From Podarcis erhardii (Eukaryota), in NCBI GenBank assembly GCA_964252035.1, contig OZ176201.1: a DNA stretch of 64,000 bases; one strand, written 5' to 3'. Position numbers and translations under genes: made by a program. Positions 1-64,000 of the stretch are shown in pieces; position 1 is the stretch's first letter, and the number at the start of each line of letters is the position of its first letter. Under the pieces are notes generated by a model, which worked only from the letters and a program-made list of their open reading frames with translations, ran no database searches and was not told where the DNA came from.

Positions 1-1604
1 AGTGATTTCAAGAAAAGCAAAGCACAAAATTACATTATAAAAATATTCATACAAACGATGCATCACCCACTCTGCTTTATCAGAGAAGCTCCCTTTCCAC
101 CGACTTGCAAAAAGCAAGTGTTAAGGTGTCATGTGCACTGTTATTAGGGCTGTTTGTGAGCGGGGAATTAGCATCCCAGTCATACTTAAAAACCTTTCTC
201 CGGAGCAGCCTCAAGTTTCTAAATGCAAGCCTCCTCACTACTGGGCCATGGGAAGTTTCTGACAGGGAGCCACTGTAGACTCTTTCCAGCACTCTGATTG
301 TGCCTTGATTGTAGGCAGGGAATGTGTACTAGGGCAAGGTGATGTCATCAATACGTTCCCAGCTGTCACCATGGACTGATTGGTGCTTTACATGCATGGA
401 GTGCTGCTAAGCTGTGAAGGATACACAACAGCAAATTTTCCAGAGATGCTTCAGGAGTGTCTGTTAAGAATTGACCTACTTTCTTTTTTCTAATGATGTT
501 ATGACTGCACTATGCTTGATTTACCCGTCATATCCGGAAACTATGAATGTGATACACATTTATTATTGGTACCCAGTTCTCATCTAGGTTTTCTGTATCC
601 ACCCCCCTAGATACAAAACAGACTTCTAGATGCAATTTATATATTTTTTGTTTGGAAACTGATTCAACGTTATTTCTTTTTCTTTAATGAAATCTCATGT
701 GGAAGGCAAGCATGTGTACATCATATTGCAACATTTGCCAGTAAAATACTTTGGGGTGGTGGTGGTGGGGCTGACTTCTGGTGAAATCTCGTCTATCTGG
801 ATAGACAATAGAGAAGGGTGTGTATGTATAGAAACCAGCCAATGATAACATTTATGTTTATTGCTCTGCCCACTTCCACCTGTGGCCCCACCCAATTCTG
901 GAATGTGGCCCTCAGCAAGGACTGTGTCCCGTGGGCTGCCGAAGCCTGTACATTTCTTTGCTTTTTCACATCTTAGCTGTGTACCAGCATTGTATACCTG
1001 AGAATGGATTTGAAAGCAGGAAAAGGAGCTTGTGAATCAACATACTTGAAGTTGTAACGGCAACGTGAAAGAAGTCTGACTTCCACTCCCTAACATTTTT
1101 GCATGTGGGGCTGTTTATAAAATGATTTCTGATGAATCTTAGGTTGGTTTGACATGGAGATTTGCCATAATTGCCACTTCATAAAACATTAATAAAAATA
1201 ACAGCCAGCCACAATTAGCTCATTAACAGACTGGGAACTGCTCTGCAGCAGCCAGATGTTTCTATTCTGTTGTTACAATATCCCCAATAATTCTATATAG
1301 CTGTGCCAAGCTAATTACACAATGGAAGCCCTTGGGATACCTTAATCTCTATACATACTTTTCAGTGATTTTGTTTTCCCTTAGAAGAGAACAGAAAACA
1401 TAATTCAGAGTGAATTGCAGCAGAAGAGCTTTATTGTTAACTTTTAGCAGTGGTATAGTTATGATTAATTCAAACAATTAATTATACTGCTGGCATCTGT
1501 GGAGCCCTGTCTGCTTATGCCAGTGATAAATTTGGTCCTGCTTCCCTTTTAAGCAGTGCAATCTTTTCTCTCTCCCCACGCCCTGCCATTCTGCATTCTC
1601 TTAG

Positions 1605-1739
1605 ATCTTCAGTCAAGCAGACACCCCACTGAAACGCTGGCTTCTGGAATTTGCTGCCAAGCGTAAAAAGGCAGAAGTTCAAAGTGGAATAATCAGAAAT
1701 GACAGCCTGTGGGATAGACTATTCTTTAATAAAATACAG
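1605..1739 (+). CDS. ACSL6: ACSL6 internal coding exon (IFSQADTPLKRWLLEFAAKRKKAEVQSGIIRNDSLWDRLFFNKIQ), 135 nt, phase 0-0
   Basis: ttctcttag acceptor and gtaagg donor. The translation is near-identical to remembered human ACSL6 IFSQANTPLKRWLLEFAAKRKQAEVRSGIIRNDSIWDELFFNKIQ. Earlier exons lie upstream of the window. Confidence 0.97.
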
Positions 1740-3062
1740 GTAAGGATCTGGAAAAAATGGGCACTTGTGCAAGGAACCCTTTACGAAAATGAAATTGTAC
1801 ATGAAACTAGAAAAAATTACTAATGGGGGGGGGGCAACCTTTCCCAGGGAGCCTTCTTGCCTTGTAAAGGATTGGGTTTTGGCCCTAGCAGCAATTTTTA
1901 TGGGTGAGGCCTTTGAATGGCATTGTTATTCAAATGAATAGAGACAAACCTTGGGCTGAGTGGGTCCCAGTCACTGAATGGGTGTTTGCCCCCTAGCAAC
2001 AGTTTTACTGTCTTTCAAAGGAGCAGTAAACCAGGAAGTCTCTTTCAGTCTGGATTTTAATCAAAACTGGAGAATCTGGATGCTCCCTGACTTAATTTTC
2101 ACGTATGAGCCACGGCACTGCCCTGTCTTTGCAACAGACAGAAGCAACTTGTTTAAGAGTCAACTAATCTTTCACTCTCTATCGGCTGTTTAGTTTTATG
2201 CAAGTTCACAAGTACCTAAACTGTGAAAATCACAGGAAATGTTGCTATCAAAGTGACTAATTGAGGATTGCTGGAGTAAACAAAGAGACCCCAAATAGGT
2301 GTCATTCTTCTTATAGAATCCCGATCCTCTTACTGTAAAAATTTGCAGACCAAAAGTGAAATTTAATGTAGCTTTAAGGAGATTGTTCATCAGTGCAAAT
2401 ATTTCTACTTACCTGATAGAAAAATCTCATTCCTGCTCCCCTGTGTGCTGTTCTGGGGTTACTTTCAACCCCCCAGAGCACATTTGGGAGCAGGGCATGA
2501 GGCAAGAAATGAAGCCATAACTAGAAACACAAAAGGAAAGCTTGGACCAGTAAAAAGCAAGATCATATTCAGAATCTATCAGAAGGTCTCAAATACATTA
2601 ATTAGAGTTTTACTCAACAGTACTTGCTCCAACCAATTGTGTGCTCCTCCAGAAAAATGGTAATGATAAAAAATTAAAAGTGAGACACTAAAATACAAGG
2701 TTGTAGCCAGCTGTGGCTTTGCAGTAGTAGAAAATGCTTATGATTGTGTATGGCGGGGCATCCAATTTTCACCCATTCTTCCTACCTGCTGCACCTCTGT
2801 ACCTTATCCTATGCTATTTGGAACAGCTTTGTAGGGACTGCAGTGGGTAGGGAAGGAATCCATGAAAATTGGATGTCATGGTTTGCATGAGGGTACACTT
2901 TCTGCTAGTGCAAAACCATCCCTGGATACAGACAATCCAGTTTTATTAGAAATGAAAGCTGAATACTCTACAGCCCATATTATGCATTCAGAACTACGCT
3001 CCCTCCCCACCCCATTTCTCCCAGACCATCATTCACCTAGGCTGAGGTGTGTGTGTGTTATG

Positions 3063-3700
3063 TGTGGCAAGGTCAAGAATGTAGCTGTTTGCATGGCGAG
3101 GCCCTAGGCCCTGCAGTTCCATTAGATAATAAACACACAGACACAAATGTTTAGGTTAATGGGATAAAACAGGCCACAGCTTTATTGATTGAAGATGTGA
3201 GCGGCTTGGCTTAGGCATTGGGTGAAACCGGACTATAGCCTGACTCCTGCACATCTGCAGGGAGTCTCATAAGGGTAAACCACTGGTAGGGGGAGCCCTA
3301 TGATATACATCGATTAAGAGCACCCCCAGGGTCCCCGATGGAGTCATGGCATGGCTTTGGACAGGATCCACACGCCCGGGTCCCTTTAACAGGATACCCT
3401 TAACGTGGAGGGGCAGGTGGAGGCAACAACCTCCCCTCCCATAAACAAGGCTTACCCAATGCCTAACCGCCACTCGAGCCCTAAAGGCTCGCCACCAACT
3501 TAAATGGCTAGTGGCCATGCCCCGGGCCAACCTGATTGGCCAGCCGGGGCGGCGTGATGCGGCCAGGAGTCTCTATGACTTGGGTGGCATCCCTCCACCC
3601 ACAGATGGGTTACTTGGAGGTCCTGGATGCACTCCTGCAACACTGTCCCCCCCGGGAAGGGGAGCGGACTTCCAGCATGCAATGTGATCTTCATAAATGT
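3063..3700 (-). mobile_element. LTR-like element (probable solo LTR), right end uncertain
   Basis: Starts TGTGGCA, GC/CpG-richer than its flanks, with a minus-strand AATAAA (tttatt 3181-3186). Shares blocks with 8165-8677 in opposite orientation. No TSD found. Confidence 0.5.
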
Positions 3701-3869
3701 GGGAGAGGAAAGAGGTTTGGAAATATAGGCATAAACTATTCGACTAGATCTAACAGGTAGGCTGATCTTTGTTGTCCCTGAAAGCCCAAAGTATACTGTG
3801 CAAATATGTACCGTACAATAACTTATTTATGCTACATGCTGTTTTTTCAAAGTTCTCTTTACCCAACAG

Positions 3870-3965
3870 GCAAGCCTGGGTGGCTGTGTTAGGATGATTG
3901 TAACAGGAGCCGCTCCTGCTTCTCCCACTGTTCTGGGCTTCCTTCGAGCAGCCCTGGGATGTCAG
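3870..3965 (+). CDS. ACSL6: ACSL6 exon (ASLGGCVRMIVTGAAPASPTVLGFLRAALGCQ), 96 nt, phase 0-0
   Basis: caacag acceptor and gtatgt donor. Contains the TGAAP motif of long-chain acyl-CoA synthetases. Confidence 0.97.
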
Positions 3966-4839
3966 GTATGTTGCACCTGTACATTTATCCAGTTGCACTT
4001 TTTATTTCCTAGCTAGAAGTTCTGCTACCATTAGGGGAAAGCTAGATTGTTAAAAATGAGCTGTGGTATTAACTAATAACACTGTGGGAACTAAACACAT
4101 CCATAATGGAAATAGGGAGAGTTAAGTATGAGGACCATATAAAGAGCCATGTTTACGTACAGCAAGTCTCTTGCAAAAGTAATAAGCTAATGGTAAAGAT
4201 CTGATCAGAACTTGTGTCTAGATTTTAATTTACAGCTCAGATCAGGTGGGGGAGGTGCTATAGACGGATTGGGGCCAGATTTGTCTGCCTTCCAGTTCTG
4301 TCTAAGGGGAATCCCCCTCCTTGGATGCCCCTGTGTTTCCTAGATACCATTGAAGATCTCCCGTTTTAAGAAACAAGTTGGATGCACCCACCCTTCTTAA
4401 ATGGGTGTTCAGGGTGGCAGGGATGCTGAGTAAGACAAACCCAGCTTGCAGTGTCTTTCCTTTTTCTTTAGCAGCAACCACCGACAGGCCTTTTCAGGTG
4501 TGGGCAAGAGGCCTGTAGCACTAAACTTGACCAATAATTGGCTCATGCCATTCTCAGCCAGGTACTAGTGGCTTTCCTAGCTTGCAGTACAAGTTCCAAA
4601 GTGCATCCTCTTCAGCTGCTCCCAGAGTTCCCACAAAGGAAAGATTTCTCCTCCATCTTTAATGTCTTTCTCCATCTCTAAATTTAGCAATCAGAAGCTA
4701 TTATTGTACACAATTGTAATTTAGATTGTGTTCTTCCTGAGTCCCAACACTGGAGAGAAAAGTATTTATTGCTCATTTATTTGTTTTTGGCCTTCAAATA
4801 AAATGGTGAAATTAGCATCATCTTGTTTAAATGATGCAG

Positions 4840-5000
4840 GCCTCTGAATACCTGTTCTGCCTCTGAATACCAGTTGCTGAGGATCGCAAGTGGGAGAATT
4901 TGGCTGTCCACGTGTCCTGCTTGAAGGCTTCCAAAACGCATCTGATTTGACTAGATGGACCTTTGGTCTGACCCAGTAAAGTTGTTCTTATTTTCTTACA
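4840..5000 (+). mobile_element. CR1-type LINE 3' end
   Basis: ctctgaataccagttgctg...ctagatggacctttggtctgacccag followed by a degenerate (ttcttatg)n tail. Confidence 0.65.
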
Positions 5001-5012
5001 TACTTTTGACAG

Positions 5013-5085
5013 GTCTATGAAGGCTATGGTCAAACAGAATGCACAGCTGGCTGTACCTTCACTACTCCAGGGGACTGGACATCAG
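5013..5085 (+). CDS. ACSL6: ACSL6 exon (VYEGYGQTECTAGCTFTTPGDWTS-G), 73 nt, phase 0-1
   Basis: ttttgacag acceptor and gtaata donor. Contains the YGQTE adenylate-forming motif. Confidence 0.97.
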
Positions 5086-6184
5086 GTAATAAACCAGGCA
5101 GGGTACTGAATCATCAATTAATCAGTTGCCTTTTTATGCATCGTGAAATAATTCACAGATAAAAAATAAAAACAGCTAAGAAGAATAGTAAAAACAATAC
5201 ATAAACCAAATAAAGTTAGCTGTGAAAACAATACAAAATGAACATCAAAGACAAGGACCTTTTCATCCAGCTGGAAAAGCTTGTCGAAACAAATATGTCT
5301 ACCACCAGAAACTACAGATAGTGGGCACTTTTCATATCCCAACAGAGATAAATGTTCCACAGAACAGGAGCAGCCGCACTGAAAACTCTGCTTTGAAATA
5401 CTGTGGCTTCTGATTATTTCAGAGATTTTAAGGATAAACTCCTGTAGAATGCAGTGACCTACTAGGTATATGAGGAATAAGGCAGTCCCTCAATAAATTC
5501 TGTTTTAGAATGCAAGTTTAATTAGCTTATTTAAGCTTGAAAACAATTAGGTCAGAATCCTAAGATGCTATGTATGTGCGTGCAGGAGAATGATGTGTAA
5601 TCATGATATACTTTGCAGCTTTGGGCTCAGCATTTTTCACTGCCAAAAAGGCAAGCAGCTTTAAAAACCAATCAGTGGTTTGTCCCTTTTCTCACTGAAA
5701 CAACAGCTGTGCTCAGCCTAAACAAATGCTACTTACCAGTATGCGTATATCATTTCTTTAGATCCCAGCTTGTGTGACTTACGATAATCTGTGGCCTTGT
5801 TTGGATTTTGTTTCCTCCTTTGGATTGTCTTTAGAAAGAGATGAGCTCTGGGTTATATGTGCTCTTTCCCCTCACTTCTAATTACAATTATTATTTTTCA
5901 CTAGACTAGCAATAAAACTGCATCTTCAGCAATGTTCAGATACTTTTATGATAATAATCTGCTGTAGTTGTTTTACTTTTGTTTTTCTTTATTTTTTTTT
6001 TAAAAAGACAAATGTCTCCTTGGCAAGAAGCCAGTGACTCAATTGCAGAGAGCACTGTGAACTGCACTGTCACCTTCATAAATCTATGTCGAGGGATTAG
6101 ATCCTGCACTGGGCAGATTGTTGGCCTAGATGACCTTTATGGTACCTTGCAACTTAAAAACTATCATCTCTCTGTGATTTGCAG

Positions 6185-6273
6185 GTCATGTTGGAGCACC
6201 TTTGCCCTGTAATTTAATCAAGCTGGTGGATGTTGAAGAACTGAATTACTTTTCTTCTAAAGGAGAAGGAGAG
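6185..6273 (+). CDS. ACSL6: ACSL6 exon (G-HVGAPLPCNLIKLVDVEELNYFSSKGEGE), 89 nt, phase 1-0
   Basis: atttgcag acceptor and gtaaca donor. The phase matches the previous exon. Confidence 0.97.
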
Positions 6274-7917
6274 GTAACATGCACTCTTCCTGAACTCTTC
6301 GCGGTCTCACTTGTAGTTTAAAAAAGCCAATGAACCACTTTCCAGAGACAAGATCTGTCACTCCTTTACAGGAGATAGGAGGGTGCAAAGATACATATAT
6401 TTCTCAAGGACATGACCAACAAGCTCAGGTGCATGAGGAGTTTGCTCTGGTGTTCAGGAAGGCAAGCGAGCAAGTTGGGCATTGGCTCTCATTCTTTCAT
6501 TTCAGTACTGATGATCCAAACTTCATGCAGAGTAATGGCAAGAATTCCTGGAACTGACAGGAGCTGGGAAGGGACAAGGTTCATGACATAACTTCTTAGA
6601 AGCCTAGTTTAGGATGAGCAGCTAAAGGAAAACAGGCACAATGAAATATACACTTCATCCTTGGAGTGAGATGGTGGCAGTGGAGTAGACATTCATCTTG
6701 TCCTGCTGGCCAGGATTAGTATTGTGGTGAGGCTGCTTTCTGATTGCTGTGAGTAGGACTATTATTGTGGATTTGCCTTGAAGGAATGCAGGAGCACAGT
6801 TTGGTTTTGAACAAAAAACGGTTCATCATTAAAAGATGGTTTCTTGGTTCTCTCTGGAATAATTTGAATGGGGGGGGGCAAAGAAGAGTGGCACCTGAAA
6901 GTCCAACAAATAAGTTATAGCATAAACTTTCATAGTCTAAGGGCATAAGTTATTGTGGACTATGAAAGCTTATGCCATGAGGCATTTCTTAAGTCTTCTA
7001 CAAGACTCTTTCTGCTGCAACAGTCTGATATGGCAAAATATGTGCATTTGAGAAAGAAACAGAAGAGCAACTGGAGTTTTGGAGACAGAGAAAGCTTGGA
7101 GCTGTAAGCTAACAGCAGCTGAGGAGGAAGAAAGGTGTGTTTCTCTGGCAATCTGGTGTGGGAACAATGGACTGGCTTTGTTGCATGTTAAGCTGTCTGC
7201 CTCCACCTATGCTTGACTTGCATATATTTATTTAATACATAATTTGTTTTGCAAACTGCAGTACAATAAACAACAACAACAAAACAAAAAGTTGGAAATT
7301 TCTCATGCATCATTGTTACAGGATATAATGGGGGTGGGGATAAGAATTAAAAAATAATAATTAAAACAACTATCAGATATAGCCTCTCCAAAATACAGCC
7401 CAGGTAGTTGGATAAATTTGTAAATAAACCCAAATATTACAAAACATCCTAAGTTGCAAACGACACTTCTATCCTGCCTGTTGTGCATCTAACAGTATGT
7501 TGTGTTGGTTCAGGCTGGTCTTTGCTCAGATGGAACAGAAAATCTTCACTTAGGAAGCATTACACATGTTCCAATCTACTCATTGTTGGCACAGAGTCCT
7601 CATAGGCAAACAGCTGTGCTTCTAGAACTCACAGGTCCAGCTTCCTGAAAGTCTCCCACCCTGTATCACTGGTGCCAACTGTGTATTTGTGTGGTTGTCC
7701 CTCCCCTCCCCAGAAAAGGGTTATGCCAGTATTCAGTGGCATGTGATTATAAAATAAGAGTTCTTGTGTGGCTCAGTCTAACCCATAGGCTGAGGTTCTT
7801 GAAGACTTTTTGCCTATATATTCATCATTTGTGTGAAGTTATAACAGTTGGCCTAAGTCTCTCTTTTTTAAAAAAGATGTCTACCTTGCAGTGTACCAGC
7901 AGATCTATCTCTTGCAG

Positions 7918-8034
7918 ATTTGTGTGAAAGGTCCAAACGTTTTCAAGGGCTACCTGAAAGATAGAGAGAAAACCACGGAAGCTTTAGACAAGGATGGATG
8001 GCTTCATACTGGGGATGTCGGGAAGTGGTTGCAC
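7918..8034 (+). CDS. ACSL6: ACSL6 exon ([39 protein letters not shown]), 117 nt, phase 0-0
   Basis: ctcttgcag acceptor and gtatgt donor. Contains the DGWLHTGD fatty acyl-CoA synthetase signature. Confidence 0.97.
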
Positions 8035-8164
8035 GTATGTACTGAAATGCTACCTTTGCATACTAAGATTGCAGGTTTACAAGCCCCTCTGACCAAAGGA
8101 ATAAGTGAATTAGACATTGATGTGTATGTCAGATCATGAGTATAGTGGTGGAAAAAAATTACTA

Positions 8165-8677
8165 CTGTGTGATGTGAGTATATGCCAGACCTACATCAGG
8201 GTTCGGCTCCAACATCGGTTCCCTTCAGATTCCAACCTTCCCCTGGCCTTATTTTATGGGTTTATGGGCTACCTCATAGCAATGTCACATCTTACTGGTG
8301 GATAAGGCATTGCTCCATGGTCACAGGGTATCCCCTTAAAGGGAGCCTGGGGGAGGTACTTCTTGTTCTGATACCTAGCTTGGGAGCTAATGGGCTATAG
8401 CACCCCAAATGGTGATTTTGGGGTTTGCCCAGATATGATACGTATTGTGATATGTATCTGTCCCTGTGGGGTGACCCATAACCTTGATCAACCCTGCCAA
8501 TCATCCACCAGCAGTTATGCTGGTTTCAGGATACCTACCCAATGCCTACCCCAAAACCTGCTGACACCAATAGTTGTAGCCTGTTTAAATCCCAACACTG
8601 CTGTTCTTTGTGTTGTTGTGATTGTTTTACCTAACCCCCTCCCCGCCCGTGGCTCTACTATGCCTGGGCCTGCCACT
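8165..8677 (+). mobile_element. Older LTR-like element of the same family as 3063-3700, left end uncertain
   Basis: Its reverse complement begins gtggcagg and contains gggatttaaacaggctacaact and taggcattgggt. These match gggataaaacaggccacagct and taggcattgggt in the 3063 element. Confidence 0.45.
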
Positions 8678-8839
8678 TTCTGTTAGGTTTCATAGATATT
8701 TGACCTTAGCTTCTTTGGCCAGTCTGAGAAATTTGAAATCTGTTTGAATTCTGCTGCTCAGAAGGGACCCAGTAAACTGGAGCTGAGTTGCAGGCAAGGC
8801 GATCTCACTTTTCCCCAGCTCTATGTGATTACTCTATGT

Positions 8840-8964
8840 TGCTGCATAAGCGTGTCCCCACTTGCAGACTTCCCTTCGGCATCTGATTGGCCCCTATGGG
8901 AGATAGGATGCTGGACTGAATTGGCCTTAGGCCTGAACCAGCAGACTCTTCTTACATTCCTATG
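8840..8964 (+). mobile_element. CR1-type LINE 3' end
   Basis: gcatctgattggcc...gatgctggactgaattggccttaggcctgaaccagcagactcttcttac plus tail; same family as 4840-5000. Confidence 0.65.
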
Positions 8965-8981
8965 TTATTTTTTACTCACAG

Positions 8982-9125
8982 AATGGTACACTTAAAATAA
9001 TTGATCGAAAAAAGCATATATTTAAACTGGCTCAGGGAGAATACATTGCACCAGAGAAAATTGAGAATATCTACATTCGCAGCGAGCCTGTTGCCCAGAT
9101 ATATGTGCATGGAGATAGTTTACAG
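8982..9125 (+). CDS. ACSL6: ACSL6 exon (NGTLKIIDRKKHIFKLAQGEYIAPEKIENIYIRSEPVAQIYVHGDSLQ), 144 nt, phase 0-0
   Basis: actcacag acceptor and gtaacg donor. Contains the DRKKHIFKLAQGEY signature. Confidence 0.97.
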
Positions 9126-9660
9126 GTAACGCTATTCATTTTCTAAACATTCCTTGAAATTTGGTCATGCCTTTTATACCATTTTGTATTGTTTCCTGGG
9201 TTGGGGAGGGGGTTGCATTTAGGAACAGGCAAGGTGTCATATTTATTTTATTTAATAATGTTCAAAATGAATACAAGATATTGGTGTCTGTTACCTGCTG
9301 AGCAGGTAAGTTCAGCAGCTAGATACATAGTTTAATGAGAGGAGCACAGCATTCACTCACTGATGTCCCAGGCACAAGGCATTCTGGGACACGTAGCAAA
9401 CGTTCTGGCACAGTGGTCATTGATTGACCTGCATACACTATAAAGTCTGTATAGATCAATAGGGAAACAACTGCAGAGTCAAGCAACACACCCACATGCA
9501 GATTTTGTAACATTTGGGGCCAGCCTCCTGGTGGAACTGGAAGAGCTGAAGGACTATGGAGGAGAAGTGGGAGTAACCTTACTGCAGAACTATTTACTGT
9601 ATATGGAAGCCATTATCAAAAGTTAAGAGAACAGAGCTCTGTTCTGAACCTCCACTGCTG

Positions 9661-9665
<5 letters not shown>

Positions 9666-9732
<67 letters not shown>
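9666..9732. repeat. Compound (CA)n(GA)n microsatellite
   Basis: Read directly from the sequence. Confidence 0.98.
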
Positions 9733-9737
<5 letters not shown>

Positions 9738-9922
9738 CTCTGACTCTTGTGATAAGCAGAAGCTGCTGTATCATTGTTTGAGGAATGGGGTCAAAGGGCA
9801 AAGAACTTGACAAGCACTCTTATTTAGGAAGCACAGATAAGAGAGCACAGCAAAATTCAAGGGATTAAGATGGGTTTGCTGTGTCACAAATACAGTCCCC
9901 AATTTTATCTGTATCGTTGCAG

Positions 9923-10024
9923 GCCTTCCTGGTGGGGATTGTTGTACCTGATGCTGAAATCATGCCAGCCTGGGCCAAGAAAAGAGGCTTTGATGGAACT
10001 TTTGCAGAGCTCTGTAAAAATGCG
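9923..10024 (+). CDS. ACSL6: ACSL6 exon (AFLVGIVVPDAEIMPAWAKKRGFDGTFAELCKNA), 102 nt, phase 0-0
   Basis: cgttgcag acceptor and gtaaat donor. Homologous to human AFLVGIVVPDPEVMPSWAQKRGIEGTYADLCTNK. Confidence 0.96.
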
Positions 10025-11059
10025 GTAAATTGCTTATGTACATGTTCCTGTGCATTATTAAATTGGCAATTCAGTGCCAATTTGGGGTGTGTGTGTGTGT
10101 GTGTACAGACAAACATAGATTATAATTATAATTGGTAGATCAGAATTTGCCAGTGCACTGAAAGAGCCTTATGGCGAATGATGCAATATGATAAGCTGAA
10201 AGGCCAACTTCAATGTTACATTAAAAGCAGCCTTCCATATTCTGTTGCCCCCAAGATGTTTTGGACTCCCAACTCCCAGCAGCTCTAGCCAGCATGGCCA
10301 ATGGTCAGGGATGATGGGAACTGTAATCCAGAATATCAGGAGAGCACCAGGATGGGAATGGCTGAATTAAAACAATTCAGCTAATGTGCTTGGATCTGAC
10401 TGTGACTTTTTCTTTAGAAAAAAAGCAGCTATAGGGGGCTCTGATCTGGATCAGATCCAAAGCACAGAAGGAGGGAGCTTAACTATGCCCTGTTTTCCTG
10501 CTAATAATAATGCCCCCAAATAACATATTTACTGCTTTGGATAGTTTTCAGGCAAAAAGGGAAAAGGGGTTTTAATCCTGGTCAGGATCCCCCACAGCTT
10601 CTTTTCATAAAGAAAGGCACAGCCAAGTCCAAAGCACAGTAGTTAAAACTGCTTTTAACATAATGTGTAATTCTGGCTCTAAGTAGCTAGGTGATTACTG
10701 TGTTAAGAGACTGGGACATCTGTTAGAAGGATTCCATTGGATAAGCAAAGCTCTGTCCTGTAACGAGCTAGTATAACATATTGGGTTTTTTCCACTTTCT
10801 TTATCAGTACTGTTCCATTGCTACAAGATGACATCTATTTTTTTGCACAGTGAGATATGCTTTTGTTTCATTATGTTTTTGGGGGCTTGGAATGTCTGAG
10901 CCAGCACCAAATCATGTGATTTCTCTGCTGTTGCCTAGACAAGATAAAGATTGCAGTAGTGTTCCAGAAAGAAGACAGCAAAGCTACTAAAGAACAGGTT
11001 TTATTTCTTCTGTGGGTGTTCCAGCACATTTACCTTTGGTGGAAGCCATAAGTGAAGGA

Positions 11060-11255
11060 CCATAGCTCAGTGGTGGACATATGTACTGCCTGCAAAAAAG
11101 GGTCAAGATTCTCAACACTGCCTGGATGTTCCAGGGATTGAAAGACCCCATGTCTGAAACCGTGCAGAACTGCTATGAGTCAGTGTATGCTATCCTGAAC
11201 TAGATAGACAAATAGCCCAACTCATTATAAAGCAGTTCCTACGCTCCTATGTATT
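11060..11255 (+). mobile_element. Degenerate tRNA-derived SINE (Squam2-like)
   Basis: tagctcagtggt head and gaactagatagac...aagcagttccta tail. Related copies at 26125-26385(-), 45509-45690 and 51398-51567. Confidence 0.6.
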
Positions 11256-11399
11256 TGAATAATTAATTAATTCTCCACTCCTGTGTGACAAAGCCAGGTG
11301 GGCTACTACCACTTGAATAAGGGGATGGAAATATGTAGAGCAGCTAGGAGTCAGCAGTAGCAAAAGTAAATCCTGGCAACATTCTTGGGATGTTCAAGA

Positions 11400-11490
11400 A
11401 ATAAGGCTGTAATCCTATTCCTGCTTACCTGGCAGTAAGTTCCATTGAACTCAGTAGGATTTACTTCTGAGTAGATGCCTACGCTATAAT
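11400..11490. repeat. Old palindromic dispersed repeat of about 90 bp (ttacctgg.agtaag..ccattga...tcaatggg.ttacttctgagtag family)
   Basis: Recurs degenerately near 17870, 22700, 24340, 29550, 55510, 60120 and 62980. Confidence 0.55.
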
Positions 11491-12391
11491 CTAGGGACTT
11501 GGTTATTAGAACACTAAGGAAGTAGACTGTAAGCACTTTCTCTTTAGATTGCCAGCTGATCAGGGCTGGGACCTGGCCTCTGTGCAAAATGCAATTCATA
11601 TTGACAGCATTAGATAAATAACATTGAAAAGGGCATCAGTGTAAGGTGTAGGGAATGTTTTCCATGGAATGCAATGGAATATACTATTTTGGAACTGGCG
11701 TAATAAGATACAGTTTCAGTCACTGAACTCCTTTGTACTTTAATTTTAAATGCAAAGAGGAAAGTGAGAGCTCAGAGCTCTAAGAACAAGTTCCAAGACA
11801 ACATGCTAGAATAAGAATTTAATTCTTTGTCCTGAAAAATGTGTTCATGCTTGGGAAATTTAAATCAAGGAGGTATTTCAGACACTTCTACATGAAGACT
11901 ACAGGACCAGAATTCCTTAGGGATGGGCAGTGTTTTTCAAGCTGAGGGCCACATAACCTTCTGAACAATCTTGCAAGGGCCACTTGCCAGTAGTGGCCAA
12001 AAAGGGTGGAGCAACAAATGTAAATTTTACCTTTTGTACAATAGGCTATTTTGTACGAACACTCAAGCACCCTGCCTCTATCCTCCCCATATCAGAGTTC
12101 AAAGACACGTTCCAGGTGGGCGTATTTGGAGTGCAAAGCTTGGCATGTGAAGGGTGTGACCTGAGGAGAGTTCCAAGGGCCAGACAAAGAGGTCGTGGGG
12201 TGGGGGGCACAATTCATCCCTCTGCCTGATATTTCCCATCCTTGTCCTACACAGTATAATCACATTTCACCCTCTGCTTCTTTGAAAAGTTAATTGTCAA
12301 CAGAGAGCCAAATAAATAATTATTTAAATATTGGAACATGTATTTGAACAGGACTTCCTGGCTGTAAATGTTCTCATATGTTCTTGCTTAG

Positions 12392-12463
12392 GAGCTCAAA
12401 AAAGCAATAATGGAAGATATGGTGCAGTTAGGGAAAGAGAGTGGACTTCATTCGTTTGAACAG
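12392..12463 (+). CDS. ACSL6: ACSL6 exon (ELKKAIMEDMVQLGKESGLHSFEQ), 72 nt, phase 0-0
   Basis: ttgcttag acceptor and gtaaat donor. The GLHSFEQ motif favours ACSL6 over its paralogues. Confidence 0.96.
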
Positions 12464-12885
12464 GTAAATACTAAATACTGATGATAGCTTTTGATTACTA
12501 GATGCAGATGAGCTTCTTCTTTGTGATTGAATAGCAGGGATTTTATAAAAGCCCCTATGCCTCGCTTATGCTTTGTGGTTCAGTACTCAAATGTGTATTT
12601 TTCTATGAAATAAAACTATCCTTGTCTGTTTATGAATGCATGAAAGGTAATGTTAAAGAAGGTCTCTCTATGATAGATAACATGATAAAATATTTGAAAC
12701 ACCATTCCATTCAAGCTGAGAGCAGTACTGGAAAGTCAGCTTAATTACCATTCTTGTAGCTGACCTGGAAAATACAGCTGTTCTGTTTGTCCCCCATCCA
12801 TGGACTAATCTCCTCCTGACGTAGGTATTTTTGCGGCAGACCTACAAACCTCCAATAAGGGAAGTTCAAAAATGGACATAATGTA

Positions 12886-12895
12886 CTCTCCTCTC

Positions 12896-12959
<64 letters not shown>
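12886..12959. repeat. Compound (CT)n(CA)n microsatellite
   Basis: Read directly from the sequence. Confidence 0.98.
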
Positions 12960-14623
12960 TCATTTAAGAAGCGTGATCTAAAATAAGGTCATGTTGTGAT
13001 TCTATTATTTTTAAAAACACAAATGTAACAGCTGTAACATTCGTATAATGACATAAATTCCTAAGCGTGCCTGCATGTGTGCATTAGATTTGGCAACAGC
13101 ATAATAAATGCACTTGCAGTGTCATAATGCATGCACTAAACAAGACTAGAGACTGTAGAAACTAATTCCACATAAAGCTTTCCTGCTTTTTCAAAAACTG
13201 GTCTATAAAAAAATGTTGAGAACTGACTGTCTCTTAAAATTGCTTTTTCTCCCATGCTGTAAACCTCCCTGTGATGAAATATACTAATCTATCAATTCAT
13301 CTAATATAATCCTTGGGGGTATGGGGGGCACATATGCCTCTGTTCTCCGCAGCATTTCAGCACTGTATCGTGAGGTGGGCGGGGGGAGCCCTCCTAAATG
13401 AATTCTTAAAATCCCAAGCAGGAAACATGGGTACAAAGAAGATATTAAGGGCAAAGCCTTTTCCACTATAGTCACTGCCTGTTGCTCGGGTAATGATTTT
13501 GGGTGTTCTTAGCTCAGGGAGGAAACAAAAAAATCAAAAATATGCAAGTTGCATTGTACCCAGTACCTCTTATAATGAGCTCCTGACACTTAAATGAACA
13601 AATGCACATTTAAACATCGTAGTTTCCTATGAGGTCTATATTCAGGATTAACACATGATTTAACACTGCTTTCTGCAACATAGAAGATGGATGGCTAATG
13701 TGTTACTCTTTAATCGTAAAAATGCAAATAAAACATAAATGATCCTTAAGTTGCTTCCAGAATTCATGCTTAGCACCAACACATTTTTCACAGCAGCAGC
13801 AAAGATTTTGCCAACATGACACTTTGAAGTGTGCACTGCAGTTCATTTTCAGTGCTAAAGGTAGTCAAGTGTTTTAATAGTTAAAATTTAATTTCCCCTA
13901 GTGCCAGTTATTTCTGCAGAAGGTGGAGAGAACTCAGCATGTCCTCATTGTGTCTCAATCCTAGAATTGAGCCTTTTAAGATTGTTTTTGATGCAGAAAT
14001 TTTTAAAAGTCTGTTGATAAAATATACATTGTGTCTGCCATTAAATGCCAAGTGATAACAACAACAGCCAAATTTAGAATTTCTGTTCCAATGTCTCTGG
14101 GAGATATATACCAAAGCAACAGGCACAGAACCTCATCCATGCAGAAAGCTACCTCATTCTCAAATAAGCATGCGCAGGATTGCACACTAAATTTGTTCAC
14201 CTTTCAATAACAAGGCAAGCAAATAAAAAGCAACGAAACTCCCAAATATCTAAATAGTCTGGGTTGTATTAAGAAGTCAGATAAACAAAATAACAGTGTG
14301 ACTGCTTACTATAATTTATGCTGTAAAAGTCACATGCTTTGCCCTATTGGGAAGGGGGGACCTTTTGTTCAAAAAGCCAGTGTATTGGGCAAAGCTAGGG
14401 ACATTATTGATGAACTGCTGCAACTAAAAGGCTGAATTTAAAAGTAGGCAGGTGTTAGCACTGGGCTATTACATCCTACATAGGAGTGGGTGTGCAGAAT
14501 AATACTTGGCAGAGTGACCAATGTGATATGTCTGGAACACAGCTATCAAATCAGCAGTTTCCTTTTATTCAACGTTACAGTATATTTTTATAAACATGTT
14601 GACCTGTTTTCCCCCCCTCATAG

Positions 14624-14764
14624 GTTAAAGCTGTTTACATCTACCCCGAAATGTTCTCTGTACAAAATAGTTTGTTGACACCTACGTTAAAAGCTAGGAG
14701 ACCAGAGCTGAGAGAATTTTTCAAGAAACAGATAGAAGAGCTTTATTCAAGCATCTCCATCTGA
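14624..14764 (+). CDS. ACSL6: ACSL6 last coding exon (VKAVYIYPEMFSVQNSLLTPTLKARRPELREFFKKQIEELYSSISI*)
   Basis: ccctcatag acceptor and TGA at 14762-14764. The C-terminus matches human ...FKKQIEELYSISM. Confidence 0.96.
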   Translation, partial: VKAVYIYPEMFSVQNSLLTPTLKARRPELREFFKKQIEELYSSISI

Positions 14765-15431
14765 CACCAGGAGAAAGTTCTTCAGAATAATGGATTCTGT
14801 AGCAACATTAGGATAATACTGAAACGTGAAAAGGGCGCAGTTGAAATGAATAAGCATCTGACCTTCCACGCGAGCCTTCTGTTGTCGGAAGACACCATCA
14901 CTGAGTAATTCTTTTACCATCTAGTTCTAGTTCCTCTTGTTGTAATGGATGCTCTTGAAGATTGCTTAAAAACATACTGGACAACCGTTAAGCTACTTTC
15001 AATCCCACTCCTTCTGAAAGCCTTTTACAGACACCTTTGTTATTAATACCTGCAAAAACATAAACAAAGATCCCTTAGCAAACAGGAAAGAAAAGCAGAC
15101 TGGACCTGCCCATTTTGTATGACACTCCTCTAAGCTCCTGGATTATTCAATAATGTGATAGGGTTTCCAGATCTCTCTCTGTATGGGTACCATTAAGAAC
15201 TCTTTAGAAGCAAGCAGTTCCCAGGTTGCACATCATGCACACACCTTCCTTAGCATGGTACGGCACCTTCCTTCGTGTGGTGTAGCTTCACCCTTGGCTG
15301 CTACTGCGTGCATATGTGGCCAAGAACTCCTCACTGCAACTGAGCTCTTAAAAGTACCAGGGTCCCACTCAGCGAGATATCTGACAAAGACTAGTGGTCT
15401 ACCTCAATGTTCTTGGATGCTCAAAGCCAGA

Positions 15432-15437
15432 AATAAA
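15432..15437 (+). terminator. Candidate ACSL6 polyadenylation signal AATAAA
   Basis: Canonical hexamer about 670 nt after the stop. The true 3' end cannot be fixed from sequence alone. Confidence 0.3.
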
Positions 15438-16429
15438 TCTGTTACCCTGATGTAGAACTTAAAACTGGAATTGTTTAATCGTTCTTTAAGTGGTAGCACT
15501 TATGCTTTCCCTGCAAGACATAAATTGAATTCACCTTGTGCGAGCCTTTCACAAAAAGAACTGATGGGAGGAAGAGTTTGGATTTCATGCCTACTTAATA
15601 CAATGTAGTGGCACATGCTGGGTGAATGCTAACCTGTAATTGCCAGAACTATCAGAAATGTTACAGGCCCTGGAATTTTTTGTATTTCTTGTGTCTTGGA
15701 TGTTTCTGAAATTAGCAAGGGATCTCTGGGGGCTGCTCCTTTTAAAGAACTGACTGCCTTGTGTTGTGGCAGCTACCTGACAGCAACTTGCAAAACAGAA
15801 GGATAGTTGGTATAAATATGCTGCATAATTTTGCAGCTTCCACTCCCCACCACCCCAGTGGATTCCAAATAGAATAGGATTTTGAGTCAGAGCTTTCCCT
15901 TTGCAGCACTTTATAGCGGTGCACTTCAGGAGAACTGAGCTGGCTTTAAATAATTTAAAGAGGATGCAGAGACTTAACAAACAGCTGTTTGGCCACATCA
16001 TCTGACTTTAAAACGCTTGCTCTGGAGAACCTGCACAAGCCTTCTTATGATGCCCAGGAATTGCAAGTAGATCAGGGATGGGAAATCTGTGGGCAAGCCA
16101 GGTGGTGCTGGACACCCAATGCCCCATCTGCCAGCACATCCAGTAGTCAGAGCTGATAGGACCTGCTGAAGTTCCCTCTCTCTTATGCAACTACTAAAGG
16201 TGCAGGGGCCATGTCCCCTTCTGCATCTGACTACCTTAAATATAGTTTTCTGCTCTGAAGTAGTCATTTGATTCAAGGGTTGGGGAACCTGCAGCTGGGC
16301 TAAAACTCCATTCACACCAGACAGTTGACCATGCTGGGTGAGGCTGATGGGACTCAGGAGTTCAACACCGTCTGGAGGGCCACAGGTTCCGTAGCCCTGG
16401 AATAGTTAGTACTAGTACCTGCATACAGG

Positions 16430-16745
16430 AGGACACAAGAAGATCTCTGCTGGATCAAACCTAAACCCAGTCTACTCCACCATTCTGTTTCTACAGTAGC
16501 CTGCTAGGTGTTCATGGGAATCCTGCAACATGAGTGTAGCAGCACCATTCCTACTTGTATTCCTAACACTGGCGGTAGGTCATAGCTATCAATACTAGTA
16601 GCCATTGATAGCTTTACCCTCCATAAATTTGTCTCTCTTTTAAAGCCATCCAAGCTGGTGGCCATCAATATCTTGCGGTAGTGAATTCCACAATTTAACT
16701 ATGCACAAAAGTAGTATTTCCTGAAACTTCCAACATTCAACTTCA
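16430..16745 (-). mobile_element. Old CR1-type LINE 3' fragment, antisense
   Basis: Reverse-complement CR1 3'UTR blocks (tgctggatcaaacc..., tagccattgatag, gtgaattccacaatttaactatgc). Confidence 0.6.
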
Positions 16746-19700
16746 TCAAAGAAAAGCTTTTCTATATATACTTTCTGCACATCATGCATAGTTGCATACA
16801 CCTCTGTTATGGATGCATGTTTGCCTTTTCCCCAAACTAGAAAGCCCTAAATATTGGGATCTTTCCTTATAAGGGAGTGTATTGTTTTGGTTGGCCCTTC
16901 CTACAACTGTTCCTCAGAGTGGCAGTGGCAGGGTTAGGTGAATGTCTGCGTTCAAATGCCATAGCTATATGAACACAGCCATAGAACCAAATCCAGTGCT
17001 AACAGATTATATGGCTTTCTTGAAACAGTCTCCCCAGACGTAGTTCAGATTTTCTAAAGTTCTCAACACACAGCACCTTGCATGGAGAAAGAAGCTTGTG
17101 ACCATATTAATACAGGAGCTGCTTCTGATGTAGATCAGCATGAGTGGAAAAGCTGAAAGGTGGTGAATAGGATGGCAAGGTTCAAAAGAAGGCTTTCTGT
17201 ATACAAGAGGGAATTTTAGCATCTGTAGTCTGCATGACACCTGCTGAATTTCCCCATATATATCACTATTCAAGGATCAGTAACTTGTCTTTTTTGCACC
17301 TGGAGCTCCCTAATGAGCCACAATGCTCACATTTATTGATATAAGGAAAGATCAGCTTAGCTGTTACTCTTTCCATGAGGAAACCTAGGAGGTTTTAGGA
17401 CATCTGAACCATCCATGAGACATCAAGAAGTCTTGGGCTTGTTTGAGCTGAAGTAGACCTACTATCTCCATATCATCTTACCAATAACTATGGTGTTAAA
17501 TGATTTATCCACATGGAGCTGCTAAATCAGTCAAGTTGAAGGGTGACCAAAGTGAACTTAAGATTGCAAGATTTTTTTTTTAAATTAGAGAGACAGCGAA
17601 TTAATGAGCAAGTGTTTATGCTGAGCCTGGTTAATTAATGTCTGTTCTGAACAAACTGTTAAGATTTCAAAAGTGACTGCATTTTTGAAGTAGTACTTCC
17701 AGTACAAAAAGTACTTCTTTTGTAGTTTTCAAATGCCTGTTCTGATTTCTTGATAGCCCAGCTACAAAGGTTTCACTTTATGCTTAAACTTATCTGATTA
17801 TCCAGGTTCATTTTGTAGTTCTATCAGTGGAAAAGCAGAATTAAAGCCAGTAATTTAGGCTTCACTGCCTGGGCATAAGTCTCACTGAACTCAATGGGAT
17901 TAACTTCTAGTAGCTATGTATAGACTGCACTGTTAGATCCACACTTGAATACTAGGCTGCAATTTTAATTTCACTGAAGGAGGAAGGTACACAAGTTTGT
18001 TGTGTGTGTTCTTTTCATTTAGGTTAAGGCATTGCTTGGGAATGATTTTCTAAATGCTTACTTCCCTGAGCTATAAACACTGGAGAAAACTGGCCCACAG
18101 ATTAAAAGCAGGTCTATATGAAATTGAGGATTTGTAGTTGGCACTGGCTCTAAAATTCTCTCATGGCCCCAATTTACAATCTACAAAGGTTACTTAGATA
18201 TTTATTGAACTTTTATTTGAAGCAGTACATAGGGACATATTGGGCAGGATCCAGCCAAAGCCCCTTGGGTATGATCCAGCCACATTTCATTCTCTTTGAT
18301 TTCAGTTAGACAAGCATTTTATTAAATCTTAGATATTTTCTAGTGAAACCAAGAGTTCTTAAAATGGTTAACACTGGTTGGCTCTAGCATATTTTCTTAA
18401 AGAAAAAAAGTCAATTGTGCATTTCCCTTCATTGAGGAATTGCAATTCCTCAAACCATCATAAGGAAAATCCCAGTAACCACAATTGCCCACTCTAGTGG
18501 CTTAGTTGTGTATGTTGTTCAATATACACAAACCCACACAAGTTTGTTGTTTGCTGCAGAAAAAGGAGCCAAGCTAGAGCTTGGCCCTATATGCTTGCTA
18601 AATATTGCAAGATGTATTACACCACAGTTAGGCAAATAGGACAAACACTATGGCCTAGGGACAAATTGCTATCTGCCTGTCATTTGCAATGGATATCTGT
18701 CTCTGGATTCAAAGACTACTAGGGAGTATGCATCCTTGAACTTTAGGTGCCCTTTATATGATATGACAGTAGCATGAGAGCCACGTACTCCTAGCTTTAT
18801 GCCACATTCATGCTGCAACATTTAAGAGCCGGGCAGCACTTGAGTTAAGCATCATACAGGTCCTTCCCACCCAATCATCACCCTTTTACCTCACCTATGA
18901 AACAAGTACATTAGAAGAACCCATTGCTTCTGTGCTGGTTGCCCACATGGCCATGTGCTTTTAAAAGTTATAAAGGCAAAATATAATGCCATAATTGTTA
19001 TGAATGAATGTGGTTCCTACATTGTACCCAGAATACAAGGAGGACACCTTACCGAGTAAACATGCATACCCCGAGTGGTCAGTACTTAAAGAAAGACATA
19101 TAAAAGCATAAATCAGAAAATGAACTAGGTTTAAATAAGTTGTAAGTTTTCCTATATCAGCAAATGTGCATATGCCAGTTTAGGATATGCACCATTACAC
19201 CGGTATAATCACGGGATTACAATGTTACCACACCAAAGGCTATTGCTTGTGGGAATATTATTTCCTATCAGAGTTTTTTGTACTAGCACTAGTACCTGAT
19301 CCTAAAAAGATAATGTAATATATGAGAGGTAGACAAAGTGCTGTCCTACAAGTATTGATGGATTATGAGCTCCATCATCTCTGATCACTGGTTGTGCTTG
19401 CTGGTACTCAGATGGAGGTGCATCAATGTCTGGAGGGCAACAGATTGGCACAATGACACCTGCTATGATGTTATGCCAGCAGGAAAGATCAACACCCCAG
19501 CCAGTTAAAATCAGAGTTCATGGCCATCATGACATGCTAGTCAAAACAGAGTCAACAACCTTTGGCCAGCCAAGCCAGGATTTTGTATATACTCTGAATT
19601 GGATTGCAAACTACAGTGAAAAATAATAGGTCAATTTATCATCAAAAGCACTAGAATTAAACCAAGTTCAAAATACATAATAATGGGATTTATCTATTCG

Positions 19701-19769
19701 TTACACACCCATTCTATGAGCCCATTAAAACAGTTCTGCTGCTGACACTCTTGGATGATACTGATGATA

Positions 19770-21358
19770 TAGATCTTGTTTCAGTCAAACACCAAAACGG
19801 CCTTGGCTGCTGATTTATGCTGAGAAAAAGGGACGGGGGATTGTGACCCAGGATCTCTTGGTGGATTATGCAACCATCTGGTATCCAGTATCCAACTGGA
19901 CAGGCTCTCTCCATTGGAGGTTGGATGCACTGTACTATACTTCAGTGGTTCCACTCCTACTTTGATGATCAGTTCCAGAAGGTGGCATTTGCATTATGGG
20001 GCCCTGTGGTATTTACACAATGGGGTCCCCATGTTTCCATCTTGTCTTCTATTTTCCTAAATACATACATGAGCTTAGCAACACCATTCAGGGATTTAAG
20101 AGTGAGGTGCTGCCAACAAACTGATGTCATAGAGCTCCACTTCCAGACGAAGCAATGGAAGTGCTGAATTGGTATGGATCATTCATTGGCTCCAGACAAG
20201 AAAGAGGTGAATGGTTTGTCTGAGCACAGAAGTGCTGTTGAACCAGTTCTGGGTGGCGTTTCATTCCCTCTAATGAATTAGGTTCATAGTTTGGAAGCAA
20301 TCATCCAACACTATCACTGGAAGCCGAAGTGTCACCTGTGGCATACAGTGTTCCCAGCTAAGGATGATGTGCTAGTTGCAACTCCTCAACAGAGGTAGAA
20401 CAGCCACATTTATGCCCTAGTAACCTCCAGTTTAGGGGACGCGGGTGGCGCTGTGGGTAAAACCTCAGCGCCTAGGACTTGCCGATCATCAGGTCGGCAG
20501 TTCGAATCCCCGCAGCGGGGTGTGCTCCCGTTGCTCGGTCCCAGCGCCTGCCAACCTAGCAGTTTGAGAGCACCCCCGGGTGCAAGTACATAAATAGGGA
20601 CTGCTTACCAGCGGGAAGGTAAACGGCGTTTCCGTGTGCTGCGCTGGCTCGCCAGATGCAGCTTGTCACGCTGGCCACGTGACCCGGAAGTGTCTTCGGA
20701 CAGCGCTGGCCCCCGGCCTCTTAAGTGAGATGGGCTCACAACCCTAGAGTCGGACACAACTGGCCCGTACGGGCAGGGGTACCTTTACCTTTACCTTTAC
20801 CCTCCAGTTTATACTACTACAGTGCATTACAAAGGCTTCTGAAGATTTCTCAAAAATTTCAGCTAGTTCAAAATTCAGTTGCTTCAGTACTTACTGGGAT
20901 TAGCCTTATGGAACATATCACTTCTCTTAACTGCCTCTGCTTTGGACACAATTCAAACTGCTTAGATGGCCAATGATCCTGGGTCCATAAAGGGTCACCT
21001 TTTCCCACAAAAGTCTGCCCAAATTTTATTACCACTAGAGATCATTTTAAGAGATCCTCCCTGTGTCACTTAAGTTAGGTGTGAGCAGAGAGAGGGTTTC
21101 TTTGTTGTGGCACTACGTATGTCGAATGTCCTCCCCAGACTGATATATTCTGCTACCTGTTGAATACCGTTTTTATTATTTTAATACATGTCCAGTGTAG
21201 ATTGCTTTAAGTGACATTTTCTACTGGTTATTAATATGCACTATTATACTTCTGTTGATTTGATTTTCTGATTTTTTAAAACTGAGTTTTATTGTATTAG
21301 GTATTTTCTTCCGGCTCTTTTTACCTGAAGGCTAGTATATAAATATTTTTAATTAAAC
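19770..21358 (+). mobile_element. Decayed L2-clade LINE (RT C-terminal half to 3' end), interrupted by a Sauria SINE
   Basis: Degenerate RT peptides TILQWFHSYF..QKVA, SILSSIFLNTYM, VRCCQQTDVIELHF (corresponding to QYADDTQLYF) and FQLVQNSVASVLTG...EHIT, plus an AT-rich tail near 21340. Confidence 0.8.
20435..20800 (+). mobile_element. Full-length Sauria SINE (Squam1/POM-type), young
   Basis: gggacgcgggtggcgctgtg head with B-box gttcgaatcc, (ACCTTT)n tail, and an 11-bp TSD cctccagttta (20424-20434 / 20801-20811). Confidence 0.95.
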
Positions 21359-24300
21359 TAAAGAATTTTGAGGGCAAGGGAACAAAAATGGTGATCCTCT
21401 CCAGTTATCACTCTGCAAGGCAAGACCATCCAAAGATCAGGTGCTTAGGTGGACAAAGGAAGACTTCCTCAAGCTAGTGTCCTACTGATGTTTTGGATTA
21501 CAATTTCCATCCACCCCAGCCAGCATAGTCAGTGGTCAGGGATGAGGGGAGCTCTAGTCTAAAATGTCTGGAGGGCACCAGGTTGGGGAAGCCTGATCTA
21601 GCTCACCTCAGGTTATGGTAGGAGGGATGGGAATAATGGTCATGCCCCATTGCCCTGAGCAGATAAGATGAAGCAAGCTGGTTCTACATTCCTAGAACTT
21701 AACTAAGGAAATGCACAGTATTTAAAGATGAGTTGTGTTCTTAGTTATTAGAGGGAATCTCTGTGTTAGCTGGTTCATACATTCATGTTCATCACTTGAT
21801 GACTTGTGGTTATTGTGTGAACTGTGTCCACCAGAAAAGCACGGCATTTGATACGAGGTGAAGTAAGACAATATGGAGGTTTTGTTCCTGGTCAGTGACA
21901 TCTATTTTCCACACACGTCATCTCTTCATTTTGGAACCTCATCAAAGTGATAAACTTGCATGTGTAAATCTGCGATGGGCTGAACTAGGGCCTAAGTAAA
22001 TTATACAAGAAAATTCAGTCATTACTGCAGGTTTAAAATAATATTACATAGTTTTATATTATGAATACCTGTTGCTAAAGTCTTCCCCATAAACTATCAA
22101 AGAGCCAAAAAGCATATACAAGTGAAATAAAAAGCACTATTAGGACCTATTTATTTGACAAATCACCCTGCAGTCAAATGAGGATTTTCAGAGTATCCTG
22201 CATGAAAAGAAGCTGCAATTCCTTTACAAACATTTTTGCAGCACATGACTGGTAATGACAGTAAAATCTTGTATCTTGTCAATATCTTGGATTTGATTAT
22301 TATCGCATATATAAAAAAAGCAGCTTCTATCTTTTAACAGGTTTCTTTTTTTGAATGAAACAAATTAACTTGAACATTATAAACTATTGTTTTCCATCTG
22401 TGAAAAGCACAAACTGGTGATCTATATGTAAATAAACTATGACATGAATGTAAACTTTAAAAGTAATAATACTATTTTTGCATGAAATCTGACAAAGAGA
22501 TGTACTGGTTCTCACAGAAAACTATGGAAATATTTCATCTAGGGATTATTAGTACGATAGATGGAACATTGTTTTCTTTTAAAGTAAACAAGCTTTTGCT
22601 AAAACAGAATTTTTCTTGCTTTGTAGAATTTACCAAAATGAAAGCTGGAAGCTTGGATGCTTTAGAACTAATGCTACCCAAGCACTAGTGAGATTCAATC
22701 TGCAATCTTATATACGTTTGCCTGGGAGTAAGCCCTGCTGAAAAGAAGTGGAGCAGTTTTATGTAGAATTACAAATCTGGCCTGATAATGGCCCAGATGA
22801 GGTCTGCACACAATGAATCAGGGTTAGATATATTAGGAAAAATCCCCCCCTACCACCACTGGACTAGAATGCCTACTCTTTCTGCTGCTACTGAGGAGTT
22901 TTTCCTGACTACTGTTTTCCTCATAAGAGTTTCTATGCCACAAAAGTATTTATGTGAAATCTGTCTCTTTGTCCTTAAGTGTACACTGATTAACAGGGAC
23001 AAAGGAATGAATGTCTTATGAATTTGCCCATCAAAGTCTCTCCCCCCCCCCCGCCCTTAATACCACTATGGCAGGAGGTGTTGTAAGTTAAATGATTGAG
23101 CTCTATTTTCAAACCAAAATGAGGTCAAATTGCCAACTGCCTTGTTCATTTCATCTCCTTTGGCTTGAATGTGTAGCAGAATGGGCTGGTGTTTTAACTC
23201 CAAAAATGCCAGAGGAAAGAGGGATTATAGAGGCATATGTAGTAGGCATGGTGGTAGGGTGGCCAGGTAATGGTGACTGGTGGGGTTACACACTACTACA
23301 ACAACACTCATTCCACTCTAGGCAAGGCACTACACCCATGAACTTTGATCTTAAAAGGACTGCACTAACTGCAATGAAAGCTCCCAAAATAGCTACAACC
23401 ACCTTTTTAAAAAGCAAAAGAAAAGAAGGACAGCAGTTAGAAAAAGATGGAAGTAAATGGCTGGGGAGATTTACCTGAAATCTTGCAAATACTGTAAAGT
23501 GAGTAAGCAAATGGCTTTTACTATAGAGAAAATGACTAGTGTGGAAGCATGTACTTATTATCACTGCAGGTTAATGAGAACCACCACCTCCATACCACCA
23601 AAGTACTGATCTAGTATTGATAGCTTGATGAACTGAAATGGAGAGGCAGCGTTGCTGAGTGGGGCGCTGAGCATATTCATTCTGCTTTCCTATTTATAGC
23701 AGCATCCCTAAGTTCTGCAGAAGTAGTCAATGCTTCTTTTTTATTTTTTTAAAAAATGAGGTTCTGATACTTACATTGATAAAAAGTGCTGTGGGTGGCA
23801 GCACAAAATGGCTGCCATGGACAACCAAAAAAGAGGTGATGGTACTCTGTACCAGAGAGTACAGAGAGAGAGTACAAAATTATTGCAAGTAGTGAAACTA
23901 AGTAGACCAATAGCAGCTCCTGCCAAAATCAGTTTAATTCCTATCTTAAATTCCAAAAGTTATCCTGGTGTGGGGGAAGCAGATAATCACTGAAGGTTGA
24001 TCCCATATGCAATAACACTAAATTAGCCAGAAAGCGCTGTACTAAATGCAAATTCACTTAGATGGCAGTCTCTGTAAGCAAAAGGTGGCTGCATGTTTAG
24101 GCATCAGCAATCACTAGGAAAGTCAAGATTAAGTACCTGAACTCAAGTATGCAATTCTTCTGCTTTGTGTGTGTGAGCGCGTGTATGTGTTTTAAGGCCA
24201 ACAGCTTCAATAACTTGCAAAAAGCCAATTTGGACCTCTGTAGTAAGATGTACATATTTATTTCAATGGGATTTGCTAACAAGTAGGTTTTGGGCTTCTT

Positions 24301-26124
24301 AAAAAGTAGGGGCAGGGGGAGGTTAATTAGCATTACTTAGGTTGCAATCCTGTGCACTTACCTGGAAGTATTCCATAGGATTGCACTGTTAAGACTGTGA
24401 ACCTGATAGATGATGAAGTTAAGCAATAAATAGTCTGTTTTAAGGGTGTCCAGTTGTAAGGGATAACAGAATTCTTGTAACTTTAGCACTTTTGAAGAAA
24501 AAAAGAGAGCGAAAGACAGTAATTTAAGCAAGTGCAGCTTTCCTTGATGCTGCATGATGAGTTGCATCTGCCAAAAATGTAAATCCCAGCAGCCATGGGG
24601 AATCGGTAGCTGTCCAGATGTTAGCTTATGCCATCTCTGACCATTGGTTGTGCTTGTTGGGACTTATGGGAGTTGGGAGACCAACAAGCTATGGAGGGCC
24701 TACATGTTCCCCATCCCTGTTTTAAATGTGCAGGAGCTCAGCACTCTTTCACATTTGGTCACACTAAAGGACTTGCAGCAAAAGCAGTTCATGATCAGGG
24801 AAGAAAACAAAGAAACAAAAAAGACCCCAACAAACACCAGCCACAATTGTTCCCAATTAGGATTTTTCTGTGAGACAACAGCACTTCTGTAAAAACCTTA
24901 CCCTATCTATCATACCACAATAGAACAACATGCCTGCATTCAAATAAGAGTAAAACATTGCAAGTCAAACAGCCATTTCCCCTAAATATACTGCTTATTC
25001 TATTTTCAACTAAAGAAAAATGAAGAGATTAAAATGCAAGGACTTATTTGTTTAAGAACAATTGTAATTAAATATTCTATCCTCCCTAGTTTTGGTATAT
25101 CTGCATGTATACCTAAAATACAAAGAAGCAAATGTGGGATTTTTGTTTTGTAAAGAACTGAAAGACTGTCAGGTTTCTCAAATTTGTTAATATTCCTCTT
25201 GACTGACAAATAAAATATTTTATACAAAAATTGTTTTATTCTAGTATTTTGTCTGTGTGGTCAGTAACTAGTCATTCAGAAATGAGTGCCTATACCTATA
25301 CTATATTATGCTTGTTTTCTTTTCTTTTTTTTAACAACCAAAGAAATACTGCATTCTGAGGTCCATTTCAGAAATCTATGCTTTCTGACTTCAATGTCTT
25401 TGCAGATAAAGAGGAACCTGTCTGCAGTCGCTTGAATTTATTCTCGTTATAAAACTGGCAGTAACAACAGAAGAAAATGTATGAGCTTGTTTAACATGAA
25501 TAGATGGGAATGTATAGTATTTTTTCAGACCATGTGTTTAAAAGAATAAAGTCAATAGAATTATTCAGCTTATTTTCCCACTCTGTGTATTAATGTAGTC
25601 TTCAACTGATCCCCTTTTTATATATTTTTCCCCTCATGGTTTAACACAAACGGACAAGAGGCTCACTATTTTCAGTGGTTCAAAGTCAAAGCAGCCTTGT
25701 ATGTTGTAACTTTAGCAGAGCAAGAGAAACAGATGCCCAAACAGGTGTGGGAGCACTCAAGGACTCAGAGAGGAAACTTCACGCAAAATCTATCACCGCT
25801 ATATATAATTCAATTTTATTAGGTGTGCTTCATGCTGGTGGATCCTGTTCCATAAATTGAGAGTTAAGTTTGGAACTCTCACATTGCACTGCTCTTCTAG
25901 GGCTTCCCCATCTTAGAAAACAGGTAGCGAATTGCATGTTTGAACACTTCCTCTGTAACAACAAACAACAACAGCTGTCTGTGGGATGCCCTGATTTGCA
26001 CAAGAACCTGGGGGGGGGGGGCGGGCAGGAGATGGAGGAGAATTCCAACATGCAATATCTCACATGGATTCTGAAGTAGTACCATTCCAAGAGCTTGGGA
26101 CCTCATGACTCATAATCATAGAGA

Positions 26125-26385
26125 CAAGGAAATACTGTACATCTAATAATACCATTGGTCTGTTTAGCTGAGAACTCTCTATAACTGGCAATGGGTCTCC
26201 ATCGTTTCAGATAAGGGTCTTTCTAACAACTTTCATCAACACCTATTCACATAGCGTTTGATAGATCGTATGTACTCAAAAACACTGCCTCTATTAAAAA
26301 CCTCATTACAACACCTGAAGTGGCTAAGGATGGAGTCTGTGACCTTCTGTATGCACCATAAAGTCTCCATCTATTTAGCTATAGC
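26125..26385 (-). mobile_element. tRNA-derived SINE (Squam2-like), antisense, split by an 83-nt templated insertion
   Basis: The reverse complement reads tagcta...cagaaggtcacagactccatcc...tcaggt [insert] ...gacccttatctgaaac...gaccaatggt. Confidence 0.65.
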
Positions 26386-26728
26386 ATCTTCCCCTGAAGT
26401 AATTCAATTAAGAACAATTGTATGCCAGCCCTAGTATCTTTATAGAGTCACTAGTTTGAATACTGGAAAGATGTCATTTCCTCATCATGTCAGGATTACC
26501 AAATTTGAAACATATAGAGGAATTATTGTCAACACCAGTTCACAGTGCCACCTACTGAACAACAACATTGCTGTGCATATACATATGTGTGTGTGCACGC
26601 ACACACACCCACACCTTAATTCAACATACAATTCACATTTCACATTTTAATTATTGTTTAGGTTTTCCCCTCAAAACTCAGCTTAGTATTTCATGCCAGT
26701 TTGGTGTTTGCAAATAGCAAACATACTG

Positions 26729-26816
26729 CTTTCATCAACACCTATTCACATAGCGTTTGACAGATCGTATGTACAGTACTCAAAAACACTGCCTCTATTA
26801 AAAACCTCATTACAAC
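26729..26816 (+). repeat. Source copy of a local 83-88 nt duplication (other copy 26230-26312)
   Basis: The copies differ only by one substitution and a 5-nt agtac duplication. A tandem ttacaacttctgtgtcaa x2 follows. Confidence 0.95.
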
Positions 26817-27035
26817 TTCTGTGTCAATTACAACTTCTGTGTCAATTAATCTGTCAGCAAAATCACAATAAAAAGTAAAGGTTTGCCTATGTTGTTCCAA
26901 ATTGGTCAGCACTACTAATCAAGACTATGCTATTATATTACTAACTTTAATTTTCGCAGCGTAATTTAGCCAAAAAAGGTGAGCATTAGATTTGAGTAAA
27001 TACGGTATTTGATATTTGGTGGGATGGGCATGTAT

Positions 27036-27050
27036 GTTGCCATGGGCAAC
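27036..27050. promoter_or_regulatory. RFX X-box-like palindrome GTTGCCATGGGCAAC upstream of MEIKIN
   Basis: Matches GTNRCC(N0-3)RGYAAC, about 1.7 kb upstream of the MEIKIN ATG. Candidate 5' non-coding exon donors lie at 27521 and 27590. Confidence 0.4.
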
Positions 27051-28764
27051 CTCCAAGGACTCTGACCCTTCCTGGTTCTTTTATTTGCACAGGACTAATC
27101 CTTATTTCTGGGTCCCAAGAAATGCCCTTGTGAAGAAACTACTCCTAGGCAAACAGCACCCTTCCTTCCCAAAACAAGCAAAACACACTCAGACAAAACC
27201 ATACACATCAAACCACACACAGTAGGCCAAGCACAATGCCTGTCCAATAATCTAAAACATAAAGGAAAGGACACACAACCTTACCATGCAGTGACAGTTT
27301 TCTTTCTTACTTAATTTCTTTTAAAAATTATATTTTTCTTCTTTTCAGTGTTTTTCTCTTTTCCACCCCAAATTTAAGACGGTTTGGCTGCGAGGCAAAG
27401 CTAACTCTTGGCCTCCACCTGCCCCACCCTCTTCCTTTCCTAATAAATTTGGGAGTCCTCCTAGAGGTATTCTGGGAAGAAGAAAGGAAAATGGCCAAAT
27501 AGTTGAAATGCCTCCTACAGGTAAAAATAGAAGGGGCTCGAGGCCTGCAGGGGACCCCAGACTTAAAGTATTTATCAACACAGGTGCAGGTATGGATCAG
27601 GACCTGTGACCTGCGTCTTGGTTTGACTCCTTTATTTCGGCCACGCCAGAAGCCTCAGGACCTCCTGGCTCTTTGTTGCTGCCATTTGTGTTCTCTCAGA
27701 ATGGGGCTGAATTTGAAACCTGAGGCAGTTCTCAGTAGGGGAAGGGGAATACCCTGAGGCGAGACGGCTGTCTCCTCTCAGTTGCTCAGGCAGTATTTGT
27801 ATTATTTAATCCTAATGTTTCATTTTCTTTTCGCTTGGTTGCATGATCTTTTGCCCATAGCACTGCAGGCAGTCACAGTTAAAGGCATATCCACGCTGAA
27901 ACAAAAAGTGGGTTTGGACGTAGCTTGCAGCCTGAGGAACCTTGGGAAGTGTAGTTCTGTGAGGGAAGCAGGGCTGCTTGCCTGACAGAAAATAGTCAGC
28001 ACCTTCAAAAAGTTATAATTCACAGAGTGGGCAGGGAACAGTAGCAACAGCTGACAGTGATTTTTAGGTATGTGTTGCAGAAAGGGTATAAGTGTGGTGC
28101 GAAGGAGGTGGTAACATTCAGCAACAAAATCCTATCATAACTAGATTTAAACCAGCTTAATAGTCATCTGATATCCCCATAGAATTTTGGGAAGCAGAAA
28201 CGATAGTTTGAGGGATGGAAATGCTTGGGATCTTTAACCAATAACTCAGTCTTGTTTACTAATCTACAGCTCCCAGGATTATTCGTGGATTCATGTGAGA
28301 GAAAACTGCCAAAGGTTTATATAGTAATTTGAGTGTAGGGTGTTTGGCGCTTGAAATTATATTCTAGCCAATGTTTGTTTTTTGAAGTGTGTATGTGTGT
28401 TTAATTTGGTGAGGGGATATTTGGGTTTAGAATTGAACGTACTCTATGGCACACTGAGCTCCAGTGAAAACATTTGTGTTCTGTGGGGCTGACAGCCCCT
28501 TTATACAGTGAGTTAATATAGGATAATATGGGGGTAAATATGGATTTGTTTAATCCTTCAGGGAGTAAGCCACAGGAGCTTAAAGAAGTTTCAAGAAAGC
28601 CAGCAATCCACCAATAAGACTCTTCCCTTCCCTAAAGGTCATGGTTTTGGTTTTTCCTGGCATCTGTGCTTGGATTATATTTTACTTTTCAGAACCTCTT
28701 TTCTTAGTATTGCCTCTTACCGCTTTGTAGGCAGCATTGCTGTGAGGAAAAGCAAATAAAGAGG

Positions 28765-28870
28765 ATGGACTGGGTGAAATTGCGTTCCTATTCCCGGAAG
28801 AGGCGGGCTCAACAGAATGTCCATTGTGCATCTCCTATCCCAGCTGCTGCGGCAGCATCTGCTGCTGTAG
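28765..28870 (+). CDS. MEIKIN: MEIKIN first coding exon (MDWVKLRSYSRKRRAQQNVHCASPIPAAAAASAAV-G), phase 1 end; the exon probably starts at the 28693 acceptor with 5'UTR
   Basis: WVKLRSYSRKRR resembles remembered human MWPLRVYTRKKR. gtaaaa donor at 28871. Position between ACSL6 and FNIP1 is syntenic. Confidence 0.8.
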
Positions 28871-30386
28871 GTAAAAGGAATGCTAAAGCCAAAGGGAGTC
28901 AGCTGCGCCTAGATCTGCTTTCTGGACCTCGGCAGGAATCTCATGTCAGAAGTAATTGTTCATGCAACTACCTTGTGTCCTTCCCCATCACATCCCTGTT
29001 TGTCTGGATTAATTACAATATTTATTGTGTCTTTGCGTAGTGGCACAAAGGCCCTAACTACTCTACACTGTACTGTCTAAAAATATGTAGGGGTGAGAAT
29101 GTACTCTTAATGTAGTCACTTTATGTACTCTTAATGTAGCCACTCTTAATGGAAACACTTTATTGGTGAAATTGGTAGTGGGGAAGAGGGTGAGGTGTTT
29201 GTGAATGTGTTGGGGGCTTATCTCACCTGCTATGTCTTGATGAGTATTGTAGAAAGCCGCTTGGCCTGCTAAATGCATTACATGGGACACAGAGATGGGG
29301 CTCATTGCTTTCCTTAGTTTGGTTTGTATTCATAGTTTTTGTCACAGTTGCTCAGACCCTGACAACACTGAGCTCATTACTCCAGTATGTGCTCCTTCTG
29401 CAACACTGAATGTCAACAATGAACTCGGTCCTGATGTCAGTCTTTACCATCCCAGATAAAAATCACCAGCTGCAAATACAAATCAGCTGTCCCCAGGGCA
29501 TACAAGGATGAATCCTACCCTTTGAGCCACCTCACAGTGGAATCCTGTCTTAGGATGCAAGCACCATTGAACCTAGTGAAACTTACTTCTGGGTAAACAG
29601 GCATAAGATTGGGTCTTAAGCCAGTTGCTGTTTTGCCTTTTCCAAAGTTCTCACGGTTTTTGAAAGCAACACTCCTATCACCTGGTGTTTTTCCAAGCTG
29701 TTGAATCCCCACCCTCTCAGGCCACTTTCTAAATTTATGGTGCTTTCTGGGGCTCCTCTGCTCAGCGCCATTCTCTTACACTGGGCAACGACTCCTGTAC
29801 GCAATTGTGTGTTCACATATGGTCTGCTGCTGCATGCTAGGATTTGTGGGGTGATGTAGTGTGCCCCAAACTGACATTAGAAGTCTAGTGGAGCAGCCCT
29901 ATGTCTTCTCAGGAGTAGGTTTGTTCTCATCTGTCGCCAAAATAATTTGCCCCTCTTGAAATGCAAAGAGCAGGTGGTAAATCTGAATATAGTTATGCAC
30001 ACTTAAGTCAGTGGTGGACTTTGGTCTTTCAGATTTCAGTGTCGCCTTGTGGGCAGCCAAAATTCAGCACCCTTCCTCTCACCACCTGTTTGGCTCAATT
30101 CAGTACATCATAGTTGTGGTTCCCCCTATTGCAGTAGAACCAGTCATGCTGCCCTAAATCCACCTCTGCTTAAATCCTGTTGTTCCCAGAGGGATTTGCA
30201 GATTATTCTCAAATATTTTTGAAGTAAAGTGTTGCTTCATTGTGACATATCCCTCAGTCACATGACAAAAAGCTCCTTGTTACGGGGAGGAGGATAAAGA
30301 CTAAGTATGACTGCAGTCTTACCATATGGAGTATTTACCCGTGTGAAGAATAGGTGGAAATGTAACCTGTTGATGATTATTCTACC

Positions 30387-30533
30387 CAGTGCTTTTTTCT
30401 TGGGGGACGCAGGGGTATGCATACCCCTAAATATTTTGTGAATCTAGGTTTAGCCTCATTGAGGGGCAGTATTTCAATATGAGTAGGAAAATGAGAGCAC
30501 CCCTAAAAAATTTTTTAAAGAAAAAAAACACTG
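30387..30533. mobile_element. hAT-type MITE, 147 bp
   Basis: TIRs cagtgctttttt / aaaaaaacactg and an 8-bp TSD attctacc / aatctacc (7/8 match). Confidence 0.85.
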
Positions 30534-32206
30534 AATCTACCTAAACAGCTCTTAAAACTGCGCAGCAAAAGCTTTTGATCCAGATAGGCTTGGTTTACCA
30601 AGTGCATTAAATTGGACTGTCAGTAGGGGGAGCTTTTTGCCTTCTGATATTGTACTAAGTCTTGGGAGTATCAAGATTTGCCTTAATTTCTTTTTTAAAG
30701 AAACTGATAGCAAAACCTGATGAAAATTAAAAGGTGCAAAGGAGTTGCTCTTGCAAATCTCTGGAGAATGAGAGCTTAACAGGTGTCTTGATTTCACAGT
30801 TGTACTAGGACCTTCCTTTTGAGAGCAGAAATTCCATTATAGTGCAACTCTGAGGTTTTCTTTTGCTCATTCTTTGTTGACTTGCTAGAGTTGTGTTGTC
30901 CGTAGCCGATACACAAACGAAACAAATGTGGAGTAATCTACTGACCTTGAAGAGAATCTGTTCAGGGTGGGTTAACATGTTTTTTAATGCACCCAACTGT
31001 ATGTGCACATGTCTTTGCTTTGTTTGCATGCCATACTATGGTGTATCAGGGCTGTGCAGACTCCTGAAGAGGATCTCACAGCTGCTTTACTTCCCCCAAG
31101 TCATTTTACTCCTGTACTGCGATGAGTTTGGGTTGGCTTAGCTTGTTGTACAAACCTAGGCTCATGGTTAAGCTCTTTCCTTGTTTACCATGAGCTGCAA
31201 CCAAGAACAAACCATGTAGTTACTGTGACATATGAACTAGTCCTGCATATATTCCCATACATACCTAGGCAGCCGCACCAATTGCAGAGTGAGGAATGGC
31301 AGGCCAGCCTAGGCAAACTGTTTAATGGAGCATTCCAATAAATGATCCCGCAGTGAGGTTTAACAGAAGGGTAAGTAGGCCATTCACCCAGTGTTTAGCA
31401 ATCTGCTGGGTGAAGTGTTTGCTGCCCTCCATTAAATGCAATTGCAGCAGGGAAGGGTGTTTCACCAAGCAGTTTAGCAAGCTGCACTTTGAAGGCCCTC
31501 TCCATTAAACCTCTCTTCAGCCATGTTTGGTAATCTGATGGGTAGATGGGAGCTTACATCCAACACACCATATCCTTCAACCCTTGCCCCCGAGGTTTGA
31601 AAGCCCCATGGGTCACTTGAAGTCCCAACAATCAGGGCTTCAAAGGGAAACATTGCCTGGTGTCACTATGATGTCAGGTGGGCTGCATGGAGGTCGGGGA
31701 CGGGCTATGGGGTTTATGGGTGAAGTTTAAAGAATGGGGAGTTAGCCCAGGGGGTTGGTGAGCAGGGGCAGAACCCCTTGTGTGTGTAAGTGTGTGTGTA
31801 TGCGTCTATGGAAATGTAAGTTGAGTGGCTAATATACACTCAAAGAAAATGTGCACATAATCCATGAAGAAGAAACTGTGTACATTCCCTGTTCAATATA
31901 AATAATCTCAAACAGTCATGGAGGAATGTGCATTATCTCGGTTTGAATTTTGCACATACTCGGGGCACCAGAAATAATTACATTGAAGCCCTTCACTTAG
32001 CACCTGTATACAAGTTGGGTGAATGCCAAACAACTGTGACGTCTTAACACAAAGAGATGATTCTTACTCTCTCTTTACAACAGAGCAAATCCTTTGGGTA
32101 AATGTAGGACTTTAGGTTAATATCAATTTATACAGTTTATACAATATTTGTTCTGTTGGATCATAATCCTGTGTTTGGCTAAACATTCACTTTTTTCTCC
32201 CTGTAG

Positions 32207-32297
32207 GACAAATTGGAAATGCCTTTAAAAAAGCATTGCCCAAAATTCAAGAAGCCTCTGGGGTGACCCAGATGGACTGTCTTTCAGTTGAACAAAG
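32207..32297 (+). CDS. MEIKIN: MEIKIN exon (G-QIGNAFKKALPKIQEASGVTQMDCLSVEQ-S), 91 nt, phase 1-2
   Basis: Strong ttttttctccctgtag acceptor and gtatag donor. LPKIQE resembles human LSKIAE. Phase is continuous with neighbours. Confidence 0.8.
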
Positions 32298-32722
32298 GTA
32301 TAGATTCCAGTTATTCTATTATTGGATCTGGGGGAAGGTCTTGAGCACTTGAGGCCCCATAGATGTTGTTGGACTACAAATCCCATCAACTCTGACAATT
32401 GGCTATGCTGATGGCTTGGAGTCCAACAACTTTTGGAAAGCACCAAGTTCCACACCACCAGTCTAGAAACTGTCAATATGATGATGCAATTCAGCTTTAA
32501 TTGTATTTATAGGCGTTATGGCCAGGACAGAAAGGACTTGCCTTGTTTTGAGCAACATCCCCAAGCAATAATAATGCCAATTTCTGTTGTCAGTGTGTTG
32601 GTTTAAGTTCAGATTAAAAGAAATAATTCTTCTCAGAAATTCCAGGTATCAGAGTTGGTTTGAAATTGTCTATGAAAAATACAGACCCATATTTGTGTTG
32701 TATTTCCCCCTCCCCCCAATAG

Positions 32723-32801
32723 CACTGAATTAAATGAAAATGAAAACAGAAGCATGGAGGTGAATAAAAGTATCAGTAAAATGGGCACTGTTGTATTAAA
32801 G
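32723..32801 (+). CDS. MEIKIN: MEIKIN exon (TELNENENRSMEVNKSISKMGTVVLK), 79 nt, phase 2-0
   Basis: ccccaatag acceptor and gtatgt donor. Open frame with matching phases; weak homology. Confidence 0.7.
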
Positions 32802-33793
32802 GTATGTATTTAATTGTTAAACCTCTTAAATCCCAACAAATCTATGTACTACTAGTAGGGTAAAAACGAAAGACTGCTGCACCTTCAGAGTCCAGCCAAT
32901 CAAAATACATATACAGTATTTTGTATGCAGCCAGTGGTGTGTCATGGAGCTGGTTTGCACATCACACTAAGCCAAAATCACAATTAAGCCATGCTAGCTC
33001 CTAGGCAGCATGGTAAGTGGTCAGGGATGATGGGAGTTATAATTCAAAATATATGGAAAGCACCAGCTTGTTTCTGTATGTATTCTGTGGTTCTGACTTT
33101 AAAGTGGGGGCAAATCCATCTCTCTGAGGTACGTGGAAATATCAGGGTTTGTAGTAGTCACCAGCATAATTAGTGTACCAGCCTCTCTGATTGCTGGGAG
33201 AATTTTAGTGTGGAGGAATATTAGAAGTCATACTGTTTCAAGTGGTTGGTGTGGAACAGATGAATTGTCATAAAGACCTATGAATATTGTCCAGGTAAGT
33301 TCATGGTTATGCTCTATTCACATTGACTTGGATAGTAGCTGGAAATGTGCATCAATCACAATGAAATTTATACAAGTTGACAATACCACTATAGAGGTTC
33401 AGTGCCCAGGAAATAACCACCATATGGGTTCAGCTTTAAATTATTCTCTGTCATGTTAGTCTCCACACAGAACCTCTGATCTTAACAGAGACTGTGCTTG
33501 GAAGAAATTCTGGGGCTTTGTGGTGAATGAGAAATTCTCCCATTCTGCTTGATGACCTTCTGCAGATGAACAATTTACATAATTTAAAATTGCTTCCATG
33601 TGGCCATTGATAATACATTTCAAATCCAAGAGTTGCTCTGATCAATGTTAAGGAATATTTTGTTAATGACAAAACTGTGCAGAACTGTTTCTTTCTGAGA
33701 AATTATTTTCATGAATTTTGTATGGTCATAAGGGAAATCACAGTTTTATCTACGTCATACCTTGTCATCTGCATCTTTCACTGTTGTTTTTAG

Positions 33794-33854
33794 GATTCTT
33801 TGCATTTAAGCTCTGCAAGTAAAGAGAGTGCGAGATATAGTGAAACTACATCAG
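33794..33854 (+). CDS. MEIKIN: MEIKIN exon (DSLHLSSASKESARYSETTS-G), 61 nt, phase 0-1
   Basis: gtttttag acceptor and a perfect gtgagt donor. Ser-rich like the human DLQVDSSSSNSELVSG segment. Confidence 0.78.
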
Positions 33855-34109
33855 GTGAGTATGCTTAAGCATACTGGATCAGGAACTGTATTCTTCTAAA
33901 TATTATTCCAAGTTCCCTAATGTGACTAGTCCTCATGTTAATATTTTAGTTCCCCCAACCCAATTTTAATTCCCCCAGCCCAACTCTGTGGCCAGCGCTG
34001 AAGCTTTCCTCAGGAGCAATGCATATCACTAGTGTTTCTTGTTCAGCCTTCTACATAAGAAGAAGAAGGGCAGAAAAAAAATGAATTATTGGGTGAACAG
34101 GAGTTAATA

Positions 34110-34244
34110 ACCTTTGGCCCTTCAGATGTTGCTGAATTACAACTCCCATAATCCCATAATCCCTGAGCACTTGGACTGCTGGAAGTTATAATTAGTTGTA
34201 GTTCAGCAACCTCTGGAGGGCCACAGGTTCTTCACCTCTGATCT
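34110..34244. mobile_element. Short foldback MITE (about 120-135 bp family)
   Basis: cccttcagatgttgctgaattacaactccc ... agttgtagttcagcaacctctggaggg inverted arms. Further copies near 10240, 16325, 19345, 21480, 24580, 32340, 32990, 35650, 41500 and 45950. Confidence 0.75.
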
Positions 34245-34347
34245 AGAAATACCAGTGGGTGTTCTAGATAGCTTTGCTGAATGCTTGGGCTTCAAGTTGG
34301 TGCTAGCAGCATTGGTTTAGGTCATGTACTTGGTTATGTATTATAAC

Positions 34348-34491
34348 TAGAGATTTGCAGACCTTTTAAAAAAACACAGAAAAACGTTTTTCCAGTTTTT
34401 TCCTATTTCCGAAAAATTGGAGGAAAGGTTCTTCCCCCCACTATTTTTTCTTGGGGTGGGGGGGGAGGAATTCCAGGCCTTCACATCACTA
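34348..34491. mobile_element. hAT-type MITE, 144 bp
   Basis: TIRs tagagatttgcagacc / ggccttcacatcacta and a perfect 8-bp TSD attataac. Confidence 0.85.
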
Positions 34492-34971
34492 ATTATAACA
34501 GACTTCTAAAAATTCAAGTAGATTTTGAGCACGAGTCTGTAGACCAGGATATAACTTTTAATGCCTTGCGGATCTGTATAGCCCAAATATGTGGATAATA
34601 ACTTAATATTCATTCCCATCAACAATCCTTTTAATTGACTGCTCACAGTGGCTGATGGCACCTAAGTCCTAGTCTTATTTCCACCCTAATCATATTGTGC
34701 ACTTTGGGTCATTTGGTCCACTGCCCATCTGATGAAGAAAAGGGATCGCCAGTTACTTTGTTGAAATCCTCAATATTCTTATGAAAAATTGTTAATATAT
34801 TATAAACCTGTTCTGTTCAGTTTAATTAACCATTTTAAACCATGGCACTACATAGAAGTGGTGCTGTTTATCATTTCCAGGATACCTACAGTATTCCTTT
34901 TATATAGAATAAATATATTACTGCTTATGATGGAAGCTGAACATTGCATGTATACTGAAACAAGTGCAGAG

Positions 34972-35178
34972 GTTTGAGTATTGGACTAGGAGACTATGGT
35001 TCAAATGCGCTTTCAGCCATGAAACTCACTGGGTTACTTTGGCCCAGTTGCCATCTTTCAATCAAACCTCCCTCACAGGGTTATTGTGAGGGTAAAAGAG
35101 GGATGGAAAGAACCATGTGGATGTATGTCACCTGGAGCTCCTTGGAGGAAATTTAGGACATGTAACATAATAATAAAT
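34972..35178 (+). mobile_element. CORE/MIR-like SINE
   Basis: ggttcaaat...cagccatgaaactcactggg...cctcacagggttattgtgaggg core. A related copy lies at 57860-58080 and an older one at 40910-41135. Confidence 0.65.
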
Positions 35179-35417
35179 GAAAACTAATCCAATTGAACCT
35201 ATTACTGTTGCTGTTCTCCATCCTTCTCTCATGTGGCCTGCCTTCTGTTCACAGGACTATATTGTATAACCTATTGCAACATACAGTCTTTTTATTTCAA
35301 ACTGAAACCCAGATCTTAACATTTGTATGCATTTATAGGTGCCCAGCATATCAGGGTACCTGAATGAGCACTTGAAGACTGAGCAGTGTCCTGATCTCAT
35401 TTCCCCTTTATTTCCAG

Positions 35418-35558
35418 GAATGACATTACCCACAGGTGTTTCACATTTTCTGCTGCAGTGTTTGGATGAAGAGTCTTCTCTGTGCTCTAATACAGAATCT
35501 AGTGATGGAGCAAGTACTTATTCATCACCTGAGATATTCAGAGATGAAAACACATTAG
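35418..35558 (+). CDS. MEIKIN: MEIKIN exon (G-MTLPTGVSHFLLQCLDEESSLCSNTESSDGASTYSSPEIFRDENTL-E), 141 nt, phase 1-1
   Basis: tttccag acceptor and gtatgc donor. SSPEIFR matches human PSPELFR. Confidence 0.9.
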
Positions 35559-35730
35559 GTATGCATGCTTATGCTCTACATGTGGGAGTGACCGTTTGAG
35601 AAAAGCATGTGTGCTCTCATCTATATTTTTTAGTTGCAAATGTATGGCAGAAATTGGGAACCTGTGGCCCTCCAGATGTTGCTTTCTTTTCAGCCCCAGC
35701 AAGCATGGCCAATAGTCAGGGATCATAGTA

Positions 35731-35878
35731 TCTTAGAATTTGTAGAGTTTGAAGGGATCACGAGGGTCATCTAGTCCAACCCCCTGTAATGCAGGAATAT
35801 TTTGCCCAATATGGGGCTCAAACCCATGACCCTGAGATCAGGGTCTAGTAGACTCATGGTCTACTGACTCAGCTGTCC
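35731..35878 (-). mobile_element. tRNA-head/CR1-tail SINE (Squam3-type), antisense
   Basis: The reverse complement reads tRNA-like ...gagtctactagacc...gggtcatgggtttgagcccca followed by the CR1 tail gttggactagatgaccc...aaactctac. Confidence 0.8.
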
Positions 35879-36362
35879 CAGAGAGGAAAAACATTTGGAG
35901 AGCAGTTGACTCCACATCCCTGCTGTAAGGCCTGACTACATTGCATTTTTATTTGCTTAATCAAGCCCATCACATAGTCAAGTGGGGAAAGCTTTGCTAA
36001 TTGATTGTTGCCAAATGCCTCTTAACTTGGTCAGAGAATGACCATTTAATCCAAGGCTAGAGTTCAGAGTGTCCTTGGCAATTCTTGACCTATACTACAT
36101 TTTTTTGATTGGCTTAACCCCAGCACTGGGCAATCAACCATGCATCGATTGCTGAACAAGTGCTTCAAATTACATTCTCAATTATTGTTTGTAGGGAGGG
36201 GATCTAAAGTCTTTACACTTTATGCCATAATAAGCCAACTGAAATCTGTGGAGGTTCTTCAAGAGTGATCAGCTTACAAATGCAATGTTAGCAAACTTAG
36301 CATTGTAGAACTTCAAGCATTTCAGAAAGACGGTAGCAACCATATTGTGTTATGTGTTTTAG

Positions 36363-36479
36363 AAAAAAGCACTGGTCAAGAAGAATGCCTTGGGCACAGG
36401 AATTCAACCCTCTTGGATACCAGCAAAGCCATCAACATAGACAAGATGCCACATGTGCCAAATCTTTCACAGATATTGG
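36363..36479 (+). CDS. MEIKIN: MEIKIN exon (E-KSTGQEECLGHRNSTLLDTSKAINIDKMPHVPNLSQIL), 117 nt, phase 1-1
   Basis: gtgttttag acceptor and gtaacc donor. RNSTLLDTSKAINIDKMP matches human KNSTLLDTSKAVAIEKAP, the most diagnostic MEIKIN block. Confidence 0.93.
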
Positions 36480-37112
36480 GTAACCTTGAACATGTTACAT
36501 AAGTGTTTGGTTGCCAGCTTGAGTTTAAACCTTTCTTTGATGCAGAGGGCAGCAAATGTGGGTGTCGGGAACTTGAGTTGGTGCTTCCACACTCCAAGTG
36601 GCAGAGTTGGATGTCTGGAAATAAAGCAGCTTGATGATGAGACCATGGGAAGACTAAAATGGTTTGAAGAGGAAAGATTAAGCATCCTAGACACGATTGG
36701 TCAAGCTACAGGGTGGGGCAAATTCGTATATCCTTTTCTTCAGTCCGTCTCCTGTGTCAAACCAGCATCTATTCAGGGCTGCCCCAGCTGCCCAGCGACT
36801 TACTATAACAACTTCATGGTTAGCTCCAGCACCTATTTTTCTTGGGGAAGAAGCAATCGGAACAAATGTCAATTTGTTTTTCTGTGAATTGACGTTTGTT
36901 CCAGTTCAGGGCTAAACAGCTGATTTTCCTGGGGAAAGCAAGGGGCAAGCGAAAATCCTCTTGGACCCATGCCTTGAAAGCACAGGACAAGCAGAAAAGC
37001 TCAGACCTGTGCTTTCTGGGCATGGGGCAAGCAGAGGTGTGGATAAGCCCTATGTTGTGCTGTATTGCTCTAGCTTACCTTGATCACACTCTTCACATTT
37101 GATCTCTTCTAG

Positions 37113-37149
37113 AAACCACTTTAGGAAAAAAAGACCAGAGCATTACAAG
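37113..37149 (+). CDS. MEIKIN: Probable MEIKIN small exon (E-TTLGKKDQSIT-R), 37 nt, phase 1-2
   Basis: gatctcttctag acceptor and gtaata donor. Needed together with 38057-38091 to keep frame; little homology. Confidence 0.55.
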
Positions 37150-37169
37150 GTAATACCTAAGCAAAATAT

Positions 37170-37691
37170 TGTTACATGCCACCCCAGTCTCCGAGCGGTG
37201 TGAGATTCCAGGGGTTCCAGGTGCTTGCCCAGGGATTGTGTTTCTAAAGAAATGAGCCACAGTGGAGACTGTGATGTCTTTAGGGTATACGGTTTATTTA
37301 CACATACTGTATATACAACCTGAGTCTACGATGGAGGGGTTCAAAGCATTAACACTCCAAAAGGTTCTTGCCCCTCCCATGGCCATAGTCTTGGATGCCT
37401 GCAAAAATCAGCCATCACCCTCTGGTCAGCTTGCTATGTTTAACAGACTGCCACTTTTCTCTCGGGCTTGCTGACACAGCCGGCAACTATTTTTTCTCCA
37501 ACCAACGTCATCCCCAACTGCAATCCTAAAAACAACTGCTCTCCTTCCAGTTCTAAAACTCTACTTCAGAGGCTTTTGTCTTTCTAGCCAATTATGAGTT
37601 GAGAGAGGGGGTCGAGTATCTGACACCCAGGAATTATAAGCAGGGTCCAGGAATTAGAAATGGAATTCAGGCACCCCACAAACGCATAACA
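37170..37691 (-). mobile_element. Solo LTR, 522 bp (Gypsy/ERV-type)
   Basis: TGTTA...TAACA termini, 4-bp TSD ATAT (37166-37169 / 37692-37695), and a minus-strand AATAAA near 37293-37298. Confidence 0.88.
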
Positions 37692-38056
37692 ATATTTTTT
37701 TGTGTGACTGCTCTCTTTTTTAGAGACAGTATATATGCAACTGCTTGGAGTAATGACTCTGATTGTGGCAGCTACATAAAGCACTGCCTTCGCCATGGCC
37801 ATTAAGAAGCAACAGCTGTAGCCAGGGAAATCCCCTCTCGCAAAGAGAACACATTGGTGGAGCATCCCATTATGGCAGAATTGAAGATACAGTATTAATT
37901 AGTCTGTTGACTCATTAGCCAGTGTATTTTCACTAAATTTGAAGTGATATTAGCCAGTTAGGAAAGAAATCACTTGGATCTTAATGGAAATTTTGTGAGC
38001 AGCTAAGCATATAACTACTTTCTTACTTTCGCCTTTTTATTTTCTTACTGTGGCAG

Positions 38057-38091
38057 GCTATCAAAGCAGAAATCACGTTCTGAATTGACAG
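38057..38091 (+). CDS. MEIKIN: Probable MEIKIN small exon (R-LSKQKSRSELT-G), 35 nt, phase 2-1
   Basis: tttcttactgtggcag acceptor and a weaker CAG|gtgttt donor. Only the phase-2 frame is open to this donor, and it bridges the neighbouring phases. Confidence 0.5.
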
Positions 38092-38217
38092 GTGTTTCAG
38101 CTGTAGTTGCAGGTAAATAATGTTATTTAAAACAAACAAGTTGCAAGTTATGTGACACGACTAGCAGATTTGTTTTTGCTGTGTGCTTTTAAAATAACAA
38201 GTTCAGGCCACAGGGCC

Positions 38218-38732
38218 CAGGGGCGCCGACTTATAAAAAATATTGGGGGGGCGGGGGCCCATACCGACTTATAAAAAATATTGGGGGGGCCCAAGACCTC
38301 CAAACCGCTGCTGCTGGGGGAACGAAAGGGGCGAGCCCCGGGCTGCCCCGACCTTAAGTGAACCTGTGAGGGCCCGCCCTTTGCGGCAGCCAATTGGCTG
38401 CCGCCGTGAGCGGTGAATATTAATGAGCTAAGGGGAATCCCCGCTTCTCGCGGGGCTGACGCCAGCTCCGCGAGATTGTTGATGGGTCGAGAGTCCGCAA
38501 CCCCACCCCCTCTCTAGATCGGGAGTGGCTTTGTTTTAACTCATTACTGAATGTATTTTAAAAGGTAACTATCGTCAAACAAGGAAAATAAAAAATACCA
38601 ACATAATTTTGTGATTTTACAAAGCATAATATAACTAATAATTTTCTTAAATTATTGGGGGGGCAGAGCCCCCCCAAACGAATTTTTGAGGGGCCTCGGG
38701 CCCCCTCAGGCCCCATGGAGTCGGCGCCTATG
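38218..38732. mobile_element. hAT-type MITE, 515 bp, CpG-rich
   Basis: TIRs caggggcgccgact / agtcggcgcctatg, a perfect 8-bp TSD acagggcc, and an internal duplication of ccgacttataaaaaatattggggggg. Confidence 0.92.
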
Positions 38733-39047
38733 ACAGGGCCTGTGTATAATGATGACCCTAAAAGGTTGCCCCTCTCTGCCTGGCTTGGTGGCCCTCCTGG
38801 CATTGAAATTCCTTTAACTCAAACAGCTGCAGAGCCGAATAAGAGGTGAACATGGAAGCCAGCACTAAAGCAGAATGAGGGAAGTAAACATGCCATTGCC
38901 TCTTCCTCCTCAGTCAGGCAATTAGAACGCTGCAAGGCATGGCAGGAACACTGACTGCAAACAGGGAAAATGCTGGCGGTTTTTGAAAACAAAACTGCAA
39001 AATACAGTGGCTCCTCCTGGCTGCAGACTGCACCCCAGTCCTTCCTG

Positions 39048-39063
39048 GTTACCATGGCAACTG
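39048..39063. promoter_or_regulatory. Consensus RFX X-box GTTACCATGGCAAC overlapping a MYB core CAACTG
   Basis: Direct motif match in a MEIKIN intron, 335 nt upstream of the 39396 exon. Confidence 0.45.
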
Positions 39064-39395
39064 TGTTTGTGGACTCTTGAAAAGTGATTCATCCAGAGTA
39101 GCTCACCCCCACCCCATTTTCATACTTGCAGACACACATACCATTTAAGAATCTCATTCCACTAAAAAAAAGGGAAAGAAAGAGAAAATTGAGTGAAAAG
39201 GACAAGCCACATAGTGTTAAGGGGTGGTTAAAAGCTCAGAAATTGAGGCCGAATGAATGGCTCTGCAGATCAGCCAGTAAATGACTGCAGATCAGCCCAT
39301 GACCCCCAAACTGCAGCACAGAATTGAGACAGAGAAGTAGCTGGACCAATTTGCGCAGTCAAATTGATGAATTATTTTTCGTCCTGTTTTCTCAG

Positions 39396-39490
39396 GGAAA
39401 CAAGTGTGCAAAATTTTGCCTGCAAAGGAAAAGACACCTGAATTGCAATCATTTGGAGCCTCCTTATTGCCTCAAAAACAAACAAAAAAG
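39396..39490 (+). CDS. MEIKIN: MEIKIN exon (G-KQVCKILPAKEKTPELQSFGASLLPQKQTKK), 95 nt, phase 1-0
   Basis: Very strong ttttcgtcctgttttctcag acceptor and gtgatg donor. VCKILPAKEKTPE...TKK resembles human ACEILLAEKTCPSTPEKTKKK. Confidence 0.8.
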
Positions 39491-39557
39491 GTGATGAGTT
39501 TAATGTTCATAGGTTGCCATGTGTGAATTGGGATAGTGGTGTGGTGGACAACTAACT

Positions 39558-39686
39558 GTAGTGGCTCGGTAGAGTATGAGAGACTTAATCTCAGAGCCGT
39601 AGGCCATGTTGGGGAGAAGATGCCTGCATTGTTGGGGTTGGACTACATGACCCACATGGTCCCTTCCAACTCTACAATTCTATAAT
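39558..39686 (+). mobile_element. tRNA-head/CR1-tail SINE (Squam3-type)
   Basis: gctcggtagagtatgaga...gttggactacatgacccacatggtcccttccaactctacaattcta. Confidence 0.8.
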
Positions 39687-41181
39687 TTTATCCATCCTAC
39701 CTATAGATGAATCTGGACAGGAGTGTGATAATAATCTCCAGTTGACTGTAGTCCTTTCATTCATTTATTTAAAAATCCAGTAAGGGGTCATCATGGGTTT
39801 ACTGGGGATGGGGCTGTAGTCCTGGCACACTGCCTGGCCCCATCTTTAGATGAGCATTCTGTTACCCTGGATCAGTCACCCTGACCAAGGGGCCAGGGCA
39901 GGAGCTCAAGCAGTAATCACATGATGGCACCTTAGTGCCAGTGCTGAGTGAAGGGGGCTACACTTGATGCTACAACTTCAAAATAGGTGCAGATCATGCT
40001 ATGGTGGCGCAGTGGGATTGTTAACCCTTCCCCTGCTTGCTGACTCTGCTCTCACAATTCTTCCCTGGTCCTCCCCATGCACTTGATGGGGCAGCTTTCT
40101 GTGTTCCATTGTAAATTGAATTATTTGGGTGGGTAATGATTAAGCACCTCTTGTTTTCTTACTTTTGAAGTTGGATTTCAAATTGATCTCGTGGAAATCA
40201 TTAGAACATCCAATTATAAAACAACAGAATTAAGGTTGTCCCTTCAACCTGTCTTAAATAGCCACCCAAATAAAAATGTTCTGGTAACTTAGGCTCTAAA
40301 TTTGGTAAACCTTTGGAGAAGGAAGCTGCTATACCTGAGGCATCCTCAAAAGAAACTCACTGGGCCCTAGTGGTACAAATTCATTTTTTTCATATATTAT
40401 AGAAAGGTGCTCTCGGCTTATCTTTCAACTAATCTTTTTACATAAAATGAAACCACTTTCCATCTAGAATCTCTAGTCAGTGGCTATTACTTGTTCTTCT
40501 AAGTGGGCGTGGTTATCTTTTCTTCTGTGTAACTCCTTAAATAGTTGACAGTGTGAGCTCAGTGAAGGCCAAAGTAGAGGGGCAAACCATTCCCTAGCAG
40601 AATCTTCTTTTTACAAATATGTTTGTGTGTGTGTGGTCTTGATCAAAATAAAGGGTGGCTTCTATTCATGAGAGGAAAGCTATTTGTTAAAAGAAAAAAC
40701 TGTGCAAAGACAAGCTTCATAGCAGATATCTAGATTGCTCCTCACATTGCCCTTTTGGCCTCACACTGAGATTTTGGAATTGGGAATTGTTAGTGTTGTG
40801 TGCTGAGATCATTTGGAACAAATGTCATGTTTTTAGTGAACATAAAATGGGTCAAGCACTCTATTGGCTGGCCATCTTCCAGGGAATGTCATGTGACCCT
40901 AGTCCTAATGAAGTATAGTGCAGCGACTAAAACCTTGATTTAAATCTCATCTCTCCTCTGCCATGAGATTACTAGTTGGTCTTCAGCAAGCTGCTATCAC
41001 TTTCTCCCTCCCCTGCAACATGAGGATAATAAGTGAGAGTTTCATCATTGCTATTGTTCATAAGAATTACTGAGATGTATACAAAGCACTTCAATTGCTC
41101 AAAATGCTATCTAAAACACTTTTAAGTACGTCCCTTACAAGTGTTGATGATACAACTATACAATTCTTCATGTTTCTGTAG

Positions 41182-41328
41182 ACTAAAGATCAGCAACCCA
41201 GGAAAATGAAGTGCACAAAAAGAGTACTGTTTTCCTCATCCTCATCCTCTCCTTATGTATTGGGTCCAGCCAAATTTTGTGGAATTGCAGCTGAAACCTT
41301 AGGCTCTGCACAGCCAGGTACTGGCATG
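41182..41328 (+). CDS. MEIKIN: Probable MEIKIN exon (TKDQQPRKMKCTKRVLFSSSSSSPYVLGPAKFCGIAAETLGSAQPGTGM), 147 nt, phase 0-0
   Basis: tgtttctgtag acceptor, perfect ATG|gtaagt donor and only frame 0 open. I recall no clear counterpart in human MEIKIN. Confidence 0.65.
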
Positions 41329-42085
41329 GTAAGTTGTTTTCAACTGCTAAGCTTTAAGGGAATGGGGAGTGCTGCACTTGGGGGTTAGAGAGCTGCTGCA
41401 AGGCTAAGAAGATGCAGAAACTATACTGAATGGTGCTGTGGTAAATTACAACGCAAAAGCTGGCAAAAGACAAAAGTGGCACTAGTTAAACTAGGTGTCT
41501 GGAGACCTGGGGTCTTTGGGATGTTGTTAGACCCCAGCTCCCATCGTCTCTAACTATTAGACACACTGGCTAGGGCTGATGGGAGGTTGGGTCATGTTAA
41601 ATAATATGGATAAGCCTTTTGTTGTCTGTGGGCTGAATTGGACGCATAAACCCTCTTCAAAATTGGGAGTCTCTCTTCCCTTTGGCATGGTTCCACTGAT
41701 AGGTGTACTTAGTGTTCAGGAAACAGGAATTAGTGCTTCAGTTGGCTTTTCCATACTTACCTTTTGCCCCCTGCTTTCTAGGCGCAGGTCTGGGCTTTAA
41801 AGCTCAGTGTCTGAGCACTCCCCCCCCCCCCACGCTTTCCCCAGGAAAACTCTCTCTTTAATGCAGAATCAAAACAAATGGCAATTCGGGTTTGGGGCAA
41901 ATTGCCATTCGCTCTGATTCAGTGATAAAGAGTGGGGCTTTGCAGGAAAAGAACTGGCGCAAAAATAAAAGTGCTTGGATGGGGGGCATTAAAGCACAGA
42001 CCTATGCCTAGAAACACAGCACAAAAGGAAGTCTCGATGAGCCCAGAGTCTTCTCAGACATGTTCACTTGACATTTTGCTTTCAG

Positions 42086-42142
42086 AATGAATTCAGAGTA
42101 TCCTGCGATACAACCAAAGCATTCTGTTTACAGGAAAATCTG
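42086..42142 (+). CDS. MEIKIN: Possible MEIKIN exon (NEFRVSCDTTKAFCLQENL), 57 nt, phase 0-0; an alternative longer donor lies at 42208
   Basis: Strong acattttgctttcag acceptor, weak gttatc donor and open frame 0. No recognisable homology. Confidence 0.35.
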
Positions 42143-42308
42143 GTTATCTGTTTACAATTGGAATTCTCTCTTATAAAGGAATTCTTGGAAACTGGATGGG
42201 GCTGCAGGTAGATGTTTTATATGAAGGAAATTAAATATTTTAAAATTAACAGCAGAACAGATTGCTCTTGCTATTTGCTTCTGATAAACTTTTATGTCTG
42301 TATCGGAG

Positions 42309-42598
42309 AGCAGTTCCAGAGCAGTGAACATAGGAAAGAATAAAGCACTATTAACAAGTGCAGCACTTCTACAGACAGAAGAATCATAGAATCATAGAGT
42401 TGGAAGAGACCACAAGGGCCATCGAGTCCAACCCCCTGCCAAGCAGGAAACACCATCAGAGCACTCCTGACATATGGTTGTCAAGCCTCTGCTTAAAGAC
42501 CTCCAAAGAAGGAGACTCCACCACACTCCTTGGCAGCAAATTCCACTGTCGAACAGCTCTTACTGTCAGGAAGTTCTTCCTAATGTTTAGGATTTAGA
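42309..42598 (+). pseudogene. MEIKIN: Apparently disabled MEIKIN exon: ancestral 81-nt phase 0-0 exon SSSRAVNIGKNKALLTSAALLQTE/GFR split by a 209-nt CR1 insertion
   Basis: Removing 42381-42589 restores 27 codons that align without gaps to human KTNSSTPGKKNRGLLTSTPSSETAGFV and run on into the next exon (LDSSSV vs IDLSSV). With the insert, a TAG stop falls at 42387-42389. The acceptor (GAG) and donor (gtttag) are weak. Confidence 0.72.
42381..42589 (-). mobile_element. Young 5'-truncated CR1 LINE 3' end (209 nt) inserted into a MEIKIN exon
   Basis: Begins gaatcatagaatcatagagttggaagagacc, the reverse complement of the CR1 (ATTCTATG)n tail. Ends tactgtcaggaagttcttcctaatgttta. An ag microhomology lies at both junctions. 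Confidence 0.92.
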
Positions 42599-43072
42599 GT
42601 TTAGCAAAATAAGCTCAAAACAAATGTAACCATTTGCATTTATTTCCATGTGAATGATACAATGCAATGAAATGTGTTTATATTTAAAACATCAGGGTCT
42701 TGGTGTTGTTGTTTGTATCAGTTTCAGACGGCCATTTTCAAACCAGTTTTGTGGGCCAAAAGCTATATCTCATTTATCTGCATAATTTCCTGGCTTTTGA
42801 AATGTTTCTCAGTACTGTATGTGCTAGTAGCTGTTTTGAAATCTGGGGGCCACTTTAGGCAATACCTTTCCTGTGTAGAAAATAATCATCATGCAGGAAG
42901 AAAAGTACTTGCATTCATATAAAAATTGCACATATATAACCGTTGCGGCTTCCAAATATGTGGCAAAATAGATGTCGGTACTGGTGGCCAGAGTGTAGGG
43001 GAAAAGCTGTACATCTCCACTTACCTGTTGTTCAAACCACAGACTAATTTCATTTCTTCCTCTTTACTATTT

Positions 43073-43119
43073 CATTATTATTGTTGTTATTACTATTATT
43101 ATTATTATTATTATTATTA
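43073..43119. repeat. (TAT)n microsatellite
   Basis: Read directly from the sequence. Confidence 0.95.
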
Positions 43120-43664
43120 AACATGCATCTCTTAAGATACACAAAAGGCTTAAAAGAGATAGCGATTGGCTTCGTGGTAGTGTGTGGATTTCACTCTCGG
43201 TCTACTCTGTTCAACGTGCCACACTAGCTTTTTTTAAAAGGAAAGAAAAGAAGCATAAACAAACTGTAAGATTGCCTTCATTTGCCTTATCAGTAGTTTA
43301 GGTCATCCTGAAGACAGATAAGTATATATTCAGAGATTCTCAAGTATTACACTAAATGTTCCGCTCAATTCAGAAAAGCAGTATGCAAGTGTCCTTTTGT
43401 CTTCCTTCTGACAAACAACTGCAGTTACCCCCTAGGGCTATATAGTAGTGTGCTGGGAGAGAGAAGCTGAGTGACCTGTGACAGTCACGTACTGACAAAG
43501 AGAAGGCTAATTGTCATTCTTCCTCATGACTCAGACAGGCTGTATATGCAAAGTATAGGATGCCAGGAGGAGACTCATTTGAAAGCTTGCTTCACCTTTT
43601 AGTTGAAGGATCTTAGATCCGTATTAATGAGAGTGCTGTACATTTTTGTTTTGTTTTGATATAG

Positions 43665-43790
43665 TTGGACTCTTCATCAGTGCATAAAGTCTCACTCGGT
43701 GAAGCTTCCTTGCCAAGCACAAGTCATTCAAATGTAAATTCAAAAGAAGTCATTCCTGCTTCCCTGTCTCCAGAAAGTGTTATTCATCAG
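43665..43790 (+). CDS. MEIKIN: MEIKIN exon (LDSSSVHKVSLGEASLPSTSHSNVNSKEVIPASLSPESVIHQ), 126 nt, phase 0-0
   Basis: ttttgatatag acceptor and CAG|gtcata donor. Aligns to human IDLSSVQKASFEELFPNVSNYVNSNEVVPVSSLQE. Confidence 0.85.
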
Positions 43791-44367
43791 GTCATATCTC
43801 TATTATATTTTTCCCTTTGCGGCAGTGCTAACCAAACATACTTAGGAGAGAGTGTGTGTACATACTTTTAAATGGACAGGGCAGGAGAACATGTCAAATG
43901 ATTCCAAAACTCAAAATTGCCTATCTATGGTAAGTGAGGATGGGATATTTAAATAGAAGTCATGTTGTGAGGCCTGTCCCAAACCTGTTTGACTATACAA
44001 GCAGCTGCCACAAAGAAAGTCCACTGTAGAGCTGCATTAAAAAAAAAAAAAGCACAATCAAGAATACGCAGTACTTGGCCACATCTTAATTATTTTAAAC
44101 GTTTAAGATGATGCACTTTTGCTGAAAAAATAGCAGAACCAGGGTTTTTTTCCACCCAGAGCCTGTAGGGGGTGAAAAGAGTATGTTTGTAGTGAACACA
44201 TTTAGGGCACCTTCCTGTTGGCGGAATGTCCTACAAAACATGGCTTTTTCCAGATATTAAAATTACTACCATAGTTTAGTGTTATCGTTAATGAGCAGCA
44301 CCAAGCCTTGAACTTGTGAACTCACTTCTCCTTTTCCTTTGGTACAGCCTAAAAGGGATTGGACGCA

Positions 44368-44736
44368 GGGACACATGTGGCACTGTGGTCTAAACCACTG
44401 AGCCTAGAGCTTGCCGATTGGAAGGTCGGTGGTTCGAACCCCCACGACGGGGTGAGCTCCCGTTGCTTGGTCCCTGCTCCTGCCAATCTAGCAGTTTGAA
44501 AGCACATCAAAGTGCAAGTAGATAAATAGGTTCCACTCCAGTGGGAAGGTAAATGGCATTTCTGTGTGCTGCTCTGGTTTTGCCAGAAGCGGCTTAGTCA
44601 TGCTGGCCACATGACCCGGAAAAACTGTCTGCGGACAAACATCAGCTCCCTTGGCCAGTAAAGCGAGATGAGCGCCGCAACCCCAGAGTCGTCTGCAACT
44701 GGACTTAACTGTCAGGGGTCCTTTACCTTTACCTTT
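44368..44736 (+). mobile_element. Full-length Sauria SINE, second subfamily
   Basis: tRNA-like head with ggttcgaacc, (ACCTTT)n tail, and an imperfect TSD taaaagggattgga / taaaggggactgga. Confidence 0.93.
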
Positions 44737-45091
44737 AAAGGGGACTGGAAGCTTTTGCTTTTAAACCAACCATAATTCCTCATTATGTTCAAACTCGAGA
44801 GTATGTTCGAGAGAAATGATGCTTTGTCAGGATCAAATATGATTTACAATCCTGACTTTCTGTCTAACTGTTTTTGAATTCTTGAGTTTCCTGAGTTAAG
44901 ATGCAAACAAAGGAACTCTGCTTTGCTTAAGTGGAAGCAAATGCTTCCAGGTTCTTCCTCGTGGCCCCTCTGGAGGAGAAAAGGGGAGAGGGAGCATGGG
45001 AGCCCAAAGCTATTGGTTCATAATTCAGTGCTGCATCAAAGCCCAGTCTATGCCTCGTTGGACGGCCTAAGTTTTGTTCCATTTCTTTCAG

Positions 45092-45215
45092 TGTCTACGT
45101 AACCCTCCAGAAATCTGCTGTATCATTAAAGCTTCACCAGGATCTAGACCACTGAAAGTTCTCCAACGCCCACTGAAAAGAAAAAGAGTGTTTCCCCCAC
45201 CAGGAGCAACTGAAG
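45092..45215 (+). CDS. MEIKIN: MEIKIN exon (CLRNPPEICCIIKASPGSRPLKVLQRPLKRKRVFPPPGATE-D), 124 nt, phase 0-1
   Basis: tttctttcag acceptor and gtaaag donor. EICCIIKASPGSR matches human EICCIIRTSPGTR in the C-terminal kinetochore/CENP-C-binding region. Confidence 0.93.
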
Positions 45216-45508
45216 GTAAAGCAGGACAGGGGATACAGAATATGTATTTATTGTGAGAACCCCTTACACAAGGAAGAGATTTGGGGTGGTTGTTGTTTGT
45301 TGTTGTAAACTGTTGAAGCTCCTGTTTTTGACTGAAGGAACCCTTACTTGTAAGTATAGGTTGTGCCACAAAACTTCCCTTCTGTTTGAATCTACAAAAC
45401 AAATTGCTGGGGATATGAAGGACATTGGGCTTGGACTTGGGTTGAAAGCCCAGCTCAGCCTAGAACCTGCCAGGTCACTGGGCAAATCATGATTACTCAA
45501 AGATTGTG

Positions 45509-45690
45509 AGAGATGTAGCTGAATGGTAGAGCATCTGCTTTGTATGCAAAAGGTTCCAGGGTTCAACCCCTGGCTTGCCCAGGTAGAGCTGGAAATGTCT
45601 GTAGTCTGAAACTCTAGAGAACCACTGCCAGTGTAGATGAGATGCTTTCATGCAGAAAGAAGATCCCAGGTTCTGTCTGGCACCTCCAGG
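45509..45690 (+). mobile_element. tRNA-derived SINE (Squam2-like) with a partly repeated head
   Basis: gtagctgaatggtagagcatctgctttgtatgcaaaaggttccagggttcaacccctggc, followed by SINE body. Confidence 0.7.
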
Positions 45691-45832
45691 CCAGGTTGTA
45701 GATATGATGGTGGGTCTCCTGGGTGGCAGAATCAGGGAGATTGGATAGCTCTGTAAGTCAATTAAAGTGATATATTTTCTTCAAAAAGTGAAATTGAAGT
45801 TAATTCCCAATGCAAATTGATTTCTTTTCCAG

Positions 45833-45858
45833 ATATTATTACCAGTTCAAAATACTAG
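45833..45858 (+). CDS. MEIKIN: MEIKIN last coding exon (D-IITSSKY*); the exon continues to a donor at 45876
   Basis: ttcttttccag acceptor. DII matches the human DIIIKMA end. TAG at 45856-45858. Confidence 0.85.
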
Positions 45859-45949
45859 AGCTACAGGAACAATAGGTAAGTACTGCTGCATGTAATGTGG
45901 GGTAGGGGAGAGAAAGAGAGGGTAGCACCTTCTAGAAACCTCAGCAGCA

Positions 45950-46092
45950 TCCTTCTTAACCTGGGGCCCTCCAGATGTTGTTGGACTCCCTCCCAGTTCC
46001 CATCATCCCAGGTAGCATGGACAGTGATCAGGGATGATGGGACTTAGAGTCCAACAACATCTGGAGGAAACTAGGTTGGGTAAGAAGCCTGC
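45950..46092. mobile_element. Short foldback MITE, same family as 34110
   Basis: ccctccagatgttgttggactc...cccatcatccc / gggatgatggg...gagtccaacaacatctggagg arms. Confidence 0.8.
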
Positions 46093-49000
46093 CCTGCAGC
46101 CGTATTATATGGGCAGTGGGTTCAGTAAAAAAGAAAAAAGAAATGGACACCTAAGTCCTATCTGAACGAATGGGACTGATGTTCTTTATATTATGCTGAT
46201 GCCCCAGTGATTTCAGTAGTTATTTTCTTTCTAACTTTTCAAAACATTTTGTTTGTCAGTGGTACATGATCTTCTAAACTGCAGTTTTATTGTCACAGAG
46301 TATTTAAAACACCTGAAAATATAGTGTGGGGGCCTTTATTGTTACCTTGAGGGAAAGTATTTTGTTTGTTTATGGACTGTTCTCTAAGGGTACAACATTT
46401 CATTTACTTGTTAAAGGAGAAAAAAACAGGAAATTGAGAACATGGAATGGTAGGAAGAAGCTGAGCTGCACGTTTGGATTTCGTTAAGTTTGAAAGTTTA
46501 TGACACCAAAAAAGATCCTGAAAATACTTACAGTTCTGGAAATCTATATTCTGGTAGGTAAAAATAAGATCAGGAATTATAAAAGTTAGTACAAGTGTTT
46601 ACCTCATGTTTTGTATATACCGCTATCCTGTATTGCAAAGCACTTCTTTATTGTAAAATGTGTGCTGAATATATACTTCTGGTAGCTCTCAGCCTGATTT
46701 CTAAAACTTAACTTTAAGTGCTTCGGTTTAAGCCAGTTTAGGATAACAGCATCTACTTGTAAATCTTAATATTTCACATCAACTAGTCTTGTGAAACTGA
46801 CTTGTGTGTGAATATGGATATGGATTTGAAACATTAAGCTAAGATGTGTATATGTAGAAAAATGAGATGCATTTTGTTAGAGTCAAAGTACTTGCATCTG
46901 AATTCAGAATGAAGTTCTAACCTTTAACATTTGGCATAAGAAATGCTCTGTTCCTACCTCCTTATTTTATTTTGTGCAAGTAGACTCTGGTCTGCCCACT
47001 TAGGACAAAAAGTGTACCCTGTGAAGTTTTGTCGGTAGCGTGATATTGACTGTACATTTCTATGTGTAACTGCTTAACCTATTTTTTTAAAAAAAATGTA
47101 GAGTGGTGTGCAGAAACCTGCCCAACTTCTGTACTGAATACAAAATCTGCACCACTGCATAAGCATACATAAAAGGAAAGTTCAAAGGAAACATTTTGAG
47201 TCTTCATTTGTTTAAAGTGGAAAACCATTTCCACCTGCATGCACCCTCCCTACCATGAGTCACAGAGAGTAGGAGGAAGACTGGATTGTCTAACGCTAAT
47301 TACTAACTTTCGCTTATAATATAAAGGGAAAGAGTAGTCAGGAGACCCAAATGATGCAAACTGCCTGAATTTCAGTCTTGATTCCAGCCTAAACTGCTGG
47401 TATCTGCCTCTGCTTCCTGTCACTTATTTTCAGCTGCCATTCTGGAAGCCTAAGCTAGCTCCTGTAGCTGTGTTTTTACAATGCCTCTTGAAGCATAAAT
47501 ATCAGCAGATCTTACGTTGTCTCCATGCTGCAAAAGTTTTTACCTGTTCATTTCTTTACATCTAGTTGCAGTTAAAGACAGAAGAGTAAGTGGAGCCATT
47601 GGGTTGTATCCAAGAAAGTTGTCTTGCCTACACAACAGGGCTTCTGCTTCCTCTCTTCTCCCCCCCCCCAACACCACCTCCCTGTTTGCTCTGGAGGGTT
47701 GGGAAAACCCCAGAACCGATTGGGAGAGGGGTGTGCAGGGAGAGCAGGTGCTGTTGCATAAGTGGGTGGAAACCACTTTTTAGGTCCTCCCAGAAGGGCA
47801 CTGAGGCTGGGAATCTTTTTCCGATAGCTCAAGCTAGCAGCATTCTCTCTTTCATCCAACATTCTACTCTTCAAGATGGGGATAATACAGAGCTGGTGTA
47901 AGGTTTACAGTGAGTGAATTTGCCATTGTTCAGCTCTTCCCATCCTTGGAATATGAGGTCTCCTCAGTGGAGGAACAGGGACATCAGAATTCCCCAGCAG
48001 ATCTCTACACCACAAGTGATCCTGAAGAGATTTTTGTATCCCTATTCCAGGTCACCATACCAGCTGACTGGGTTCCGGGCCATCTCTTCGTGTCCCACCC
48101 CTTGTCTCCCAACACCACAGGAGCCAAGATGGGAAGCCTAGCAGAAGCTTCAGAGCTACCACCAAAGTGCTCAGCTACCTGCACAGGAGGCTACTTGAGA
48201 GAAGGGGGAAGTATATGAAAGCACCTATGAAGATCAGCACAGGATGGAACCTCTGTCTCTTAGGGCTCATCCACACTTCCACTAGTCTCGTGCCTAGAAA
48301 GCACCTTGATGCCTGTCAAACTGCTGATCACATAAGGTTCTGTGGACATCCTTACGAACGTAAGGAGAAAGATTTCAGCTAGCTGTATTTTGAAGACCTA
48401 AGATACATGCAAAAATAAATACATTTAGAATGACAATGAGCGTTGATGTCTCAAGCGGGTAAAAATGTAAACAAAATCTGGAGAACGATTCTTCTAGAAT
48501 GGTGTATGGGTTATAGTGAAATGGTTGTCTACAGGTAACTGTTCAATCTCACAGTTTCTGTCTTCAGAATATCATACCTTGTCACACACTTTATTGATAG
48601 TGTACTAGAACTTGAATTTGGAGACAGCAGCATTAACCAGATTAGTCTGAAAGAATAATTTATTGCATTTGCTCCACGTCCTCGTGAAGACAAAGCTGGC
48701 CTAGAAGTTATCTGTGCATTTGAAGAAAATATCCACAATGCTACATGTTCCTGTGCAAATAACGCCAGTGGCGAAGGCGTTTTAAGATTGTTTCAAAAGG
48801 TGCATTTGATGAAAATACCAGATTTGATTAATATTTTACTATGAAGATGTGGTTATGCTAATTTAGGCCAAAGTACTTTTATGGCCTTACGTGCATCATG
48901 TGAACTGTTAAGAGTGTCTCCTTGATTATATTTGTATGCATGGGGCTTCCACGTTACAATATGCAGCTGCTGCCCTGCAGTGTGTGCTACCTGTCACTAA

Positions 49001-50037
49001 ACTATAGGGTACTCCACATACATTTACTTAGTGGTACTCTGTTGCAGTTGTGCCACTAGTGTATATATAATTGTTGAAAACCACTTTTTGGAATCAGATT
49101 CTTAAAGCTCAGTAAGTACTGGGGGGATGAGTTTCTCTTGTCTGACTAAGGATGAATTTGGCAAGATATTATTTCTGGAAGAGTAATCAAGAAGGTGAAG
49201 ATAATCCTCACTGATTGACGGTTTGCTACTTTTTTAACAACTTTATTTAGACTGTGGAGCTTAGTCTCTGCACGGTTTCCTTGATGCTATTTTCCAAAAC
49301 ATCAAACAGGACAAGGTCACCACACTAGGAAGATTCACCTCTGATGGAGGCCTTCAATGCTGTTGACACAAACACAGCAACGTACTTTGAATGACAACGA
49401 GTTTCTGATTCCAGCCGGGAACCATCTGCATGAGGTAGCTGTTCAGGGTGTCAGTTTAAACTTCATCTTGCATAATATAAGCCTGGTGGAGGTGAAGAGA
49501 GACAGAATCTGTTCCTAACAAAAGCCCTTGCTTATACAGAAGGGGACCCCTCCAACCATACTCTAGTCCAAGACTGGCTGAAAATAATAATACTTACTCC
49601 TTGATAAACATGTCAACAAGCATCGAATTGATTTATGCAAGTCCTATCAGTTGATGACTGCACTTCAAGTAGTAACTTGCGCATGTGAATGACGTCTTGA
49701 ATTAAAGACCACCAACAGAAATTCTATCTTGCAAGAAACATGAGACTTTTCAATGGAGTAGCCAGACTAAATAATCTCACCCTTCCTGCATTGTGCCACC
49801 AGTGGGTGGAAGCCAACTGGGCTCCTGGAGAGACAGAGTGGCATCTTTTGGTTGGCTGGTAGGAGCCAATCACAGGCACCATCTAGCATGAGATAGGTAT
49901 ATGTGGAGATGACCAGAATGAGGAGTCTCCTCCACTCTGCTTCACATGTATACTAAAGGTGAAAGCCAAAGTCGATGTAATTTGTGTGTGATTGGGTTGC
50001 TACTGAATTCCTGTAAAGCAAACATGAATTCCTTGTA

Positions 50038-50279
50038 CAGTGGTACCTCGGGTTACATATGCTTCAGGTTACATATGCTTCAGGTTACAGGCTCCGCTAA
50101 CGCAGCAATAGTACTTCAGGTTAAGAACTTTGCTTCAGGTTGAGAACAGAAATCGTGCTCCGGTGGCGCGGCGGCAGCAGGAGGCCCCATTAGCTAAAGT
50201 GGTGCTTCAGGTTAAGAACAGTTTCAGGTTAAGTACAGACCTCCGGAACGAATTAAGTACTTAACCCGAGGTACCACTG
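50038..50279. mobile_element. Tc1/mariner (Tigger/pogo-like) MITE, 242 bp
   Basis: Perfect 18-bp TIRs cagtggtacctcgggtta / taacccgaggtaccactg and a TA TSD on both sides. Confidence 0.95.
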
Positions 50280-51397
50280 TATTGACTAAGAGGTTTTTTA
50301 GCCAGGTAGGTCAGATTACTATCCTCACCCTCATGGGCCACCTTAGGTGCAAGGATCAACTCATCTGTCGACCACCTGACAAATGCCAGAGGATTATCCC
50401 ACCCACCTATCAAAGTACCTTGCATGACATGTGGGAACCACAGCACAAGGTGATTTGCCAGTTCTGTGCTTGGCAAAGTGCCAAATATAGGGTTGGCAAA
50501 ACTGGCTTTCTACAGGATTGGGCTGTGTGATCAGGATTCCCAGCTGATCTGCTTTAAGCCGTCCGTGCTTTAAACCGTTCTTCCCTATTACGTTATGAAT
50601 GAAGCTACTGACTACATAGTCCTATAATTTATTAAAATGCCATAATGAGGCATCTTTGCTATGCTGTGTTTTCCTACTCTGCCCTTCCCCTGCCCAGTTA
50701 AATTGGACTGGAAACAGAACATGATTTTGTAGTATCCTATTGGACACTTAAAGGTTGCGAGACACAATCATAGTACTCATAGAAGTAGCTGCTATTCCCT
50801 AAAGTCATTGGAACTGCTCCTTGAGAAACAAGGGCTGAAAATAATCCTTTGAAGGATTTTAATGACATCATCTCAGATGAGTCACATTCCTAACTTGTGG
50901 GAAATGTGCAGTGCAGATTTGATGTCTGATCATTTTATGGCATATAATGGGATTTATATGCTGCGCCTGCTGCTCATGGGTAAGTATTTGCAGAATTGGA
51001 GCCCCTCTAGACATGGCATTTTAAAGTGCATCAGTAGAAATAATTGAGAGTGGAATTAGCAAATGTGTGATGTCTGCTGCTGCTTTCACATCACCAGGAA
51101 AAAGGAAAGTGGGGGAATGCTTTCCTTCTTTCTATTCAGAGCACTGTAGGTTTGTGTAATAACACTTCTAGAGCATGCCAATGGACTTCTTTCACTTCAT
51201 AGTTACAGTTTGCTGAGCCCTGGGAAGAGGAAGCGGGGAGAGGAACCTGAATCTCACAGAAACCTATGAAAGGTAATGAATGGAGCTCTGCTTAGGAAGA
51301 GATACCTAAGCTTGCTTTTACATTTCTCTGTCACAGCCCACATGCATTACTATATACATTTGCACTGTCTGATCAGCAAAGTAGTCCATGGCAAAGA

Positions 51398-51567
51398 GTC
51401 GTAGCTCAGTGGCAGGGCATCTGCCTTGCAAGTGAAAGATCCTAGGTTCAAGCCCTGACATTTCCAGAAAAGACTGTGCATGAAATCCTGGAAAACCGCT
51501 GCTAGTTGGGTGGACAGTACTGAGCTAGATGGACCAAAGGTCTGACTCTGTATAAGGCAGCTTCCTA
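51398..51567 (+). mobile_element. tRNA-derived SINE (Squam2-like)
   Basis: gtagctcagtggcagggcatctgc...ggttcaagccctg...gagctagatggaccaaaggtctgactctgtataaggcagcttccta. Confidence 0.75.
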
Positions 51568-51600
51568 GGTTGATTGTTCTGGTAAATCAACTGTACTTTA

Positions 51601-52115
51601 AGGGTAGCTGATGGGTCTCAAACCCTTGATGAGTTAGGGACTTCCCTGCATGCAAAGACTGGATCTGGAGGATTGAGTGGATGAGACCAATAATCAAGAA
51701 GGTGGTTTCTGCACATGCAAGTGAGGCCAGATGGAGCTCCTCAACCTGGAAATGGAGCCCATCTAGGAAAAAGAAAACTGATACTAAACTTCCGCCTTGT
51801 GGTATATCTTTGGGAGAAGAAAGGCTAAGGCGTAACCTTACACAAATCCAGAGTGGAGTTCCTAAGACGGTTGGATGGTGCCTTGTATGCCTCTTTCTGG
51901 AAACTTCTGCAGCCAAGCTGGTGCCAAATGTATTACTCTGCTTTCCTTTGGACCACAACAGCGAGGCTGAGAGGCGGTCCTGTCATCTGGGCAGCCCAGG
52001 ACCCCCATGCACACTGCCCAGGCTTGTGCCCAGGGAGGTCACTTCAGTGCTGCTATTGCTGCGGTTTGACTACACCCCTGGAGGTGCACTCCATTGTCTT
52101 TTGATGGATCTCAGC
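51601..52115 (-). mobile_element. Probable 5' portion of an RTE-clade LINE, antisense
   Basis: The reverse complement resembles my recollection of the 5' leader of squamate RTE elements (caaaggaaagcaga...cttggctgcag...catgcagggaagtccctaactca...tttgagacccatcagctaccct). No RT is present. Not database-checked. Confidence 0.55.
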
Positions 52116-53179
52116 AAGAAAATTAAGGGAGCAGTGTTCAAAAAGTTTTCAGTCTGATCTGGGCCTTTACAGGTGTGTTTCAGAATCATTTTGTATAATA
52201 CTTCCAGGGTATTACATACAGAGCAAGTTACACAAATGCCAATTCTTTGGGCTCAATGGGCACTTACAGCTAGTGATGAAAGTGAGTAGAAGCTCTCGGT
52301 AGTGTTTTCTCCTATGTGTTAGTTGGACATACCAAGGAGGGATCAGGATGGTAATACAGTATAAACCCCCTATATTAGTCTGAAAGGGCCTGCCACATGA
52401 CTGGGAACCCTGATTGCCCCAGAGTTCCTAAACATGGGGAGCAGCCCTTCCAAATAAACACTGGATATTGGCTGGGGCAGGCCCCATTAGACAGGCATGG
52501 ACTGTTGTCCTTTCACATGCTCAGAGAATGCATGGGGGAGGACTACTAACACCTGTCAAGAACCCCTTTCTGTGCTTCCATCAGCACTGTGGCTGCTGCC
52601 TAGTCACTCATCTTCCCTATGTCAGTGACCTGTCTTGGACTTGGAGCAACATAAAAGTCTGCATGTTCTGCTGCTTCAAGCTTAAGTGAGGCACTACCTG
52701 AGGGGTGTGTGTGTGAGCAAGTAGGAATACTTAAGCAGATCCACACATTTCAAACATTATCTGCATTTAGAGCACATAAAATAATATTGGGGACTGCAGC
52801 TTGGGGTGCAAGGAAAGGTAGCTTTGTCAGGGGGGACTTCAGTTTGCAAGATCCTTGTGCCGGGATCATGTGCTTTAAATGTGTGTTGAATGAAATTTAA
52901 TTGTACAGCTCGGGATTGCAGAGAAAAAGGGAAATTGTAGCTGCTGCAGCTGGAAGACTTCGTGGCCGTCCCAAGGTGAGCCTCGTTCATGGAAATACGT
53001 TTAGTTTTAAACTGGGCCTTACTAAATTACTCTGAGAACCACGCATGTTCTTAATTAAAAGTTCAGAATTTTTGGTGATGATAAATCCAGGGTTGCAGGT
53101 TCTGCTGTTTCTGCATTGCTGGGGTTTGGACCAGATCAGAGCTTTCCTGTTAGTGTGTGGGCTGCAGTGTGTACTGTGT

Positions 53180-53189
53180 GTCACGTGAC
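53180..53189. promoter_or_regulatory. Perfect CLEAR element GTCACGTGAC (TFEB/TFE3/MITF site) upstream of FNIP1
   Basis: Exact 10-bp palindrome about 940 nt upstream of the FNIP1 ATG. FNIP1/FLCN are established MiT/TFE targets. Confidence 0.6.
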
Positions 53190-53384
53190 TGTTCCTGCGC
53201 TGCTCCTGGGGCTGTTAAGGGGTTAGTTTTGATTGTAAAACTGAATTACTGTGTCACGAAATGTTGCATGTCTAAAAAGTGTGTCACCAACATGAAAAGT
53301 TTGGAAAGCTCTGGACCAGGTGATCCTCACGGTCCCTTCCAATTCTACAATTTTATTCTAATTCTGGGGAAGCAGAACCAAAGC

Positions 53385-54720
53385 AAAAACACGGGGGCGC
53401 GCGCTAATAAGTCAAGAGTCTAACTAACTGCGATCGTGACAAAATACAAATGGGGCAAGCTTTTATTTTTTTGCATCCCTGTTATTGACCCTTGTTGGGT
53501 TTGGGAGGGGGTGCAGATTCAAACATCTCCAGAGCGGCTCAGGAGTTCCACATCCTCCAGGGTCGTGGAATTCCAGTCGGGGTGTGGGGAGGAAAACCAG
53601 ACAAAACTCCACAAAGCCATCTCATCCAAAGCGCAAGGAGCACTCGGGCGTCCCCATTCCCGTCTCCGTCTTAGAATGCGGCCTGTTTCGTGTTCCGTAG
53701 GCTAAAACTCAGCGGATCGGAGGCGAAGTTGGCGGGAGAGCCCAGGCCGAGCGCCTCCCACTTTCCTCCCTTTCCCTTCCCTCTCCTTTCTTGCACCAAA
53801 ACATCCCCAAGCGCCGCCGCTCCACCAAAGCCAAGCAGGGATCGCCGTGTTCCCCACGTGGGCTGGGCCGGGCCGGGCCGCGCGGCCAATCGGCTGCCGG
53901 GAAGCCCGCGCGAAACCCCGCCCGCCCGCCCGCCTCCCCCTCCCTCTCCCGCCGCGGCTGCTCCAAGTGATTAATTTTTGTCATATGACTGTCACACCGA
54001 ATGGAGTCGGGTTCGCGGAACTAGCCGGCCGTCGCAGCTCGCGCGCGGGGAGGGGGGAGATCGCTGGCTGGCTGGCTGGCTGCTCCGGGCTTGGCCCCGC
54101 CGGGGCGAGAGCGGCGCGCTCCCAAAATGCCGCCCACACCCACCTTGTTGCAGAAGCTCTTCAACAAAAAGAGCGGCTTGGTCTCCCCCTGCAAGGAGCC
54201 CCGGGAAGAGTGCGTCTTCAGGTAAGGGGGCAGGCAGGCAGGCAGGCAGGGGGCGGGTGGGGCAGGGGCTTGGTTCCGGGGTCGGATCGCGGCGGGGCTG
54301 ATCCCCATCCCCTCTCTGGCTTGGGGGCACTGCTTGGCTTCCTTGCTGCTCTTTGCGGAGTCGCCCTCTTCGCCTACCAACCGAGCCACGCCGCCGATTC
54401 TTCTCTTCCCCATCCCTAACTTGACAGATCAGACTCTCCTTCTCTCCCAGCCTCCCCCCTTTTCCCCCCAGGAGGAGGCGGGGAGTTTTCCTGGCACCGT
54501 CTTGCCTTGGCGGCCACACAGCCGATCTGCCTCCCAGGCGGAAATCACACGGATGTGTGTCTTCGCCATGCGCCAAAACTTCGCGCAACGTTGTTTCTAC
54601 TTTTTGAGGAGCTCCCTCTCCCTCCTCTTCCTCCTACTCGTGCCTCTTTCGGCCTCGGAGGATCGTGGCCGTCACGTGCGTGCAGAGCCGAGTACCCCCC
54701 CCCCATCACTTTCTTGAGTT
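53385..54720 (+). promoter_or_regulatory. CpG-island promoter of FNIP1 with CCAAT box (53886-53890) and GC boxes (about 53917-53934)
   Basis: Abrupt rise in GC and CpG density spanning exon 1; motifs read directly from the sequence. Confidence 0.9.
54127..54221 (+). CDS. FNIP1: FNIP1 first coding exon (MPPTPTLLQKLFNKKSGLVSPCKEPREECVF-S), 95 nt, phase 2 end; exon 2 lies beyond the window
   Basis: Matches human [31 protein letters not shown]. Kozak aaaATG, AG|gtaagg donor and conserved synteny. Confidence 0.93.
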
Positions 54721-56689
54721 GCAAAAAGAGAAACGACTCCCCTCAAAAAGGGGAGTCCCCCTGCTGCTTCTCAAGCTCTTCATTTGGGTTCTGTTGAGGA
54801 AAGAAAAGAAGAAGAACGGCTCTCTCTTCCTCCTCCTTTCCTGGTGGTCCGTTCCCTCCTCCTTTCTTCAACTTCGAAGCACTAAATAGACAATTAAATT
54901 AAAAATATATAATATGCCATCTGCACACACTCGGCTGTCTTGAAAGTGGAAGCGAGGACGCTTGACTGCCTGGCAAGAGCCACCTTAAATCTTAAGGAGG
55001 GACAGAAAACGCGAACTGTCTGGCTGCCAGTGTAGTGTAGGGTTACCAGAGAAATCTGCTTGATCTTGCCATAACAGAACCCTGCCTGGCTGGGCGAGGG
55101 TACTGAATAAACAGGCTGCAAGCCAAGGATGGTTCTGTGAAAGCCCTTTGTGCCTCTCGGAAAGTTCCTTTTGCGTCTCGTTTCCCTTAGTAATAATAAT
55201 AGAAACAAAACGTACATTTCAGCTCTGTGACTGTGCAAGAGACAAACTCTTTGGGCTTATGATATTCTTTCTTATCCTTTTGCCTGTTGATGGTCCAGTA
55301 CAATCCTAGAGATATGCTGCTTATATTGGGGTCACAGCAATAGTCAGAAATTGAATTACTGTTGGCATCAATATTTAAGCACTGAGATCAGAATATTACT
55401 TCGAAGCCTTTCCATTGTGTACTCAGCCAAAATTGTTTCAGAATGTCCTGTGCATATTTCTTGGACCTGGGTTCTACTGGGTCCTGCAGGAGTGACTTCC
55501 AGGCCTTAGGATGCAAACCTATGCACCCTTACGTGGGAAAACCTCGCGGAATTCAGTGGGACTTATTTCTGAGTAATGAAATAGGGAACTGGGCTGCACA
55601 TGACTTGCACAGATGAGGAATAGTATGCTGTTGGTGTTGAGTCTTCTATCAGCCCAATTCCACTGCTGCTGGAAAAGAAAGTTAGTTACCAACTTTGCAT
55701 TTAGTACTAGAAGGCTGATGTGAGTGGAAATCATTTGCTTAAATTACATAACAGACAATACTACAGTCTTGTAGAGGCTGCTAGGTGTTGCCACTGACTT
55801 CACTTTGACGAAGATTTCACTATTCCCACAAAATTTCTATTTGACATTCGCCACTTGAATTATTTTCATTGTCTGACCATTTTGTTCATTTAAACTATAT
55901 TTCAAAACATAAAATAGATTGCCCAAAGGCTTCTTTGTGGAACCACTTACCAGCTTTGTTTAATTTTATACACAACCGTGTTACTGTTTGTTGGCACTGG
56001 GCGTTGATATCACCTGGTAATACTCTACTGTGCCACCTAGTCTTCAAGAACACCTAAATTAGCCCAAACAGTCAATCCTAGCTGCATCTACTCAAAGGTG
56101 TTTTATAAGCAAACCTAATACTGTATCTATCTGGCTACTTCTAGTGCGCCGTTTTATTAGAATATCAGTATGCAAATGGGAATTCCTTAATGACATGTGA
56201 ATAAACATGCAGAAGTCAATGGAAATTGTTTTGGAGGTTGACATGTTAAAGTCAGTGTTTAAGAAGATACATTTTTAAGAACATATACTTTGAAATAAAT
56301 ATTTCCACAAATAAGAAGCAAGCGCAGCTTTTAACATCCTATGTATTCCTTTCATGGCTTGATCATGTATTCTGTGGTTTCTGCTCTCCCATTTGGTTCT
56401 CACCTTTTCTACTGTATTTATAAAGTATTTTCAGGACAGTACTTCGCAGAGCATGCAAAGCCATTTAGCTATGGTGAAATGCTAGCTAAGCATCAAAAGC
56501 TTTTCATGTACTTAATAGGCTATGTACTTTTCACAGTTGCAGATATTTCAGAGGTGGCCGTATTAACAGGATGAGGTGGTCTTTTGGATGACAATATTGT
56601 CACTTATTTAGAGGCATATGTCTATCACCATCGGAGAATGTTTGGATCTTCTGCATTAGGAATTGCATGCAGGTCATTGGAAATATACA

Positions 56690-56960
56690 TTGGGTTGAAT
56701 CCAGACTTCATCTTCTGCAAATGGAAAGACTCCTGTCCATGGAAGGCTCTTGGTCCAGTAGAAGGATCTTGCAGGTGTAAAGTGGGGGAGGTGACTTTTG
56801 CTGATTTTCTCGTCCCTCCATGCCATTTCCCATCCTGTTCTGGAGGGTCCTCATGTCTCCACATTTTTTCTGAGCATGCAAGGATCTGTAAAGGGAAGGG
56901 GGAATCAACAAAAGTCACCTTCCCCACTTATGCTGGAAGGAGCAAAGCTTGGATCCAAGC
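56690..56960. mobile_element. Foldback element with inner inverted arms of about 30 bp
   Basis: aagtgggggaggtgacttttgctgatt (about 56780-56806) pairs with aatcaacaaaagtcaccttccccactt (about 56903-56929). Outer ttgaatcca / tggatccaa ends. Confidence 0.6.
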
Positions 56961-57859
56961 CATTGGTTACATCTGCTGAAGACATATCCTGCCATAAACA
57001 TTGTGCACTTTATTTTAGTCTCCTCATTAAATAAGGGGTTGACATTTTTATTTGGTTACAACCGATACCAAAACATACATAAGTAAGGATGGACTTGAGG
57101 GCCTACGTAAGACTTTCTGTCTGCATTAAGTTATTAAAAGTTTGTTTTCTACCCATAGATACAGCACAGTTATATTAGTTAGGTAGCACGTCATGGAGAA
57201 TAGGTCAGTCAATAGTTACTTGGCTGTGGCAGCTAACATTTCAGAGGCAGCATAGTCCTTGGTACCAGTTGCTGAAGAAAGGCAACAGGGCATGAGTTTC
57301 TTGTCCTCACCATTGAAATCAGAATATGGGACTAGTTCCTATATTCTTTTCTAGCTATTTGGTGGTTATTGGTGTGGTCGCATATCCTCAGCAGTGTATT
57401 TATTTCACCCAAAGAAAGCACTGGACCTGGCACAATTCTGCGTGGGGATGTCATCTGTGGTGGGCCAAAGTATTCTGTCAGTGCGGGACATGCTTTTGAC
57501 AGCATCTTGCACCCAAAGAAAGTGTTGAGACAGACATCCATGTTGTAGAAGAAGACTCCAGGAGGTGTATGTGTATCATTTGGGGTGTCTCAAATCCATT
57601 TTGGAGGTGCACACCTCCAGTTCCTTATTTCTTGCTGAAGTCTGTGTTGTGTATTTTGAGTGTTGAGCACATTGGGGGAAATTATTGTGAAAGGGACAGT
57701 CCTCCATTCATGGAGATACATGATACCGTGTAGATACTTACAAACCTCTGTTCTTTTTAAAAAGATGTTTTGCTTGAATTGTGATTTAAAATGTCATACA
57801 AATAAACAACTGGGAACTAGTAGTAACCAACTTCAGCACTGTCGAGCAATGTAGGGAAA

Positions 57860-58080
57860 GCAGCAGTGTGGTGTGGGGGTTGGAGCGTTGGATCTCGGGG
57901 GCGGATCTACATTCAGAATCTCGCTTAGCCATGAAACTCCTCGGATGACCTTGGGCCACTCACCATTTTTTAACTTAGCAGGTTTGTTGTGAGGATAAAA
58001 TGGAGGATGGGTGAAGGAAACTCTGTATGCTGCCTTAAGCTTCTTGGAGGAAAGGCAGGATAGAAATGTAGTGAGTAAAC
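57860..58080 (+). mobile_element. CORE/MIR-like SINE
   Basis: tagccatgaaactcctcggatgaccttgggcc...ggtttgttgtgaggataaaatgg...gccttaagcttcttggagg. Confidence 0.65.
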
Positions 58081-61000
58081 GTTGTAAGTGGATGAGCCAA
58101 CAGGGCATTTCTTACGTTTTTGCGTTTGGTGCAATGCTTAGCATCCTGTAAATCCCTAATCAATATTAGATTGTTGTTGTGTAACATTTTTAAGAACAAG
58201 GATATTAAATCATTCACAAAGTAGAAGTGAGTATTCCAGCCAAGTCCTTGCTTGCTTTTCTCATTCTTCCAGAGGAAGAAGGAACAGCAAGACATAAATT
58301 GCAGTAAATATCCAGATGTTAAGGTGGCTCCTTTATTTGGAAAGATCATTTTTCTTAAGAAAAATAGCCATGCATTGCATAAACTCAAGGTGGCTTGGAG
58401 TGGCTGTTGGCATTTGGATTGGGTAGGTTATTGACAAAAGAGGACAATCAAAATTATTATTGGAGGCCTTTCCTTTAGGTAAAAAAGGATACTGGGTATT
58501 TTGTTATTCTCTCCAGTACAGATTTTTACTTCCCTTCCCCTGTCATCAGAACTGTTGCTTATGAAATTTATAGAGCAATCCTATGCAAGTTTACTCAGAA
58601 GCAAAGCCATTGTTAAAGCCTCAAGGTTTTGTTTTAGTTTTGTAGCTAAACTTACAAACCCACAAAGCCCAGGTTCAGAGCTAACACCAAACCATGACTT
58701 AGCCCCAGGTAGGAAAATAAGTAATTTGCACTTCCTGAAACAATGGACAAAAACTTCCTTCAGAATCTGCACTTCTCCAAATTTTGCAGTGCAATTCCCA
58801 ACCAAATAATGTGTTCAAGAATGCATACGCTAGTGTGCGCTTCAAAATGCATATATTGGTGACAGCAATGTTTAAACACGTAGCATAGTAGGGGAAACTT
58901 TGCATTAAAATGTATTTTTAGGCAAATTTACAGCTGAAATCTTTGCTCTGAGAATCTGCAAATTTGCTGCTTTGTGCTAAGCCACAGTTTGGCTTAGTGT
59001 TGCATGCGGATTGGGGTCCTTCATGCATGGCTAGTAAGCGGGAACTCAGCTGACTTCATTGACTCGCAGGTGGGTTCATTACTTGATTAAGAGTTTTTTG
59101 GTCGCTGCACAGTGTTCCCTTGAAGCAACTACCTGAGATGTTATGTCTCAATGCATTTTTCTAAAAGTGTTTAGATTGCTTCCTGGGTATGCTCACGAGC
59201 CAGTTTTATAGTTGTTCTAAGCATGTCCTTCATCAATGCTCCCTTCCCCCATTTTTCTTTACTTGATGGAGTAATTTGTTTTATTATTTGAATCCCCTCA
59301 GCTGTTTCAAGTCAGGATTCACCCTTGAGGGCGCAAAAACTCATAGTATGCTAAGTCCAAATTTGTGTTCTTGAAGGTAGGCGAAAAATGTTCTTACACT
59401 TCCTTTTAAAATGGCAAACACTGAAATGCTTTTGTAAACACCAGGTTTATAATAGAACAGAATTTTCAGACGGTCTGGTAGTATGTTCTGGCTTTTTAAA
59501 CAAATGACAAAACTTGCAATCAGTTGAAGAACACGTGCCCAAAGTGACGAAAAATGCTTACTTTGGGCTGGGTTTTCCCTTATTTATTTAAACTAGTTGC
59601 ATCCAGTGCTGCAGTTCGGCTTGTGAAACAGACTCCATGCAAGCAACATAACTTCCTTTTCTTCTCCTTCCATTGCTCTGCCCTCCCCGCTTTCAAGGGC
59701 TGGAGAGGGGCACTAGGAGCAGATTCAGGGAGTGCTTAGGTGGAGGAGAGGAAACTGAAGTCTTGTGATGTCAACAAACCATAGTCTACTCTAGACTGGA
59801 GCCTGGGGAAGGGCAAAACTCAAAATCTTTCTGGAGTGATTTTGACAGTGAGCCTACCTATGGGCTCAGAAAGAGAGAGAAGGTGGGGGTGGATCCTCTG
59901 AACATATATTTTCCTCCTTGCTCTATAGAGTCTTCTCAGATGCAGCAGAAATCACCAGTGTCCCAGACTATGGATTCTTGGCTGGAACTCCAGTAGACGA
60001 AAACAAAAGAAAGCATAAAATAGGGATCAGAAAGTAGGAAGGGGTCTCTTAAGCTTTTGATTCCACCACTACCACCCCACTGTAAGCCTACTTCCACCCG
60101 GAATATGGGCATTAAGGCTTCCGTTCTTTACCTGCTTACCTGGGAATAAGCACCACTGAAGTCAGTAGACCACTCATCTGAGTAGACAAGAAAGGGACTG
60201 CACTGTAGGCCTGGTAGCCTCTGAAGTGGCCTGTCTTCTGTTCCTTCTTGCCCCTTTCCTATACTTTTATCTCAGCTGTGGGTGAGTGGGCTCCAGGAAT
60301 ATTGTGGACCTTTGTCCAGGGATGTACCTAGGGATTGGCTTGGTTGGCCCCTGCCAAAGGCGCAGGCCCAAGGGCGTGAAAAAATCCCTCCTCTTCACTT
60401 TGGCTCGGAGTGTTTAGGAGCCTGACTGTCCACACGCTTCCTGGGCTGCTCCACCGCTGCACAGCCGGGCAAGGTATGCAGGCTTCTCTGGGTGCCTTGG
60501 TGGAGGAATCTGGTCGCTGGCATGGGCTGTTGTAGTAGCCCTGCCAGTAGGGATGGGGTGGGTGGTCTCAGTTGGCCAACAGCGCTATTGAAGTGTGAGC
60601 AGAGTGCCCAGTAGGGCTCAGAGGGAAGAAAGAAAGTGAGCGAGCGAGCGAGAGTTACAGGAGGAGGAAAAAGAGAGGGAAGAAGGAAGGAGGCAGAAGG
60701 GTAAGCGGCGAGTGGAAGGAGGGAGACAGCAAGGCAGACTGACAGACCAACAGAGGAGGAGGAGAGGCTGAGCAGAGCACAGCAGACCCTGATGGCCTTG
60801 GAGGAAGTCACTGGCAGAGCGTAAAAGCAAACTTTCTGAGTTTCTGGTCCATGGGATCTCCTGGCTTCAGAGCTCCTTGCCAAGGATCCAAGGGCACCTA
60901 GGTAGACCTCTGTCCCTGTCCCCAGAGAGTGGTGCAGAAGTCGTTCATGAGGCAGTAAGGTAACTCAGGAATACTTTGATTAAGTGCGCTTCAGCGGCAT

Positions 61001-62233
61001 TAAGCTTTAAAGGCTGATCCATTAATTAATAAAGCAGCTGAAGCATCACAATTAACTAAGGCACACACTTACTTGGGGAAAAGCTTGCTTATGAATGGGT
61101 TGTGCAACCGCTCACAAACCAGTTTGCCCAGGGGCTCACCTTATCTCTCAAAGTCGCCAAAGGCTCTTTCTTCCTCTCTAGGGAATAGGCTGCGCGCCTT
61201 TCTCTGACTTCTGCTTCCCCTCCCCCTCCTTTTCACAGACAGTACATGAGGAGAGAAGTGACTCAGTGCAGGCTCCTCATTAAGAGCTGTACCCGTCTCC
61301 CCTTTTGGGGAATTCGTAGAAGTGCATTTCCTTCAAGCGTCTCACCGCTTTGAGCAATAGCAAAATGCCTGACCTCTAATAAATGCTACAGCGATGGAAG
61401 CCAACACAGCAGAACCACTTCCAGCATTTCTCAAAAGGAATTAGAAGTTGTGTCCAAAGCATGGGGTTTAACGTATTTCTTCTGCCTCAGGGGAGGGGAA
61501 AAAGTGAAACTGACTCATTTCATACTTCTGACTGTGGCTGGGTTCTCTGACTCTCACTATCATCACCATCCTGCTTTTTCAGCCAGGTCTCAGGGCCTGA
61601 GTTCATCACAGTGGTCATGAGTTGTTCTTTTGCTGACGTGTGACACTCTGCCATGTCGTCTGTGTTATCACTTCCTTGTCTGCCTGTGTGGTTTACTAAG
61701 ATTGGACTGTGACATCTGACACATTTGGGCTGCTTGCAGTGCATTCTGCCTGCATCACACAGCTCTTTAGTTCAGTCTCCTTCCTCTTTGGGGTATAAAG
61801 CTCTTTCAGAAGAGGCTGAGCCAAAGCAGCAAATCATTTGGGTTCCCCTTTTACCCTCCTAGGACATTGCGAACAGTCATAGTGGCACTTGTAAGACAAG
61901 GCATTGATGCAGCCGTTTGCCCAGCACAGACACTATTTCAGTATTTGCTTAACGGAATAAATCTACTTCATGCCTTTGCCTAGAAATCAGGGTGCTTTTT
62001 CTTCTTGCTGTGGCCAGACCTACTATTGGGCAGAGTGAGGTGGTTGCATCTGGTTACAGGTGCTGAAGGTGGGAACTTCAGTATGTGCCCAACCAGCCTG
62101 CCAGAAGCCCCCTAAGGTAGCCTGATGATCTCAGGTGTACTGAAGGAAGATGCTTCCCCATCAGGGTTGAAGTACTGCCAGTCCAGTTAATTTTTGATGG
62201 GGGAGTGGAGAGATAGAGCATTTCTTCAACTTA

Positions 62234-62675
62234 CCGCATTTTTCGCTCTATAAGACGCACCCGACCATAAGACGCCCCTAGTTTTAGAGGAGGAGAACAA
62301 GACAAAAAATATTCTCTCCCCCGCTGCGCAGAGCCCCTTCAGCAAAGCGGCAGGAGAAGCGGAGCCCCTTCCATTTCTCCTCCCGCTTCGCTGAAGGGAG
62401 GCTGCGCAGAGAGGGAAAGCTGCGCAGCGCCTCTCCAGCGAAGCGAAGCCAGGAGAGCAAGAGGGATTGATGCGCACCGACCCCTCTTGCTCTCCTGGCT
62501 TCAGCGAAAGCAACGCGAAGCCTCCGGAGCGCAGCAGGAGCTCCCACTGAGCTCCAGAGGCTTCGCATTGCTTTCGCTGAAGCCATGGAGCCTGCATTCA
62601 CTCCATAAGACGCACACATATTTCCCCTTACTTTTTAGGAGGGGAAAAGTGTGCCTTATAGAGCAAAAAATACGG
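62234..62675. mobile_element. Tc1/mariner (pogo-like) MITE, 442 bp
   Basis: TIRs ccgcatttttcgctctataag / cttatagagcaaaaaatacgg, a TA TSD, and a GC-rich hairpin interior. Confidence 0.93.
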
Positions 62676-64000
62676 TATTTTCTTGTTTTCTGGCATTTAG
62701 TATTTAGCACTTTGCAGTAGTACAGGTATAGTACTACTTGTTAGCTTTGACTGGGGGGGCAGGGGGGAAGCCAGGTGCTCCATCAATACAAGTGTATTGC
62801 GGTTTCATGGACACCCCCCCCCACACAAAAGGTGCACAATAGAAGCTGAAAATGAACATGCTAACACAACTCATAGCAGGGCTATGAGGAACCTGTACAT
62901 GCTGGAGTTTATTTTATGTTCTTTCTTGACTTTGGAGCAAATAATCTTAGTCTGTGGGGAGCTGAAATGCTTTTGACTGCAGTCCTTTGTACACTTACTT
63001 GGGGGTTCTGAGTGGGTCTTTCTTTTGAGTAAACATGCCACAGGTGAGGCTGTTAAGCTACCAGCAGTAGCTCTTCACGCACCCCTTTCCATTGTCCGTC
63101 CAAACAAGCAAGAGCCATTATCAGATCTCAAGGACACATTCCATCCAGGCAAAAGCACTCGGGTGCAAGGCTGGGCCAGTGAGGGATCTGGCTTGAGGAG
63201 AATTCCCAGAACTAGATAATGCTCTGAGGAAAATTATTTTCTTATGCCTCCTTTGGTTTGCTGTTATGGGAATGATTCAGTTTTTATTGTTGGAAATTAT
63301 TTAGCTCTTGTAAAGTCACTCTGTTAGTGGGAGCAGCAGCATGTTCCTTCCTCCTGGAATAACTTGACCTGCATGACTTGGAAGCTGAACGTCCATTTCC
63401 TTACCCTTTTGTTTGGGTCCAGGTTTTGATTTTGTTTTTTTTAATGCTGCTTCCGGAGAAGTTTTTAAGGGGGCGGGGGGCGGGAAAGAACTGGCAGGAT
63501 GGTTTCGTAATTACGTAAGACCGTTCTCCTCTTGCTGCATTGTAGCTGAACGTGTGCGAGTAACTCAAGGAAGGAGCCACTAATTTGATCGGGATTACAC
63601 TGGATTTACATGTATGATCAGTGCAAGTTAGGAAGGGTGTGCAGAGTTTGGTCTGTCAAAAACAGGAAGCAACCTCAGCCGTTTTGGGTGTGTTCCCAAG
63701 ATCTCTTGATATGGATTTGGTTGCTCTTAACACACGCTATTCTCTCCCCCCTGTTCAGGGCAACTAAAAGACTGGCGTTGTTGAGATGTGTATCTCAAGT
63801 GTGTTTCTGAGCAGTGAGCCCTCTTTATCTTCCAAACCAGCCTTTGAAATGAATTCACTTACCTTCATACCGAATCCGTTTATTGGTTAAATATTGGTTT
63901 CTCTGGAAATGCTAAAAAGAAATCAGTCCAGCCACAGTTTTGCTGTTTTATGTCCTGTTACTCTTTTAATTTACACCTCTCCCACTGAGAGCAGTGTGAC

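What the first reader, a model, noticed from the sequence alone, without database searches (positions are those of the whole stretch)
42309..42598. The MEIKIN exon carrying the PLK1 docking motif looks dead: STP changed to SAA, CR1 insertion, in-frame stop
Seen in the sequence: deleting the 209-nt CR1 3' end (42381-42589) rebuilds an 81-nt frame, SSSRAVNIGKNKALLTSAALLQTEGFR. Joined to the next exon it reads LLTSAALLQTEGFRLDSSSVHKVSLGE. This aligns without gaps to remembered human LLTSTPSSETAGFVIDLSSVQKASFEE. With the insert a TAG appears at 42387, and no consensus donor lies before it. The acceptor (GAG) and donor (gtttag) are also poor. Established knowledge: this S-T-P is the polo-box docking site by which MEIKIN brings PLK1 to meiosis-I kinetochores for mono-orientation and cohesin protection. 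Inference: the flanking exons are phase 0, so the exon can be skipped in frame. The loss of STP suggests constraint relaxed before the young CR1 landed. This lizard lineage may therefore recruit PLK1 another way, or have altered meiosis. That would be especially relevant if the species is a hybrid or parthenogenetic lacertid, which cannot be told from the window.
Basis: partly seen in the sequence, partly recalled or inferred. Interest (0 to 1): 0.85.

Follow-up and report, generated by a model that had tools for sequence, protein, structure and literature searches.

The report
Young CR1 insert in MEIKIN intron
The supposed dead exon of the meiosis gene MEIKIN is most likely ordinary intron that recently received a CR1 retroposon fragment, while the gene itself is spliced normally around it in close relatives and looks intact.

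Summary
The letters are as described. The frame from 42309 reads SSSRAVNIGKNKALLTSAALLQTEES, then TAG at 42387. A CR1-type 3' end lies antisense in it, and both splice sites are poor. The gene is MEIKIN, and the flanking exons 41182-41328 and 43665-43790 are real. RNA contigs of two closely related lizards (about 1.5-2% diverged) join 41328 directly to 43665 in frame.

The "exon" itself is doubtful. Its acceptor and donor score no better than random AG and GT. The 81-nt frame needs an excision of exactly 42381-42589. CR1 likeness runs 42380-42591, and a relative's DNA contig stops being colinear at 42603. That fits a 223-nt insert, after which the frame ends ...LLQTEAK-TAA with no donor.

The claim about PLK1 docking is also overstated. 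Human Meikin has three STP motifs, and mutating all three only reduces PLK1 binding. The STP motif has been described as poorly conserved. The lizard mRNA keeps an S-S-P, the separase site and the PLK1-site cluster.

Verdict: an ordinary young retroposon insertion in an intron (about 0.7). A true relic exon remains possible (about 0.2). I could not fetch orthologous proteins, so the match to the human exon was never tested directly.

The parts
35418..35558 (+). MEIKIN exon (inferred) carrying the separase site S-P-E-I-F-R
   Evidence: Acceptor 8.4 and donor 6.5 in my splice model, with an open frame. The motif matches human S149 plus ELFR 151-154 as described by Maier et al.. A feature search of this exon returns Meikin clusters as its top three hits.
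36363..36479 (+). MEIKIN exon (inferred) with N-S-T-L-L-D-T-S ... N-L-S
   Evidence: The phase fits the exon that ends at 35558. The Ser/Thr spacing equals that of human S175, T176, T180, S181 and S196, named as PLK1-type sites.
37113..37149 (+). Possible 37-nt MEIKIN exon (weakly inferred)
   Evidence: It is the best-scoring of the 14 exon chains that keep the frame open between 36479 and 38057; none joins the 36363 exon directly to 38057. No RNA was laid here.
38057..38112 (+). Probable 56-nt MEIKIN exon
   Evidence: Acceptor 4.5 and donor 8.8. It ends in CAG. The mRNA contig of relative B matches the three intron letters CAG in front of 39396, as expected if its upstream exon ends in CAG.
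39396..39490 (+). MEIKIN exon, seen in RNA of relative B
   Evidence: Contig record 17 (1511 nt, depth 63) has a GT..AG joint to 41182.
41182..41328 (+). MEIKIN exon, 49 codons, holding the S-S-P motif (SSSSSSPY)
   Evidence: Laid RNA contigs of relatives A and B. Translation. Acceptor and donor rank at the 97.5th and 99.7th percentile.
42309..42379 (+). The claimed exon's left part: an open intronic frame ...ALLTSAALLQTE with a gAG acceptor
   Evidence: It is not part of the RNA contigs of relatives A and B, which join 41328 to 43665.
42380..42591 (-). 5'-truncated CR1-type 3' end (hairpin plus two octamers at 42380-42398)
   Evidence: The left edge is set by two other copies in the window and by joints to 42380. 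The right edge is set by other copies that run on after 42591. Fold. Depth in this stretch is tens of thousands of times single copy.
42387..42389 (+). TAG in the claimed frame, supplied by the CR1 octamer
42592..42602 (.). 11 extra letters at the CR1 5' junction (ATTTAGAGTTT), part of a 7-nt periodic run 42585-42605; they hold most of the 'GFR' codons (42590-42598, the first two letters lying in the CR1 end) and the first letters of the claimed donor
   Evidence: Sequence. Relative F's contig is colinear only from 42603. Empty-site model. Inferred, not shown directly.
43665..43790 (+). MEIKIN exon, 42 codons (LDSSSVHK...)
   Evidence: The joint 41328 to 43665 is seen in relative B (depth 63) and relative A (depth 3.3). 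A further joint runs to 45092. Translation.
45092..45215 (+). MEIKIN exon (CLRNPPEI...KRKRVF...)
   Evidence: Piece of relative B's contig record 17. Splice scores.

Best explanation
The stretch 42309-42598 is intron of an intact MEIKIN gene, not a dead exon. A 5'-truncated CR1-type 3' end was copied into the 2.3-kb intron between exons 41182-41328 and 43665-43790, antisense to the gene. It is 212 nt long, probably with 11 extra junction letters. The insertion is recent: it happened after this genome's line split from a relative about 2% diverged. The spliceosome joins 41328 to 43665, as RNA of two relatives shows. The protein therefore never contains this segment.

The open frame with LLTS...T is a short chance frame of 33 codons. 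The 'GFR + GT' ending that made it look like the human STP exon comes from the CR1 junction itself.

The lizard MEIKIN keeps the separase site, the cluster of PLK1-type sites and one S-S-P polo-box core, so PLK1 docking is expected to work in the usual way.

Shown: the sequence facts, the splice joints in relatives, the CR1 edges and the weak splice sites.
Inferred: the empty-site bounds, the youth of the insert and PLK1 binding.
For: RNA:
- Contig record 17 of relative B (1511 nt, depth 63) runs 39396-39490 | 41182-41328 | 43665-43790 | 45092-45215 with GT..AG joints.
- A contig of relative A shows the same 41328-to-43665 joint.

Splice sites:
- The claimed acceptor ranks at the 47th percentile of all AG and the donor at the 13th percentile of all GT. 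The real neighbours rank at the 82nd to 99.7th percentile.

CR1 edges:
- 42380 and 42591 (loose ends).
- Hairpin plus octamers at the element's 3' end (PMC4316615).

Empty site:
- Relative F's 642-nt contig is laid only on 42603-43067, although 146 of its letters extend leftwards. Other F contigs are laid straight into repeats.
- Removing 42380-42602 gives ...LLQTEAK-TAA with no donor. The score against the remembered human 14-mer falls from 27 to 11, and 337 of 127,472 windows do as well.

Youth of the insert:
- No position in the CR1 was listed where nearly all other copies differ from the window. The repeat at 44.3-44.8 kb has five such positions.

Gene intact:
- All RNA-supported exons are open with good splice sites.
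- Relative B differs only by an in-frame 6-nt Ser-Ser insertion, one amino-acid change and two silent changes in exon 41182-41328.

Gene identity:
- SPEIFR and the S/T spacing, Meikin clusters in the feature search, and ACSL6 exons upstream with FNIP1 exon 1 downstream.
Against: - It also lies in the right intron, strand and phase. By chance that placement has a probability of a few percent.
- The remembered peptide fits published numbering. If its Thr is T276, the next exon starts at 286, and 42 codons later comes 328, the start of the human kinetochore-targeting fragment. The memory is therefore probably genuine.
- The empty-site model rests on one contig boundary in one relative. The left piece of that contig was not listed, so it was not seen directly.
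- No RNA of the window's own organism was available.
- Many joints (191) were not shown, so a rare isoform that uses 42309 cannot be excluded.
Confidence: 0.7

Rival explanations
1. Relic exon. An ancestral 78-81-nt phase-0 exon, homologous to the human exon end that carries the T276 STP motif, lost its splice sites and its STP in this lizard group. It was then hit by a CR1. The mRNA skips it in frame.
For: - 7 of 14 identities to the remembered human peptide, the top score of 62,265 windows.
- Excising 209 or 212 nt keeps the frame.
- A single change at position -3 (G to a pyrimidine) would lift the acceptor to about the 90th percentile (my arithmetic).
- The region between the separase site and the C-terminal domain varies in length among mammals. 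Mouse has 54 more residues than human, by the numbering.
Against: - Relative F's contig boundary at 42603 suggests the GFR-plus-donor letters belong to the insert.
- The donor GTTTAG scores worse than most random GT.
- A relic dead long enough to lose both splice sites would not be expected to keep 50% identity to human, when even the live neighbouring exon keeps only about 54%.
- The human peptide was not checked against any database.
Confidence: 0.2
2. Recently disabled docking exon with consequences for meiosis. The exon was in use until the CR1 landed in this species. Its loss changes how PLK1 reaches meiosis-I kinetochores.
For: Only the presence of the CR1 and the TAG.
Against: - Two relatives already skip the stretch, at depth 63 in one of them.
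- SAA stands in place of STP, and the weak splice sites lie outside the insert.
- In human, the STP triple mutant still binds PLK1.
- The STP motif is described as poorly conserved.
- An S-S-P and the PLK1-site cluster are retained.
Confidence: 0.04
3. The insert is an assembly artefact or a polymorphism of the sequenced individual.
For: Relative F appears to lack it. The insert is near the majority form of its family, so it could still be segregating.
Against: Contigs built from reads of organism E, the likely source of the window, hold 0.89-0.95 of the sampled words of 41100-43900. This is not independent evidence, and it does not single out the junction words.
Confidence: 0.06

Closest known systems
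Mammalian MEIKIN (Kim et al. 2015; Maier et al., bioRxiv 10.1101/2020.11.29.402537)
   Same: - Position between ACSL6 and FNIP1 (the human gene order is from my own memory).
- Separase site S-P-E-x-F-R.
- Ser/Thr spacing equal to human S175, T176, T180, S181 and S196.
- A disordered, Ser-rich middle part with a polo-box core motif.
- An exon that starts (L/I)D.SSV.
   Different: - In the exons read here (35418-45215; the N-terminal and last exons were not modelled) the lizard mRNA has no S-T-P. It has S-S-P once after the separase site (exon 41182-41328).
- Human has three STP motifs.
- Two small extra exons are likely (37113-37149 and 38057-38112).
- The C-terminal CENP-C-binding part was not compared.
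5'-truncated CR1 LINE insertions of amniotes (Suh et al. 2015, PMC4316615)
   Same: - Hairpin plus octamer microsatellite at the 3' end.
- Severe 5' truncation.
- Very high copy number.
   Different: - Eleven extra letters at the 5' junction.
- It could equally be the tail of one of this genome's SINEs that carry a CR1-type tail. That lead comes from earlier scan notes and was not tested.
Exon loss or pseudo-exon caused by a transposable-element insertion
   Same: An open frame in an intron, interrupted by a retroposon that supplies a stop.
   Different: There is no evidence that the frame was ever spliced. The splice sites score at random level, and the 3' end of the 'exon' probably arose with the insertion.

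Membership tests
MEIKIN orthologue (the gene as a whole) | Separase cleavage motif ExxR with a Cdk-type Ser-Pro at P6/P5 | tested here: met
   S-P-E-I-F-R in exon 35418-35558, against human S149 and ELFR 151-154.
MEIKIN orthologue (the gene as a whole) | Cluster of PLK1-type sites with the spacing of human S175/T176/T180/S181/S196 | tested here: met
   N-S-T-L-L-D-T-S, then N-L-S 21 residues after the first Ser. Only the spacing was compared, not the human letters.
MEIKIN orthologue (the gene as a whole) | Polo-box core S-[pS/pT]-P in the part C-terminal of the separase site | tested here: met
   SSSSSSPY in the RNA-supported exon 41182-41328. It is S-S-P, not S-T-P. Binding was not tested.
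MEIKIN orthologue (the gene as a whole) | Profile match to Pfam PF27928 (Meikin) | tested here: inconclusive
   Single exons gave no hit in the local Pfam copy. The feature search of one exon put three Meikin clusters first at 0.72-0.73, which counts only as a lead.
MEIKIN orthologue (the gene as a whole) | C-terminal CENP-C-binding domain | not tested
   Exon 45092-45215 is in the mRNA. No orthologue sequence was available for comparison, and the last exon was not found.
STP-bearing MEIKIN exon (the claim for 42309-42598) | Spliced into mRNA | tested here: not met
   Relatives A and B join 41328 to 43665. The window's own organism had no RNA runs.
STP-bearing MEIKIN exon (the claim for 42309-42598) | Recognisable acceptor and donor | tested here: not met
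   47th and 13th percentile of all AG and GT in the window. The model weights are from memory.
STP-bearing MEIKIN exon (the claim for 42309-42598) | S-T-P motif | tested here: not met
   The frame reads S-A-A.
STP-bearing MEIKIN exon (the claim for 42309-42598) | Homology to the exon of other vertebrates | not testable with these tools
A single-exon search of the representative library found nothing relevant. The length rule of the homologue search excludes full-length proteins for exon-sized queries. A spliced query has no reference.
CR1 LINE 3' end | Octamer microsatellite at the 3' terminus, preceded by a hairpin | tested here: met
   On the minus strand, the stem GGTTGGA...TCCAACT is followed by CTATGATT twice. 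The feature is described in PMC4316615.
CR1 LINE 3' end | 5' truncation relative to longer copies | tested here: met
   Other copies in relatives' contigs continue past 42591 with TGGAATCTTC....
CR1 LINE 3' end | LINE body rather than a SINE with a CR1-type tail | not tested
   No family consensus was available. Earlier scan notes mention SINEs with CR1-type tails in this genome.

The most novel reading that the evidence does not exclude
The stretch is a genuine relic of an STP-bearing exon that other amniotes keep. This lizard genus would then run MEIKIN with a single S-S-P and the PLK1 self-priming sites. That would be a natural test of how much the STP motifs matter for PLK1 recruitment at meiosis-I kinetochores.
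Probability: 0.2. Interest if true: 0.45.

Novelty: not a real feature. Interest (0 to 1): 0.15.

Why it matters
That would bear on how Meikin works. The evidence instead points to an ordinary event: a young retroposon fragment in an intron of a gene that is spliced and conserved as usual.

The useful results are:
- an RNA-supported partial exon map of lizard MEIKIN;
- the observation that its only polo-box core after the separase site is S-S-P;
- a caution that frames rebuilt by excising a repeat depend on the exact excision bounds.

Tried and rejected
1. Exhaustive representative search with exon 41182-41328. The only hit was a spurious Ala/Pro-rich repeat protein of 1267 aa with no resemblance to MEIKIN.
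2. Pfam scans of eight exon peptides: no hits.
3. PDB sequence searches with three exons: no Meikin entry.
4. Feature search of the candidate frame: blank. The true exon 41182-41328 was also blank, so this test has no power.
5. Scaffold alignment. I aligned the exons to a long stop-free window translation to get a query long enough for the homologue search (A1). All exons stacked on the same columns, so I ran no further search on it. Exon-sized queries cannot reach full-length proteins, and a spliced query would have had to be typed.
6. Colinear residue numbering. I first argued from it that the lizard mRNA leaves no room for an extra exon. I withdrew this after finding two probable small exons at 37113-37149 and 38057-38112.
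7. Search for an internal duplicate of the candidate in the window: nothing significant.
8. Terminal exon of MEIKIN: not identified.
9. Kim et al. 2015 is not held in the paper library, and the Maier preprint has no held supplements.
10. Whether relatives A and B carry the CR1 at this site could not be read from the single reads call.

Full report
**What is in the sequence**

From 42309 the + strand reads SSSRAVNIGKNKALLTSAALLQTEES, followed by TAG at 42387-42389. The nine letters 42590-42598 read GFR. The neighbouring frames 41182-41328 (49 codons) and 43665-43790 (42 codons) are open and are multiples of three.

**The insert**

- The block begins GAATCATAGAATCATAGAGTTGGAAGAGACC.
- Read on the minus strand, it ends with a stem (GGTTGGA...TCCAACT) followed by two octamers CTATGATT.
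- This is the conserved hairpin-plus-octamer 3' end of CR1 retroposons, most of which are heavily 5'-truncated (PMC4316615).
- Two other partial copies in the window start to match at 42380-42382.
- In the reads experiment, copies elsewhere in the relatives' contigs join at 42380. They run on beyond 42591 with TGGAATCTTCTTTC....
- CR1 likeness is therefore 42380-42591, 212 nt and antisense to the gene.
- Earlier notes of this scan mention SINEs with CR1-type tails in this genome. Whether this fragment comes from a LINE or from such a SINE was not tested.

**The gene is MEIKIN**

- ACSL6-like exons lie upstream at about 7.8-12.5 kb ([13 protein letters not shown]..., IVVPDAEIMPAWAKKRGF...).
- An FNIP1-like first exon (MPPTPTLLQKLFNKKSGL) lies at about 54.1 kb, all on the + strand.
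- That MEIKIN sits between these two genes in human is from my own memory.
- Exon 35418-35558 encodes S-P-E-I-F-R. Maier et al. describe the vertebrate-conserved separase site of human Meikin as ELFR 151-154, with a Cdk-type Ser at P6, residue 149.
- Exon 36363-36479 encodes N-S-T-L-L-D-T-S and, 21 residues after the first Ser, N-L-S. This is the spacing of the human PLK1-type sites S175, T176, T180, S181 and S196.
- A protein-feature search with exon 35420-35557 put three 'meiosis-specific kinetochore protein' clusters (Pfam PF27928, Meikin) first, at scores of 0.72-0.73. That counts only as a lead.

**How the gene is spliced**

No RNA runs of the window's own organism were offered. RNA-type runs of two close relatives hold the upstream exon. 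I laid two runs of relative A, one of relative B and a DNA run of relative F on 39350-45250.

- One contig of B (1511 nt, depth 63) consists of 39396-39490 | 41182-41328 | 43665-43790 | 45092-45215, with GT..AG joints.
- A 246-nt contig of A shows the same joint from 41328 to 43665.
- A differs from the window at 2 of about 145 exon letters.
- B differs at 3 letters plus an in-frame TCCTCA (two more Ser) in the poly-Ser run.
- F differs at about 2% in unique DNA.
- In these near relatives the mature mRNA therefore goes straight across the claimed exon, in frame.
- Among the joints shown, none uses 42309 or 42598. Another 191 joints were not listed, so a rare isoform is not excluded.

**Is the stretch an exon at all?**

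I scored splice sites with a simple position-weight model whose weights I took from memory.

| Site | Percentile |
|---|---|
| Claimed acceptor (gAG) | 47th of all AG in the window |
| Claimed donor (GTTTAG) | 13th of all GT in the window |
| Exon 41182-41328, acceptor / donor | 97.5 / 99.7 |
| Exon 43665-43790, acceptor / donor | 93.5 / 82 |

The open frame is only 33 codons between stops, which is unremarkable.

**The 81-nt reconstruction depends on the excision**

- It needs 42381-42589 to be removed, which keeps GGATTTAGA (GFR) and the GT behind it.
- Those letters are part of a 7-nt periodic run, GTTTAGG ATTTAGA GTTTAGC (42585-42605). The run bridges the CR1 end and the flank.
- Relative F gives the only look at the site in another genome. 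Its 642-nt contig is laid on 42603-43067. A further 146 of its letters extend to the left without being laid colinearly.
- Other F contigs are laid straight into repeats. The meaning of the record coordinates for minus-strand records was checked on record 1.
- The simplest reading is that F lacks 42380-42602: 223 nt, made of the CR1 piece plus 11 extra junction letters.
- With that empty site the frame reads ...LLTSAALLQTEAK, then TAA, and there is no donor.
- This is an inference from one contig boundary. The left piece of the contig was not listed.

**How good is the match to human?**

| Excision | Score of the candidate | Comparison |
|---|---|---|
| 42380-42591 (212 nt) | Ungapped match lost | |
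| 42380-42602 (223 nt) | 11 | 337 of 127,472 windows do as well |

If its Thr is T276, the next exon starts at 286, and 42 codons later comes 328, the start of the human kinetochore-targeting fragment. The memory is therefore probably genuine. I put the relic-exon reading at about 0.2.

**Age of the insert**

- No CR1 position was listed at which nearly all other copies differ from the window. The repeat at 44.3-44.8 kb shows five such positions.
- Together with the probable absence in F, this points to a recent insertion.
- The relatives skip the stretch whether or not they carry the CR1. The SAA codons and the weak splice sites lie outside the insert. The CR1 is therefore not what keeps this segment out of the mRNA.

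**The functional inference**

- Human Meikin has three STP motifs (T251, T264, T276). Mutating all three reduces PLK1 binding but does not abolish it. Binding is lost only when five PLK1-type sites are mutated as well.
- A review notes that the meikin STP motif 'is not well conserved' (PMC4683677).
- The lizard mRNA keeps S-S-P, within the S-[pS/pT]-P polo-box core quoted, in exon 41182-41328. It also keeps the PLK1-type cluster and the separase site.
- The gene is open across all RNA-supported exons. It differs from relative B mainly by an in-frame indel and silent changes.
- Nothing suggests an altered meiosis. Whether the species is hybrid or parthenogenetic cannot be told here.

**Limits**

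- I could not obtain MEIKIN sequences of other species. The one exhaustive search, with a single exon, found nothing relevant.
- The homologue search accepts only proteins of similar length to the query, and a spliced query has no reference.
- Direct homology of 42309-42379 to an exon elsewhere therefore remains untested.

**Verdict**

This is an ordinary young CR1-type insertion in an intron of an intact, normally spliced MEIKIN gene (about 0.7). The 'dead STP exon' is most likely an artefact of frame reading and of the chosen excision bounds. A real relic exon remains possible (about 0.2).

Noticed in passing
window 7837-8136, 9869-10135, 12392-12463 (+): Open frames with acyl-CoA synthetase (ACSL6-like) peptides: the 3' exons of the upstream neighbouring gene.
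   Followed up: no
window 53700-54700 (+): A G+C-rich island with an FNIP1-like first coding exon (MPPTPTLLQKLFNKKSGL) at about 54.1 kb. It also holds the longest stop-free frames of the window (237 and 213 codons), which are compositional.
   Followed up: no
window 41232-41253: The poly-Ser run in front of the S-S-P varies between species. Relative B has six more letters (TCCTCA, two Ser) and a Tyr-to-Asp change (41254 T>G) right after the Pro.
   Followed up: partly
window 41280: The window has T where relatives A, B and F all have C. The change is silent (Cys codon) and private to the window's line.
   Followed up: partly
window 44275-44865: A second very high-copy repeat, with summed contig depth up to 3.6 million in relative F. 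At five positions (44408, 44439, 44468, 44487, 44532) nearly all other copies differ from the window copy, so it looks older than the CR1 insert.
   Followed up: no
window 35727-35797 (+) and 39634-39687 (-): Two further partial copies of the same CR1-type 3' end in MEIKIN introns, about 80% like the insert.
   Followed up: partly
window 43074-43119: An (ATT)15 microsatellite in the same intron. Contigs of the relatives break there.
   Followed up: no
window 37113-37149 and 38057-38112 (+): Two small probable MEIKIN exons (37 and 56 nt) that together keep the frame. The second has strong splice sites and fits the CAG end seen in relative B's contig. They would make the lizard protein about 31 residues longer than a model that joins 36479 directly to 39396.
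   Followed up: partly
window 42585-42605: A 7-nt periodic run, GTTTAGG ATTTAGA GTTTAGC, at the CR1 5' junction. It looks like slippage or template switching during integration.
   Followed up: partly
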